Source of the DNA: an uncultured cyanobacterium
GTDB taxonomy: Bacteria; Cyanobacteriota; Cyanobacteriia; Cyanobacteriales; Cyanobacteriaceae
Assembly: GCA_963710605.1 (NCBI GenBank)
Contig: CAVQBA010000006.1
Location: 768,001 to 832,000, forward strand
Direction of reading: 5' to 3'
DNA length: 64,000 nucleotides
Shown: piece by piece, positions 1 through 64,000 of the stretch
Position numbering within the stretch: position 1 is the stretch's first letter
Layout: each line of letters begins with the position of its first letter
Position numbers and translations under genes: made by a program
The notes under the pieces: generated by a model
What the model was told of the DNA's origin: nothing
What the model saw: the letters and a program-made list of their open reading frames with translations, nothing else
The model's database searches: none

Positions 1-203
1 TGTTTGTGGTGGTAGCACAGCAGTTGATGAAGATTTTGAACACTGATAATTAATTGACAATTGACAATTATTTTTAATTCAACTACCGATTTAGTGATAA
101 TAGAGAGTTGAAGGTTGTGAAGTGTACAATCACTTTCAATTCTTCATTCTTCTCCACTATAATTATCAATCAGAATTGATCTTTTTTTAAATTCTCAAAA
201 ATA

Positions 204-941
204 ATGAAAAAGTTACTCCTATTACTTAGTTTAATTGTTTGCCTAACAGGTTGTGTTAACTACGATGTTGGGATTAAATTTCCCCAAGCAAACCACGGTA
301 CAATTACCCAAAAAGTTAGGCTTAGCGAACAATTAACTAACGTCAGCGAACAAGAAGGTAAAAACTGGCTTAGAAGTCTTGATAGAAAAGCGTCTAGGTT
401 ACAAGGTAAAACTAAATATATATCCGAACGTGAAATTTTAGTGACAATTCCTTTTGCTAATGGGCAAGATTTAGCTCGTAAATTTAATCAATTTTTCTTA
501 CCTTCTGTTGATCAACAAAAGATCAACAGTTTTACTGATGATAGCCAAATCGATTTACTTGATTTATCAGCTAATTTATCGATCGTGCAAAATAATGCTA
601 TTTTTGTAGAGCGTAATACTCTTAAACTAATTGCCGATTTAACATCATTAGGAGTAACAACTGATGAAGGAAATATTATTTTTTCCTCTGGAGATTTAAT
701 TGATTTACAAGTGCAATTAAACTTTCCTTGGGGTGCGAGAATCATTACTAATGAATTTGCGGTAGAGAATAAATTACCTAATAATGGCTACAATATTCGG
801 TTACAAGCAGGACAAATTAACGAAATCACTGCTATATTCTGGCTTCCTAATTATGTCGGTTGGGGTAGTTTAGCAATTATTCTCTTTATTATTATTGTCT
901 TCTTCTTGAAATACAAAAAATTACCGTTAGTTAATAATTAA
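204..941 (+). CDS. DUF3153-like lipoprotein with C-terminal membrane anchor
   Basis: Lipobox LTGC, then VNYDVGIKF; C-terminal TM helix; resembles cyanobacterial DUF3153 proteins. Confidence 0.7.
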   Translation: MKKLLLLLSLIVCLTGCVNYDVGIKFPQANHGTITQKVRLSEQLTNVSEQEGKNWLRSLDRKASRLQGKTKYISEREILVTIPFANGQDLARKFNQFFLPSVDQQKINSFTDDSQIDLLDLSANLSIVQNNAIFVERNTLKLIADLTSLGVTTDEGNIIFSSGDLIDLQVQLNFPWGARIITNEFAVENKLPNNGYNIRLQAGQINEITAIFWLPNYVGWGSLAIILFIIIVFFLKYKKLPLVNN

Positions 942-955
942 ACAGTAAAAATTTT

Positions 956-980
956 GTAGGGGTTGAATATATTCAACCCT
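956..980 (+). repeat. GTAG-type REP-like hairpin
   Basis: GTAGGGGTTGAATATATTCAACCCT; relative near 27948-27974. Confidence 0.7.
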
Positions 981-1089
981 TGCTTGGTTTTATTACGTGA
1001 CTCTAAACCCCTCTTAATCCCTAACCACTCTTGCATCTGTGCGAACAAGGGTAGAATTTGAAATATAAATACCCGTACCAAAAAAACAT

Positions 1090-1485
1090 TAATATTTTTC
1101 TTGATTACAGTCTTGAATAAACTTTTTAAACATATAATCGTTTTTGCTGATTATTTGTAGTTGTTTGTAAAGGTTGGTCATAAATAATACATCCTTCATT
1201 AACTTGCACACAATAACCGAAATTATCTCTTTGAGAAACTTTCTGTTTCTTTTCTAACTTAGAACGAATATTCTGTTTATTTATTTTTTCTTCTAATATT
1301 TCACCTAGTTTTTTCCATAATTGAGAAGATTCTTTTTTGATATGAGATTCACTACAATTATTAAAATCTTGAGCTATTTGCCAATTCTTTTTCCCCTCCC
1401 AAGTACCTTTTAAAATAGTTTCTTGTATCGGTGTAAGTTCAATTAAATCATCGATGTAGTCCAAAATCTCCTCAATATGATTCAT
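1090..1485 (-). pseudogene. Internally deleted paralogue of the wHTH-NB-ARC gene at 3180-4529 (119-aa ORF 1126-1485 keeps only the N-terminal HTH region)
   Basis: N-terminus nearly identical to 3180-4529; 1115-1138 equals 3194-3217 and is joined directly to sequence matching 4180 onward. Confidence 0.85.
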
Positions 1486-1509
1486 TTATAGCTCTGGGTT
1501 AAAAATTTA

Positions 1510-1570
1510 ATCTACCAAATTATACTAAATCAAAACACGATCCTACCAAAATTAAATACAATATCCTACT
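1510..1570. promoter_or_regulatory. Putative phased operator array in divergent promoter, copy 1
   Basis: TAC-containing motifs at 1513, 1523, 1544, 1557, 1567, with the same spacing as in copy 2. Confidence 0.45.
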
Positions 1571-1757
1571 CTGCTCAACGATTTAAGAACATAAGATGAT
1601 TTATAAAGTTAGGAAAATTAATAACTTATTAACTAAGCCCTTTTACTAGCTCGTTCTTTTTCTAAACCTAGAGGATATGCGGGAGATGCTGAATTAATCG
1701 ATATATGCAACCTTTCAAGGAAAGAATTACTAAAAATTCGTCATATTAACCAAATTA

Positions 1758-2930
1758 ATGTCTTTATTCAAGTTCTTTAAACGTAAACTACCTTTGGCTT
1801 GGTTACAAATCAGCCACGAAAGGAAACGTTTACTGGTTGCTGTTTTAGGGATTGCCTTTGCAGATTTCCTTATGTTTATGCAGTTAGGGTTTCAAGCAGG
1901 TTTATACGAAAGCAACACTCTCTTGCATCGCAAATTAAAAGCCGATCTCGTTCTCGTCAGCCCCCAAGCCCTCTACATTGCTTTTTTAAACGACCTTTCC
2001 CGTCGTCGTATTTATCAAGCCAAGAATTATGAAAATGTTGTATCTGTTGCCGCCTTGTATGTCGATTATGCAGTGTGGAAGCATCCTAAAACCAAGCGGG
2101 AAACCACTGTTTTGTTTTTAGGGTTTAACCCAAAAAAGACAGCGATCGATATTCCCGAAGTTGCTGACAATCTCGATCGAATTAAATTTCCTGATGCTGT
2201 TTTACTCGATCGAGTCTCTAAAGGTGACTACCAAACTGTGATTGACGCTCTTAAAGCTGGAGAAATTGTCTCTACAGAAGTAGGAATACGGCGGGTTAAT
2301 GTTGTGGGTTTCTATGATTTAGGAGCAAATTTTTCGACTAATGTCAATATTATTACCAGCGACTTGAATTTCTTTCGCCTCTTTCCTCATCGGGATTTAA
2401 GTCGCATTAGTATTGGCTTATTGACGCTCACTCCTGGAACCGATCCTAAAAGTATGGCGAGAGTTTTACAAGCTGACTTGCCTAATGACGTGCAAGTTCT
2501 AACCTTAGAAGAATTTGCCGAACTAGAAAAAAAATATTGGGCAAGAGTGACTCCCATCGGTTTTATTTTTGGTTTGGGGGTAGCAATTGGTTTTATGGTA
2601 GGAACGATGACGGTGTATCAAATTCTTTATTCTAACGTTGCCGATCATCTCCCAGAGTACGCAACCCTCAAAGCAATGGGTTACCACGATCGCTATTTAC
2701 TGGGTGTGGTGTTGCAACAAGCGTTAGTCTTAGCTATCTTGGGTTTTATCCCTGGAGCTATCGTTTCATGGGGTTTATATCACTTAGCAAGTAGTATAAC
2801 CCTCTTACCTATTGTCATGACGGGGGAACGGGCTTTATCGGTTTTAGTAGCGACAATAGCCATGTCAACCCTATCGGGGGGAATCGCCATCCAAAAGCTA
2901 CGGGAAGCAGATCCAGCTGATATTTATTAG
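1758..2930 (+). CDS. devC: DevC-family ABC exporter permease
   Basis: LAWLQ..RLLVAVLGIAFA..LMFMQLGF, YQILYSNV..HLPEYATLKAMGY, C-terminal KLREADPADIY. Confidence 0.9.
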   Translation: MSLFKFFKRKLPLAWLQISHERKRLLVAVLGIAFADFLMFMQLGFQAGLYESNTLLHRKLKADLVLVSPQALYIAFLNDLSRRRIYQAKNYENVVSVAALYVDYAVWKHPKTKRETTVLFLGFNPKKTAIDIPEVADNLDRIKFPDAVLLDRVSKGDYQTVIDALKAGEIVSTEVGIRRVNVVGFYDLGANFSTNVNIITSDLNFFRLFPHRDLSRISIGLLTLTPGTDPKSMARVLQADLPNDVQVLTLEEFAELEKKYWARVTPIGFIFGLGVAIGFMVGTMTVYQILYSNVADHLPEYATLKAMGYHDRYLLGVVLQQALVLAILGFIPGAIVSWGLYHLASSITLLPIVMTGERALSVLVATIAMSTLSGGIAIQKLREADPADIY

Positions 2931-2979
2931 TCAATCTTTCAGTGTATATATCAATTATCAGTGATATGAAGTACAGACC

Positions 2980-3013
2980 GATCCCCCTAAATCCCCCTTT
3001 CTAAGGGGGACTT
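2980..3013 (+). repeat. GC-rich REP-like repeat (CCCCCTAAATCCCCCTT-N-AAGGGGGACTT family)
   Basis: Related copies at about 5751-5785, 5872-5905, 7582-7610, 8138-8195, 9304-9337, 23195-23245, 44546-44612, 45781-46194 (split), 47988-48023, 51658-51690, 52825-52902, 53199-53230. Confidence 0.85.
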
Positions 3014-3179
3014 GCAAATATTAACTCTACTTATCTAGTAATTTTTATCTATTAAGTATCCCCAATTAATTAAAGGTCAAAAAGCTTAAGTTCGTAGCCG
3101 CCATCGCTTAAGCCCTTATCTTAATTGCTTTTTATACCCCTTTAGGGGTAACTATAAACTTTCTTTTATTTAGGTAGCA

Positions 3180-4529
3180 CTACTTACATTCTCGAATAAA
3201 CTTTTTAAACATATAATTTAGCTTAAAAGTCGTACTTTCTTCTGATTTAATTTTTTCAACTAAACAACGTCTGATTAAAGATTTTATCACGGCTAAAAAC
3301 TGATAGTTAGAAATTTCTAGATTCATTGGTTGCAGTGAAAGATTTATTAATTCATCTTCTCTATCGGCAAACCACTTAATAACTTGATTTTCTAACTCTG
3401 ATAAACGTTCTAAATGAGATTCTAAAAAGGGTTTTAAATCATCAAAAAATATTTCATTCTCTTCTACTAAAAAATCACTAACCTTACCTTGATAAAATTC
3501 GTTAATAGTATCGGCGATTGTATTTAGCCAAGCTGGATTACTTTGATAAAGTTCTATTAATTTATGCCATTTTTCTTCATCTTGTAAGTTTTTTTCTTTT
3601 AATAATTCTTGAGCATCTTCTCTCAATCCTTTTAGTTGTAATGTCTTTACTTGCTTATTTTGTCTTGCTAAAATTTCTATATCTTTCGGTATTTCTTGAC
3701 TGATTAAGATGAAACTACTTTGATGATTTAATGTGATAATTTGCTGAAAAAACTTACTATAATCTTGATATTCTTTTCGATATTGCCCTGCTAATTCGCC
3801 ACTTCTAAATATGTGATGAAAATCATCAAAAACTATTAAACAACGAAATTGTTGAAAATAACTAATTAGGTTAGATAATGAACTTGATCGATCTGGATTT
3901 AAAAAATTTTCAACTTCTTGTTTTACGTTAATCAGTTTAGGAATATCATCAAAACTTTTGTAAAATATATAGTCAAATTCGGTTTTTATTTCAGAAATTA
4001 ATTTGAGTATTAAAGCTGTTTTTCCTACCCCAGTTAAGCCACAAACTGTTATTAGTTTAGTTTCATTTTCTAGCCAATTTTTTAAACTAGCAATTTCTAC
4101 ATCACGTCCATAATCACAACTTAATTCTGGTGCTTGGGTTAAATCAATTATTGTTTCTTTTTCTTTTAATGAAGACGATCGTTTTTGCTGATTATTTGTA
4201 GTTTGAATAAATTGACTATTAATATTTATGTTATTTTGATTATTTTGTAAAACACAGTTACGAGAATGATTAAAACTAAGAAAATCTTTATTCTTTTCTA
4301 ACTTAGAACGGATATTATGTTTATTTATTTTTTCTTCTAATTTTTCACTTAGTTTTTCCCATAATTGAGAAGATTCTTTTTTGATATGAGATTCACTACA
4401 ATGATTAAAATCTTGAGCTATTTGCCAATTCTTTTTTCCTGCCCAAGTACCTTTTAAAATCACTTCTTGTACTGGTGTAAGTTCAATTAAATCATCTATG
4501 TAGTCTAAAATCTCCTCAATATCATTCAT
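3180..4529 (-). CDS. N-terminal HTH plus NB-ARC (STAND) ATPase, putative transcriptional regulator
   Basis: Walker A GLTGVGKT, Walker B LIVFDD, C-terminal winged-helix-like region; no WD40/TPR repeats. Confidence 0.8.
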   Translation of the reverse strand: MNDIEEILDYIDDLIELTPVQEVILKGTWAGKKNWQIAQDFNHCSESHIKKESSQLWEKLSEKLEEKINKHNIRSKLEKNKDFLSFNHSRNCVLQNNQNNININSQFIQTTNNQQKRSSSLKEKETIIDLTQAPELSCDYGRDVEIASLKNWLENETKLITVCGLTGVGKTALILKLISEIKTEFDYIFYKSFDDIPKLINVKQEVENFLNPDRSSSLSNLISYFQQFRCLIVFDDFHHIFRSGELAGQYRKEYQDYSKFFQQIITLNHQSSFILISQEIPKDIEILARQNKQVKTLQLKGLREDAQELLKEKNLQDEEKWHKLIELYQSNPAWLNTIADTINEFYQGKVSDFLVEENEIFFDDLKPFLESHLERLSELENQVIKWFADREDELINLSLQPMNLEISNYQFLAVIKSLIRRCLVEKIKSEESTTFKLNYMFKKFIRECK

Positions 4530-4552
4530 TTGTAATTCTTACTTGGAAATTT

Positions 4553-4625
4553 AATCTACTTTAATATACCAAATTCTACTAAATAAAAACTCAATCCTAC
4601 CAAAATTAAATACGATATCCTACCC
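4553..4625. promoter_or_regulatory. Putative phased operator array in divergent promoter, copy 2
   Basis: TAC motifs at 4557, 4567, 4577, 4598, 4611, 4621; the last five are offset exactly 3054 bp from copy 1. Confidence 0.45.
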
Positions 4626-4695
4626 TGACAAATAATTGAAAAACATAACATGATTGTTAGTTAGAAAAAATTAAATAATCAAACGTTCTTGAATT

Positions 4696-5637
4696 ATGCG
4701 ATCGCAGTCCAACTTAATTAAAGAATCAGGATACAGTTTGATGGATGAAGCACAAAACCTGCTCTTGTCCGATCGTATTACAGAAGGTATGGATTGTTTA
4801 TCGGTAGGGATGAAAAATCTTAAAAATCATCATACAGCTAATGAGTGGCAAGAATTTGCTCAAACAACATTTTTAGAGCATCCTGTAACTCAAATAATTC
4901 ATCAATGCCCTTTTACTTATCGTTCTTTTTCCAAACCTAGAGGATACGCAGGAGATGCGGAATTAATCGATCTGATTTATGGTTTTAACTTAGACAGTCT
5001 TGATTTATCAAATCGTGCTAATCAAATTTTTGAACATTGTCGGTATTCGCCAACTTCTACTAGTGTAAGGGCAAGACTAGATGTTTTAGCACAAACGATC
5101 GATCGAGTAGCAGAACAAACCAATCATCCAGTTAGAATGATGTCTATTGCTTGTGGGCATTTGCGAGAAGCTCAAAAATCAGTAGCAATTCAAGAAAATA
5201 ATATTAGTAAATTTATCGCTTTCGATCGAGATACACTTTCTCTTCAACTAATCGATTCGCAGTTAAACAATAACTGTATCGAGACAATTCAAGGCTCAGT
5301 GACAACCTTGATTCGAGAAAAACAAACTTTTGAAAACTTAGATTTAGTTTATGCGGCAGGTTTGTACGATTATCTTGACCAGCCTTTTGCGACAAGATTA
5401 ACCAAAATAATGTTTGAAATGTTACGCTCAGGAGGAAAATTATTACTTGCTAATTTCGTTCCTAATCATCCCGATATAGGTTATATGGAAACATTTATGC
5501 AATGGTATTTAATTTATCGTACTGAAAGTCAATTAGAAGACGTTGCTAAAGAGATACCTACTAATGAAATTGCCGAGAAACGAACTTTTTTTGAAGAAAA
5601 CGGCAATATTGTATTTTTGGAATTAACCAAAGTGTGA
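4696..5637 (+). CDS. Class I SAM-dependent methyltransferase, PhcB-like
   Basis: KPRGYAGD motif, motif I MSIACGH, YAAGLYDYL, GGKLLLANF. Confidence 0.75.
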   Translation: MRSQSNLIKESGYSLMDEAQNLLLSDRITEGMDCLSVGMKNLKNHHTANEWQEFAQTTFLEHPVTQIIHQCPFTYRSFSKPRGYAGDAELIDLIYGFNLDSLDLSNRANQIFEHCRYSPTSTSVRARLDVLAQTIDRVAEQTNHPVRMMSIACGHLREAQKSVAIQENNISKFIAFDRDTLSLQLIDSQLNNNCIETIQGSVTTLIREKQTFENLDLVYAAGLYDYLDQPFATRLTKIMFEMLRSGGKLLLANFVPNHPDIGYMETFMQWYLIYRTESQLEDVAKEIPTNEIAEKRTFFEENGNIVFLELTKV

Positions 5638-5659
5638 GGAATTTTAACGTAAAAATAGA

Positions 5660-5682
5660 GGGTGCAAACCTTGCACCCCTAC
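5660..5682 (-). repeat. GTAG-type REP hairpin (empty copy)
   Basis: GGGTGCAAACCTTGCACCCCTAC; identical at 56015-56037; interrupted copies at 7076-7200 and 55339 onward. Confidence 0.8.
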
Positions 5683-5950
5683 AGCAGAAAATAAAAAGAC
5701 CGATCGCTCGCCTTCAATCCCTGACCCCTCTGCCTATCGGCATCTCCCAGATCCCCCCTTGATCCCCCCTTACTAAAGGGGGGGTAGGAGACTGGATGAA
5801 GTTTAAAGATGCTTCGCTTTTATTTTTAGGACTTGCTGATAACAACTATTGCAAATTTTATTTGAATTGGGAAGTCCCCCTTGACAAGGGGGATTTAGGG
5901 GGATCGATACGTACTAAATAATACTAATAATTAAGATAAAAATTTTTGAC

Positions 5951-7024
5951 ATGACTCGATCGTATTCTCTCAACAGTTGGCTAGACAAAGAAACCAGAAA
6001 AAGGATTTATCAAAAATCTGACTGGAAAGCAATTGGTATTTTTCTCGGACAAATTTTTCTTTATTTGATTTGTTTAGTTGGTGCGATCGCTGATTACTCA
6101 ATTATTTTTAATTTGATTTTCAGTATTTATCTTGGTTTTACGATCGGTCAAATTTTTATAACTGGTCATGATGCTTGTCATCAGGCTTTGACAAAATCTT
6201 CTTTTCTCAATCAAATTATTGGTAGAGTTGCTTTTTTATTTTCTCTTCATTCTTATTCTCTGTGGACAGTTACACATAATAACTATCATCATAACTATAC
6301 CAATATTAAGGGATTAGATCCTGTCTGGTGTCCAATGACAAAGGAAGAATTTGAATCTCAAAATTTAGTTCGCCGTTACCTAGAAAAACTATATAGAAGT
6401 TCGATCGGCGGCGGCTTTTATTATCTTCTCGAAATGTGGTTACAGAAATTTATTGTGCCTATTAATACTCAAGTTCGCTCTGAATGGAAAAAATATCTGC
6501 CTGACAGTATTTTAGTTCTTAGTTTTGCTATTTTGCAAACTTTTGTAATTGTTTATTTAGGTAGTTTTCTTGCCCCAAACAAGTCACCTATAGAAGTTTT
6601 AGTTTTAGGTTGGCTGATTCCTTTTGTGTTATGGAATTGGTTTATGGGAATCGTTATATATTGTCATCATACACATCCTGATATTCCTTGGTTTCAAAAA
6701 CATGAAAAAATTCCCTTTAATCAAATTCAAACTCATGTTACCAGTCACGTTATTTTTCCCAAACTGGTTAGCAGATTGTTGAATAGTATAATGGAACACA
6801 CTGCTCATCATCTTCAACCAACAATTCCAATGTACAATCTAAAGTTGGCACAAGACAAACTAGAAGAAGTTCATCGTCAAAACATAGTTGTCTATAATTG
6901 GAGTTTGGCAGAATATTGGAAAATTACTAAAATTTGTAAACTTTACGATTTTGAACAAAGATGCTGGACTGATTTCAATGGTAATCCGACATCTAAACCT
7001 GTTTGCACCGACTTTGAAAGCTGA
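5951..7024 (+). CDS. Membrane fatty-acid desaturase
   Basis: Three His boxes HDACH, HNNYHH, EHTAHH; transmembrane segments. Confidence 0.9.
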   Translation: MTRSYSLNSWLDKETRKRIYQKSDWKAIGIFLGQIFLYLICLVGAIADYSIIFNLIFSIYLGFTIGQIFITGHDACHQALTKSSFLNQIIGRVAFLFSLHSYSLWTVTHNNYHHNYTNIKGLDPVWCPMTKEEFESQNLVRRYLEKLYRSSIGGGFYYLLEMWLQKFIVPINTQVRSEWKKYLPDSILVLSFAILQTFVIVYLGSFLAPNKSPIEVLVLGWLIPFVLWNWFMGIVIYCHHTHPDIPWFQKHEKIPFNQIQTHVTSHVIFPKLVSRLLNSIMEHTAHHLQPTIPMYNLKLAQDKLEEVHRQNIVVYNWSLAEYWKITKICKLYDFEQRCWTDFNGNPTSKPVCTDFES

Positions 7025-7087
7025 GTTAAGCTACAAAAGGAGAAAAAACAGCAGTAGTAATTTTTATATTTTTCTGTAGGGGTGCAA

Positions 7088-7188
7088 GCGGTGGAAGCCC
7101 GCGTCGGCGTAAGACGCAAACGGTCAGAACCCGCGACGACGGCAAGTCGCAAGGGAAGGCTGACCAAGACGGGAACGTCCACCAAGAC
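7088..7188 (+). mobile_element. Nested small structured elements (RCGGT...ACCAAGAC family) inside a REP
   Basis: Removing 7088-7188 restores GTAGGGGTGCAAGGTTTGCACCCT; inner copy at 7120-7170. Confidence 0.75.
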
Positions 7189-7275
7189 GGTTTGCACCCT
7201 CATTGATGACATTTATTACTTTTGATTAATGAAAAAGTAGGTAAGATTAATAATAAATAATACAATCAAATTGTT

Positions 7276-7551
7276 ATGGAAGGAATTCAATATATTGTCG
7301 ATGACAAAGGAGAAAAAACAGCAGTAGTAATCGACTTAAAACAATGGGGTAATATTTGGTCAGAATTTTCTACTGTGTTAGCCGATCGTTTTAGAGAAAA
7401 AGAGGAATGGTTATATCAAGATGGTGGAGAAGAAAAACTCGATCGTGTTGAAGACACGGCGCTGCGCGATCGAGCATTAGAATGGTCTGCTAATAACCCA
7501 CCTCAAGAGTCTGATTTAGAAGAGCTAGAAAGAAAAATTAGACAATCATGA
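7276..7551 (+). CDS. Small antitoxin-like protein with a 27-nt in-frame insertion
   Basis: IQYIVDDKGEKTAVVIDL N-terminus typical of small antitoxin-like proteins; its stop overlaps an ATG (ATGA) at 7548. Confidence 0.55.
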   Translation: MEGIQYIVDDKGEKTAVVIDLKQWGNIWSEFSTVLADRFREKEEWLYQDGGEEKLDRVEDTALRDRALEWSANNPPQESDLEELERKIRQS

Positions 7552-7649
7552 CAAAAACAATTGTCGATTTTTGTACTCTTTCCTCCTGTTAAAAGAGATT
7601 TAGGGGGATTGATCTTTGTTTTTGTAACAAGATTTTTTTCAGATTAACA

Positions 7650-8100
7650 TTAATTGATTTCTAACTGAAGTTTTTCGATCGTTTCTAAAGGTAACTCAGT
7701 AATAGTAACAATTAAATCTAAAGGCATTTTTTGCTCTAACATTTTCAAAGCCGTTTCTATTTTACCCTGCTCAATACCTTGCTCAATACCTTGTCGAACG
7801 CCCTTTTCGATACCTTGTTGAATAATATCCTGATAAATAACTGATTCTTTCATAGTTTCCTCCCTTAAAATATTAGTAATAACTTGTTTTTCTAAAACTA
7901 AACCTGCTAATATCTCTGTACAAGCAGAAATATTACTTTCGATCGATTTTTGGTCAATTTTCTCGATTTCTTGAGCTACTTGAGTTAATGTTGCTCTTTT
8001 ATCTTCAGTCTTACTTAAAACCGCAAATGGTAACAATGCCTTTGACTTAAAGAAAGTTTCTGTGGGTTGTTCCCATAATCGTATAATATCAAAAAGAAAA
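7650..8100 (-). pseudogene. 5'-truncated Rpn-family (recombination-promoting nuclease/putative transposase) gene
   Basis: FDIIRLWEQP...LLPFAVL in frame upstream of the TTG; MKESVIYQDI and GIEQG repeats; N-terminal nuclease part missing next to a REP at 8138. Confidence 0.75.
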
Positions 8101-8317
8101 TAGTTGGTACCAAATTCTAAAAATAACGCTACAAATAGATCCCCCCAACCCCCCTTACTTAAGGGGGGCTTTAAACCCTTGATTTTTTGGTAAAAATATA
8201 ATGTAATTAAATCGATCGATCGTTTTGTCTGTATGTAGTAATAGCTTCTAGCTATTTTGTGTCTTTGAGAATGAAACAGCCCTGAGGGGGTTAGGGCGAT
8301 CGACCAATAATCAAGAA

Positions 8318-8373
8318 CCTTTGCCCTTTGCCCTTTGCCCCTTGCCCTTTGCCCTTTGCCCCTTGCCCTTTGT
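8318..8373. repeat. Heptamer tandem repeat (CCTTTGC) x8, STRR type
   Basis: Read directly from sequence. Confidence 0.9.
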
Positions 8374-8409
8374 TATAGATATTGTAAAAAATGGATCGGT
8401 TAGGACATT

Positions 8410-9258
8410 ATGAAAGATATTCAGTCTAATTTAATTAATCATCTTCGACAAATTGTTAGATTAAGAGATCCTTTTTTTTCTGCTGAAGGACATTTTTTTG
8501 TTAAAGAATATATTAAACAAGAACTAGGACGTTTTGGTCAAGTACAAATACAAAATTTTCTTTTTAACGGCACTAGCTATCAAAATATCATCTTAGATTT
8601 ACCTACAACACCTAAGCTAAAAGATAAACCACCAATTTTGATCGCCGCTCATTATGATACAGTTTTTGGTAGTGTAGGGGCGGATGATAATGGCACTGGG
8701 GTAGCAGTTTTGTTAGAGTTAGCTGAGTATTTTAGCACTCACCAAGCAAACTATCCTTTGCGTTTTGTCGCTTTTGATTTGGAAGAATATGGATTACTGG
8801 GTAGTCGCGCTTATGTGGATGAACTAAAAAAGTATAAACAACCTTTGCGTTTGATGGTTAGTTTAGAAATGTTGGGTTATTGTAATCCTCGTCCTAATTC
8901 TCAAAGATATCCTTCTGTTTTAAAATCAATTTATCCTTCTACGGGTGATTTTATCGCTTTAGTCGGTAATTTGGTGACTATCCCCGAAATGATTCATTTT
9001 CATGGGCAAATACGTTTAGCTAAAACTAAGTGTCAGTGGTTACCCGCAGGTATAAGAGGTGCGATCGTACCTGATGCTCGTAGAAGTGATCACGCTCCCT
9101 TTTGGGAACAAGGTTATAAGGCTATTATGGTAACCGATACTGCTAATTTGAGAAATCCTCATTACCATAAACCGACAGATACGATCGATACTTTAGATTT
9201 AACTTTTTTAACGGGTGTTTGTCAAGGATTAATGTTGGCGATCGAAAATTTATCGTAA
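8410..9258 (+). CDS. M28 family metallopeptidase
   Basis: AHYDT, GADDNGTG, DLEEYGLLGS, SDHAPF, YHKPTD. Confidence 0.9.
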   Translation: MKDIQSNLINHLRQIVRLRDPFFSAEGHFFVKEYIKQELGRFGQVQIQNFLFNGTSYQNIILDLPTTPKLKDKPPILIAAHYDTVFGSVGADDNGTGVAVLLELAEYFSTHQANYPLRFVAFDLEEYGLLGSRAYVDELKKYKQPLRLMVSLEMLGYCNPRPNSQRYPSVLKSIYPSTGDFIALVGNLVTIPEMIHFHGQIRLAKTKCQWLPAGIRGAIVPDARRSDHAPFWEQGYKAIMVTDTANLRNPHYHKPTDTIDTLDLTFLTGVCQGLMLAIENLS

Positions 9259-9482
9259 GTAATATAGCTTTTCCCATACTTACGAGGTACAACAAAAAAT
9301 GGTAAGTCCCCCTTTCAAAGGGGGGTTTGGGGGATTGATTTGTATTTGTATTTTTTAAATTTGGTATAAGTAATAATCACTACCATTTATTGATTAAGTG
9401 TCACAACTAGCTAAAATACCTTAAACTGTGACAGTAAGTGTAATGGTTACACATCAATAAATATAGCCTGTTTTACTCATAA

Positions 9483-10442
9483 ATGTCGAATAACTATTGT
9501 GACAGTATCACTCAAAGAAAAAACTTATTAGATAGTTTGGGAAAACTCCCCGAAGCCATTGTAGAAAACCAAGAATGGCTTTATATGTTAGAAGAAGATA
9601 CTAGACACTCTTTATCTATTGAAGGATATTTTGCGACAGAAGAAGAATTAAAAGCCGTCTTACAGGGTAAGAAAACTCAACCTGAAATTCTTAATTATTA
9701 TCGTACTTCCCAATTTATCTATGATTTAGGTTTACAATATTATCGAGAAAAATCACTTCTTTTAGATTTAGTTCTAATTCGTACTATTCACAGTCAATTA
9801 TTAAGAGGAATTGAAAAATACAGTTATTATTGTGGTCAATTTAGAATCGGTAACATTACTATTCAGGGTGCAAAAGTAAAACCTCCTCAATTAGAGCTTG
9901 AAAACTACGTTAAAACTTTCTGCGAGTATAGTCAAAATTGTTTAAGCATTTACCCTATTTTAGAAGCCTTAGCTCGTATTCATACACTTTTTGAAAGTAT
10001 CCATCCTTTTCAAGATGGTAATGGTAGAGTAGGTAGAATATTACTCAATTATTTAGCCATTTCTCAGGGTTATCCTCCTATTGTGATTAAAGGGATTGAA
10101 CTATCCCAACGCCATAAATATTATCAAGCATTAGAATCAGCCGATAAAGGATTTCACCAAGGATTTTATGATGCTAATATTTCTAGTATTCAACAAGGTT
10201 TAAATCAGGGAGATTATAGTTTATTAGTAGAATTATTGTATTTAGGATTAAAACCTAGATTAGAAACGATGATAATTACGGCTTTACAACAAAAAGAAAA
10301 CCTTTTTCTCTTAAAAGATTTAACTGATTATTTTCAAGTTAAAGAAACTACTTTACGTCAATGGATTAAAAGAGATAAATTAATAGCAATCAAAAAAAAT
10401 AACAAGCTTTATAGTCATCCAAAACTTTACTTGAACTCATAA
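9483..10442 (+). CDS. Class II Fic protein with C-terminal HTH
   Basis: [12 protein letters not shown] catalytic motif, SLSIEG inhibitory motif, C-terminal [10 protein letters not shown] helix-turn-helix-like segment. Confidence 0.9.
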
Positions 10443-10585
10443 ATGAATCGATTAATCGTTATTTTATAATAGTTAGCTACGCTATTATTAAGTGGATTTA
10501 GCGATTGAAAATTTATAATCAATTAATTCCTTTAATAATTTGCCATCAATTAATTGATTCCTTAGAGACAAGGTATGCCTTGTCT

Positions 10586-12331
10586 CTACCATTGTATTTC
10601 TAAAAGGTTTTTTAACCGTAAACGATCGATTTTACGATCGGTTTTAATTTCCCATAAATGGACATTTTTAGTTGGTAAACTAGTTAACATCTCTTGTAAT
10701 TGTTGCCAACTATTAATTAATTGATAATCGACATTGTAGGTTTTAACTAAATTACAAAAATCGATCGATTGAGGAGTCGCAAAATAATCTTCATATAAAG
10801 ACTCGTATTCAGCAATTGGTAACATTTCAAAAATTCCCCCACCATTATTATTAACTAAAATAATAATTAAACTTCCTTGTAAATATGGTCGAATCAAAAA
10901 GCCATTAGTATCATGTAATAAAGCTAAATCTCCTGTTAATAAAATAGTTGGTTGTGGATTTTGATGGGCTATTCCTAAAGCAGTTGATAAAGTGCCATCA
11001 ATACCATTTGCACCACGACTAAAATAAATTTGAAATTGTCGATCGTTTTTTTGCCAAAAATATTCAGCGTATCTTACCGACATACTATTAGCAATTACTA
11101 CAGGTGTTTTAACAGGTAAATATTGAGATAACATCCAGACTATTTTACCCTCAAACATTTCTTGATGATTACTCAGCTTATGTTGTAAGCGATGATTGAT
11201 TTGCTGATCGATTTGTTTCCATTTGTGGGTATTGTTTATATTAGTTGAAGGAGCTATCTGAGGAAATTCTGCTTTAATACTAGTTAGATTAGTTCTTAAA
11301 TGAACTGAGTTAGTATGCAAAGCATCAACATTATCCTCATGATCAACAATAATATAAGTCTTGATTTTGTGAGTGTTTAACCAACTTCTCAAAATCTTGC
11401 TTGTAGGATATTTACCAATTAAAATCACCACTTCAGGTAATAATTCTTGAGCATATTTCGCTATGCGTAAAATGATGTCATAATTGACGATCAAGTTTTG
11501 TTGATATAAATCACTGTAGTTTCTCACAGGAGAAAGTGCTTCAGCTAAAATAGGAAAGTTTAATTGTTGAGATAACAAAGCGATCGTTTGACAGTATTGT
11601 TGATTATTTTGTGGCGAATCAACCCCCGCAATAATTATTCCTTTTTCCGATTTTGACCACTCAATTAAATACTGCTTAATATTTGTTGATTTTTCTAAGT
11701 TATTAACCTGAAAAATAGGTAAATTAGCTAACAATTGTTCTGTAATAAAACTTTGTTTTTCTTGACTAATATGCAATTGTTTGCAAGGAGATAAAGGTTC
11801 TTGAAAAGGAATATTAAGATGAACAACTCCAGCATGAGGAAAACAACTTTTTTCCCAAGCATGAATAATAGTTTGTCGTAGATAAAATAATTGATTTAGT
11901 TCAATAGATGGTAAAGATAATTCTGTTTGCCATTGAGGATAATTAGCATACAAATTAATTTGCTCAATTGCTTGTCCTGCATGGCAATTTCGTAATTCAA
12001 AAGGACGATCGGCGGTTAGAATAATTAATGGTACATGACTATATCTAGCTTCAATAATGGCAGGATAAAAATTAGCTCCTGCTGTTCCCGATGTGCAGAT
12101 TAAAATAGTTGGTTGATAAGTTCTTTTCGCTATTCCTAAAGCAAAAAAAGCCGCTGATCTTTCATCTAAAATAGGAATAGTCTTAATCTGTTTATGTTCA
12201 GCAAAAGCGATCGTTAGAGGAGTAGATCTAGAACCGGGGCTTATTACTGCATTTTTGACTCCTAAAGTAGCGAAAGTTTCAGCGATTAGTGAACTCCAAA
12301 GAGTATTTATATTATTAAAACTAAGGGGCAT
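10586..12331 (-). CDS. menD: SEPHCHC synthase
   Basis: SPGSRSTPL, DERSAAF, CTSGTA, RGANGIDG, GDLALLHD...NNNGGGIF. Confidence 0.96.
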   Translation of the reverse strand: MPLSFNNINTLWSSLIAETFATLGVKNAVISPGSRSTPLTIAFAEHKQIKTIPILDERSAAFFALGIAKRTYQPTILICTSGTAGANFYPAIIEARYSHVPLIILTADRPFELRNCHAGQAIEQINLYANYPQWQTELSLPSIELNQLFYLRQTIIHAWEKSCFPHAGVVHLNIPFQEPLSPCKQLHISQEKQSFITEQLLANLPIFQVNNLEKSTNIKQYLIEWSKSEKGIIIAGVDSPQNNQQYCQTIALLSQQLNFPILAEALSPVRNYSDLYQQNLIVNYDIILRIAKYAQELLPEVVILIGKYPTSKILRSWLNTHKIKTYIIVDHEDNVDALHTNSVHLRTNLTSIKAEFPQIAPSTNINNTHKWKQIDQQINHRLQHKLSNHQEMFEGKIVWMLSQYLPVKTPVVIANSMSVRYAEYFWQKNDRQFQIYFSRGANGIDGTLSTALGIAHQNPQPTILLTGDLALLHDTNGFLIRPYLQGSLIIILVNNNGGGIFEMLPIAEYESLYEDYFATPQSIDFCNLVKTYNVDYQLINSWQQLQEMLTSLPTKNVHLWEIKTDRKIDRLRLKNLLEIQW

Positions 12332-12654
12332 TAATGATGATTAAAATTAAAATTTATAAAAACTATGATAGAACAATAAAAAATAAAACATAACTAATTA
12401 AAAGTTGTCACAAAAAGAAATTAATTCTAATTTAATCTAGCTACGATAAAATGATAAGAATGATAGTGTATGAGTTGAGTGAATTTAGATGTGATGACTA
12501 AATTTTAAAAAATAACGAATCGCACACTATCCACTTTATTGTCAATGGTCTGTGAGCAATTGTCAATTTTATCGAATTATCGTCAGCATTTTAAGAGTGC
12601 GAGGCAAACTCGTACCTTATCTGACAGCAATTATCAATTATCAATTATTAATTA

Positions 12655-14163
12655 ATGTTAGAAGCTAAAGTCCACTCTCAACTGAGAACTTTTTTACGTA
12701 ACCAGCAAGATTCGGCGTGGAATCATCACTTAACCATGGCGAGAATGGTTGCACGTGGACTAAGATTAAAACGATCGACAATTATCCAAACAGGTGTCAG
12801 TCACGAAGAATATCTACCTAGCTATATCACTCCTGCTTTATTGTGCGATTCTCCAGTGATGATAGTCACAGATAAACAAAGACAAAAGAAACTAATTGAA
12901 AATGACCTTTATTTTTTTCAAAAGTCTTTAAATATAGGTTTGTCGATTGAAAATAAAAATGAAATAAATATAGTTAATAAACCTAATTTGCTAGTTGTTG
13001 ATTATCAGACTTGGTTAGATAAAACTTATAGTCATTCACTTAATTCATCTAGCTCTATAATAGTCACTAATGCCGAGAAACTACCTAATATTATTAGTGA
13101 CTATTTAACCCAAGAAATTATTAGTCAGCAATGGTATCAGCTAGTAATTGATTTTCCTCAACACCAAGATATATTAAGAGACAAGTTAGCTAAATTAACT
13201 CAACTAATCTACGCTCATCCTCGTAACCGTGATGATAGTTATTTATTAGATGAAGAAGAAATTATAGTTATTAATCAAATCTGTGAACTAGTTAAAACAG
13301 TTGGTGACAATAATTCTGCTGGGCAGAAATTTCTCGATTTCCAAAGCAAACTTTTATCTTATCCTAATTATGTCGGTTACTTTAAAATCGATCGTAATCA
13401 ACCTTCATTTAGCTTAAATGTATCTCCTTTAGAATTAAAATCATCAATTAATAAAATATGGCAAAACAATAATTTTGTCTTGATTGCAAATTATTTAGAA
13501 CCAGAAAAATATCCTGTAGATTACGGTGATAAATTAGGAATTGATTTAGAAGAATTTACTTGTTTAAAATTTTTTCCTTCTGCTCAAAAATATTCCTTAA
13601 AAATGTATTTTACCAAAGGGCTTCCTTTTCCTAATAATCCTAACTTTTTAGCTAAAGTAAACCAAGAAATATTAGCCTTAGTCGCAGCGATCAAAATTGA
13701 TCATCATCCGATCGTAATTATCATTGATGACTTACCATTACAAGGTCAAATCACTACCAATTTAGCCGCTAACTTTGGTACGAGAGTACAATTAAAAAGT
13801 CAGAAAATCAAAAATAATACAATTTTAGTTTGTGACTTAAAATTCTGGTTAACTCACCAAACGACAATCAAATCACCCCAACTATTAATTATACCGACTT
13901 TACCAATTCCTTCATTAGAAAATCCCTTAGTTTCGGCTCAAGTGACTTATTACAAACAAAGAAAGAAAGATTGGTTTCGTCTTTTTTTATTACCTCAAAC
14001 AATTAAAATCTTACAAAGAGCGACTATTTCTGTAAGAGAAAATAACGGCGTTTTAGCATTACTAGATAATCGAGTTAATCATCGTAGTTACGGAATAAAA
14101 ATTTTACAATCTTTAGAACCTTATGAAAAAATAAATTATCTTGATCTAGATTGGTTAAATTAA
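12655..14163 (+). CDS. DinG-like helicase C-terminal domain protein (Walker A not evident)
   Basis: MLEAKVHSQLR..HHLTMARMVAR N-terminus, TLPIPSLENP, LLDNRV..RSYG. Confidence 0.75.
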   Translation: MLEAKVHSQLRTFLRNQQDSAWNHHLTMARMVARGLRLKRSTIIQTGVSHEEYLPSYITPALLCDSPVMIVTDKQRQKKLIENDLYFFQKSLNIGLSIENKNEINIVNKPNLLVVDYQTWLDKTYSHSLNSSSSIIVTNAEKLPNIISDYLTQEIISQQWYQLVIDFPQHQDILRDKLAKLTQLIYAHPRNRDDSYLLDEEEIIVINQICELVKTVGDNNSAGQKFLDFQSKLLSYPNYVGYFKIDRNQPSFSLNVSPLELKSSINKIWQNNNFVLIANYLEPEKYPVDYGDKLGIDLEEFTCLKFFPSAQKYSLKMYFTKGLPFPNNPNFLAKVNQEILALVAAIKIDHHPIVIIIDDLPLQGQITTNLAANFGTRVQLKSQKIKNNTILVCDLKFWLTHQTTIKSPQLLIIPTLPIPSLENPLVSAQVTYYKQRKKDWFRLFLLPQTIKILQRATISVRENNGVLALLDNRVNHRSYGIKILQSLEPYEKINYLDLDWLN

Positions 14164-14438
14164 TTTTGCTCACAAGAAGTATCGAGAATGAATAAAAAAC
14201 TTTGTCTAATCATCAATTAATTAATTATTGTTCGATCGTCTGAGTCTTAAAGTTTATCTATATGTTATCAATAGTTTGCTCATCGTTTAAAACTAAGATT
14301 TGTATAAGTTAAAATAGTTAAATTATGCTCACAGCGATCGATTTAATTTAATTGAATCTAATCATTTTAGTGCTAATTAGTCACTAATTTTCTGGCAAAT
14401 GAGATCTTTAATTATCTATTATCAATCACTTATTATTT

Positions 14439-15620
14439 ATGTTATATCGTCGATTTGGTAGAACAAATTTACAAATGCCTGTTTTTTCTTGTGGTGGAAT
14501 GCGTTATCAACACAAATGGCAAGATTTATCTTTAAATGATATTCCCGTAGATAATCAAACTAATTTGGAAGCAACAATTAGAAAAAGCGTTGATATAGGT
14601 ATCAATCATATCGAAACAGCACGAGGTTATGGCACATCAGAAATACAATTAGGGCAAATTTTACCTAAACTACCACGAGAAAAACTGATTGTCCAAACAA
14701 AAGTCTCACCAAATGCTGACTCTAAAAAATTTAGAGCTAATTTTGAGACATCAATGAAAAACCTAAAACTTGATTATGTCGATTTATTAGGCATACATGG
14801 CATTAATACCATCAAAGATTTAGAAAACACTATTCGCCCTGGCGGTTGCTTAGATGAAGCTAGAAAGCTACAACAACAAGGAAGAGTTCGCTATATCGGT
14901 TTTTCAACTCATGGGGCGACACAGATAATTGTGAAAGCGATTGAGACTAATCAATTTGATTATGTTAATTTACATTGGTACTGGATTTTTCAAAACAATT
15001 GGCAGGCTATCACCCAAGCAAGTCAGCGTGATATGGGAGTATTCATTATTAGCCCATCAAATAAAGGCGGAATGCTATATCAACCTTCGGCTAAATTAGC
15101 CCAATTATGTCAGCCTCTTAGCCCGATGGTTTTCAATAACTTATTTTGTTTATCTCATCCTCAAGTACATACTTTAAGTATTGGGGCGGCTAAACCAAGT
15201 GATTTTGATGAGCATTTAAAAACCTTACCTTTACTCTCACAACTAGATGATGTATTACCTCCTATCATCGATCGATTAGAAACAGAAGCCAGAAAAGTTT
15301 TAGGCTCAAATTGGGTTGACAATTGGCACAAAGGTTTACCTAGTTATCAAGATACTCCGGGTAATATCAATATTTATACCATCCTTTGGTTAAGAAACTT
15401 GACGATCGCTTATGATTTAGTTGAATACGGCAAAATGCGTTATAACTTACTCGGTAACGGAGGAGATTGGTTTCCTGGGCAAAAAGCCGACAAATTAGCT
15501 CAGTTTGATTTAAAACCATGTCTTAAAAATAGCCCTTTTCAAGCTCAAATACCTCAATTGTTAGCTGAAGCTGAATCTATATTAGGAGGAAAAGAAGTCA
15601 AGCGTCTTTCTCAAAGTTAA
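14439..15620 (+). CDS. Aldo/keto reductase
   Basis: RRFGRT, HIETARGYGTSE, IGFSTHG. Confidence 0.9.
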   Translation: MLYRRFGRTNLQMPVFSCGGMRYQHKWQDLSLNDIPVDNQTNLEATIRKSVDIGINHIETARGYGTSEIQLGQILPKLPREKLIVQTKVSPNADSKKFRANFETSMKNLKLDYVDLLGIHGINTIKDLENTIRPGGCLDEARKLQQQGRVRYIGFSTHGATQIIVKAIETNQFDYVNLHWYWIFQNNWQAITQASQRDMGVFIISPSNKGGMLYQPSAKLAQLCQPLSPMVFNNLFCLSHPQVHTLSIGAAKPSDFDEHLKTLPLLSQLDDVLPPIIDRLETEARKVLGSNWVDNWHKGLPSYQDTPGNINIYTILWLRNLTIAYDLVEYGKMRYNLLGNGGDWFPGQKADKLAQFDLKPCLKNSPFQAQIPQLLAEAESILGGKEVKRLSQS

Positions 15621-15820
15621 AGCATTCGTAATAACTAAATTGAAAAAAGGTTAATTTATTGAATCAATAAACGTTATTTATCTTAATCTGATTAAAGAAA
15701 TAAAATATCATAAATTATTGACTAAATTAAAAAAAATTAGCTAATCTTAATCTAATTTGAACCTTAAAGTACTAAGATGATATAACAATGTTTTGGAGTA
15801 TTTATCAATAGCTAAATATA

Positions 15821-16126
15821 ATGACCAATAGTTATAAAATTAAATTTGTTAATCCCGACAAAAATAGCGAACAAGTTTTAGAAGTTTTGGCTGATGAATA
15901 CATTTTAGATGGAGCGGAAAGACAAAATTTGAATTTACCATACTCTTGTCGTGCAGGTGTTTGTATTAGTTGTACTGCTAAATTGTTAAAAGGCTCGGTT
16001 AATCATGACTATGATTTTTTACAACAAAAAGAAATAGAAGAAGGTTTTTTCCTTGCTTGTAAAGCTTATGCTACTTCTGACTGTGTAGTTCAAACACATC
16101 AGGAAGATGCTTTACTTGACTTGTAG
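15821..16126 (+). CDS. Plant-type 2Fe-2S ferredoxin
   Basis: LPYSCRAGVCISC...LAC. Confidence 0.9.
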   Translation: MTNSYKIKFVNPDKNSEQVLEVLADEYILDGAERQNLNLPYSCRAGVCISCTAKLLKGSVNHDYDFLQQKEIEEGFFLACKAYATSDCVVQTHQEDALLDL

Positions 16127-16398
16127 ATTAATTAAAAAATTAATCAGATTACTTATTCTTGAGTTTTGAGGTAAAAGGCTAGTAATTAAAATAATATTTA
16201 GTTACTTATAAATCGCTAAGTATCTCGATAATTTTATTTTGATTTAACAAGTTAAGCCTTGAGTTTAACTACCCTATTTTTAGGGTAATATTTACTCTTA
16301 TCTGCTTTCAAACTTTATTTTTAACGGCTAATTAGTTTACTTAATATAGTTATTTAAAATAATTATTATATATTGGATTTGAAACTAACTACCATAAT

Positions 16399-16674
16399 TT
16401 ATTTTTCGATTTTATCTAACTGCCAAAGAATTTGATTCCCTTCTCTTTTAACTCGAGAGACAATCCAATTACGCCAATACCATTCATTCCCTCTACTTGT
16501 TACCGCACTAGCGTTTACATCTATTAAATAAGCTAATTCAGCACTAGTAATTAAATAACCATTATTAGAAATTTTCTCAGCTATCTGAAGCGTTTTGATG
16601 GTATTTTTTAATTGTTGTACTTTTTCATCACGAGTTAAACATGATTCATCAGAACTATTATATGATTGACTCAT
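16399..16674 (-). CDS. Conserved cyanobacterial hypothetical protein
   Basis: 91-aa ORF, GYLITSAELA..VNASAVTSRG..WRNW. Confidence 0.65.
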   Translation of the reverse strand: MSQSYNSSDESCLTRDEKVQQLKNTIKTLQIAEKISNNGYLITSAELAYLIDVNASAVTSRGNEWYWRNWIVSRVKREGNQILWQLDKIEK

Positions 16675-17095
16675 GGGTTTATAGTCTAAGGTTAATTTAT
16701 CTTATTAACTACAAATCATACTTAAATAATCAAAACTTTGGTTTAAATTAAAGTGAATTTCATCAACTCTTTTTTTTTCCACTTAAGTAAATATATAAAA
16801 TTAATATTTATTAGCTAAGTTATTAGTATTAATTATTAAGTAAAATTACTGTTGTTTTTGGAATACATAATTATTACATTAATCAAATATTAACTTAAAT
16901 AACTAATAATTAGAAACAATATTGTCATCAAAACTGGTTAATAATAGCACTTTGAATCAATCACCAAGGGCTATTAATTAAAGTAAACGCCGCCCAATAA
17001 TCCCTTACTCATTACTCATTACTCGTTACTCATTCTGTTATTATTGATTACTTATTAAATAAATTTTTGATTGTGAGGATTGAAAAAATACAATT

Positions 17096-18883
17096 ATGCA
17101 AATAATCGATTGGATTGTTGTCTTGCTGTACCTGATTTTAACGATGGCGATCGGTATTTATTTATCAAAAAAAGCCTCTAAAAGTATGGAAGACTTTTTC
17201 GTATCAGGAAGATCATTATCATGGTGGTTAGCAGGTACAAGTATGGCGGCGACAACCTTTTCGATCGATACACCATTATATATTTGCGGAGTTGTAGCCT
17301 CTAGAGGAATTGCCGGTAACTGGGAATGGTGGAGTTTTGGGCTTGCTCATGTCGTCTTAATTTATGTCTTTGCGAGATTGTGGCGACGCGCAGAAGTAGT
17401 GACGGATGCAGAATTAACCGAGATTCGTTATGGCGGTAAGATGGCGGCAGTTTTACGGGCAACCAAGGCTTTTATCTTTGCTGTACCAATTAATTGTATT
17501 GGTATCGGTTATGCCATGTTGGCAATGGTTAAAGTAGTCACCGCATTAGAGTTATGGGAAAGTTTGGGTTTAAATGTAGGTGAGCAAGGTAAATTATTTA
17601 GTGTGATTGCAGTTAGTATTTTTGTTTTAATTTACTCTAGCTTTTCAGGATTATGGGGTGTAGTTATCACCGATTTTTTCCAATTTTTTCTGGCTTTAGT
17701 CGGGGCGATGGTAGTGGCGATTATCGCTGTTAATCATGTTGGTGGTATTCATGAATTGATTCCTCAAGTACAACAAGCAACAGATATTGATGTTTTATCT
17801 TTAATACCTTTAACTAAAGGGGAAGGTTTTTTTAATTGGCAATGGAGTGATGTAGCAGGAATTAGCTTGAGTACTTTTTCAACTTATCTGTTGGTACAGT
17901 GGTGGAGTTTTCGTCGTAGTGATGGTGGTGGTGAATTTATTCAACGTTTGATTTCAGCTAAAGATGAAGCAGAAGCAGAAAAAGCGGCATGGTTTTTTAA
18001 TATCCTTAATTATATCATTCGTACTTGGCCATGGATTTTGGTGGCTTTAGCGGCAATCGTTATTTATCCTGATTTAGAAGATCCTGAATTGGGTTATCCT
18101 AAATTAATGTTAGACTTTCTACCTCCTGTTGTTTTAGGATTGGTAGTTGCTTCTTTGATTGCCGCTTTTATGAGTACGGTTTCGACTTCTATTAATTGGG
18201 GTGCATCTTACATTACTAATGATTTGTATCGTCGTTTTTTTGCCCCTGAAGCAACTCAAGAGCAATTAGTTTTTGCTGGTAGAATAGCCTCTGTGGGGGT
18301 TACTGTTTTGGGTGCTATGGCGGCGTTTTTTGCGACTGATATTAGTACTGTTTTTCGTTTAGTGATAGCGATCGGTACAGGACCTGGTTTAGTGCTAATC
18401 TTAAGATGGTATTGGTGGCGAATTAATGCCACAGCGGAGTTAGCGGCGATGGTAGCGGGTTTTATTATTGGTTGTTTGAGTTTGATTCCTGATTTTTTCC
18501 CTGCTGATTTTGGGCAAAAACTAGTCATGATTTCTTTCTATACAGGTATTATCTGGATTACAGCGATGTTTGCCACTCCACCTGAGTCTGAGGAAACTTT
18601 AACTCAATTTTATTTACGTGTTCGCCCTGCGGGTATTGGTTGGCGTAAACAACAACAACAAACGGGTGTTAAACCTTTACAGAATTTACGATTAGATGTT
18701 TTAAAATCGATCGCTTCTGTTCTATTATTATTTGGTTTAATGTTATCTATCGGTGGATTTTTATTATTACAATCTCGTATTGCTTGGTTTTCTCTTATTA
18801 CCGCCGTCATTGGTGGTTTTTGGTTACGACACCTCAATAAGCAAAAAATCTTTCCTTTACCTCGCCCTGGCACAGATAGTTAA
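17096..18883 (+). CDS. Sodium:solute symporter family protein
   Basis: DFFVSGRSL, SMAATTFS, AAFMSTVST; many TM helices. Confidence 0.9.
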   Translation: MQIIDWIVVLLYLILTMAIGIYLSKKASKSMEDFFVSGRSLSWWLAGTSMAATTFSIDTPLYICGVVASRGIAGNWEWWSFGLAHVVLIYVFARLWRRAEVVTDAELTEIRYGGKMAAVLRATKAFIFAVPINCIGIGYAMLAMVKVVTALELWESLGLNVGEQGKLFSVIAVSIFVLIYSSFSGLWGVVITDFFQFFLALVGAMVVAIIAVNHVGGIHELIPQVQQATDIDVLSLIPLTKGEGFFNWQWSDVAGISLSTFSTYLLVQWWSFRRSDGGGEFIQRLISAKDEAEAEKAAWFFNILNYIIRTWPWILVALAAIVIYPDLEDPELGYPKLMLDFLPPVVLGLVVASLIAAFMSTVSTSINWGASYITNDLYRRFFAPEATQEQLVFAGRIASVGVTVLGAMAAFFATDISTVFRLVIAIGTGPGLVLILRWYWWRINATAELAAMVAGFIIGCLSLIPDFFPADFGQKLVMISFYTGIIWITAMFATPPESEETLTQFYLRVRPAGIGWRKQQQQTGVKPLQNLRLDVLKSIASVLLLFGLMLSIGGFLLLQSRIAWFSLITAVIGGFWLRHLNKQKIFPLPRPGTDS

Positions 18884-19090
18884 GAGTTAAAAGTTAAGAG
18901 TTAAGAGTTAAGAGAGATGGATTGTTAATTGTTAATTGATTTGTGGTGTTTTGAGGTAAAATAATATCTAGAGTATGGATGGTTATTTAGTTTGTACCGT
19001 CGTTTAGTATGATGAATTTTCTCATTGATTAATAAAATCAATTTTACTACTAATCATAATTAATTAAATAATAATAAAGGAGATATTAAC

Positions 19091-19219
19091 ATGACCGCAG
19101 AAAGTATGTTGTTAAATGGAGCGATCGCTTGTTTTAGTTTGGTTTTAGTGGGTTTAGCTTGGGGTTTTCTCTTACTAAGGATAGCTGATGAACCTGAAGA
19201 AAAAGCTAAATTAAAATAA
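19091..19219 (+). CDS. petM: Cytochrome b6f subunit VII PetM (not in ORF track)
   Basis: [51 protein letters not shown] upstream; single TM helix. Confidence 0.9.
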
Positions 19220-19349
19220 TCGTCGTCAAAATTCGTAATAAGGACTTGTAGTAAGTTTTGTCGTAAGGACTTTAGTCCTTATTCAACTAATAACTAATAA
19301 GATAAAAGATTTGACTTTAGTCCTTATTCATGAGCAGAATTAAGCTAAA

Positions 19350-20108
19350 TCAAAGCTGACTCGAATCTAGACTTTGAGCTTCTTCTGCACTAGTAGGTAG
19401 GTGCAAACCGCATTCTTGCTTAACTCCATGAAAACGAGTATCTCTTTCATTATCATCTTCAAGAGAAAGAGGGCGACTAGAATGCCAATCCCCTACTGAA
19501 ACATAACCTTGATCAAAATAAGGATGATAAGGTAAATCGTGTTTAGTTAGATACTGATATATATCACGAGAATTCCATTTCAGGATTGGTAAAATTTTGT
19601 ACATTTCTTGTTGCTGATTAACAAATTCTAACTGTTTACGAAATTGAGTTTGATTTTGTCTTAATCCTGCTAACCAAGCTTTTGCATCCAATTCTTGTAA
19701 TGCTTGTTGCATCGGTTCTACCTTTCTGATACGATCGTAAAGATTTAAAGATTCAATATCCTTATTTTGCCATAATTTACCGTGAAGAGCTTCCATTCTG
19801 GCAGGAGTTATGTCTGATTGATAAACTTTTAAATTAAGGTTGAGTCTTTGGCTTAATTGTTCGGCAAACAAATAGGTTTCTTTGGGTAAATACCCTGTAT
19901 CAATCCAAATTACTGGTATCTGAGGAATAATTTTCGTTACCAAATGCAACATCACCGCTGATTGTATGCCAAAACTGGTACTCATTACTAAATGGTTAGC
20001 AAATTCAGTCTGTGCCCATCTGACGATGTCTTGGGCTTGAGTATTACTCAGATTTTCGTTGACTAAATTCAAATCAAGTTGTTGATGTGAGTTAGATAAT
20101 TGATACAC
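19350..20108 (-). CDS. cysH: Phosphoadenosine phosphosulfate reductase
   Basis: STSFG, IDTGY, RKVEP, GYVSVG, ECGLH. Confidence 0.95.
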
Positions 20109-20236
20109 TGGTTTTAATAATTAGTGATGTGATAAGCTATATTTTAGGTTAATCTGCTTTAAACGTGTAGCAAAGTACGATCGTTTGATTAATTTAACAG
20201 ATAATGTGAGGTACTACTTGTTTGGTTAATTATAAG

Positions 20237-20395
20237 GTGACATCTCCCACACTAATACTTTTCAAGCATATATGTGTAGGCTTCCAATCCTCACGAACTA
20301 GATTTTCTGCTTTTTCGGACGGTTCTAGACTTAGATTTCTTCTTGTCCCCGATACCGTTATCCTCCACAGACTGCAACACCGTTTGCCCCACGGC
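20237..20395 (-). ncRNA. Predicted omega/reRNA scaffold overlapping the tnpB 3' end
   Basis: Position expected for TnpB systems; GCCGTGGGGCAAACGGT stem and right-end hairpin; 5' limit approximate. Confidence 0.6.
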
Positions 20396-21529
20396 TAGTA
20401 AACCTCTTTGTTGAACAACTAAAGCACTTGCGTAATCTCTGTCACAAGTAAAACCACATTCTGAACAATGATGGAGTCTTTCTTTCAATTGTTTTTTACC
20501 CGTTAACGTTCCACAATTAGGACACGTTTGAGAGGTTAAGTTTTTATCCACCTTAAGAAAATAAACATCTCTTTTTCTGGCTACATGAGTAAGTATTTCT
20601 ATAAATGCACCAAAAGCAAAATCTAGTGAATGTTTGCGTAACATCCCTCTCGACCATGCTTTCGGCGATATATCTTCAAGAAATATCATTTTCGCTTGGT
20701 TGCAAAGATTATGGCTCAATTCATAATGAAATTGTTTTCTTTTGCTACCTATTTTTTCGTGCAGTAAAGCAATACGCATACAAGATTTATGCCAATTTAC
20801 TGACCCTTTTACTTTATGCTTTAACTTACGTTGCAGTGATGTCAACTTGCTTTGTAAGTCTAACAAGAATCTTGGTCTATCAATTGATTCATTTTTTGAT
20901 GTGTGTAGTATTTTGGTAAAGCCCAAATCTAGACCCAAACTTGAGTCAGATAAATCTGGTATTGGATTTGGTATATTCTCTACTGACTGAATTGTGCAAA
21001 CAGCATACCAACCAGAAGCCTTATTGACTATTTGAACTTGTTTGATGACAAATCCTTCTGGAATTGTTCTATGCAATATAATCTTCAATCTACCTATTTT
21101 GGGTAATTTAATTTGATTACCTTCAATCGGGCAAGTTTTAAATTGCGGAAATACGATTGAACGTATCTTTTTACGAAAACGTGGAAACCCAAATCCTCGT
21201 TGCTGAAATGCACGAAATGCCTTATCGACCTTACCTACTACCTCTTGGAGTACCTGCGACTGAACTTTTTTTAGCTCAGATACAGTTTTCTTCGCTTGAG
21301 TTAGTTCTCTTTTTTGTCTAAAATAATCTGGATAAGGAGTTTCATTTGGAATAATATATTCTTGAAAAAGACTACATCTATCCGCAGGAGACTTTTTTGA
21401 TTTTATCCAATCTTTTCTTTGACCTAGACAATAATTATAAACTTTTCGACATACACAAAGCCAGATAAAGAGTTTTTTCTCTTGAAGTGGTTCTGGATAA
21501 ATGCGGTACTCATAGTTTAAATTAATCAT
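20291..21529 (-). CDS. tnpB: RNA-guided endonuclease TnpB
   Basis: N-terminal YRIYP HTH, RuvC GLDLG / LEDI / DRD, zinc finger CPNC-CSEC. Confidence 0.95.
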   Translation of the reverse strand: MINLNYEYRIYPEPLQEKKLFIWLCVCRKVYNYCLGQRKDWIKSKKSPADRCSLFQEYIIPNETPYPDYFRQKRELTQAKKTVSELKKVQSQVLQEVVGKVDKAFRAFQQRGFGFPRFRKKIRSIVFPQFKTCPIEGNQIKLPKIGRLKIILHRTIPEGFVIKQVQIVNKASGWYAVCTIQSVENIPNPIPDLSDSSLGLDLGFTKILHTSKNESIDRPRFLLDLQSKLTSLQRKLKHKVKGSVNWHKSCMRIALLHEKIGSKRKQFHYELSHNLCNQAKMIFLEDISPKAWSRGMLRKHSLDFAFGAFIEILTHVARKRDVYFLKVDKNLTSQTCPNCGTLTGKKQLKERLHHCSECGFTCDRDYASALVVQQRGLLAVGQTVLQSVEDNGIGDKKKSKSRTVRKSRKSSS

Positions 21530-21903
21530 TTTCTAGGCGATTGAAGAAAATTGAATAGATTTAATATATCACTGATTGAAGATTATCGCAATGACAATCG
21601 GCTCGTATTCATCCCACACCGAAACTTAGTTATTTTTTATTGTGTTTACGGTGTGGGGCAACTCGAATCGATTAGCTAAAAACTGATTGATAATTATTGA
21701 TTAATTTTTCTACCTCGCTAAAAAATAAAATTGGTAATTTGATTAAGATTAAATTTGTCTTAATAGCAATTCAATTATTCTAGACTATGCTTAAGGTTTG
21801 GAAAGATAAAATATCTTTGTTGAGAATTCCAAACTTGAATAAATACACATTATCTTACATTAGTATTTTTTACTGTTTAGTTTCAATGTTCGCTCTTTTT
21901 TAA

Positions 21904-22605
21904 TTATGAATTCTTCGCTTTTAATTTCAATGGCTGATTAGATAAACATAACCAATGACAACTATACAAATTAGGTTGATGTGGATTGTTAATTGAAGCG
22001 ATGGCTGGAGTTGCAGGGAAAGGCCATAATCTATCAAAAATTATCTCATTTTTAACTAACTTAAACTGTAACAAATAAACCGAAGGGATTGCCTGAATAG
22101 AATCTAATAACTCAGAAGCTAATTTTTTGAGCTGAGGGCGAATTTCTAAAGGTAAATCAAAAGGTTGGTGATACTGATTAGGCATCATTCCTTCGCAAAT
22201 AACCGAACCAAAAGTAGATTCCCCATTCGCATAAATGATTGGTAACCACAAATCTCCTAACCAAATATTATCGTAGCTAGTTTTATAACCAAAATTTTGT
22301 TTTACCCATTTCCTTCTTCTCTCTAAATTGCGACAAGCATCATAAACTTTGCGCCCCGAAAAATTAAACCAATCGGGTAATTTAATCGTCAATGGACAAT
22401 AAATGGTTGAATCTTGAGAAAATTCAGGCGATTGCGGCGATTTTGACCATAAATCTGCTCCACTCAAAATTTCTATTTCATAAGAGTCACGAGAATTAAT
22501 GACGCTTTTACTTAACGCCAAAGCCATTCTTTCGGCGACAGGTGCTGTGGTGCTAATTTTACCTCCTTGTACTTGAGCATTAACGATGATAGTAACTTTT
22601 GGCAT
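21904..22605 (-). CDS. Conserved cyanobacterial hypothetical protein
   Basis: 233-aa ORF; YCPLT, LWLPI, FDRLWPFPA. Confidence 0.65.
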   Translation of the reverse strand: MPKVTIIVNAQVQGGKISTTAPVAERMALALSKSVINSRDSYEIEILSGADLWSKSPQSPEFSQDSTIYCPLTIKLPDWFNFSGRKVYDACRNLERRRKWVKQNFGYKTSYDNIWLGDLWLPIIYANGESTFGSVICEGMMPNQYHQPFDLPLEIRPQLKKLASELLDSIQAIPSVYLLQFKLVKNEIIFDRLWPFPATPAIASINNPHQPNLYSCHWLCLSNQPLKLKAKNS

Positions 22606-23433
22606 TATATAAGATATTGAAGTTTAGTTGTATTATCCCAGTCTTCGGCGATTTGTCTCTTTTAATTAATTGATTAATTGATTAATGAAGTTATGATTTA
22701 ACTTAAAAACCTATTTATATTTTACTTTAATTACGTCTGAAAAAGTAGTAAGTATATTTGCTTATTCCTTTTTAAATATAGGTTAAAAAATCATAATAAA
22801 AAGAGAATTAAGTACCTAGGGGCATAAACTATAGCTATTTATTAATTAATTATAAAGAAACTTATTTTCTATCTTAAGCTAAGATTTATAACTATGAAGT
22901 AAGTACAAAGAAAAATAGATCTAATTTTGTTAAATCGGTAACAAAGATTTATAATCATATTAATAATCATATTAATAATATTAATGTCAGTAAAATTTAT
23001 CTGATTAGATGAATAATCAGCTAATGAGTTTCACTCATGACTAAACTTAGTCTAACTTAAAGATTCTCTGTTTTATTGGTATAGTGAAACAGCAGGATAG
23101 ATAGAATTAGATCAACGAAAAAAATTACTTTAATAATAAGACATTGAGGATTGATCAATTGAATAAATAACGATCGTTATTTATCTTTATTATTTACCAA
23201 AAAGTCAAGGGTTTAAAACCCCGAATCTCGCTCCTTACAAAGGGGAGGGCTGTTTCATTCTCAAAAAGAAGAAAATAGCTATCTGCTCAAAACAAATAGC
23301 TAGAAGCAAAAAATAAATAGCTAGAAGCTATTACTACATAATCGATCGAGCGATTTGGTTACATTGTTCAAGCATTTTTAAGTTAATTGCCTTACAAGTA
23401 GAAAATTAAACATTATCAACAAGTAATAAAGAT

Positions 23434-24669
23434 TTAACTTTGATTTTCAACCATTGGTAAAACGGGTAAATCATTTTGTTTTGCGATTGTTTCATCAATC
23501 TCTACTTCTTCTAATAACTCTTGGGTAGGATTATCTTCGGTAATAACTTCAGGAGTAATCATTTGTTCGATAATTGCTTCTTCTTCTGGTGCAACTTCAG
23601 TTTCTATTTCTTCAGGGATAATCGGTTGTGTCTGCTTAGGTGCAACTTCAGTTTTTATTTCTTCGGGAATAGTTGATTGTGTAGTATCAGTATTACCCGA
23701 CGAAGTTTTTGTTTCAATTGGTTGAGTGACAACTTCAGTTAAAGTCTCATTTTCAGGATTAATAATTGCTTGTGCTTTTTCTAGACTGATGTTACCTGTG
23801 ACTAATTTAGCTAAAGTATCTTCTGATTGTGAATTAAAAGTAATCGCTCTGACAGTACTATTAAAGACATTTTTAACTAAATCACCATTTTCATCAATAT
23901 ACTCTAACTTAATCCAATTTTGACCTTCATTAAAACCTTCAAGATAGATAGGTTGCCATCTGTCTAGTAAAAAAGACTCTCCATTAACGGTTACTCTAAT
24001 CCGCCAATCAGTAATCTCATCATCAGGATTATCTTGAGCTACAACGTGTAAAGGTGCATCGGTTAAATAAAAATCTAACATAATTGGCTCAGCATTATAA
24101 ACACCTTGAGGGCGACTATAAGTTAGTAATGGTTGTGTTGATGAAGGATTGTTTTCTTCAGTCTTAGTAAATACATGAAAAGTAGTTGTAGCGTATGCAC
24201 CTCTATTTTTAAAACTTTCGTGCCAAGGGCGAGACGCAAAAACTCTAATAGTATGAGTGCCGGGGGTTAAATCTGATAAAGTGACAAGTTGATTGGTATT
24301 GTACACAGCTTGATAGGGTTTGTCATCCACAAAAAAATGTAAATGTGGCCCCATTTTTAATTCTGGATTTTTAAATGTGTCTAATCCTTCTACTTCTAAT
24401 TTAACTTCAACATTTTGACTTTCAACAACTTGATCATTTGTTGGGCTGATAATATTTACTTGTGGTTTGGTTTGAGCAAATTTTTGATTAAGTTGGCTAA
24501 TTAGTTTTGGTGGTGAAACTTCAGCTATTTTTTCGACACGAGGAAGGGGGGGTTTTGATTCGTCTTCAAATGCTTGAACGCTTTGTATAGTATCGTTACT
24601 ACTACAACTCATAAGTACTAAACTCATGATTGTAATAGTAAGCCATGATAATATTTTTTTGCCGATCAT
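23434..24669 (-). CDS. Hypothetical lipoprotein with acidic C-terminal tail
   Basis: Lipobox-like LMSC; GPHLH, PGTHTIRVFASRPWHESFKN; IPEEI-TEVAP repeats. Confidence 0.7.
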   Translation of the reverse strand: MIGKKILSWLTITIMSLVLMSCSSNDTIQSVQAFEDESKPPLPRVEKIAEVSPPKLISQLNQKFAQTKPQVNIISPTNDQVVESQNVEVKLEVEGLDTFKNPELKMGPHLHFFVDDKPYQAVYNTNQLVTLSDLTPGTHTIRVFASRPWHESFKNRGAYATTTFHVFTKTEENNPSSTQPLLTYSRPQGVYNAEPIMLDFYLTDAPLHVVAQDNPDDEITDWRIRVTVNGESFLLDRWQPIYLEGFNEGQNWIKLEYIDENGDLVKNVFNSTVRAITFNSQSEDTLAKLVTGNISLEKAQAIINPENETLTEVVTQPIETKTSSGNTDTTQSTIPEEIKTEVAPKQTQPIIPEEIETEVAPEEEAIIEQMITPEVITEDNPTQELLEEVEIDETIAKQNDLPVLPMVENQS

Positions 24670-24806
24670 AATCAGTAATCTAGTGACTTTTTTGTTTAAT
24701 AATCATACCCGAAAAGATGAGTAATAAGTAATAAGTAAGAAGTAAGGAGTAATAAATATTAATTGTCAATTGTCCATTGTCAATTGTCAATTATTCTAGG
24801 TGCTTG

Positions 24807-26210
24807 TTAGCTTTTAATCTGAGCTAGTAAATCATTAAAAGGTTGCCAGTTATCTTCAGTGGCGATCGATTCCCAGACAGCTTCAATAACAGGGCGTACG
24901 GGAACTATTTTTGGATTATGTTTCTCTAGAGTATTCGGTACTTGTGCCAATTCTTGATCTGATAGTGTTGCTAAACAGCGAGAATATAATCTTTGCCATG
25001 TTTTTAAGTAAGAAGAATTAATCTCACTATTTTCCATAATTAAACTTTCATCTGATTGCCAACCCTGATTATATTGAGTAGTTAAATCGATAAAAAATTG
25101 AGGATAACTATATTGACTGTCTTTAAGTAAATCGATCGTTGTTTTAACTAAATCGATCGCAATATCAGAATCTAGTTTAGTAAGTCCTAATTTACCTAAC
25201 ATTAAATGACGATAATACTCTTCATAATAATCATTAAATATTGCTAACTCAACTTGTAAATCAGCCGAAGGGATGACTAAATTTAGTGGTTTTTGTAATA
25301 ATTCTAAATTCCAACGACAAATAGCTGGTTGATTTCCATAACTGTATCTGCCACCATAATCAAAATAAGCCGCGGTAAATTTTGGATCATATGTATTAAT
25401 AAAAGCATAAGGACCATAATCAAAACTTTCTCCTGTAATCGACATATTATCAGTATTTAGAACACCATGACAAAAACCTGCCGCCATCCATTGAGCCGCA
25501 AGTAAAGCCACTCTTTCGACTAATTCTCGGTAAAATTTTGTATAAGGTTGGTCAACTGTTGTTAAATGAGGATAATAATTATAAATAACATGATCTAATA
25601 AGTTTTTAATCAAATCAGGGCGTTCGTGGTAATAAAGCCTCTCAAAAGTACCAAAACGAAGGTGAGAATGACTAAAACGTACCATCACACTACTACGAGT
25701 CGGTGAAGGCTCATCTCCCCGCCAGAGGGCTTCTCCTGTCTCAATTAAGCAAAAACAACGAGATGTATTGACACCCATCCTTGATAAAGTCTCAGCGGCG
25801 ATAACTTCTCTTACTCCTCCTTTAAGGGTTAGTCTGCCATCGGCTTGACGAGAATATGGCGTTCTACCTGTGCCTTTAGTACCAAAGTCATAGAGTTTTT
25901 CATCTTTACCCCTAACTTGTCCGTAAACAAAGCCTCTACCATCTCCTAATTGAGGATTGTAACTACCGAATTGATAACCATGATATTTTAAAGCCAAAAA
26001 AGGACGTATTCCTTTAAATTTACCGAAAGCTTCTAACCAATCGTTTTCACTAACAGTATCTGGAGCGATATTGATAAAGGGTAACAAATCTTTGTTAGCG
26101 TATCTTAAAATTAATTCAGGAAATTCAGCGGCGACTACTTCACTATAGTAATCTTCCCCTAAGTTTTCGATCGCTAAGTCGTATTCTAGATTAAGAAATG
26201 GATTGGTCAT
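24807..26210 (-). CDS. selO: Protein adenylyltransferase SelO (YdiU)
   Basis: YHGYQFG, LGDGRG, KGTGRTPYSR, HGVLNTDNMSI..DYGP. Confidence 0.93.
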   Translation of the reverse strand: MTNPFLNLEYDLAIENLGEDYYSEVVAAEFPELILRYANKDLLPFINIAPDTVSENDWLEAFGKFKGIRPFLALKYHGYQFGSYNPQLGDGRGFVYGQVRGKDEKLYDFGTKGTGRTPYSRQADGRLTLKGGVREVIAAETLSRMGVNTSRCFCLIETGEALWRGDEPSPTRSSVMVRFSHSHLRFGTFERLYYHERPDLIKNLLDHVIYNYYPHLTTVDQPYTKFYRELVERVALLAAQWMAAGFCHGVLNTDNMSITGESFDYGPYAFINTYDPKFTAAYFDYGGRYSYGNQPAICRWNLELLQKPLNLVIPSADLQVELAIFNDYYEEYYRHLMLGKLGLTKLDSDIAIDLVKTTIDLLKDSQYSYPQFFIDLTTQYNQGWQSDESLIMENSEINSSYLKTWQRLYSRCLATLSDQELAQVPNTLEKHNPKIVPVRPVIEAVWESIATEDNWQPFNDLLAQIKS

Positions 26211-26562
26211 ATTTGATAGTTAAAAGTTAAGAGTCAAGAGTTAAGAGTTAAAACAGGCACTCGTGCAAAAGTTAAAAGTCTTTCATAACTATAAGCTATA
26301 AGCTAATTGTTCATTATTAATTGTTCACTGTTCATTGATAATGTGTTTGTTTGTTTACATTTATTGTAAAACGTTGTTGAAGTTATCCGTTAACATTAAT
26401 TGGAGTTAGAAAGTTGTTCAAGTAACAATATTGTTAGTGTTATTTAATTAAAACTGAAAACGATCGATTATTTTAGCGGTAAATTTTCAGTCTCATGACA
26501 ATATTAGTGTAAAAAATTGGATCGAAACACTCATTTCAATCTAAAATTTGGATAATCTATAA

Positions 26563-26934
<372 letters not shown>

Positions 26935-26949
26935 TCATAATTGAGAATT

Positions 26950-26999
26950 GCGGTGAGAACCCGCGGAAGTTCCTTCCGCTAGGGAACGCTCACCAAGAC
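26950..26999 (+). mobile_element. Small structured element (RCGGT...ACCAAGAC family) inside a GAGAATT tandem repeat
   Basis: GGTGAG/CTCACC and CCC/GGG stems, flanked by GAGAATT units. Confidence 0.75.
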
Positions 27000-27222
27000 G
27001 AGAATTGAGAATTGAGAATTAATAATTAGTTATTGATCCAAATTACGATAATTTATAATTAATGCTTTCTCATTCTCTCAATTTAATTCTCAAAATATCG
27101 ATCGATCAATGGCTACATAGTAATTTTTTTATTTCAAAGTTATTGTTTAATTAAAATTGGTTATATTTAAGACCAGAGTTTATTTTATAATTATCGATCA
27201 ATTTTTAAAAACCCAGATTTCT

Positions 27223-27864
27223 ATGAGAATAAGTAAGAAGAAAAAAGCTACAGAAATTTTAACTATTCTCAAACAATTATATCCTTCTGCTACTTGTAGT
27301 TTGGACTATCAAACGCCCTTACAATTGTTAGTTGCAACTATCTTATCCGCTCAATGTACCGACGAGCGAGTGAATAAGGTTACACCTGCTTTGTTTGCTA
27401 GATTTCCTGACGCTCAGAGTTTTGCTAATGCCGATCGAGAAGAGATTGAAACATTAGTACGATCGACTGGTTTTTTTCGTAATAAAGCTAAAAATATTCA
27501 AAATGCGTCGATTAAAATAGTCGAAGATTTTGATGGGAATGTACCCCAAACAATGGAGGAATTGTTAACTTTAGCTGGTGTTGCCCGTAAAACAGCTAAT
27601 GTAGTTTTAGCTCATGCTTTTGGTGTCATAGAAGGGGTAACAGTAGATACTCATGTCAAACGTTTGAGTAATCGTTTGGGTTTAACTAAAAAGTCTAATC
27701 CTGTTCAAATAGAGCAAGATTTAATGAAATTGTTACCGCAACCTGAATGGGAAATTTTTTCGATTAGTATTATTTATCATGGCAGAGCGGTATGTAATGC
27801 CAGAAAGCCGAAGTGCGAAAACTGTGATTTAGCTCATTTGTGTGTTTTTGTACGATCGTTGTAG
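27223..27864 (+). CDS. nth: Endonuclease III (ATG at 27223 preferred over TTG at 27157)
   Basis: LSAQCTD, HhH GVARKTANV, VDTHV, 4Fe-4S motif C-X6-C-X2-C-X5-C. Confidence 0.95.
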   Translation: MRISKKKKATEILTILKQLYPSATCSLDYQTPLQLLVATILSAQCTDERVNKVTPALFARFPDAQSFANADREEIETLVRSTGFFRNKAKNIQNASIKIVEDFDGNVPQTMEELLTLAGVARKTANVVLAHAFGVIEGVTVDTHVKRLSNRLGLTKKSNPVQIEQDLMKLLPQPEWEIFSISIIYHGRAVCNARKPKCENCDLAHLCVFVRSL

Positions 27865-28055
27865 TCTTTATTTATTTACAGAAAGACTAAAGTCCTGACT
27901 ACTGATGAACAGGTGTATTAATTTATTACTTTTATTATTCGTTGATTTAGGGTTGAATGATATTCAACCCCCTACGATCGTTTACAATCAAATACAAAAT
28001 ATAAGGAGTCAACAACTATCAATTTTAATTCTAGATTCTAACTTCTAAATTCTCT

Positions 28056-30440
28056 TCAGATATCATAAAGTTGCTTTTCTAATTGTTGTACTGTTTGTCG
28101 ATAACCTTTTCTCCCGCCAAATAACTGAGCTATTTCCATCGGTGTACCTATTTGATTAAAAGGATCGATTTTTAAAATCTGTGGTTCTGTGACGGCTTCT
28201 AACCCCTCATCAGCATACTTATCAAGAAGTGTGGATAATACTTTTTTTGCTTTATCGCCATACTTACTAAAATAATTACGTTTTTGCACTTGTGTTGCTC
28301 TTTCTTGTCGGGTTAAAGGAGGCACATCCCAAACTAGATGGCAGATTAAATCAAAGGGATTGTAATTTTTACCGACTTGTTGAGCTAATTCAGGAAAAAA
28401 TACACCTTCTTGGGCTAACTCTTCAATGATTACTTGTTTTTTCTCGGCTTTACTCCATTTACGCAAGAAATCGTCTAAAGAGCTATATTGATGATTAACT
28501 CGATTGCGGGTATAGTCTTTTAAAGATTCGGTAATCAGTTTGCCATCTGCATCATAATATTGCACCCGCTCGGATGCAACAGTTACTTTTACATCACGAA
28601 CAATATATTTATTTACTCGATCGTTATCATTTGTCCATTCACCCCAATTTCCTTGAGATTCATAAGCATTATAGACACCGTCTTTATGATTTGTTTCTGG
28701 GTACTTGTAAGACTCATCTTGCTGGTCAAAATCATCTGGAGGTACAGGGGAATCTTCTAATGATTTAGGCTCATAAATTTGGACTGGATCGCCGTCAAAG
28801 TTAGGGTCAGCAAATAGTTCAGTTGCTTTTTTAAAATCGATGATAGTAAAGTAAAATTTATCGTAATCTTCGTTGATGCGTGTGCCTCTACCAATAATTT
28901 GTTTAAATTCGCTCATCGATCGTATCCGTTGGTCGAGTACAATTAGTTTACAAGTAACAGCATCAACACCAGTGGTCATTAATTTAGAAGTAGTGACGAT
29001 GACAGGGTAAACACTTTCAGCAAAGATAAAGTTGTCAAGTTCGTTTTTGCCTTCTAGATTATCTCCTGTTATACGCATCACATATTTGGAGTTTTCGGCG
29101 ACTAAATCACTATTGGCATTAGCTAAACAGGTACGCATTCTTTCGGCATGATCAATATTTTCACAAAAAACGATCGTTTTATCGTAGCGATTAGTATTTT
29201 TCAGAAATTCGGTAATTTTTTGAGCAACTAATTCAGTCCGTTTTTCTAAAACTAGATTTTTATCAAAGTCTTTTTGGTTATAAATTTTGTCTTCGATAGT
29301 ATAACCATATTTATCTTTTTGTCCTTTTTGTGGGCGCCATCCTGATAAATCTTTGTCGATGTCAATTCGCACTACTTTATAAGGGGCAAGAAAACCATCA
29401 TCAATACCTTGACGTAAAGAGTAAGTATAAATGGGTTCACCAAAATAATCAATATTAGAGACATCTTTAGTTTCTTTCGGAGTCGCCGTTAAACCGATTT
29501 GGGTAGCAGTAGAAAAATAGTCTAATATCTCTCGCCATGCAGAATCTTCCGAGGCACTACCCCGATGACATTCGTCAATCACAATCAAGTCAAAAAAATC
29601 AGGGCTAAATTGTCGGTAAATATTTTTATCTTCTTCTTTTCCTGTAACGGCTTGATATAAAGCTAAATAAATTTCGTAGGCTTTATTGGCTTGTCGTTTT
29701 TGAATTTTGGTCATTGCCGAACCAAAGGGTTTAAAATCGTTTACCATGGTTTGGTCAGCTAAGATATTTCGATCGACTAAGAACAAAATTCTTTTTTTAT
29801 AACGAGATTTCCATAACCGCCAAATTATCTGAAAAGCGGTAAACGTTTTACCTGTGCCTGTCGCCATCACTAGTAAGATGCGTTGTTGCCCTAAACTGAT
29901 AGCTTCAATGGTTTTGTTAACTGCTAAAAGTTGATAGTAACGAGGAGTTTTACCACTGCCGTCATTGTAATAGTCTTGGGTAATTAGTTTTTCTTGTTGC
30001 TCGTTAAAACCTTGAAAATCTGACCACCAACGCCATAAAGTTTGCGGTGAAGGTATCTGCTCAAATTCTAATTCTTTTTCGATGATTCCATCTTGATTTA
30101 TTTTATTATGAAACAAGACTCGATCGCCATTACTACTAAAAACAAAAGGCACTTGTAACAACTCGGCATAACCTAAAGCTTGTTGCATACCATCACCAAC
30201 GCTATGATTATTATCTTTAGCTTCAATTACTGCGATAGGAAGATTGGGTTTATAAAACAAGACATAATCAGCCCATTTATTTTTACCACGAATATGTAAT
30301 TTACCTCGCACCATCACTCGCCCATTGGTTAAAGTAAATTCTTCTCTAATTTGGGTTTGAATATTCCAACCTGCTTTTTCTAAGGCGGGGGTGATAAATT
30401 TGGTACAAATATCTCTTTCTGATAAGTCTTTTTTATTCAT
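28056..30440 (-). CDS. hsdR: Type I restriction subunit R (EcoAI-like)
   Basis: ADY..VIEAK nuclease motif, [26 protein letters not shown]. Confidence 0.95.
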
Positions 30441-30575
30441 CAGTTGATGGTTTGAGGAGTAAAGGAAATTTATTTTTATTATGACATTAACAGAAATTAG
30501 ATGAATGTTTCAATCGTCTAAATTATATTTTTAAATTATGGTTGAAAGATATATCAAATATGACATAATATCTTG

Positions 30576-30623
30576 ATGAGTAATCAAACAACCAAACCTT
30601 TAGTCTGGCTCAAAAGAGATTAA
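30576..30623 (+). pseudogene. Remnant of RelE/ParE-type toxin gene
   Basis: MSNQTTKPLVWL then stop; KPLVWL is the N-terminus I recognise in toxins paired with this antitoxin type. Confidence 0.55.
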
Positions 30624-30625
30624 TT

Positions 30626-30940
30626 ATTGATATAGATAAAAAGCAAAAATTAGAAGCCAAAGGTTGGCAAGTAGGAGATACAGCTGATTTTTTAGATTTA
30701 CAACCCGACGAAGTTGCTTTTATTGAGTTTAAATTAGCTTTAAGTAAACAACTAAGAAAAATGAGAACATCTCAAAATATTTCTCAACAAAATTTGGCTC
30801 AACAAATTAATTCTTCTCAATCTCGAATCGCTAAAATGGAGGCTTGTGATAGTTCTGTTTCTGTTGATTTAATGGTCAAAACGATATTTTCTCTTGGTGC
30901 AACTAATCAAGATATCGCTCAGGCTATCGTTGATAATTAA
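30626..30940 (+). CDS. XRE-family HTH antitoxin, ATT at the expected start (not in ORF track; possibly a pseudogene)
   Basis: IDIDKKQKLEAKGWQVG..FL..KLALSKQLR..ISQQNLAQQINSSQSRIAKME..SVSVDL. Confidence 0.75.
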   Translation: MDIDKKQKLEAKGWQVGDTADFLDLQPDEVAFIEFKLALSKQLRKMRTSQNISQQNLAQQINSSQSRIAKMEACDSSVSVDLMVKTIFSLGATNQDIAQAIVDN

Positions 30941-31019
30941 GACTTGATGAAGGGTTGTCTGAATCTAATAGTAGCAATGGTAAATTTAGATTGAGAAAAA
31001 AAATTTCTGAGGTTTATAA

Positions 31020-31143
31020 CCCACCCCGAAATCAATTTCAGGGCTAATAGATTACGTTCAATAAATCGAACTGGGAAATCTCAAACATTAGTTGATTTTA
31101 ATCAACGATTGCTATTAGCCTTGTCAATTCATACCCAAGGTGA
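31020..31143. repeat. Inverted pair of double-hairpin repeats (AGTT..AAC-N-TTAGCC..GG), REPIN-like
   Basis: Single copies near 32980-33033, 38041-38093, 57120-57172. Confidence 0.7.
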
Positions 31144-31160
31144 GTTTACTGTTTTAACAC

Positions 31161-32903
31161 TTATACATTGAAGGCGATAACTGCGTTTAATAAGTTGCTT
31201 TGTTTCTCGGTTTGTAAGTCTATTTTCTCATCTAATTGATCGCACAGTTTCATCATTTTATCTACTTTTTCTACTATTCTTTTTTGTTCTTCAAGTGGTG
31301 GTAGAGGAATTAAAGTATTACCAATGATATCTATATTTAAGTTTGGTTGTCCTTGTCCTCTGGATGCTATTTTCAAAAACCATACAGTTTTGTATTTTAA
31401 TAAATAATAAAAAAAAGGTTTATATAAATTTTGATTCATAAAAATAAATGCAGCAATTCCATCATTAAATGTTGTTTGAAAATTACATATTTTAGGAATT
31501 CCTAGGGTTGCACCACTATTTGTTAACATTAAAGTGTTTGCAGGTACCATTCTTGTTTTATTCAAACCAGCTTTTTTGATTGTGTAAGTGTGATTTTCTA
31601 AATAAACATCGTTATTAGATGTTAAATCTGCAACTTTTAAAAAGGGAATATCACCATTATAATAAAGTGGATCTTTCGCCGGTCTTGGTGAACCACCACG
31701 AACAATATTTGTAATAGTTCCTAATCTCACCCACTCCCAACTATGGGGAATATCGTAAGGTATCTCTTCTGGTGTAATCTCTGGTAAAGGCTTAGTTTTT
31801 TTGATCTTCTTCTCTTTAATTAATCTTTGTTTTTCTGCTTCAATTTCTTTTAATAACTCTCTGGCTGGTATGTCGTCATTGCTATCTTGTGGTACTAGTT
31901 TACCCATCACCGCTAGTTGTAAAATTATCTTGCGTAACTCCTTTACATTTTCCTTGACGCTGTAGATTGTGCCAAAATGTTGGTGCATGAATTGCCAAGC
32001 CTTATCAAAGTCTTTTTGATTTTCTGCTTTAGTGAGTTTTTCGCCTACTGCAATTTGTATCTTTAATCTTTTGGCTTCTTTTTCTTGATGATATTGCTCA
32101 AGTCGATCGACTTTTTCCATTAATATATCGATCGTCTCTACTATTCTCTTTTGCTCTTCAAGAGGCGGTAGAGGGAAAACATGACTTTTAATTGTTGAGG
32201 TTGCTAATTCTATTTGTTTAGTAGAACCAGATGATTTTGAGACTATGAAATTTTGAACAAAAGGGCTTACTATCCAAGAATACAAAAATTCGGGTTTGAT
32301 GTAAATGACTCGAACAACAGTTACATGAGAATCAACAACAACTTGATCGTAATTATTATTTTCATGAATATAAATTAATGCTCGTCCCAAAGTACCCAAA
32401 CCTGTAGAATTCCATAATAAATCTCCTGTTCTCAAAAATCTTTCGTCAGTATATTTGTTAATACTTTCGGGACAAATAAATTTAGCTTTGAACAATTCTA
32501 ACCCATTCCATTGAATACATTTTTGAGCGATTACAGGAAAATTACTTTTTTCTACATATTTAGGAGATTTTCCTCTTTGTATGTAAGATGAAATATCATC
32601 AAGTCTTACCCATTCCCAACTATCAGGAATATCATAAGGAATCTCCTCTGGTGTAATCTCTGGCAAAGGCTTGGTTTTTTTGATCTTCTTTTCTTTAATT
32701 AACCTTTGTTTTTCTGCTTCAATTTCTTTTAACAATTCCCTTGCTGAAGTATTATTAGGGTTTTGGGGTACAAGTTTCCCTCGCATCGCTAAAGAAAGAA
32801 TCAACTCTCTTAATTTTGGTATTCCTTCGGGGGCAGAAAAAGCCGTAGCGAAATATTGATCTAGTAATTCTGTCGTTAGAGAGTTAGTTTTAGCAATTGG
32901 CAT
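31161..32903 (-). CDS. hsdS: Type I specificity subunit S
   Basis: Two TRDs, repeated PLPPLEEQKRIV and EEIPYDIPxSWEWVRL. Confidence 0.95.
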   Translation of the reverse strand: MPIAKTNSLTTELLDQYFATAFSAPEGIPKLRELILSLAMRGKLVPQNPNNTSARELLKEIEAEKQRLIKEKKIKKTKPLPEITPEEIPYDIPDSWEWVRLDDISSYIQRGKSPKYVEKSNFPVIAQKCIQWNGLELFKAKFICPESINKYTDERFLRTGDLLWNSTGLGTLGRALIYIHENNNYDQVVVDSHVTVVRVIYIKPEFLYSWIVSPFVQNFIVSKSSGSTKQIELATSTIKSHVFPLPPLEEQKRIVETIDILMEKVDRLEQYHQEKEAKRLKIQIAVGEKLTKAENQKDFDKAWQFMHQHFGTIYSVKENVKELRKIILQLAVMGKLVPQDSNDDIPARELLKEIEAEKQRLIKEKKIKKTKPLPEITPEEIPYDIPHSWEWVRLGTITNIVRGGSPRPAKDPLYYNGDIPFLKVADLTSNNDVYLENHTYTIKKAGLNKTRMVPANTLMLTNSGATLGIPKICNFQTTFNDGIAAFIFMNQNLYKPFFYYLLKYKTVWFLKIASRGQGQPNLNIDIIGNTLIPLPPLEEQKRIVEKVDKMMKLCDQLDEKIDLQTEKQSNLLNAVIAFNV

Positions 32904-33054
32904 ATAATAATAAATATCTTGAACAAAAAAAAGACGATCGATTTAGCTTATCAAGAAAATACCTTACTTAAAACCTCTTAGTTCATTTTAATGAACGTTA
33001 TCTGTTAGCCTTGTCAATTTATTGCTAGGCGATTGATATTAACAACTTTAGTTA

Positions 33055-34506
33055 TCATTGATTATTTTCTAACGCTTGTACAAGTTCGTTTTTTAATTCA
33101 TCCTGAATCGCTTTAACTTGTTGCGATAACTGCTTAAATTCCATCATCAAGTCTTCGGGTTTACCATAATCAATCACTTCTTGATAAGGATTTTTACAAT
33201 CAAGGTTATAATTTTTAGCAATAATATCTTCTACTTTTACTTGCCAAGCCGATTCATTTTCTGCTCGTTTATGCCACCATGCTTTTTCTGTGTCAAACTC
33301 TTGAATAGTTAAAGGTTTCGATCGACTATAAGACTTATAACCCTTAGGATAAGGATGCTCAAAAAACCAAATCGATTCAGTTGCTTTACCTTGATCAAAA
33401 AATAAAATATTCGTCGAAATGCTGGTATAAGGGCTGAATACTCCTTTAGGTAAACGGATGATAGTATGCAGATTGAAGTTATCCAAAAGCTCTTTTTTAA
33501 TCGTAGTTTTGACTCCTTCACCAAACAAAAAACCATCAGGTAATACCACCGCCGCTTTACCTATATCTTTTTTTAATAAGTGCATTATCAACGCCATAAA
33601 CAAATCTGCTGTTTCTCTGGTTTGATATTTTTTAGGAAAATTGTTCTCGATGCCGTCTTCTTCTACCCCTCCAAAAGGCGGATTAGTGATAATAATGTCC
33701 ACCCTTTCTTGTGGTTTATAATCTTTTAGAGGACGGGATAAAGTGTTATCATGGCGAATTTGAGTGGGTGTATCAATGCCATGTAAAATCATATTAGTGA
33801 TCGCTAACATATGGGGTAAAGGTTTTTTTTCGACACCATTGATAGTCTTTTCGATCGTGTTTTGGTCATCAGGATTATTAACTTGTGGTTGTAGATAATC
33901 GATCGTGCAAGTAAGAAAACCACCTGTACCACAGGCTGGGTCAAGGATTACCTGTCCTAACTGAGGGTTGAGAATATCCACCATAAATTGCGTCACTGCC
34001 CTAGGTGTATAATATTCTCCTGCGTTACCAGCAGATTGCAAATCAGCGAGGATTTTTTCGTAGATGTCATTAAATAAATGTCGATCTTCTGAGGAGTTAA
34101 AATCTAAATCTTGTTCAATGGTATTGATTACTTGACGTAGTAATGTTCCTGATTTCATGTAATTATAAGCGTCTTCAAACACCGAACCAATTACCCTTGC
34201 TTGAGGTTTCGTGTCTGAAGTTGTAGCTAATTCTTTGAGGGTGGGAAAAAGATCGTTATTCACAAAATTAATTAATTCATCACCCGTCATTCCTTCATCA
34301 TCTTTTGCCCAATTTGACCATCTCAAATGCTTAGCTAAAGGAGATTGATAATTATCGACAGTAAATTCCCATTCTTGCTCTTTATCATCAAATATCTTCA
34401 GAAACAGCATCCAGACTAATTGACTAATTCTTTGGGCATCTCCATCCACACCAACATCCTTACGCATGATGTCTTGAATACTTTTAACTAAGGTAACGAT
34501 CGCCAT
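33055..34506 (-). CDS. hsdM: Type I methyltransferase subunit M (m6A)
   Basis: GEYYTPR, DPACGTGGF, NPPF. Confidence 0.95.
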   Translation of the reverse strand: MAIVTLVKSIQDIMRKDVGVDGDAQRISQLVWMLFLKIFDDKEQEWEFTVDNYQSPLAKHLRWSNWAKDDEGMTGDELINFVNNDLFPTLKELATTSDTKPQARVIGSVFEDAYNYMKSGTLLRQVINTIEQDLDFNSSEDRHLFNDIYEKILADLQSAGNAGEYYTPRAVTQFMVDILNPQLGQVILDPACGTGGFLTCTIDYLQPQVNNPDDQNTIEKTINGVEKKPLPHMLAITNMILHGIDTPTQIRHDNTLSRPLKDYKPQERVDIIITNPPFGGVEEDGIENNFPKKYQTRETADLFMALIMHLLKKDIGKAAVVLPDGFLFGEGVKTTIKKELLDNFNLHTIIRLPKGVFSPYTSISTNILFFDQGKATESIWFFEHPYPKGYKSYSRSKPLTIQEFDTEKAWWHKRAENESAWQVKVEDIIAKNYNLDCKNPYQEVIDYGKPEDLMMEFKQLSQQVKAIQDELKNELVQALENNQ

Positions 34507-34576
34507 TAAACTTTCTTTTCTTTCAATTTCTACTTATCATACAACGGCTACCACGATCGTCAACTAATTCTCTATA

Positions 34577-34624
34577 CTTCGGCTTTACTTTGACTGACGC
34601 TTAGCACGAGTTGCTCAGCATAAA
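34577..34624 (+). repeat. Degenerate nested small dispersed repeat
   Basis: CTTCGGCT[..TTTGACTGACGCTTAGCACGAG]TTGCTCAGCATAAA: two similar units, one inside the other. Confidence 0.4.
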
Positions 34625-34800
34625 TTCTCGTACTGAACAATTGACAATTTCTCTACCTATTGTCTTGTTTTCATCATATTAAAGACCATCATTATTAAGA
34701 TCAAGATATATTGAATATGACAGAATATATACATACGTCATTTTAATCAACAGATATTAGATCGTTTTTTGAACATTATTAAATAAGGAGAAAAATAAGA

Positions 34801-36051
34801 GTGACTACTGCGGCATTAGACATATTAAGTCAAGCTTTTGACCAAGATAATTTTAACAACTACGTCATGAATACCTACGGGCGTTTTCCTGTCGCTATGG
34901 AAAAAGGCGAAGGATGCAAACTGTGGGATACAGATGGTAAAGAATATTTAGATTTCGTGGCAGGAATAGCTACTTGTACTTTAGGGCATGGGCATCGGGC
35001 CATGATTGAAGCAGTTAGCCAACAAATCAAAAAGTTACATCATATTTCTAACCTTTACTATATTCCCGAACAAGGTGAATTAGCTAAATGGATTGTTGAA
35101 CATTCTTGTGCTGATAAAGTATTTTTCTGTAATTCAGGTGCAGAAGCCAACGAGGCGGCGATCAAATTAGTTCGTAAATATGCTCATACCGCTTTAGAAT
35201 TTTTAGAGCAACCAGTAATCTTAACTGCTAAATCCAGTTTTCATGGTCGTACTTTAGCAACTATCACCGCAACAGGGCAAGCGAAATATCAAAAAGATTT
35301 TGCACCTTTAATACCCGGTTTTGAATATGTACCTTATAATGACATAGGTGCGATCGAAGATGCGATTACCAATATTGATGAAGGCGATAGACGTGTAGCC
35401 GCTATCATGATTGAACCAATCCAAGGAGAAGGTGGTGTTCGTCCGGGTGAATTAGAATATTTCTTAAGATTACGCAAAATCTGTGATGAGACAGGTATTC
35501 TCTTAGTTTTTGATGAAGTCCAATCAGGTGTCGGTCGTACTGGTAAAATGTGGGGTTATGAAAACCTCGGTGTTGAGCCTGATATTTTCACTAGTGCTAA
35601 AGGTTTAGCTGGTGGTATTCCCATCGGTGCAATGATGTGTAAGTCTTTTTGTGACGTTTTCGCACCAGGTAGTCACGCTAGTACTTTTGGTGGTAATCCT
35701 TTTGCTACAGCGGCTTCATTAGCTGTTCTTAAAACGATCGATAGTGATGGTATTATTCAAAATGTACAAGCTAGAGGCGAACAATTACGTAGTATTTTAA
35801 GAGCTATTTCTCAAAAATATAGCAACCTTTTTGTTGATGTCAGAGGTTGGGGTTTAATGGATGGTATGGAAATTAGCCCTGATAGTGATTTAACATCGAT
35901 CGAAATCGTCAAAAAAGCGATGGAAAACGGTTTATTATTAGCACCTGCAGGAGCAAAAGTATTACGTTTTGTACCTCCATTGATTGTTAATGAAGAAGAA
36001 GTAAAACAAGCAGGAGAAATCCTTGAGCAAACTATTTCTGAATTAGTTTAA
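34801..36051 (+). CDS. argD: Acetylornithine aminotransferase
   Basis: MNTYGR, FCNSGAEANE, SFHGRT, DEVQSG, AKGLAGG. Confidence 0.92.
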   Translation: MTTAALDILSQAFDQDNFNNYVMNTYGRFPVAMEKGEGCKLWDTDGKEYLDFVAGIATCTLGHGHRAMIEAVSQQIKKLHHISNLYYIPEQGELAKWIVEHSCADKVFFCNSGAEANEAAIKLVRKYAHTALEFLEQPVILTAKSSFHGRTLATITATGQAKYQKDFAPLIPGFEYVPYNDIGAIEDAITNIDEGDRRVAAIMIEPIQGEGGVRPGELEYFLRLRKICDETGILLVFDEVQSGVGRTGKMWGYENLGVEPDIFTSAKGLAGGIPIGAMMCKSFCDVFAPGSHASTFGGNPFATAASLAVLKTIDSDGIIQNVQARGEQLRSILRAISQKYSNLFVDVRGWGLMDGMEISPDSDLTSIEIVKKAMENGLLLAPAGAKVLRFVPPLIVNEEEVKQAGEILEQTISELV

Positions 36052-36091
36052 GATAATTTGATCTTTACTTTCAAATAAAAACCAATCATCA

Positions 36092-36128
36092 TAACTAAAG
36101 GACGTTGTAGTACAACGTCCTTTAGTTA
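36092..36128. terminator. 18-bp perfect inverted repeat between convergent genes
   Basis: TAACTAAAGGACGTTGTA-G-TACAACGTCCTTTAGTTA. Confidence 0.65.
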
Positions 36129-36137
36129 AAATATTTT

Positions 36138-36473
36138 TTAAGAAGTGAGAATAACACCATCTAAATACAAACCATAAACAAAACCAAGCTTAAAAGAATA
36201 CAATAAATCTCGCCACCAAGGTTTTTGGCTACCCTTATTTTTGGGATTATAAATAATTCTGTCCATAATTTCGGTAATCGACAAAAAAACAAGCGCAACA
36301 GAAACATCCCAATCTCCCCCCTGACTGATAGAAGAAGTTAAAACTGTCGGTAAAGAAAAACCCAACAACCAACCGATAACGATAAAAGAAAGTTTACGCC
36401 ACGGGTTAGCAAAAAAAACACGAGACTGATTAGAGAAGCGACTAAGTAACTGATTTAAACGAGTTTGTTGCAT
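36138..36473 (-). CDS. DUF565/Ycf20 family membrane protein
   Basis: MQQTRL, NPWR, GDWD, FKLGFVYGL. Confidence 0.8.
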   Translation of the reverse strand: MQQTRLNQLLSRFSNQSRVFFANPWRKLSFIVIGWLLGFSLPTVLTSSISQGGDWDVSVALVFLSITEIMDRIIYNPKNKGSQKPWWRDLLYSFKLGFVYGLYLDGVILTS

Positions 36474-36546
36474 AATAGGTAGGTAGTCTTCTGCTGTCTT
36501 TTCTTGATATTTAAGACTATAAAATACTGTAATGATAGATCAAATT

Positions 36547-37197
36547 TTATTTTATCATTGCGCAATCTTTATAAAAGTTCTCAGCGATCGCAATTCCTTG
36601 AATAATTATTTGATGCTCTTGTTTTTGAATGCGTAAATGTAAACTATCAGCAGTGTCATTAGGCAAAATTGGTACAGCAGATTGAATCAAAATTTGACCA
36701 CTATCTACTTCTAAATCAACTAAATGCACAGTACAACCTGTTAACTTTACCTTAGCAGACAAAGCTTGTTCGATCGCATTTATCCCTTTAAAACTAGGCA
36801 ACAAACTCGGATGAATATTAATAACTTGATGAGGAAAAGCATCTAACAATACTTGAGTCACAATCCGCATCCAACCCGCCATTACTACCCATTCTATTTT
36901 ATATTGTTGAAACACTTCAGCTATGGCTTGATCAAGTTTTTCACGAGAAGCAAAATCACGATGATTCAATAGTACTGTAGGTATATTATATTGCTCGGCT
37001 TTTTCTTTGACTTTAGCTTGAGGATTGTTGTAGATTAAAACCTCAACTTTAGCGTTTAAATCTCCATTTTGAATCGCTTTAGCAATAGCTTCAAAATTAC
37101 TTCCCGTACCAGAAGCCATCACTCCTAATTTAACTGTTTTTTCTAACTTTAACTCCTCTAAACTTAATTGCGGAGAGATAATTGCCAAAGAGTGCAT
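36547..37197 (-). CDS. purN: Phosphoribosylglycinamide formyltransferase
   Basis: SGTGSN, MAGWMR, INIHPSLLP, GCTVH..VDSG. Confidence 0.95.
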   Translation of the reverse strand: MHSLAIISPQLSLEELKLEKTVKLGVMASGTGSNFEAIAKAIQNGDLNAKVEVLIYNNPQAKVKEKAEQYNIPTVLLNHRDFASREKLDQAIAEVFQQYKIEWVVMAGWMRIVTQVLLDAFPHQVINIHPSLLPSFKGINAIEQALSAKVKLTGCTVHLVDLEVDSGQILIQSAVPILPNDTADSLHLRIQKQEHQIIIQGIAIAENFYKDCAMIK

Positions 37198-37365
37198 CCT
37201 AGTTGTTGATTAAATACAGAGAACATTATAGCAGAAGTTTGGCTGACAGTTGAGCATTGTTTTTATCTGAATATTTATAACTTGATTAGTCGAAGTGCGT
37301 TTAAATACTTTTACTGACAAAAGAATAAAATATAAAATAGGGATAAAAATATCGACTCCTTAGCT

Positions 37366-37938
37366 ATGACTAACTTAACCATTGACTGTCAATCCTTAGA
37401 CATAACCGAAGAAAGATTCTATCAATTATGTATCAACAATCGTAGCGTCAGATTTGAACGCAATCATCAAGGAAATTTAATCATTATGACTCCCGTCGGA
37501 GATATTAGTAGTAACCGCAATGCTGGAATAGTTGCTCAATTATGGTTATGGAATAGTCAAAACAAAACAGGTATAGTCTTTGATTCTTCTGCTGGTTTTA
37601 TCTTACCTAATGGTGCAATTCGATCGCCCGATACCTCTTGGATTCCTCTGACAAAATGGCAACAAATCCCCGATACAGAAAAAGAAAAGTTTGCTCATAT
37701 TTGTCCTGATTTTGTCGTTGAATTGATGTCTCCAAGCGATAATTTAAAACAGACTCAAGCAAAGATGCAAGAATATATCGATAATGGCACAAAATTAGGA
37801 TGGTTAATTAATCCTAAAACTAAAAAAGTAGAAATTTATCGACATAATCAACAAGCCGAAATATTAGATAATCTAAATAGTTTATCAGGAGAAAATATCT
37901 TAGTTAATTTTGTTTTGGATTTAGAAATTATTTGGTAA
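37366..37938 (+). CDS. Uma2 family endonuclease
   Basis: FDSSAGF, RSPD, CPDFVVEL, LGWLINP. Confidence 0.92.
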   Translation: MTNLTIDCQSLDITEERFYQLCINNRSVRFERNHQGNLIIMTPVGDISSNRNAGIVAQLWLWNSQNKTGIVFDSSAGFILPNGAIRSPDTSWIPLTKWQQIPDTEKEKFAHICPDFVVELMSPSDNLKQTQAKMQEYIDNGTKLGWLINPKTKKVEIYRHNQQAEILDNLNSLSGENILVNFVLDLEIIW

Positions 37939-38114
37939 CTAGCCTATTATGTAATTGACAAATGAACTGTAATATGTATAGCAATATTTAAATTATAGTT
38001 GTTTAAAATCAGAATAAGACAATTTGTTCGATGAGATTTTAGTTTAATTTATTAAACGGTTTCTATTAGCCATGTAATTCATTGCATGGTGGGTATTAAG
38101 CTTATATTTTTAAT

Positions 38115-40427
38115 TTAACCAATTTTATTTAATAACTTTTTGAGCTTATCAATATCTAAATAAATATCTTCAAAACGAGAATCAGAATAGATAAATTGAT
38201 CAAAACAATAACTACCGATCACTTCTCCTACTAAATAATAATAATCAAGATTTACCAAATTACTCACTAACCAATAGCAAGGATAGACATAATTAGGGCT
38301 AAAAATTTCGATTATTTTTGTCTCAGGCTGACAAAAAACTAGATTACTTAATCCACTACCATGAGGAGAAATAACAATCTCACTTTGAGCTAAAAGTTGT
38401 GCTTGTTCGCTAACAGATAATAACTCTAAATTAATTACCTTAAAATCATATTTATCTAAAAAATCAACTACTTCTTGTTCGTTGATTAAACGACGATTAC
38501 TAGACTTATTACGACTAATATATAATCTATTTTTAGTTTCTACTTTAACAAGCTCTGAATCTAAAAAAACGTTTTTAAGATAATGACAACTCCATTGAGG
38601 CATCCAAGCGATCGTACCAGCATATGAAGGTACTATCAAATTATCTGCTTGAATATGAGTCGGTGAAGATAAAGATAAAGGTAATATTTTATCACTATTT
38701 ATACCTATTTTGATTAAACTTTCTTGCTGAAATTTTGCTCTATTATCTACTAGAAAATAATCTACTTCGGCTAAGTTTATTTTGGCTAATTCTAATAAAT
38801 AAATTCTTGGTAAAATATCAAATAACCAATGAAAATAAATATTATTTAATAATCCTGCTAACACCACCACATTACCGTTAATTTTAGTAGGAGAAGGTAA
38901 AGAAGATGTTTTATTAAAAAGCGAATGATGACGAGGATGACTTTGAGGATGGTTAGGGCTTAAGGCGGGAGATTCGGGGGATAAATCACCGAGTAAGTAG
39001 TTATCGTTACTGATAACAGCACTAGATGCTTCATCTTCTCTTAAATAAAAACGTCCTTGAGGAATTTCGACGACAAAAGGTGATGGTAGTTGAATAGTTG
39101 TGGGAAAATAAAAACTAGAATGAATATTTCGATCGATCGTTTGTGGTGGTTTTAAATTTATAATAGAATCAAGTTTTAGAGGATAAAATTTATTAGTTAA
39201 TTTTTTTTGTTCAACAAAATCTAAAGTATTTAGGTAAAAATTATTTGGTGTTTCAACTAAGTTTAAATTGTTATTTTTATTTGTTTTGGGTTGTAGTTGT
39301 AATTTTAGTTTTTCAACCTTCTGTGAATCAAGATAAATTAGTTTTTGAAGATAATTAGGAATAAGTTGAGCTTGATTTGTGTACGCATAACTAATAATCA
39401 AATTAGTATAAATATCCGCAGAAACTAAATCGTATTTTAAAGCTTGTTGATAAAAGTTAATTGCTCGATCGTATTTGTGTTGCTCAAAATATATATCAGC
39501 AATAACCTTAGCAAAATCAGCGAGTAACTTAGAATCAAGATTAAGATTGTTAGTTATCGAATCTGATGAATGATTAAGCTTAGTTTGTTGAATAATTGTG
39601 ATTAACTCAGTATTTAATTTAACCCCATTTTGAGAGTTGAGATGATTACTAATTTGGTTTTCGTACCAAGCTAAATATTGTTGATATATCTTAGGTTGAG
39701 AAGTAACTAATTTATGCCAACATTTAAAAGTTTGTGCTAAATTTTGCTCAAGTAAATCTAGATAACCTAAATCGCCATATGCCGAATAATATTGAGGGTT
39801 ATAACTAAGGATTTTTTGCAGAGATTGTCGAGCTAAAGACAGTTGTTGATTTTTCAGATAACAAAAAGCTAAGTTAATTAAAATCGGTAAATAATCAGGT
39901 TGCTTTTGTAATCCTTGCTGATAAATATCGATCGCATTTGTGTATTGATGAGTATTCTGCCACAATAAACCTAATTTTTCATAACCAGTGATTAAATCAG
40001 GTTGCCAAACAATCAAATCTTGCCAAACACAAATTGCTTCTTCAAAACGACTAACAATAGTCAAACATTGAGCTAAATTAAGATAAGCAGAGAGACTTTG
40101 AGCATCAAACTCCCAACCTTGTTGATATAAACTAATCGCTAACTCGACATTTTTTTGCTTAATTTGTAATTGTGCTAACTCAAAAATAGACTCCGCAATC
40201 AACTTTAATTGGTCTTCATAATTTAATAATAAATGCCAGTAAATAAGTTGAGCATTTTCAACCTCATCAAGACAAAGATAAGCAGTAGCCAAATAAGTTT
40301 GATATAGTACATCATCTGGTTGATTATTTAACAAATTTTCGAGATATTTAATCGCCGATAAATAATCCTCCTGCTGAAAAAAACTAATGATTTGCAATAA
40401 AACAGACTTATTCATCTTAATTATCAA
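38115..40427 (-). CDS. TPR protein with C-terminal GT61 (DUF563) glycosyltransferase
   Basis: TPR helices; YFHWLFDILPR, LYISR, SPHGSGLSN, IIEIF. Confidence 0.88.
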   Translation of the reverse strand: MIIKMNKSVLLQIISFFQQEDYLSAIKYLENLLNNQPDDVLYQTYLATAYLCLDEVENAQLIYWHLLLNYEDQLKLIAESIFELAQLQIKQKNVELAISLYQQGWEFDAQSLSAYLNLAQCLTIVSRFEEAICVWQDLIVWQPDLITGYEKLGLLWQNTHQYTNAIDIYQQGLQKQPDYLPILINLAFCYLKNQQLSLARQSLQKILSYNPQYYSAYGDLGYLDLLEQNLAQTFKCWHKLVTSQPKIYQQYLAWYENQISNHLNSQNGVKLNTELITIIQQTKLNHSSDSITNNLNLDSKLLADFAKVIADIYFEQHKYDRAINFYQQALKYDLVSADIYTNLIISYAYTNQAQLIPNYLQKLIYLDSQKVEKLKLQLQPKTNKNNNLNLVETPNNFYLNTLDFVEQKKLTNKFYPLKLDSIINLKPPQTIDRNIHSSFYFPTTIQLPSPFVVEIPQGRFYLREDEASSAVISNDNYLLGDLSPESPALSPNHPQSHPRHHSLFNKTSSLPSPTKINGNVVVLAGLLNNIYFHWLFDILPRIYLLELAKINLAEVDYFLVDNRAKFQQESLIKIGINSDKILPLSLSSPTHIQADNLIVPSYAGTIAWMPQWSCHYLKNVFLDSELVKVETKNRLYISRNKSSNRRLINEQEVVDFLDKYDFKVINLELLSVSEQAQLLAQSEIVISPHGSGLSNLVFCQPETKIIEIFSPNYVYPCYWLVSNLVNLDYYYLVGEVIGSYCFDQFIYSDSRFEDIYLDIDKLKKLLNKIG

Positions 40428-40621
40428 TTCTCAACTATAGTATAGGGTTTAATGAATTAAAGGTAATTTTTATGGTAATCTAATCAAGTTGTGTCTATAG
40501 TAGAAAATATCTAGTTATCTAAAAAAAAATAGATGTTTTTTTTTGGCTAGATGGCATTTAATTTAATTAAAATCGCTTAAAATTTAATTTTAGTGTAAGC
40601 AGGGAAAAGTCAATAAACAAC

Positions 40622-41440
40622 ATGAAGCAATATCAAAGAAGTTCAATCCTTGTTATCGGAGGTGCAGAAGACAAAGTACATGGAAAAGAGATTCTTAGTA
40701 GTTTTTGGCATTGTGCAGGGGGGACATCAGCTATAATCGGGATTATTCCTTCCGCCTCAAGAGAACCAAGTATTATCGGCGATCGTTATACTAACATTTT
40801 CCGTGATATGGGTGCGAAAGAATTGAAAGTATTAGACGTTCGCGATCGAGTTCAAGGGGAAGATAAAGGATATATTGAATTTGTCGAGCAATGTACAGGT
40901 ATATTCATGACAGGAGGAGATCAACTTCGTCTATGTGGTTTACTCTCAGACACACCATTGATGGATAAAATCAAAAGAAGAGTCAATCAAGGAGAAGTAG
41001 CTTTAGGTGGTACAAGTGCAGGTGCGGCAGTAATGGGTCATCATATGATTGCAGGTGGTAGTAGTGGAGAAGCACCGAACCGCTCTTTAGTCGATATGGC
41101 GATGGGATTAGGTCTTATTCCTGAGGTGATTGTCGATCAGCATTTTCATAATCGTAATCGAATGGCAAGACTACTTAGTGCTATCTCTAGTCATCCTGAA
41201 AGACTGGGTATTGGTATTGATGAAGATACTTGCGCCATGTTTAGTCAAGAAGGTTATATCGAAGTACTCGGTAGAGGCACAGTCAGTATAGTTGATGGTC
41301 AAGCCATGAGTTATACCAATGAAGGTAAAGTAGCCGCCGAGCAACCTTTAACCTTACATAATTTGAGATTACACGTTTTAGGATATAGCGATCGTTATAA
41401 CCTTAAAACACATCAACCAATAGCAGGTAGAAATGAATAA
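40622..41440 (+). CDS. cphB: Cyanophycinase
   Basis: IGGAEDK, TGGDQ, GTSAG, DQHF; upstream of cphA. Confidence 0.96.
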   Translation: MKQYQRSSILVIGGAEDKVHGKEILSSFWHCAGGTSAIIGIIPSASREPSIIGDRYTNIFRDMGAKELKVLDVRDRVQGEDKGYIEFVEQCTGIFMTGGDQLRLCGLLSDTPLMDKIKRRVNQGEVALGGTSAGAAVMGHHMIAGGSSGEAPNRSLVDMAMGLGLIPEVIVDQHFHNRNRMARLLSAISSHPERLGIGIDEDTCAMFSQEGYIEVLGRGTVSIVDGQAMSYTNEGKVAAEQPLTLHNLRLHVLGYSDRYNLKTHQPIAGRNE

Positions 41441-41674
41441 CGAATAATTAATAATGGATAATTAATAATTAAAGTGTTTGAAATTAATAATCTGCGATTT
41501 TAGACTTGCCAAGCAAAAAAAAACGGTTGCGGTATTTAACTATTAACTATTAAAAAACTATTCTCAGAAAATGTTCATCAATAACAGTTTAGATGAACAG
41601 TTAGTTCGAGATTAAAAAGAAACCGACAAAGTTCTAATTAATAATATATCTGCTTTAAATTACGATAAATAACC

Positions 41675-44299
41675 ATGAAAATCCTCAAAACACAAACACT
41701 ACGTGGACCTAACTATTGGAGTATTAGAAGGCAAAAACTAATACAAATGCGTCTTGATTTGCAAGATATTGCCGAAAAACCATCTAACCTAATACCCGGT
41801 TTTTATGAAGGATTAGTTTCAACTTTACCTAGTTTAGTTGAACATTACTGCTCTCGTGACCATCGAGGAGGATTTTTTGAGAGAGTAAAAGAAGGTACTT
41901 ATATGGGGCATATTATTGAACACGTAGCTCTTGAATTACAAGAATTAGCAGGGATGCCTGTTGGGTTCGGACGTACCAGACAAACAGCTACCGATGGTGT
42001 TTATAATGTAGTTTACGAATATGTTTACGAAGAAGCAGGTAGATATGCAGGTAGAGCGGCAGTTCGCTTGTGTAATTCAATTATCAATACAGGTACTTAT
42101 CCCGCTCCAGAATTAGCTCAAGATTTAGCCGATTTGAAAGATTTACGAGCAAGTTCAGCTTTAGGTCCCTCCACAGAAACGATCGTCAAAGAAGCTGAGG
42201 CGAGAAATATACCGTGGATGATGCTAAGTACCAGAGCGATGGTACAACTAGGTTATGGAGCAAATCAACAACGAATCCAAGCCACTCTTAGTGCTAAAAC
42301 GGGTATCTTGGCAGTAGAATTAGCTTGCGATAAAGAAGGAACAAAAACAATACTTAATGAAGCAGGTGTACCAGTACCTAGAGGTACAGTCATCAATTAT
42401 GCTGATGAATTAGAAAGTGCGATCGAAGATGTTGGTAGTTTTCCCATCGTCATTAAACCTTTAGATGGTAATCATGGTCGAGGAATTACCATTGATGTTA
42501 ATAGTCTAGAAGAAGCATTAGATGCCTTTGATTTAGCCAATGCCGCCTCAAAAACTCGATCGGTAATTATCGAAAGATATTACAATGGCAATGATCATCG
42601 TTTGTTAGTAATTAACGGTAAACTAACTGCCGTTGCCGAAAGAGTACCCGCTCATGTAATTGGGGATGGAAATTCCACTGTAGAAGAATTAATCCAAAAT
42701 ACCAACTCTGATCCTAATCGTGGTGATGGTCATGATAATGTTTTAACTAAAATTAGTATCGATCGTACTTCTTTAAGCGTCCTCAAAAAACAAGGCTACG
42801 ATATGAATTCAATTATCCCTACAGGAAAAAGAGCCTATCTTAGAGCAACAGCTAACTTGAGTACAGGTGGAATTGCGATCGATCGAACTGATGATATCCA
42901 TCCCGAAAATGTTTGGATTGCTGAAAGAGTCGCTAAAATTATCGGTTTAGACATTGCTGGAATAGACGTTGTTACCTCAGATATATCTCAACCATTAGCT
43001 AAAACCGATGGTGTCATCGTTGAAGTTAATGCCGCTCCCGGATTCAGAATGCACGTCGCTCCTAGTCGTGGTTTACCCCGTAACGTTGCCGCCCCTGTGA
43101 TGGATATGTTATTTGGTGAAAATCAACCTAGTCGTATCCCAATCATTGCTTTAACAGGCACAAACGGTAAAACAACCACCACTAGATTAACTGCCCATAT
43201 TTATCGTCAAACAGGTAAAGTCGTTGGTTACACCAGTACAGATGGAATTTATTTAGGCGATTATATGGTGGAAAAAGGCGATAATACAGGGCCATTAAGT
43301 GCCAAAGTAATATTACAAGATCCGACTGTAGAAGTAGCTGTTTTAGAATGTGCTAGAGGCGGAATGTTACGCTCTGGTTTGGCTTTTGAAAGTTGTGATG
43401 TGGGTGTCGTTCTTAATGTTGCCGCCGATCATTTAGGTCAAGGAGATATTGATAGCATTGAACAAATGGCAAGAGTTAAAGCGATCGTTGCCGAATCGGT
43501 TCATCCTGATGGTTATGCGGTTCTTAATGCCGATGACCCTCTTGTTGCACAAATGGCGGAAAATGTCAAGGGTAAAATTGCTTATTTTTCCATGAGTGCT
43601 GACAATCCAATTATCACAGAACATTTACGCCGTAACGGTATGGCGGCAGTATATGAAAACGGTTATATTTCTCTATTTGAAGGAGAATGGACTTTAAGAA
43701 TCGAAAAAGTCGAAAAAATACCGATCACCATGAAAGGAATGGCACCATTTATGATTGCTAATGCCTTAGCCGCATCCTTAGCCGCTTTTGTCAATGGGAT
43801 TGATATTGAGTTAATTCGTCAAGGGGTACGTACTTTTAACCCCGGTGCTGAACAAACTCCCGGACGGATGAATTTATTTGAGATGTCTCATTATTCAGTT
43901 TTACTTGATTATGCACACAACCCCGCAGGTTATCAAGCTGTCGGCGAATTTGTCAAAAATTGGCAAGGAAAACGTATCGGTATAGTAGGCGGGCCAGGAG
44001 ACAGACGAGACGAAGATTTAATTCTTTTAGGCACAATTTCTGCCCAAATTTTTGACCATATCATCGTTAAAGAAGATGAAGATAAACGTGGTCGAGAAGA
44101 AGGTGAAGTCGCCAATTTAATCGTTAAGGGAGTCTTAGCTGAGAATGATCAAATTAGTCATGAAATTATAATTGATGAGCCACAAGCGATGGCTACAGCA
44201 TTTGAATCTGTACCTGCTGATGGTTTAGTGGTTGTTTTTCCTGAATCTGTTACTAAGGCGATCGATATAATCAAAAAACAACAGAAAGTTGATGATTAA
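41675..44299 (+). CDS. cphA: Cyanophycin synthetase
   Basis: LRGPNYWS, ATP-grasp KPLDGNHGRG, Mur-ligase GTNGKTTT. Confidence 0.98.
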   Translation: MKILKTQTLRGPNYWSIRRQKLIQMRLDLQDIAEKPSNLIPGFYEGLVSTLPSLVEHYCSRDHRGGFFERVKEGTYMGHIIEHVALELQELAGMPVGFGRTRQTATDGVYNVVYEYVYEEAGRYAGRAAVRLCNSIINTGTYPAPELAQDLADLKDLRASSALGPSTETIVKEAEARNIPWMMLSTRAMVQLGYGANQQRIQATLSAKTGILAVELACDKEGTKTILNEAGVPVPRGTVINYADELESAIEDVGSFPIVIKPLDGNHGRGITIDVNSLEEALDAFDLANAASKTRSVIIERYYNGNDHRLLVINGKLTAVAERVPAHVIGDGNSTVEELIQNTNSDPNRGDGHDNVLTKISIDRTSLSVLKKQGYDMNSIIPTGKRAYLRATANLSTGGIAIDRTDDIHPENVWIAERVAKIIGLDIAGIDVVTSDISQPLAKTDGVIVEVNAAPGFRMHVAPSRGLPRNVAAPVMDMLFGENQPSRIPIIALTGTNGKTTTTRLTAHIYRQTGKVVGYTSTDGIYLGDYMVEKGDNTGPLSAKVILQDPTVEVAVLECARGGMLRSGLAFESCDVGVVLNVAADHLGQGDIDSIEQMARVKAIVAESVHPDGYAVLNADDPLVAQMAENVKGKIAYFSMSADNPIITEHLRRNGMAAVYENGYISLFEGEWTLRIEKVEKIPITMKGMAPFMIANALAASLAAFVNGIDIELIRQGVRTFNPGAEQTPGRMNLFEMSHYSVLLDYAHNPAGYQAVGEFVKNWQGKRIGIVGGPGDRRDEDLILLGTISAQIFDHIIVKEDEDKRGREEGEVANLIVKGVLAENDQISHEIIIDEPQAMATAFESVPADGLVVVFPESVTKAIDIIKKQQKVDD

Positions 44300-44718
44300 T
44301 AATTAATAATTAATTGTTCTTGATCTTATTGAGACTGAGTTTTGTTTGACGAGTATTAAAAAATAATAATAATAGATGGTTCTAATCAAGTATAAATTAG
44401 TAAATATAGGGCAAAAATCGCCCTGATTACTAACTATTAAAAACTAACATAACCAATAATTGTTAGAGTAAAAAGGGCAAGGGACAAAGGTAATTTTAAA
44501 AATAGCTTGAACTACCATTAAAATCCAATACGCCAATCAATGGAGTATCCCCCCCATCCCCCCTTTGAAAGGGGGGAGATTCGGAGCTTTAAACCCTTGA
44601 TTTTTTGGTAAAAAAATAGAACCATCTTTTTAATTACGGTGAGGAAAATAATATGCTAATCAAGAACAGATAATAAATTGTATTTAATTGTCAATTGTCA
44701 ATTTTCAATTTTCAATTG

Positions 44719-45112
44719 TTAACGTACATAATCAGAATTTTGATTAACAGAAGTATCAAAAGGATTAGCTAAATCTCTAGTTCTGATCGTGGGATTTGTT
44801 TCGGATAACTGTTTGTAATAATCAGTTAAGATAGTGTACATCATCAAACTATCTTCAGTAATTTGATTTTCAGGATAAGAGCCTTGAGGAAAACTTTTCC
44901 AACCAAACATTGTATTCAAGAAACCTCTAGGTTCTAGATTCACGGTAAAAGTCACCGCCTTCACGCCAAAAAACTTCATTAACTAATTCTTCGACATTAT
45001 ATTCATTAATGCTTTCAACTTCAGCAGTTTGAGCATTAGTTGGATTAGCGATCGCACAAGTTAGTGCTGTGAGCGTGGCAATCGTTAAAAAACGAGATAA
45101 TTTGGATAACAT
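44719..45112 (-). pseudogene. Secreted cyanobacterial hypothetical protein split by a frameshift near 44935
   Basis: Signal-peptide ORF 44927-45112 overlaps ORF 44719-44979 (SYPEN..IRTRDLANPF); deleting one base joins them. Confidence 0.65.
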
Positions 45113-45181
45113 AGCCTCTATTTGTTAAAATCAGGTTGCTTCAATTGTAACTGAATTTATCTTAAAACACTTATCGAAAAT

Positions 45182-45748
45182 ATGGATACTTCCGATCGTC
45201 AAAAATTACTCAATTTACTAGTTAAATATGCGTACAAAGAAGGTGATTTTACTCTCTCATCAGGACAAAAAAGTAATTTTTATCTCAACGGTAAAAAAGT
45301 TATCTTAAGAGCTGATGGTGCATTATTAGTCGGCAAACTCATTTTCTCTATCTTACCTAAACAAACCGAAGCTGTAGCGGGTTTAACTCTAGGTGCAGAT
45401 CCGCTTGTGACGGCTGTGAGTGTCGTTTCAGCTTACGAAAACAAACCAATACCTGCTTTTATTATCCGTAAAGAAGCCAAAGGGCATGGTACAAAAGCTT
45501 ATATCGAAGGACCAGATTTAGAGCAAGGTGCTGTAGTTACTGTTTTAGAAGATGTAGTCACTACAGGAAAGTCAGCAATGTTAGCGGTAGAAAGACTGAT
45601 CTGTGCTGGTTATCAGGTGAATAAAATTATCTCTTTAGTCGATCGACAAGCAGGTGGAGAAGAGTTTTATCAATCTCAAGGGATAGACTTTACTAGTATT
45701 TTTACTATCTCTGAAATTCAATCAGAATACAAAAAGAATGGACAGTAG
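45182..45748 (+). CDS. pyrE: Orotate phosphoribosyltransferase
   Basis: FTLSSG, RKEAKGHG, VLEDVVTTG. Confidence 0.95.
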   Translation: MDTSDRQKLLNLLVKYAYKEGDFTLSSGQKSNFYLNGKKVILRADGALLVGKLIFSILPKQTEAVAGLTLGADPLVTAVSVVSAYENKPIPAFIIRKEAKGHGTKAYIEGPDLEQGAVVTVLEDVVTTGKSAMLAVERLICAGYQVNKIISLVDRQAGGEEFYQSQGIDFTSIFTISEIQSEYKKNGQ

Positions 45749-45794
45749 AGCAATTGTTAGTTTTATTAAACATATATAGATACCCCTAAATCCC

Positions 45795-46166
45795 CTTACC
45801 CCACCACGTTTCTCTTATGCTTATAACTAGCCGAATAAGTAAGAAGTAAGAAGTAATAAGTAATAAGTAAGAGTTTTTATAACGCTTATAAATTCTTGAG
45901 TTTGACGGGAGGACTACCCAAATTATTATTTCCTAATTGCTTTGATTTTTAATCATGATCGATCGTTTACCGTCATTGTTTTTTGGTTAATTGAAACAGT
46001 AGTATAACTGTCATGTAATTGTAACTTAAGAGACTCAAAAACATCGCTCGTAACTAAATTAGAAAATATTTTTGGGTTGAAAGTAAGGAAAATTCAAAAA
46101 TAAAAATCTTACTTATCACATAAATTCAATAGTTATAGCTCCCTATTTAAAATGTGGTGGGGTAAG
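45795..46166. mobile_element. 372-bp MITE with 17-bp TIRs and 10-bp TSD
   Basis: TIR CTTACCCCACCAC(G/A)TTT; TSD CCTAAATCCC at 45785-45794 and 46167-46176. Confidence 0.9.
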
Positions 46167-46385
46167 CCTAAATCCCCCTTATAAAAGGGGACTTGCCAGT
46201 ATAAACTGTACCTCATAAAGATACGAAACGCTATAACTTCGTAGGGAGCGGTTGAGCTTTAAAATTATATACATACAGTAGGATTTATCTATCTGATGCG
46301 AAACCCAACAAAAAAACATGGTGATAAACGATCGTGCTTTGTCAAATAAAAATTAGATAAATATAGTTTAATAATTGAAATATAT

Positions 46386-47861
46386 ATGATTACAGGCGAA
46401 TTAAAATCGAAGGTTGATAAACTTTGGACTACATTTTGGAATAACGGCATTAGCAATCCTCTTTCTGTAATCGAGCAAATATCTTATCTATTGTTTATCA
46501 AGCGATTAGACGATCTAGAATTAGTCAAAGAAAAAAAAGTAAAACGATTAGGGGGAGAAATCAAAAACCCTACATTTGACTTTGAGCATCAAAATTGTCG
46601 TTGGTCAAATTTTAAGCATCAAAACCCTGAAGATATGTTAGTCACGGTCAGAGATGATGCTTTTCCCTTCATTAAAACGATCGGCAAACAAGGCGGTACT
46701 TATACCAAACACATGAAGGATGCTGTATTTTTAATTGCTTCTCCAACTCTTCTTACTAGCGTAGTCGATCAGATTGACGAGATTCCGATGCAAGACAGGG
46801 ATACCAAGGGAGATTTATATGAATATATGCTCTCTAAACTAACCACCGCAGGTACTAATGGGCAATTTCGTACCCCTCGCCATATTATCAAAATGATGGT
46901 GGAATTGATGAATCCTACCGCAAGAGAAGTAGTATGCGATCCCGCCTGTGGTACAGGAGGTTTCTTAGTTGGAGTAGCGGAATATTTACAACAGAAAAAA
47001 GATAGTGATGGAAATCAAGTTTTAAATACTCAAGATAATCGAGAACATTTTAATAATGATATGTTTCATGGGTTTGACTTTGATGCCACTATGCTTCGTA
47101 TTGGTAGTATGAATATGATGTTACACGGCATAGCTAACCCAAAAATTGAAGCTAGAGATTCTTTAGCCCAAGAGCATTCAGGAGTTGAAGAAGCATTTAC
47201 CCTAATACTGGCTAATCCTCCTTTTAAAGGTTCTGTGGACGTAAATACGATCGCTAAGGATTTAAGTAAAGTAATCAAAACTAAGAAAACAGAATTACTC
47301 TTTGGGGCTTTATTTATACGATTGCTGAAAAAAGGCGGTAGAGGGGCGGTAATTGTTCCCGATGGTGTTTTATTTGGTTCGTCTAAAGCCCATAAAAGCC
47401 TACGTCAAACCTTAGTAGAGGAGCATAAGTTAGACGGGATTATCTCCATGCCTTCAGGAGTGTTTAAGCCCTATGCTGGTGTCTCTACGGCGGTGTTAAT
47501 GTTTACCAAGACAGGGGCGGGAGGAACAGATTCAGTTTGGTTTTATGATATGGAAACTGATGGCTTATCTTTGGATGATAAACGGCAACCTGTAGAAGCA
47601 AATGATATTCCTGATATTATCCAGAAGTGGCATAGTCGAGATTTAGTCAAGGATACAAACCGCAAGTCTAAGGCTTTTTTCGTGCCTAAAGATGAGATAG
47701 CGGAAAATGGTTATGATTTGTCTATTAATCGTTACAAGGAGATTGAATATGAGGAGGTAGTTTACGAAGCCCCCCAAGTTATTTTAGGCAAGTTAAAGAA
47801 TCTCGAAGATGAGATTATGACTGATTTGAAGGAGTTAGAGGGGATGTTAACCAATGGGTAA
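46386..47861 (+). CDS. hsdM: Type I methyltransferase subunit M (second system)
   Basis: MITGELKSKVD, GQFRTPRH, DPACGTGGF, NPPF. Confidence 0.95.
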   Translation: MITGELKSKVDKLWTTFWNNGISNPLSVIEQISYLLFIKRLDDLELVKEKKVKRLGGEIKNPTFDFEHQNCRWSNFKHQNPEDMLVTVRDDAFPFIKTIGKQGGTYTKHMKDAVFLIASPTLLTSVVDQIDEIPMQDRDTKGDLYEYMLSKLTTAGTNGQFRTPRHIIKMMVELMNPTAREVVCDPACGTGGFLVGVAEYLQQKKDSDGNQVLNTQDNREHFNNDMFHGFDFDATMLRIGSMNMMLHGIANPKIEARDSLAQEHSGVEEAFTLILANPPFKGSVDVNTIAKDLSKVIKTKKTELLFGALFIRLLKKGGRGAVIVPDGVLFGSSKAHKSLRQTLVEEHKLDGIISMPSGVFKPYAGVSTAVLMFTKTGAGGTDSVWFYDMETDGLSLDDKRQPVEANDIPDIIQKWHSRDLVKDTNRKSKAFFVPKDEIAENGYDLSINRYKEIEYEEVVYEAPQVILGKLKNLEDEIMTDLKELEGMLTNG

Positions 47862-48218
47862 ATACGAAAAACTTTTAGATAAAATACTCAGAGGTACATC
47901 CGATCGTAATATTGATTTTCCTGATTTTTGTTTGCTACTAATTAAGTTAGGTTTTATAGCAAGTAACGAGATAGTTAGGACACTTCTACCACCCCTAACC
48001 CCTCCTTCAAAAGAGGGGGAACTTTATTCAACTGTTCAAAACAACTCGTTTACGGCTATAGTCAGAGAGTCAAAGGTAGTCATCATATTTTTTGGAAAGA
48101 GGGAGTAAGTGAGATTATCAACATACAACCAAATGGCTCGAAAGCAAAAGCCTATCAAGTTAAGCAAGTCAGAAATTTAATTGTTAAATATAGTTTAGGG
48201 GATAGCAATGTTAATTAA
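47854..48218 (+). pseudogene. hicA: HicA toxin interrupted by a 102-bp element
   Basis: Removing the insert restores ...LGFSQRVKGSHHIFWKEGVSEIINIQP..KAKAYQVKQVR. Confidence 0.9.
47957..48058. mobile_element. 102-bp TAGC...GCTA element with TA duplication, carrying a GC-rich REP
   Basis: Imperfect TIR (17/26); TA at 47955-47956 and 48059-48060. Confidence 0.85.
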
Positions 48219-48420
48219 ATATGAGTTAATTATTTATTGGAGTGAAGTAGATGATTGTTTTATTGTGGAAGTACCAGAGTTAGCAGGATGTATGGCAGAT
48301 GGTAAAACTTATCAAGAAGCTGTGAGTAATGTTGAGGTAATTATTCAAGAGTGGTTAGAGACGGCTCTTGAGTTGGGGCGAGATATTCCTCAACCTAAAG
48401 GAAAGTTGATGTATGCTTAG
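48208..48420 (+). CDS. hicB: HicB antitoxin
   Basis: YWSEVD..VEVPELAGCMADGKTYQEA..IPQPKG. Confidence 0.9.
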   Translation: MLIKYELIIYWSEVDDCFIVEVPELAGCMADGKTYQEAVSNVEVIIQEWLETALELGRDIPQPKGKLMYA

Positions 48421-48464
48421 TTTTTTAATTTACGGTAAAAGTAAAAGCTATCTTAGATAAAATT

Positions 48465-48788
48465 ATGAAACATTTACAATTAAAAGAAATTATTAGTTTA
48501 GTAAAAACATGGTTTTCACAACATTATCAACAGGATTTACATCAATTAATATTATACGGTTCTCAAGCAAGAGGTGATGCTAAAAAATATTCTGATATTG
48601 ATATTTTAATAGTGCTAAAAAAGACTTTTAATTATCGTCAAGAATTAAATAATACTAGCGATTTTATCTGTGATTTATGTTTAGAATATGACACTGTTAT
48701 CTCTCGTGCTTTTATTTCTCAAGAGTCTTTTGAAAAAGATAATACTCCTTTTTTGCTTAATGTACGACGTGAAGGGGTTACTTTATGA
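48465..48788 (+). CDS. Minimal nucleotidyltransferase (MNT)
   Basis: [17 protein letters not shown]. Confidence 0.9.
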
Positions 48789-49156
48789 ATAGGGAACAAA
48801 AATTGCTTTTAGCAAAAGCAAAACGTAGTTTACAAGGTGCAATTTTGTTATTAAATAATAATTTACCTGAGTTGGCAGTATCTAGGGCTTATTATGCCAT
48901 GTTCTATATTACTGAGGGTTTTATTTTGGAAAAAGGGTTGAGTTTTTCTAGTCACTCGGCGGTTATTAGTGCTTTTGGGAAAAATTTTGCGAAGGAAGAT
49001 GGAGATTTACGGAAGTTTCATCGTATTTTAATTAACGCTCAAGATTTGAGGAATCGTAGCGATTATGATTTAGATTCAGGGATTGATAATGATGATGCAC
49101 AATTTCAAATAAATATGGCTGAAGATTTTATTATTTTCTTTGAGAATTATTACTAA
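48785..49156 (+). CDS. HEPN domain protein
   Basis: [29 protein letters not shown] overlap with the MNT gene. Confidence 0.88.
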
Positions 49157-49269
49157 TTATTAAGTGAAAAAAAATTAATAAAGTAACTTACAACTTATGA
49201 ATAATTTATGATAAAAAACTATCGCACTTGTTAAATCTTGAACTGAAAAAATATTAAAAGGAGAAAATC

Positions 49270-49485
49270 ATGAGTAAATATTTTAATGTAGTTATTGAAA
49301 AAGACGAAGATGGTTATTTAGTTGCTTCAGTACCTTCTTTAAAAGGATGTCATACACAAGGGAAAACGATGGATGAATTATTAGAGAGGATAACAGAAGC
49401 GATTGAGCTTTGTCTGGAAGTAGAAAAGGAAGAATTTAAACCTTTAGAATTTGTTGGAGTTCAAAGAATAGCGATTAATAAATAA
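49270..49485 (+). CDS. hicB: HicB antitoxin
   Basis: VIEKDEDGY.VASVPSLKGCHTQG. Confidence 0.9.
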   Translation: MSKYFNVVIEKDEDGYLVASVPSLKGCHTQGKTMDELLERITEAIELCLEVEKEEFKPLEFVGVQRIAINK

Positions 49486-49486
49486 A

Positions 49487-49732
49487 ATGAGTAATATTCC
49501 TGCTTTGAGTGGAAAAAAGATGATTAAGGTTCTAAAAAAAGCTAATTTTTCGGTAATTAGAATTAAGGGAAGTCATCACTTTCTCGCTCATCCCGATGGT
49601 AGAAGAACTGTTGTACCTGTTCACTCTAATGAGACGATCGGCAAAGGTTTATTTGCTCAAATTTTAAGAGATTGTGATTTAACTATCGATTCGATTTTTA
49701 GCTCTATTATGAACATCATAATGAGATTTTAG
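49487..49732 (+). CDS. hicA: HicA toxin
   Basis: RIKGSHHFL.HPDGRRTVVPVH. Confidence 0.9.
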   Translation: MSNIPALSGKKMIKVLKKANFSVIRIKGSHHFLAHPDGRRTVVPVHSNETIGKGLFAQILRDCDLTIDSIFSSIMNIIMRF

Positions 49733-49791
49733 CTGTTAATTATTTATATTTTTATTTATTAATTTAATGTTTTTTAATAGGATATTGTGAA

Positions 49792-50961
49792 ATGATAAAG
49801 AACTTAATTTTAAGTGATTTATGCGAAATAAAAAGCGGTGGAACTCCTTCAAGACGAGATAATGATAATTATGGTGGTGCAATACCTTGGGCTAAAATTT
49901 CTGATATTGAAGCCTCTGATGGTACTTTATTTGAAACAGAAGAAAAAATAACCGAAAAAGGTTTAAAAGCAATTCGTAATAGAATTTTTGATAAAGGTAC
50001 TTTGCTTTTTGCTATGTACGGATCGCTTGGTAAAATGGCATTTGCACAGGTAAAAGTTTCTACTAATCAAGCTATTTTAGGAATTAATATTAAAGATTCA
50101 AGCCTAGTATGCGATCGTTATTTATACTATTGGTTACTGTCAAAAAAAGAGGAATTTAAAAATTCAGCGAATGGAGTGACTCAAAAGAATCTTTCAGCTA
50201 CTTTTGTTAGAAATCTCAAAATCCCGCTACCCCCGATCGATACTCAACGTAGAATAGCCAGTATATTAGATAAGGCGGATAAGATTAGAAGGAAACGACA
50301 AGAGGCAATCAAATTAACTGAAGAATTAGGTCGATCGCTTTTTTTTAATCTGTTTGGCGATCCTGTTACTAATCCTAAAAGATGGGAACTTAAAAAACTT
50401 AGTGAAATTTGTAATCGAGTGACAGACGGAACTCATCAATCTCCTGAGTGGTCAACAAATGGTATTCCTTTCTTATTTGTTAGTAATATTGTTAATGGAG
50501 AAATTGATTTTAACGTCAGCAAATATATAAGTGAAGAATCTTGGCAGAAACTGACTTCAAGATGTCCAATTGAAGTTGATGACCTTTTATATACAACAGT
50601 AGGAAGTTATGGCAATGCAGCATTAGTTAGAACTGATAAAAAATTTTGTTTTCAAAGGCATATAGCTCATATAAAACCTGATTATTCTAAAATACATCCT
50701 GAATTTCTCCTTGGCTTAATGCAATCGAATGGAATAAAAAGACAAGCAGATCGACAAGTTAGAGGTGTAGCTCAAAAGACCTTGAATTTAAGAGAGCTAA
50801 AATGTTTTCAAGTATTTAGTCCTCCTATTGATTTACAGAAAAAATATGTTCATGTTCGTAGAAATATAGAATTACGACTACAAAATCAACAAAAGTCTTT
50901 ACAAGAATCAGAAAATCTCTTTAACTCCCTATTACAAAGAGCCTTTAAAGGAGAATTATAG
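49792..50961 (+). CDS. hsdS: Type I specificity subunit S (second system)
   Basis: GGTPSR TRD1, [32 protein letters not shown]. Confidence 0.94.
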
Positions 50962-50963
50962 AG

Positions 50964-51284
50964 ATGAGTGAAACATTTATTAAGATTTTGAAATTAATTA
51001 AAGCCAAAGAAATCAAAATATCGGCTCATGGCTACGACGAACTAGCAAACGATAACATATTTATAACAGATATTATCACCAGTATCGATAAAGCTGAAAT
51101 TGTCGAAGACTATCCCGACTATGGTAAAGGTGCCTGTGTTTTACTATTACAAAAAGATAAGCAAAATCTACCGATTCATACAGTCTGGGGTATTCCTAAA
51201 AATGCCGATTCACCAGCCGTTTTAATCACCGCATATCGTCCAACCTTAGATCGTTGGCAAAAAGATTACAAAACTCGAAAATGA
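50964..51284 (+). CDS. DUF4258 family toxin-like protein
   Basis: ISAHG, VEDYPD, PIHTVW, LITAYRP. Confidence 0.8.
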
Positions 51285-51517
51285 CAACTATGAACAACAA
51301 CACTAAAACCCAAAGCAAAATAATCCGTGAAGGAGAATATCTCGCCGAAATTGAAATTACCTTAACCTACACTGATGAAGATTGGTCGCCTTATCTATCC
51401 CTCGCAGAAGCAGAAAAACTCGATAAATTACGCCTTGCCCTGCAAAATAATGACTTGAAAACTGCCACTCAACTAGCTCGTATTTACCACCTGACTCCTG
51501 TAACAGTGAGTGCATAA
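51281..51517 (+). CDS. Small partner protein of DUF4258 (putative antitoxin)
   Basis: ATGA overlap with the upstream gene; [24 protein letters not shown]. Confidence 0.65.
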
Positions 51518-51524
51518 ATCAAGC

Positions 51525-51668
51525 ATGAATAAAGAATATAACGAAACGATTACTAAAACCAAAGTCACCTATTCTTTAGAAATTAACGATCGATTTTATC
51601 TAATCGAAAATGGACAAAGTAATTATATTGTTAAACGATCGGGGTTAAGAGATTTTCGATCCCCCTAA
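51525..51668 (+). pseudogene. Truncated YgiT-like antitoxin remnant
   Basis: KVTYSLEINDRFYLIEN followed by unrelated sequence ending in a REP. Confidence 0.5.
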
Positions 51669-51711
51669 CCCCCTTAGATAAGGGGGAACTAACTTAAATA
51701 CACTGATAACC

Positions 51712-54700
51712 ATGCCTTCAAATTTTGACTTTCTTCAAGCAGACTTTAATCAAATCTTCGCTCATGCTGTTCAAGCAGAAAACCTGATTTATACCGCTCC
51801 TCGTGCTAGTTGCTTCTATACTCGTTACACTTTAGAACAAGCAGTAATTTGGCTTTACGACAACGATCCTTATTTGAACCTACCCTACGATACCAATTTA
51901 GGAGCATTAATCTACGAACAAACCTTCAAAGATAATCTTAGTCCTCATCTTTTTCCCAAAATTCTTATTATTCTCAAAACAGGGAATATAGCAGTTCATG
52001 ATTCAGTAAAAATTAGCGAAAAAGACTCTCTTCACCTCGTAAAAGAACTATTTCACTTTCTTTATTGGCTGTGTGGTTGTTATTCTCCTAATGGTCGTAA
52101 TTTACCTAATTTAAAGTTTGACTCCAACCTCCTCACTAAACCAGAAGAAACAGGCAAAGAAGAATTAACCCTCGTCCAACTCCAAAACCTTGAAAGCAAA
52201 CTCTCTCAGGCTGAAGAAATGAAGAGAATTGCTGAGCAAAGGCAACAAAAGACAGAGGCAGAATTAGCCCGACTCAAAGCAGAAATAGACAAACTAAAAC
52301 AAGCCAATACTGCCGTAAAAGATGACCACGATTGGAAGGAAGCCCAAACCCGTCAATATTTAATCGATGTCTTACTCAAGGAAATGGGTTGGGATTTAAC
52401 TCAACCTAACACCATAGAATATAAAGTCAGAAATATGCCTAAATCTGTTAATCCAACAGGTAAAGGGGCGATCGATTATGTCTTGTGGGATGATAATGGT
52501 TTACCCTTAGCGGTTATTGAAGCCAAACGAACCCGTATAGATGCCAATGCAGGTAAACAACAAGCCAAATTATACGCTGATTGTTTACAACAAGAATTTA
52601 AGCAACGTCCTCTAATCTTTTACAGCAACGGCTATCAAACCTATTTTTGGGATGACCTTAATTATCCTCCTCGCTTAATAGAAGGCTTTTTGCGTAAAGA
52701 TGAATTACAAAGAATTATCTTTCGTCGCACTCAACGCAAATCCCTCAATTTAGTTCAACCCGATCGAGACATCGCAGGAAGAAGCTATCAAACCGAAGCG
52801 ATTAAACGAGTAACAGAAACCTTGTCCCCCCCTTTGGAAGGGGAGGGGCTGTCATCTGAATTTACTTCAGATGCTTGTAAGCCCCGTGGGTTAGGGGGGA
52901 TTAATAACCCTTCCAAACGAGGAAATAATGCTCGTAAAGCCCTGCTGGTAATGGCAACAGGTACAGGTAAAACCAGAACAGCGATCGCCTTGATTGATTT
53001 ATTAATTCGAGCTAATTGGATTAAACGAGTGTTGTTTCTAGCCGATCGAACATCTTTACTAACTCAAGCTAAAAGAGCGATGGTAGCAAACTTACCTAAC
53101 GCTACAGTAGTAGATATTACCAAAGAAAAAGATATTGAAGGAGCGAACATAATCCTCTCTACCTACCCCACCATTATGAACCGTATCAATAATATTATTC
53201 CCCCCTCACAAACTGGGGTTAGGGGAGATTCGCAAAATCGTCTTTTTGGTGTCGGTTATTTTGACCTTATAATAGTGGATGAAGCTCACCGTAGTATCTA
53301 TAAAAAGTATCAAGCGATATTCAGCTATTTTGATGCTTTGTTAATTGGTTTGACTGCTACTCCTAGAAATGAAATCAATCGAGATACCTACCGTATATTT
53401 GACCTCGAAGCTGGTAATCCTACCTTTGCTTACGAATTAAATGATGCGATCGCTGATGGTTATTTAGTACCTCCTACTGGTCTTGATGTGCCTTTTAAAT
53501 TTCTTCGCCGAGGGGTAAAATATAACGAGCTTAGCCCTGAAGAGCAACAAGAATACGAAGAAAAGTTCTTTGATGAGGAAACAGGGGAAATACCCGAAGA
53601 AATTAACTCAGCCGCTCTTAATCGTTGGTTATTTAATCAAAATACAGTCGATCGAGCTTTAAAAATCTTGATGGAATGGGGTTTAAAAATTGATGGAGGC
53701 GATCGTCTCGGTAAAACTATTATTTTTGCTCGTAACCACAAACACGCTGAATTTATTGTCGAAAGATTCGATTCTAATTACCCTCATTATAAAGGTGCAT
53801 TTGCCCGTATCATTGATAGTCACGATCGTTATGCCCAAACCATCCTTGATGAGTTTTCAAACCTAGCTAAAGAGCCGACTATCGCCGTTTCTGTAGATAT
53901 GTTAGATACGGGTGTAGATGTACCAGAAGTGCTAAATTTAGTCTTTTTTAAACCAGTCTATTCAGAAGTTAAATTTAACCAAATGATTGGTAGGGGAACA
54001 CGTTTATGCTCTGATTTATTTGGAGTCGGTAGGGATAAAGCCGAATTTTTAATACTTGACTTATGCGACAACTTTGCTTATTTTGAGCAGGAAATCCCAG
54101 AAAAAGAGAGCAAACAAGCAGAAACTCTCAATACTCGTTTGTTAAAAGCCAAATTAGAATTACAAGAATCTTTAACAGAATTCAATCGACAAAAACGATC
54201 GCAAAATCCAAACACTCTTTACCAGTCTAAAACTAAAGACTATTCTCTCAAAGAACCACAACAAAATCCCTATTCTGTAAATAAAGAAGATAGTTTAAGC
54301 AAACAACTATTAGATGAATTACATCAACACGTTGCGAGTATGGAAGAAAATAACTTTTTAGTCCGCAAACATCTGCAACAAGTAGAAACTTTTAACGATC
54401 GAAATAAATGGAATAATTTAACCTCTAAAGATAAAGGGATTATTATCAATACTTTAATTCCTCTACCTGATAGCCTACCTCGTGAAAATCCTCGCATCAA
54501 AAACTTCGATTTGCTTTGTTTTAAGGTACAGTTAGCTATCCTCAAAAATACCTCAGACTACGAAAAATTAAGAGACAAAATAAGAGACTTATTGACTCGG
54601 CTAGAAGATAAAAAAACTATACCCGCAGTCAAAGAGAAATTGACTTTAATTGAAGCAGTACAACAAGAAGACTGGTGGCAAGATATAACTCCTTATATGT

Positions 54701-55326
54701 TAGAGGAAGCGAGAAAAAATCTGCGAGAATTAATGGTTTTTATTGAAAAACAAGAAGAAGCGATTATTTACACTGATTTTCAAGATAGGTTAGGAGAATT
54801 AGAAGAAGTTAATGTACCAACTCACCAAACAGGATTCAGCCCTTATCAATACCGTAAGAAAGTAGAAGCCTATATCCAAGCTAATCAAAACCATGTAGCG
54901 ATCGCTAAACTAAAAAGAAATATACCTTTAACTGAAAGTGATTTAACTGCTCTTGAACAAATGTTATTTACTAGCCAAGAGATTGAAACTAAAGACAAAT
55001 TTGAAGCAGTTTATGGTGAAGATATTAGCTTAAAAAGTTTTATCCGTCAATTAGTAGGACTCGATCGTAATTCAGCTAAAGAAGCCTTTGCCACTTATCT
55101 ACAAGACACTAACTTGACAGCTAACCAAACTCGTTTCATTGAGCAAATTATTGATTGGTTAACTCAGCATGGTGTGATGAATCCTTATCTTCTTTATGAA
55201 GCACCCTTTACGGATATTCATATGGAGGGAGTTGATGGAGTATTTAACGATGATGATGCGGATAATATAATTGCGATCGTTCGTTCTTTTAATGATAGTG
55301 TAGAAGTCACGTTTGACTCGGCTTAA
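51712..55326 (+). CDS. hsdR: Type I restriction subunit R (second system) with in-frame repeat insertions
   Basis: [34 protein letters not shown]. Confidence 0.95.
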   Translation: MPSNFDFLQADFNQIFAHAVQAENLIYTAPRASCFYTRYTLEQAVIWLYDNDPYLNLPYDTNLGALIYEQTFKDNLSPHLFPKILIILKTGNIAVHDSVKISEKDSLHLVKELFHFLYWLCGCYSPNGRNLPNLKFDSNLLTKPEETGKEELTLVQLQNLESKLSQAEEMKRIAEQRQQKTEAELARLKAEIDKLKQANTAVKDDHDWKEAQTRQYLIDVLLKEMGWDLTQPNTIEYKVRNMPKSVNPTGKGAIDYVLWDDNGLPLAVIEAKRTRIDANAGKQQAKLYADCLQQEFKQRPLIFYSNGYQTYFWDDLNYPPRLIEGFLRKDELQRIIFRRTQRKSLNLVQPDRDIAGRSYQTEAIKRVTETLSPPLEGEGLSSEFTSDACKPRGLGGINNPSKRGNNARKALLVMATGTGKTRTAIALIDLLIRANWIKRVLFLADRTSLLTQAKRAMVANLPNATVVDITKEKDIEGANIILSTYPTIMNRINNIIPPSQTGVRGDSQNRLFGVGYFDLIIVDEAHRSIYKKYQAIFSYFDALLIGLTATPRNEINRDTYRIFDLEAGNPTFAYELNDAIADGYLVPPTGLDVPFKFLRRGVKYNELSPEEQQEYEEKFFDEETGEIPEEINSAALNRWLFNQNTVDRALKILMEWGLKIDGGDRLGKTIIFARNHKHAEFIVERFDSNYPHYKGAFARIIDSHDRYAQTILDEFSNLAKEPTIAVSVDMLDTGVDVPEVLNLVFFKPVYSEVKFNQMIGRGTRLCSDLFGVGRDKAEFLILDLCDNFAYFEQEIPEKESKQAETLNTRLLKAKLELQESLTEFNRQKRSQNPNTLYQSKTKDYSLKEPQQNPYSVNKEDSLSKQLLDELHQHVASMEENNFLVRKHLQQVETFNDRNKWNNLTSKDKGIIINTLIPLPDSLPRENPRIKNFDLLCFKVQLAILKNTSDYEKLRDKIRDLLTRLEDKKTIPAVKEKLTLIEAVQQEDWWQDITPYMLEEARKNLRELMVFIEKQEEAIIYTDFQDRLGELEEVNVPTHQTGFSPYQYRKKVEAYIQANQNHVAIAKLKRNIPLTESDLTALEQMLFTSQEIETKDKFEAVYGEDISLKSFIRQLVGLDRNSAKEAFATYLQDTNLTANQTRFIEQIIDWLTQHGVMNPYLLYEAPFTDIHMEGVDGVFNDDDADNIIAIVRSFNDSVEVTFDSA

Positions 55327-55350
55327 ATAGAATTATTTGGGTGCAAGCCT

Positions 55351-55412
55351 GTCTTGGTGGACGTTCGGTGTCTTGGTCAGCGTTCCCTTTCGTCTTACGC
55401 TCCTGAGCGGGT
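55351..55412 (-). mobile_element. Partial nested AAGAC-family elements inside a half REP
   Basis: Minus strand reads GGGAACGCTGACCAAGAC-ACCGAACGTCCACCAAGAC. Confidence 0.7.
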
Positions 55413-55452
55413 TATGATTAATCGTAATCTATTGATTTGAAACAACTATAAA

Positions 55453-55677
55453 TTAAGATAATAGTTCAACAAACTCATCAACACTTAAATTAGCCTGTCT
55501 AATAATTGCTCTAAGTGTTCCTCTATCTAACTCTTTATGGTTAGGAACACTAATTCGACTTTTAGGGTTTTTTCTGACTAAAATAATATGACTTCCTTTT
55601 TGGGAATTAATAATAAAATCAATTTTTTCTAATGCCTTAACACATTTTTTTCCAGAAATCACAGGTAATGGAGGCAT
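55453..55677 (-). CDS. hicA: HicA toxin
   Basis: QKGSHIIL..SVPNHKELDRGTLRAIIRQA. Confidence 0.9.
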   Translation of the reverse strand: MPPLPVISGKKCVKALEKIDFIINSQKGSHIILVRKNPKSRISVPNHKELDRGTLRAIIRQANLSVDEFVELLS

Positions 55678-55679
55678 AA

Positions 55680-55904
55680 CTAAATTTTGATGACCTCATA
55701 ACAATCTTCAGGGATTGATTCTCCATCTTCAATCAAAGATTCAATATAAAGCTCGATCGCTTCCTCTATATTCGATAACGCTTCTTCACGAGTTTTTCCT
55801 TGACTGATACAACCTGGTAAACTAGGAACTTCAACTACATAATAACCATCTTCACCTAATGACAAAAGAATTGTTCGATTAATTTTGGAGGGTGTTTGCA
55901 ACAT
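55680..55904 (-). CDS. hicB: HicB antitoxin
   Basis: EDGYYVVEVPSLPGCISQGKTREEAL. Confidence 0.9.
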   Translation of the reverse strand: MLQTPSKINRTILLSLGEDGYYVVEVPSLPGCISQGKTREEALSNIEEAIELYIESLIEDGESIPEDCYEVIKI

Positions 55905-56145
55905 CTAATTTAAACAAAATTTGTCAGCATAAACTTTATTTACTAATTATAACCTCTGAATCCAACAGTAATAAAAAAGACGATCGATCGTACTCATTTT
56001 ATGGGGAATTATTTGGGTGCAAACCTTGCACCCCTACAGCCAATTGTTAATCGGTATTACTTAATTGACTGATTTTATTTGATCGATCGACAATCAAAAA
56101 AAGTTTGTGTCATCATAAAAATAAACAGTAAAATTCACTACCATC

Positions 56146-57027
56146 ATGGCAAAAATAGCTGAAAAAAGAGTAGAAAATATCGAAGGTGATTTTTTCGTCG
56201 ATCGCAGTTGTATTGATTGCGATACCTGTCGTTGGATGGCACCTAATATTTTCAGTCGTATTGAAAGTCAATCGGCTGTTTTTCATCAACCTACTACCAC
56301 AGAAGAAAGAAAAAAAGCCTTACAAGCATTATTAGCCTGCCCAACATCTTCAATTGGTACGATCGAAAAACCCAAAGATATTCGTCAAGTACAACAACAA
56401 TTTCCCTTAAAGATTGCTGATAATGTTTATCATTGTGGTTATCATTCTGAAAAATCTTTTGGTGCGGCTAGTTATTTTATTCAACGCCCTGAGGGTAATA
56501 TTTTAATTGATTCTCCTCGTTACAATCCTCCTTTGGTTAAACAGTTAGAAAAAATGGGCGGGGTAAAATATCTTTATCTTACTCACAAAGATGATGTGGC
56601 AGATCATCAATTATTTCACGATCGATTTGGTTGCGATCGTATTTTACACGAAACTGAAATTCAACCTCATACCCAAAATGTTGAAATCAAATTAACTATT
56701 ACCGAACCTTGGCAGTTAGCCGATGACTTATTAATTATCCCCGTACCCGGACATACTAAAGGGCAGACTGTTTTACTATACAAAAACAAATTTCTGTTTA
56801 CAGGCGATCATATAGCATGGTCTGATTATCGTCAAAAACTAGTTGGTTTCCGTAACTTTTGTTGGTATTCATGGTCAGAATTAGTTAAATCCACCAAAGA
56901 ATTAACTCAATATGATTTTGAATGGGTTTTACCCGGACATGGCAGACGTTATCATGCTGATAGTAAAGAGCAAATGCAAGCTGAATTAAACAAAGGTATT
57001 GAATGGATGTCTTCAATTGATAATTGA
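56146..57027 (+). CDS. MBL-fold hydrolase with N-terminal ferredoxin-like domain
   Basis: CIDCDTC..CP; LTHKDDVADH, PGHT, TGDH, PGHG. Confidence 0.9.
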   Translation: MAKIAEKRVENIEGDFFVDRSCIDCDTCRWMAPNIFSRIESQSAVFHQPTTTEERKKALQALLACPTSSIGTIEKPKDIRQVQQQFPLKIADNVYHCGYHSEKSFGAASYFIQRPEGNILIDSPRYNPPLVKQLEKMGGVKYLYLTHKDDVADHQLFHDRFGCDRILHETEIQPHTQNVEIKLTITEPWQLADDLLIIPVPGHTKGQTVLLYKNKFLFTGDHIAWSDYRQKLVGFRNFCWYSWSELVKSTKELTQYDFEWVLPGHGRRYHADSKEQMQAELNKGIEWMSSIDN

Positions 57028-57323
57028 TAATTGATAATTGACAATTAAGAACTAATTTTAATCGATCGTTTCTAATAAAAATGACTGTAAATAATTAAGA
57101 ATTAGCTACCAAAATAGAGAGTTTAATTTATTAAACGTATTTTATTAGCCATGAATAACAATTCATGGTGGATGTTTTTTAACTCTTAACTTTTAACTTT
57201 TAACTTTTAACTGTTAAGGCTATTCACTATTAAAATTGTCACTATGATTGGTCGATCGTGAAGCAAATCGAATTAAGCTAGATATAGACAGCAATAATTT
57301 TTCTATCTTTAACTAAATCGACA

Positions 57324-58073
57324 ATGACCAAAACTACGATCGATAACGAAACCAAAGAATCTGAAGTTCAAATAAAATCAGAAGTAGCACCGTGGATGAC
57401 GAAATTAGCTTATCCTCTGGCTGGTAAGATTATTTTTCCTTGGTTTTTTAAGCAACTACAAATTACAGGACAAGAAAATGTACCCAAAACAGGAGCGGTG
57501 ATTGTGACTCCGACACATCGTTCTCGCTGGGATGCTTTGGTTGTACCTTACGCTACAGGAAGAAAGACTAGTGGTAGAGATCCTCATTTTATGGTATCTG
57601 CTAACGAAATGACTGGTATTCAAGGCTGGTTTGTACGTCGTTTTGGTGGTTTTCCTGTCGATACCGAGCATCCGGGATTAGATAGTTTACGTCATAGTAT
57701 AGAGTTACTTTCTCAAGATATGATGGTGGTTATTTTTCCTGAGGGTAATATCTTTCGTACTGATGAGGTTAATCCTTTAAAAAGAGGTGTAGCCAAAATT
57801 GCCTTGGAAGTTGAAGAAAAAAACCCTGAAGTAGAAATTAAAATATTACCTGTAAGTATCAAATATAGTGAACCTATACCAAGTCGTGGTAGTAGTATTA
57901 GTGTAAAAATTGGTAGTTGTTTAACCATTAAAGATTATGAGCAAAATGAATTTTCTGCTCGTAAAAATAGTATTCTTTTGACTAGTGATTTACAAACCTC
58001 ATTACAACAACTTCATGACCAAAATAACGCTTTTTCGATCGAAGACAAAGTAGTAACGAGGAAGGATGAATAA
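57324..58073 (+). CDS. Lysophospholipid acyltransferase (PlsC family)
   Basis: HRSRWD (HX4D), FPEG. Confidence 0.9.
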   Translation: MTKTTIDNETKESEVQIKSEVAPWMTKLAYPLAGKIIFPWFFKQLQITGQENVPKTGAVIVTPTHRSRWDALVVPYATGRKTSGRDPHFMVSANEMTGIQGWFVRRFGGFPVDTEHPGLDSLRHSIELLSQDMMVVIFPEGNIFRTDEVNPLKRGVAKIALEVEEKNPEVEIKILPVSIKYSEPIPSRGSSISVKIGSCLTIKDYEQNEFSARKNSILLTSDLQTSLQQLHDQNNAFSIEDKVVTRKDE

Positions 58074-58128
58074 GAATTAATAATTAATAATTAATGATTA
58101 ATAATTAATTATTGTAACTTCTTCTTTT

Positions 58129-58186
58129 TTACTTATTACTTATTACTTATTACTTATTACTTATTACTTATTACTTATTACTTATT
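58129..58186. repeat. Heptamer tandem repeat (TTACTTA)n
   Basis: About 8 units; other heptamer arrays near 17006, 18879, 24720, 24761, 27000, 57015, 57180. Confidence 0.9.
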
Positions 58187-59420
58187 GGTGTGGTATAGAG
58201 ACAGTAAAACAACTACCTTGGTTTGGTACAGAGGTTAAAATAGAATCACCTCCATGGAGTCTGGTTAATTCACGAGAGATAACTAATCCTAATCCTGTCC
58301 CTTTATGCTTACGGTGTAAAGGGGTATTTAATTGAGAAAAAGGTTGAAAGAGTTTCTTTTGAGACTGCTCATCAATACCAATTCCTGTATCGATTACTTT
58401 AAATAATGTATAGTCATTGTCTTGGCTTACTTCTAAAGTAACTACTCCTTCTTCGGTAAATTTGACAGCGTTAGATAATAAATTTACTAATACTTGTTTG
58501 AGGCGACGAGAATCAACTAGACAATACTCAATATCTGGCTCAATTACTAAATTTAGAGCTAATTCTTGCTCTTGTGCTTTTGTTTTAACTAATGCTAATG
58601 CTGATTCGCATAATTCTTTAACTAAAGTTTTTTCTTTGAGTAATTCTTCTTTTTGAGCTTGAATTTTAGAAACATCTAATAAATCACTAACTAATTCTAG
58701 TAAATAAGTTCCTGATTGATAAATAGCATCTACGTATTGAGCTTGTTTAATATTTAATTCACCGTAAAGTCTTTGTTGTAACATTTTAGCAAACCCTGTC
58801 ACTGCGGCGATCGGTGTTCTTAACTCATGATTCATATGAGAAAGATAAACGCTTTGTTGTTCTTTTGATTCAATTAATTTTTCAGCTTCTATAATTAATT
58901 CATGTTCTTGTTTTTCAAGTTGTTTATGATAGCAATAGATAGCTAAATATTTATTGATTAATGTTAATATACTATTTACTTCTTTTTCGGGATATTTGAA
59001 TCTTTGGATTTCAATAAATACATTTGCTAGAGATTTATTTTTGAATGTTAACCCGCAAAGATATAAACAGTCTATTTCTTCATTAACTAACCATTTATCA
59101 TAAACAGTCTGAGCAAAGTAGTTAATGTTGTCTTTTACATAAATATATCCTTGATTAATTGAAATATATTTTTGCGTAATTAGTTGAATAACCTCAGAGT
59201 AATCGATCGCTGAATACAGATGTTGAAGATTGTGTTGATAAATTAAATTAACATTCTGTGATTGCTCTTCATAAATAATAAAATTTTTAATTTCGATATA
59301 ATCAGATAAAACACGACAACAATTGCGACAAAAATCTTCTATTTGCTCACAGTTTTCTAATGAATCAAGCAAATATTCATTTATTTTTAGATTATTATTC
59401 GGTACGTTTAGCACTTTCAT
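58182..59420 (-). CDS. Sensor histidine kinase
   Basis: H-box HELRTP, N-box NLLSNAVKF, DTGIG, GTGLGL. Confidence 0.93.
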   Translation of the reverse strand: MKVLNVPNNNLKINEYLLDSLENCEQIEDFCRNCCRVLSDYIEIKNFIIYEEQSQNVNLIYQHNLQHLYSAIDYSEVIQLITQKYISINQGYIYVKDNINYFAQTVYDKWLVNEEIDCLYLCGLTFKNKSLANVFIEIQRFKYPEKEVNSILTLINKYLAIYCYHKQLEKQEHELIIEAEKLIESKEQQSVYLSHMNHELRTPIAAVTGFAKMLQQRLYGELNIKQAQYVDAIYQSGTYLLELVSDLLDVSKIQAQKEELLKEKTLVKELCESALALVKTKAQEQELALNLVIEPDIEYCLVDSRRLKQVLVNLLSNAVKFTEEGVVTLEVSQDNDYTLFKVIDTGIGIDEQSQKKLFQPFSQLNTPLHRKHKGTGLGLVISRELTRLHGGDSILTSVPNQGSCFTVSIPHQ

Positions 59421-59467
59421 TTCAATGAGGATGAGATATTTTTTAATAATTTATTAACTAAAAATTA

Positions 59468-60241
59468 CTAAAACTGTCTTCGACAAAAGATGTTAGTAGT
59501 AATAGTTAGAAGTAACACTGTATATAAAATGGTGTAAATTAAACCATTAACTAGCTCACCTGTACTGGGTAATATATTATAAACTGCTTCATTTTTTAAA
59601 TTAAGTCTTTGTAAATCTGGCAGGACAAGGAATATAGTTTGAGTTATTTTTTCAACTGTTGGATTCTCTGTAATTTTACCTAATTCTAGCAGGTCTCTAC
59701 TTAAGTGACCCATTAAATAGACACCAAAACTAAGCAATGTTGCCAAAATAGAACTCGTGAAGACACCAAAAGCCATGGCTACAGCGGTAAGTAACATTAA
59801 TTCTAGTAAAATGTAAGCGATCGCAATTGACAAACTAATTAAAGGATAATCAATCTGTAACAAACTCATCATAGCAAAGTAAATGATAGTCATTGTGACA
59901 ACTAATACAGTTAGCACGGCTGATAAACCTAAATGCTTACCCACAATAAATTCGGTAGAAGTAATGGGTTTAGGTACTAATATCAAAACAGTTTTTTTCT
60001 CTACTTCTTTATTAATTAATCCTGTACCCACGAAAATAGCAACTATCACACCTAAAAGATTAATCCCGGCTATTCCTAAATCTAAAAATATCTTTTCGTC
60101 TGTACCTACTGCAATAGAAGGTAGAATCCATGAAGCTAAAAGTAATAATAAAACGAAAAAACCAATTACATACAGTACACGATCTCTAATTATTTCCCGA
60201 AAACCATTTACAGCTATGGTTTTGATACAACTAATATTCAT
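59468..60241 (-). CDS. ABC transporter permease
   Basis: FREIIRDR, KEVEKKT, GKHLG; six TM segments. Confidence 0.85.
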   Translation of the reverse strand: MNISCIKTIAVNGFREIIRDRVLYVIGFFVLLLLLASWILPSIAVGTDEKIFLDLGIAGINLLGVIVAIFVGTGLINKEVEKKTVLILVPKPITSTEFIVGKHLGLSAVLTVLVVTMTIIYFAMMSLLQIDYPLISLSIAIAYILLELMLLTAVAMAFGVFTSSILATLLSFGVYLMGHLSRDLLELGKITENPTVEKITQTIFLVLPDLQRLNLKNEAVYNILPSTGELVNGLIYTILYTVLLLTITTNIFCRRQF

Positions 60242-60709
60242 CTTTATTTTTGTTTTTGAGATATCTAAATATTATTCCACCAAAGAATTGACTAAATAGT
60301 ATCAATACATGATTATCGTTTCTAGTATTGTAACCTTTGAAAATAAATAATATTCAAACATTAATTGATCTTACATTAACGATCGTGTTTCTCAAAAGAT
60401 TAGTTTTTAACAATTAATCCCACACATAATATATCAAAAAAATAACCGCTATTAAACACCCACAACAATTTTAACTCCACAAAATACTAATTCATTATTA
60501 AGTTATAACTGGCTTTGTTTTGTCTTACTGTTATTATTTCTTTTTCTCACTTTACTTGCCACTATAGAAATCTCTACTACTTTGTTTGTTTTCTACTACT
60601 TCATTTTATTTTAGCAACTACTAATTATATTTAAGAATGTCTGAGATTTTTATGTCCCACGTTAGTTATAAATACTTAAGTGTAAATATTTACGATCGAA
60701 GTAAATCAT

Positions 60710-61681
60710 TTAAGCGGCTAAATGTAATTGCGAAGGCAAAGAAGATATATTGTTCAGCTCTTTTTCAATTAACTGCTCAAAATTATTAACAATCGAAGAA
60801 CAAAGATGATAATACTTTTTAATCCATTGATGATACCATTGAATTTGAAAATCATCTAAATAGTCAGTCGGTAACTGATTATAACTAACTACTGCTTGAC
60901 TATCTATTTGAAAATGACTAATCCACGCACTATCAGGTTTAGCCGACTGTAAATAACTACTAACCAAACTACTACCCAAATATTTTTTACTTAATTTAGC
61001 AATCTGATTAATCAAATCAATTAGTTGTTGAATCTCTATTTGATGAGTTTGACAATAAATCATCCCCATTTCTTCGGGAGAAAATTGACGGCTAAAAAGA
61101 GTTTTCTGGTTAAAAATTGCATGACGCAAATTCGTTTTAGAGATAATAGTTGATGTCAGGCAAGCATCCTTCAAGTTTGCTTCGCTCAAATTAACTTGTG
61201 TCAAATTAACCTTAGTTAAAAAAGCATTTTGCAGATTACATTTTCTCATCTTACTTTCTGATAAATCGGCGTAATTTAATGAGCATTGAGTAAAATCAGC
61301 AAACAATAAATAAGCTTGACGAGCTTTAATCTGATTAAGATGAGCTTGACGAAAACTAGTATTTTTAGCATGAACCTGACTAAGATTAGCATTGTTGAGG
61401 CGACTAAAACTTAAATCACTGTCATCTAAAATAGCATTACTTAAATCTGCACCAGTTAGATTAGTACATTTTAAATTACATTTACTTAAATCTGCACCTG
61501 ATAAATTAGCACCTGATAAATTAGCTAAGCTTAAATTACTATTTTTAAAATCAATGCCTTTTAAATTAATTCTTTGTAAATCAGTTTCTCGCAAATCAAA
61601 CTTTTTAAATTTCCTCTCTCCTGACAAATAAAGTTTTTCTATTTGTTTTTTAGTGTATTTATTCATCTTTGTAATTTCCAA
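60710..61681 (-). CDS. Pentapeptide repeat protein
   Basis: A(N/D)LSx repeats over about 170 aa plus a C-terminal helical domain. Confidence 0.9.
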   Translation of the reverse strand: MEITKMNKYTKKQIEKLYLSGERKFKKFDLRETDLQRINLKGIDFKNSNLSLANLSGANLSGADLSKCNLKCTNLTGADLSNAILDDSDLSFSRLNNANLSQVHAKNTSFRQAHLNQIKARQAYLLFADFTQCSLNYADLSESKMRKCNLQNAFLTKVNLTQVNLSEANLKDACLTSTIISKTNLRHAIFNQKTLFSRQFSPEEMGMIYCQTHQIEIQQLIDLINQIAKLSKKYLGSSLVSSYLQSAKPDSAWISHFQIDSQAVVSYNQLPTDYLDDFQIQWYHQWIKKYYHLCSSIVNNFEQLIEKELNNISSLPSQLHLAA

Positions 61682-62502
61682 AAATAGATACTTTTACTAT
61701 TTTTATTTGATTATTATATAATATAAAATCCAAAAGTGTAGATATTGTGGAGAAATCATTATTTATTATTTAAACTTTATCTTAAGTAATATCTCCTAAC
61801 AATAAATAGTATTTACTCAGAGATCATTTGTTTTTTTCACGAATAAAAACAATAGTTATATTTAACCACAGCCCTTAATTAACAAATGCTTTGGCATTAG
61901 TAAAATTGTTTAGTCTTATCTAAACTAATCTAACGCTTTAAAGCCACAATCGTTATTTGTAATCGCAAAAATATTAATTATTTAACTATTATTTTATATT
62001 TAAATACTAAGATATGATCGAAATAAGCTACATTACTTAAGTATTTTTATTAAAAAATTACAAAGGAAAAATCAACCTAAGTATCATTGACCAAGATTAG
62101 AAATACTAATGCAAACAATCTTTTTTGACTGTGGTACTGTAGTTAAATATAGATAAATTACTTCATAATTAATAGATAACGCAAAGACGAATTCACAGCT
62201 TAGTAATTCAATCGATCGTATTTAAAAAAAACCAGAAGAACTATACGTACCAGAAAAAGTAGAAAAAAATTGAATTAAAGATTTTCTTATTAATAAAATA
62301 AAAACTGATTAACAATTTGCAGAGCTTTGTGTAACTATGTTGTGTCAAGATAAATTAATGGCTAATCACAACTTAATTGAACTTTTCAACCAAAGTGGCA
62401 TAGAGTTATAATCTTAACGATAATTAGTAATTAATAATTATTTAATTTTTAAGATAACCAGATATTACATTTAAATAAGGATTATCCACAATCAGTAGAA
62501 CT

Positions 62503-64000
62503 ATGGCACGAATACAACAGGAAGATTGGTTGACACAAACCGACTTATATCTATTTGGTGAAGGAAAAAACTATCGAATATACGACAAACTAGGAGCTCA
62601 TGCTACTCAGATAGACGGGCAATCTGGAGTTTATTTTGCAGTTTGGGCGCCTAATGCTCAAAATGTTTCGGTAGTAGGAGATTTCAATAATTGGCAGTCA
62701 AATCAAGCCAATATGGCTCGTAATCAAGCAGGAATCTGGGAATTATTTATTCCTAATTTAAATGTCGGGGATAAATATAAATTCGCCGTCAAAAATCAAC
62801 AAGGTAATGATTGCTTTAAAACCGATCCTTTTGGCTACCAACAAGAATTACGTCCGGCAACAGCTTCGATCGTAAGTGATCTATCATATACATGGTCAGA
62901 TCAATCTTGGTTAGATACTCGTAGCAAGACACATGGTTATGATCAACCTATTTCGGTTTACGAAGTACATTTAGGCTCGTGGATGCACGAAAATTGGGAT
63001 CATCCTCCTGATAATGGCATTAAAGTACCTGTACCTGATAAACAGGGAGCGAGGTTTCTTACTTATCGTGAATTAGCAGATAGATTAATTCCTTATGTCA
63101 AAGATATTGGTTATACTCACATTGAATTGTTACCAATTACAGAACATCCTTTTGATGGTAGTTGGGGTTATCAGGTAGTTGGTTTTTTTGCTCCTACTTC
63201 TCGTTATGGTAGTCCGACTGAATTTATGTATTTTGTCGATCGATGTCACCAAGAAGGGATTGGTGTTTTAATTGATTGGGTACCCGGACATTTTCCTAAA
63301 GATGCCCATGGCTTGGCTCAATTTGATGGTACTCATCTTTACGAATACGCTGATTCACGTAAAGGAGAACATTTAGAATGGGGTACTTTAGTTTTTGATT
63401 ATAATCGTCATGAAGTGCGTAACTTTTTAGTTGCTAGTGCTTTATTTTGGCTAGATAAATATCATCTTGATGGTATCCGAGTCGATGCGGTTGCCTCAAT
63501 GCTTTATAACGATTATGAAAGAGAGATTTGGATTAGAAACCAATACGGCGGTAGAGAAAACATTGAAGGGGCTGATTTTATACGTCAGTTAAATGATGCT
63601 ATTGATCAATATTATCCGGGGGTATTATCGATCGCCGAAGAATCTACAACTTGGGGAAACGTCTCTCAAAGAGTAGAACATGAAGGTTTAGGTTTCAATT
63701 ATAAATGGAATATGGGTTGGATGAATGACACCCTTAAATATTTCCTAACTGATCCCCACGATCGTCCTAATGTTCATAATAAACTAACTTTTGGTTTGTG
63801 GTACGCCTACACCGAACACTTTATGTTAGCTTTATCTCATGATGAAGTAGTCCATGGTAAAGGAAACTTGTGGCAAAAAATGCCGGGAGATGAATGGCAA
63901 CAAATGGCAAATATGAAACTAATATTTGGTTATATGTTTGGTCATCCGGGTAAGAAAACATTATTTATGGGAATGGAAATTGCTCAACGACAGGAATGGA
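62503..64000 (+). CDS. glgB: 1,4-alpha-glucan branching enzyme, runs off the window (not in ORF track)
   Basis: FAVWAPNA, YEVHLGSW, SWGYQ, RVDAV, AEEST, LSHDEVVHGK. Confidence 0.95.
   Translation, partial: MARIQQEDWLTQTDLYLFGEGKNYRIYDKLGAHATQIDGQSGVYFAVWAPNAQNVSVVGDFNNWQSNQANMARNQAGIWELFIPNLNVGDKYKFAVKNQQGNDCFKTDPFGYQQELRPATASIVSDLSYTWSDQSWLDTRSKTHGYDQPISVYEVHLGSWMHENWDHPPDNGIKVPVPDKQGARFLTYRELADRLIPYVKDIGYTHIELLPITEHPFDGSWGYQVVGFFAPTSRYGSPTEFMYFVDRCHQEGIGVLIDWVPGHFPKDAHGLAQFDGTHLYEYADSRKGEHLEWGTLVFDYNRHEVRNFLVASALFWLDKYHLDGIRVDAVASMLYNDYEREIWIRNQYGGRENIEGADFIRQLNDAIDQYYPGVLSIAEESTTWGNVSQRVEHEGLGFNYKWNMGWMNDTLKYFLTDPHDRPNVHNKLTFGLWYAYTEHFMLALSHDEVVHGKGNLWQKMPGDEWQQMANMKLIFGYMFGHPGKKTLFMGMEIAQRQEW

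Follow-up and report, generated by a model that had tools for sequence, protein, structure and literature searches.

DevBCA, working with TolC/HgdD, is the glycolipid exporter of heterocyst-forming cyanobacteria (NCBIfam TIGR01185/TIGR02971/TIGR02982). In the MalT/LAL regulators the HTH domain is C-terminal. In the Ralstonia solanacearum complex, PhcB of the phcBSRQ quorum-sensing system is described as making methyl 3-hydroxymyristate or methyl 3-hydroxypalmitate (PMC7694676; PMC9102662). Relatives of these proteins lie together in the window, by which we mean the whole 64-kb stretch of DNA analysed, and its open reading frames stand where an initial annotation of this sequence had placed them. 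The gene identities and the anatomy of a duplication among them are as follows:

About 942..8406, strain-specific island, flanked by a DUF3153 gene (204-941) and an M28 peptidase gene (8410-9258)
1105..1702, decayed duplicate of the regulator/intergenic/methyltransferase-5′ module, with two internal deletions
1126..1485 (-), 119-aa ORF, a deletion remnant with only the HTH part of the regulator and a frameshifted tail
1540..1569 (+), ATCCTAC-N16-ATCCTAC direct repeat (motif search) in intergenic copy A, a candidate operator
1637..1702 (+), internal methyltransferase gene fragment of 66 nt (about codons 71-92)
1758..2930 (+), solitary devC paralogue encoding a DevBCA-type ABC permease (TIGR01185)
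2945..3187, dispersed short repeats in the devC-regulator spacer, present at other places in the genome as 18-29 near-full-length copies
3180..4529 (-), regulator of 449 aa with an N-terminal HTH and an NB-ARC-type STAND NTPase
4594..4623 (+), ATCCTAC-N16-ATCCTAC direct repeat (motif search) in the intact regulator-methyltransferase intergenic region (4530-4695)
4696..5637 (+), short-form methyltransferase of the PhcB family, class I and SAM-dependent, 313 aa (homologue names, hhalign and model)
5638..5950, methyltransferase-desaturase spacer of 313 nt, containing a hairpin and dispersed repeats
5951..7024 (+), fatty-acid desaturase (PF00487), a membrane protein from a rare subfamily, histidine boxes intact
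7650..8036 (-), C-terminal fragment of an Rpn-family nuclease or putative transposase (TIGR01784) at the right edge of the island

Judged by alignment, the methyltransferase is homologous at the family level to phcB-type methyltransferases, and many of its 1349 homologues bear the KEGG-derived phcB-type name from JGI, ‘EF 3-hydroxypalmitic acid methyl ester biosynthesis protein’. Our proxy for PhcB was not the Ralstonia protein itself but the 468-aa methyltransferase of one operon, on the Paraburkholderia graminis plasmid pPHS1_P, whose gene order (methyltransferase, histidine kinase, response regulator, response regulator) is phcBSRQ-like. Against this proxy BLASTP aligns residues 38-309 at 29% identity (E=6e-29) and hhalign gives 99.8% (E=2.5e-27, 251 columns); residues 46-311 of the window protein align with the operon's methyltransferase. 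The two have in common a SAM methyltransferase domain with a helical cap and the motifs PF..R.F.KP.GYAGD, D.VY.AGL.DYL, GG.LL..N and ME..WYLIYR. The initial annotation's likening of this enzyme to PhcB therefore holds for the family and not for the branch of the proxy: at 313 aa the window protein lacks the ~180-aa N-terminal part of the proxy, and in the tree it lies across a long branch from the long-form group that holds the phcBSRQ-type protein. It belongs there to a clade of 6 rows, whose sister (SH-aLRT 89) is an acidobacterial clade of 5 rows linked to desaturases. Nor does it adjoin PhcS, PhcR or PhcQ genes or any sensor kinase, its partners being the desaturase and the HTH/NB-ARC regulator. 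The predicted model (pLDDT 93.4) has a class I fold with a helical cap resembling small-molecule O-methyltransferases, and its structural neighbours are O-methyltransferases acting on phenolics, alkaloids and bacteriochlorophyll. Among 401 cyanobacterial genomes, only three carry the methyltransferase (E<=1e-10), namely the window's own and two with distant cNMP-fused forms.

The gene downstream is, as first proposed, a PF00487 fatty-acid desaturase (108 bits versus a cut-off of 29.7), resembling the membrane acyl-lipid or ‘delta-12-like’ enzymes in being a three-His-box di-iron membrane desaturase; JGI gives its homologues the KO-derived name omega-6/delta-12 desaturase. Residues H73/D74/H77, H109/N110/H113/H114, H240 and H286/H287 are invariant across 14 sequences. 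It departs from the ‘delta-12-like’ enzymes in its NCBIfam equivalog scores, which fall far under the cut-offs (66 versus 500), in a conserved C-terminal extension (CKLYD...CW.DF.G.PTS), and in having no other tblastn match in its own genome at E<=1e-6. The subfamily is rare, with only 67 homologues found and, among the 401 cyanobacterial genomes, a single carrier (E<=1e-30), the window's own. Both genes look functional from their sequences, since the methyltransferase keeps 37 of 37 invariant family columns and the desaturase its histidine boxes. The spacer between them has a promoter-like match at 5904-5931, although such matches are no commoner than in shuffles.

We surveyed 80 loci with methyltransferase homologues from other phyla. 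A homologous desaturase, 33-39% identical to the window's, adjoins the methyltransferase on the same strand in eight of them (gaps of 51-579 nt), which come from Acidobacteriota, Armatimonadota and Alphaproteobacteria. In six loci the methyltransferase is followed by a DevC-like FtsX permease, an ABC ATPase and an HlyD protein, with a patatin-like phospholipase next in three of these; a FadL-type outer-membrane channel occurs in seven loci, and sensor kinases are adjacent in 45. Linkage to a desaturase and to a tripartite exporter thus recurs elsewhere, so that the module first proposed here does have counterparts among homologues in these two respects, but not in its regulator, for which the count is 0/80.

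An alternative that we consider unlikely is that the methyltransferase has a non-lipid small molecule as its substrate and that the desaturase is an independent passenger of a mosaic island, the two sharing no pathway in this genome. Cyanobacteria very seldom have either gene, yet here the two stand side by side, and with a desaturase subfamily of so few members chance cannot explain why the same co-oriented pair recurs in the eight loci above. Such a reading would nevertheless fit the visible rearrangement of the island, the repeat-filled spacer, the structural neighbours of the methyltransferase, and its five closest relatives (L010-L013 and L041; 59-69% tblastn identity), none of which has a desaturase beside it. 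Their sources include Microcystis and Chamaesiphon MAGs and a MAG labelled Crocinitomicaceae; L012 and L013 are only 2.8 and 1.7 kb long, and the three longer loci have unrelated neighbours, including an mCpol-domain protein and a sulfotransferase in L011 and glycosyltransferases in L041. Likewise, no methyltransferase is present in three metagenome loci that contain desaturase homologues (35-39% identity), and the methyltransferase and desaturase trees, compared over nine pairs, disagree on the window's placement. These unpaired relatives, the disagreement of the trees and the spacer weigh against the joint lipid pathway that we prefer, as do the shortness of the methyltransferase and its long branch from a single proxy.

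As first described, the HTH-NB-ARC gene, 3180-4529(-), is divergent from the methyltransferase-desaturase pair, facing 4696-5637(+) and then 5951-7024(+). The protein comprises a four-helix HTH (1-78), a disordered Q/N-rich linker (80-124) and an NB-ARC-type NTPase with helical and winged-helix domains and no sensor repeats. Its Pfam matches, to LuxR/GerE and to NB-ARC/NACHT/AAA_16, are weak and all under gathering scores, and its predicted model has a pLDDT of 68; the best Foldseek matches are ZAR1/NRC NLRs (plant NB-ARC modules), Apaf-1, CED-4 and MalT. The joining of an NB-ARC/STAND NTPase to a LuxR-like HTH, together with the structural matches to the NB-ARC modules of MalT and plant NLRs, recalls the MalT/LAL and NLR-like STAND regulators. 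Unlike MalT/LAL, however, the HTH is N-terminal, and unlike either group the protein is only 449 aa long, with no TPR, WD or LRR sensor arm. It belongs to a multi-copy cyanobacterial family, each member of which stands head-to-head with a variable cargo gene: matches to the family occur in 76 of the order's 121 genomes, as many as 14 of them in a single genome, and where an upstream ORF exists it is divergent in 24 of 27 loci (gaps of 59-388 nt). The cargo includes a VWA-PP2C-kinase triad and GUN4-like, TM2, RDD, LOG/SLOG and GTPase proteins, and 18 of the 24 cargo genes have no Pfam family. Since no surveyed methyltransferase locus carries the regulator, its pairing with a methyltransferase is seen only once, a further point against our preferred reading.

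A multi-copy family facing such varied cargo typifies the diversifying NTPase systems that have been described in multicellular prokaryotes (PMC7159879). Along with the Fic/SoFic-like gene adjoining the island, this pattern might suggest a conflict or stress cassette: on detecting an invader or stress, the HTH/NB-ARC protein would induce the methyltransferase, and the desaturase with it, as an effector that alters or poisons membranes or gives off a volatile, rather than a cell-to-cell signal. We consider this rather improbable: PADLOC finds no matches for regulator, methyltransferase or desaturase, the predominance of sensor kinases in the PhcB-family context elsewhere fits signalling, and with its HTH the regulator is a transcription factor, not a direct effector scaffold.

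The initial annotation saw a second copy of regulator and promoter before devC, and noted that both cargo units have their upstream architecture in common. Mapping of 1000-1800 against 2900-5700 by blastn gives four collinear pieces: 1105-1138 matches the regulator 3′-end (3184-3217, 94%), 1137-1162 matches 4178-4203, 1247-1624 matches 4291-4678 (86%) and 1637-1702 matches 4907-4971 (89%); repeats D1, D2, D4, D7 and D9 of the window cover the same duplication. On these matches the copy next to devC arose by duplication of the same cassette and has since decayed, and the common architecture is the product of duplication and then deletions, not of independent design. The regulator 5′ part and the intergenic region are indeed duplicated, but we reject 1126-1485 as a second regulator gene, its NTPase domain being deleted and the tail of the 119-aa ORF out of frame. 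This ORF is 70% identical to residues 1-117 of the intact regulator, with a GerE match below cut-off (E=1.5e-4) and, relative to the intact copy, a dN/dS of 0.31 over 80 codons (18 of 240 nt differ). The methyltransferase fragment ends 55 nt before the devC start.

The permease itself was correctly named, scoring as a DevC equivalog (TIGR01185, 480 bits versus a cut-off of 290), but it differs from DevBCA in being an orphan. Neither devA nor devB occurs next to it or elsewhere in the 64-kb window, whereas both flank devC in eight of the nine best matches from other genomes; the genome has another devC, adjoining devB, to which it is 43% identical; and its composition is foreign (GC 0.418 and GC3 0.376, versus a genome GC of 0.334 and a GC3 of 0.15-0.25 for the rest of the island).

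These observations make it rather improbable that the whole system first proposed exists, namely one STAND regulon that would use methyltransferase and desaturase to produce an unsaturated fatty-acid methyl-ester signal and the devC unit to export it; on that view both promoters would respond to one regulator, and DevC would borrow DevA/DevB or other partners in trans. The devC-side copy is a deletion remnant including a dead methyltransferase fragment, and the methyltransferase-linked exporters of other loci share only 26-30% identity with this DevC and always have an ATPase and HlyD of their own. In its favour, the genome's only above-cut-off DevA is unlinked to devBC anyway, which makes use in trans conceivable. 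DevC-like exporters do follow methyltransferases in the six loci elsewhere, and transcription from the copy-A promoter would continue directly into devC, which lies about 134 nt downstream. The ATCCTAC-N16-ATCCTAC repeat is kept in both intergenic copies (two occurrences in the window, 0 expected from shuffles) and nowhere else in the 3.93-Mb genome, in which the 166-nt intergenic region likewise has two copies only; this uniqueness, however, follows from the duplication itself and is not a sign of binding. Export by this devC is possible, but it is not part of a demonstrable system.

The flanking genes lie ~780 bp apart on one contig in a same-genus genome (G412, L098), where the ~942-8406 stretch is missing; since the flanks are only 74-77% identical, the exact junctions cannot be placed. 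The Rpn-family fragment matches only positions 155-273 of the 273 in TIGR01784 (E=8.8e-11, below cut-off), and the 2945..3187 repeats also match related genomes. That the island is a decaying remnant without current function is very improbable, for although it contains deletion derivatives, an Rpn fragment, an orphan devC and numerous inserted repeats, the ORFs of regulator, methyltransferase and desaturase are as long as those of their homologues, with invariant or catalytic residues retained.

The reading that we prefer, tentatively and as a whole at somewhat less than an even chance, is that ~942-8406 is a horizontally acquired, rearranged island whose working core is one HTH/NB-ARC regulator cassette, that the orphan devC came from elsewhere and the promoter of the decayed duplicate now points into it, and that the cassette, controlled by the STAND protein, yields a fatty-acyl product that is both methylated and unsaturated. 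A relative of a lipid-signal enzyme adjoins a rare desaturase and a switch-like regulator, which points to a methylated unsaturated lipid as the probable product. As we infer substrate, product, regulation and any signalling role, the desaturase would put a double bond into a fatty-acyl chain and the short-form methyltransferase would methylate the fatty-acyl-derived acid, probably, by analogy with PhcB, at its carboxyl group. The STAND protein, switched by nucleotide and a cue, would activate the methyltransferase promoter via the ATCCTAC direct repeats, and the resulting methylated unsaturated lipid would be hydrophobic and diffusible.

The gene order described in the initial annotation is real: ORF calling together with a Pfam/NCBIfam scan of the first 14 kb of the window recovers the following features.

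204–941: DUF3153 gene
1126–1485, minus strand: ORF of 119 aa
1758–2930, plus strand: devC (TIGR01185, 480 bits against a cut-off of 290)
3180–4529, minus strand: regulator of 449 aa, with weak LuxR/GerE and NB-ARC/NACHT/AAA_16 matches
4696–5637, plus strand: methyltransferase of 313 aa, without any Pfam family
5951–7024, plus strand: desaturase (PF00487, 108 bits against a gathering score of 29.7)
7276–7551: small ORF
7650–8036: fragment of an Rpn-family nuclease
downstream of the Rpn fragment: M28 peptidase, then Fic protein, MenD and DinG-like helicase

The DUF3153 and M28 genes are separated by 7.5 kb in the window, as opposed to ~780 bp in a genome of the same genus (G412), which is 67% complete and has the relevant genes on one contig. 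The spacers of the resulting island (~942–8406) are full of dispersed repeats, present in 10–29 near-full-length copies in the genome, and the inverted repeats around the regulator–methyltransferase pair are therefore no evidence of a mobile unit; inverted repeat I1 (2947–3019/5866–5938) was rejected as a mobile element, its arms being dispersed repeats with 15–29 near-full-length genome copies. Rfam gave no match over positions 1–9500 at E ≤ 0.1, PADLOC gave none for the regulator, methyltransferase, desaturase or devC, and matches in promoter and terminator scans were no commoner than in shuffled sequences.

Several further elements lie within or beside the island. For a GC-rich repeat element at 7060–7200, blastn gives 46 matches across the genome, of which 10 are near full length, with copies on several contigs that are 93–98% identical; it matches no Rfam family, and its predicted fold is a long branched hairpin (−60.8 kcal/mol, z −4.35). 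This element is bracketed by an exact 26-nt direct repeat (7036–7061/7306–7331), the second copy of which lies inside the small ORF 7276–7551, as if the 5′ part of that ORF had been duplicated upon insertion of the element or of the desaturase segment. The arms of a 28-nt inverted repeat (5670–5697/7061–7088, 89% complementary) stand on both sides of the desaturase gene and overlap dispersed repeat families, while a tandem heptamer array of the CCTTTGC/CCCTTGC type (8318–8379) has near-identical counterparts scattered across related genomes, above all in the one designated G408. Farther downstream, the Fic-domain protein (9483–10442), which has an HTH-like C-terminal region, matches the PADLOC SoFic model (E = 1.9e-28), and DNA homologous to its gene (79–82% identity) occurs in only some genomes of the window's family.

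The methyltransferase belongs to a widespread family: 1349 of the scored candidates are homologous to it at E ≤ 0.001, mostly of about 308–313 aa and from many phyla. Many of these carry the JGI name ‘extracellular factor (EF) 3-hydroxypalmitic acid methyl ester biosynthesis protein’, wording that we take to be KEGG's name for phcB. All 37 invariant columns of a 36-member alignment are kept in the window's protein, and its AlphaFold model (pLDDT 93.4), a Rossmann-type sheet with a helical cap, predicts a class I SAM-dependent methyltransferase fold. Every Foldseek match to this model is a methyltransferase or putative methyltransferase, the best solved neighbours being an uncharacterized Bordetella protein (3ocj, TM 0.63–0.65) and then small-molecule O-methyltransferases. 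Sequence searches of the PDB were uninformative for the methyltransferase (BchU, E = 0.31), the desaturase (E = 0.019) and the regulator (E = 0.1).

The likeness to Ralstonia PhcB originally proposed for this protein is supported at the level of family kinship but not at that of membership of the phcBSRQ clade. Our comparison was made against a proxy for the characterized Ralstonia protein, the 468-aa methyltransferase of a Paraburkholderia graminis plasmid found by tblastn of plasmids, whose operon continues with a histidine kinase and two response regulators, as in the phcBSRQ layout. Residues 38–309 of the window's protein align with this proxy in BLASTP (29% identity, E = 6e-29), and the family profile aligns with it in hhalign (99.8% probability, 251 columns, shared motifs). 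In an 85-row tree rooted on this single proxy and two long forms fused to cNMP-binding domains, these three rows lie on a branch of 0.83 + 0.83 from all 82 short forms, and the window's methyltransferase falls outside the clade of phcBSRQ-linked long-form proteins. The tree includes mis-called ORFs of high-GC loci (L031 and a 9-row group, with very long branches), and we draw conclusions from only the well-supported clades near the window. Whereas the PhcB operon carries PhcS, PhcR and PhcQ, the window's methyltransferase lacks adjacent two-component genes: in the Pfam/NCBIfam scan, none of the 12 ORFs at positions 1–14163 was a histidine kinase or a response regulator.

Among 401 sampled cyanobacterial genomes, the methyltransferase was found (E ≤ 1e-10) only in its own genome and in two small genomes at 30% identity, where it is fused to a cNMP-binding domain. 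These fusions (locus L008, 1417–2850; locus L009, 802–2247) are 477–481 aa long and are distant members of the family. Elsewhere in the tree, the methyltransferase of a contig labelled Crocinitomicaceae (L012, a Bacteroidota MAG) is at zero distance from the copy in a Microcystis MAG (L010), which points to mis-binning of one record or the other.

The desaturase is similarly rare. Its HDxxH, HNxxHH and HxxHH boxes are invariant or nearly so, a C-terminal extension is conserved, and the subfamily numbers 67 homologues, the closest of which (53–60% identity) come from Rivularia, Shackletoniella and Cyanobium MAGs. At E ≤ 1e-30 it was detected only in its own genome among the 401 cyanobacterial genomes sampled, and tblastn at E ≤ 1e-6 gave no other match within that genome.

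Linkage of the methyltransferase to a desaturase and to a DevC-like exporter, as anticipated for the window, recurs in other genomes. A scan of genome contigs returned 455 methyltransferase loci, and in eight of the best 80 a desaturase homologous to the window's (33–39% identity) adjoins the methyltransferase, always on the same strand, at gaps of 51–579 nt and downstream in seven of the eight; these loci come from Acidobacteriota, a Fimbriimonas MAG and an alphaproteobacterial MAG. Six of the best 80 have an FtsX/MacB permease (DevC-like, 26–30% identical to the window's DevC) 3′ of the methyltransferase, each accompanied by a HlyD-type adaptor and an ABC ATPase; a patatin-like phospholipase comes next in three of them. 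In L019 (7995–13276) and also in L017 and L034, all Acidobacteriota-type MAGs, the methyltransferase, permease, ATPase, HlyD and patatin-like phospholipase genes form a tight operon, a putative self-contained ‘release, methylate, export’ gene set. When ORFs were called crudely and clustered over three genes to the left and right, 45 of the best 80 loci showed sensor kinases or response regulators, seven showed FadL-type channels and nine cNMP-binding proteins; the kinase-linked loci are mostly from one myxobacterial lineage with a 1650-aa Ser/Thr-kinase–AAA_16–GAF–histidine-kinase protein. The window's regulator was found in none of the best 80.

These loci are non-independent, since kin have neighbours in common, and desaturase-linked rows occur in at least four places of the methyltransferase tree. 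The window's own clade (six rows, support 99) has as its sister (support 89) a desaturase-linked clade of five rows. Three results count against the linkage. Among the five closest relatives of the window's methyltransferase, three (L010 from Microcystis, L011 and L041) have unrelated neighbours and no desaturase beside the methyltransferase, and two (L012, L013) are too short to judge. Methyltransferase and desaturase trees built from nine pairs disagree on the position of the window, and a metagenome scan with the single desaturase sequence gave only three loci of desaturase homologues, none with a methyltransferase. A candidate for adjacency in a closer relative is the pair of P0020 (methyltransferase homologue) and P0128 (desaturase homologue), for both of which the longest contig measures 2678 nt.

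The DNA upstream of devC, described initially as a second copy of the regulator and its promoter, proved to be a deletion remnant. The 119-aa protein shares 70% identity with residues 1–117 of the 449-aa regulator, and blastn aligns this region (copy A) with the intact module in four collinear pieces: 1105–1138 with the regulator's 3′ end at 3184–3217 (94%), 1137–1162 with 4178–4203, 1247–1624 with 4291–4678 (86%, covering the intergenic region and the stretch that encodes the HTH) and 1637–1702 with 4907–4971 (89%, within the methyltransferase gene at about codons 71–92). Copy A is thus the same regulator–methyltransferase module after two deletions, one of which, judging from the alignment, took the whole NTPase and the other the methyltransferase start. 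The HTH part and the intergenic region are duplicated before devC; the NTPase is gone. The tail of the 119-aa ORF is in a different frame from the long gene, and the two HTH parts differ at 18 of 240 nt (dN/dS 0.31). Copy A ends 55 nt before devC, and this decayed duplicate may, by the accident of deletion, have put devC under the same promoter.

The gene devC itself is an orphan. The permease scores above the equivalog cut-off (TIGR01185), but DevA and DevB have no match anywhere in the 64-kb window, and devB and devA flank devC in eight of the nine best loci of other genomes. In its own genome another devC, 43% identical, adjoins devB on contig C4 (722758–725033), and the single DevA of this genome to exceed the equivalog cut-off lies on another contig (C2, 75639–76295). 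The gene is multi-copy in the order, the best match to the window's copy being 58% identical. Its composition (GC 0.418, GC3 0.376) deviates from that of the genome (GC 0.334) and of its neighbours (GC3 0.15–0.25), and, given this and its orphan state, the point where the methyltransferase fragment meets devC resembles a scar left by recombination between DNAs of different origin.

The regulator is best understood as one member of a large family. In its model (pLDDT 68) a disordered linker (80–124) joins a four-helix N-terminal domain to a P-loop NTPase, beyond which come a helical domain and, at the C terminus, a winged helix; there is no repeat sensor arm. The top Foldseek matches are the NB-ARC modules of the plant NLRs ZAR1 and NRC and of Apaf-1 and CED-4, and MalT is matched as well. 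Pfam scores are below cut-offs, the family alignment has a G..G.GKT loop and a conserved DD, and the model predicts an NB-ARC-type P-loop NTPase with helical and winged-helix domains. Four helices at residues 4–64 form a candidate LuxR-type HTH, with GerE at E = 0.009 in the regulator and 4e-7 and 5e-6 in two homologues, the only two above the gathering score; PF26355 is a precomputed annotation on the family.

Of the 121 genomes of the order, 76 contain family members, with as many as 14 matches in one genome. We examined 29 loci besides the window's own (L147 yielded no ORF and L159 has no DNA upstream), and in 24 of the 27 with a called upstream ORF that ORF is divergent, at gaps of 59–388 nt. 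The head-to-head layout is thus a conserved property of the family, with the methyltransferase one of many cargoes. Pfam families were assigned to only six of the 24 divergent cargo proteins (GUN4-like twice, TM2, RDD, LOG/SLOG and GTPase), and two genomes from the window's own family have a VWA–PP2C–kinase operon as cargo. Across loci L135–L163 and L099–L101 the regulator nearly always faces divergent, highly variable and mostly unannotated cargo; in L101 it is split into two ORFs. Two candidate regulatory motifs are present: ATCCTAC-N16-ATCCTAC in the window's intergenic region, which in the whole genome occurs only in the two copies of that region, and a TATACCAAAT..TACTAA box adjoining the regulator start, found also upstream of two homologues.

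The most economical account of these gene arrangements is a horizontally acquired STAND-regulated cassette of three genes, whose cargo would be a PhcB-family methyltransferase working with the desaturase on a fatty-acyl substrate under the control of the STAND protein. The proposed lipid assignment is based on family kinship together with the recurrent lipid-related neighbours. A far more speculative reading, which we consider improbable, is a one-component lipid-signal circuit, in which the HTH/NB-ARC protein, located in the cytoplasm, would be the receptor for a methylated unsaturated fatty-acyl product of the methyltransferase and desaturase, auto-inducing their promoter, with the captured devC adding export under the same operator. 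If true, a STAND protein would do the sensing of PhcB signals that PhcS/PhcR do as a two-component system, and both the signalling module (PhcB-type, in a cyanobacterium) and the receptor (STAND, for such a signal) would be the first of their kind. In the portion of the literature covered by our searches, PhcB-type fatty-acid methyl-ester signalling is described only for the Ralstonia group and PhcB is linked with neither cyanobacteria nor desaturases (among the matches listed, the whole-word match concerns Pseudomonas 1-undecene); a search for K19620 gave no match.

The three-gene cassette adds a cyanobacterial case to the methyltransferase family, and another control logic, in which a minimal HTH/NB-ARC regulator stands in place of a two-component system; it also reveals a large cyanobacterial family of such regulators facing variable cargo genes. 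The methyltransferase family itself is present at no fewer than 455 species-level genome loci and repeatedly has sensor kinases, desaturases, phospholipases, FadL channels and tripartite exporters as neighbours, which suggests that methyl esters of lipids form a far broader class of products or signals in bacteria.
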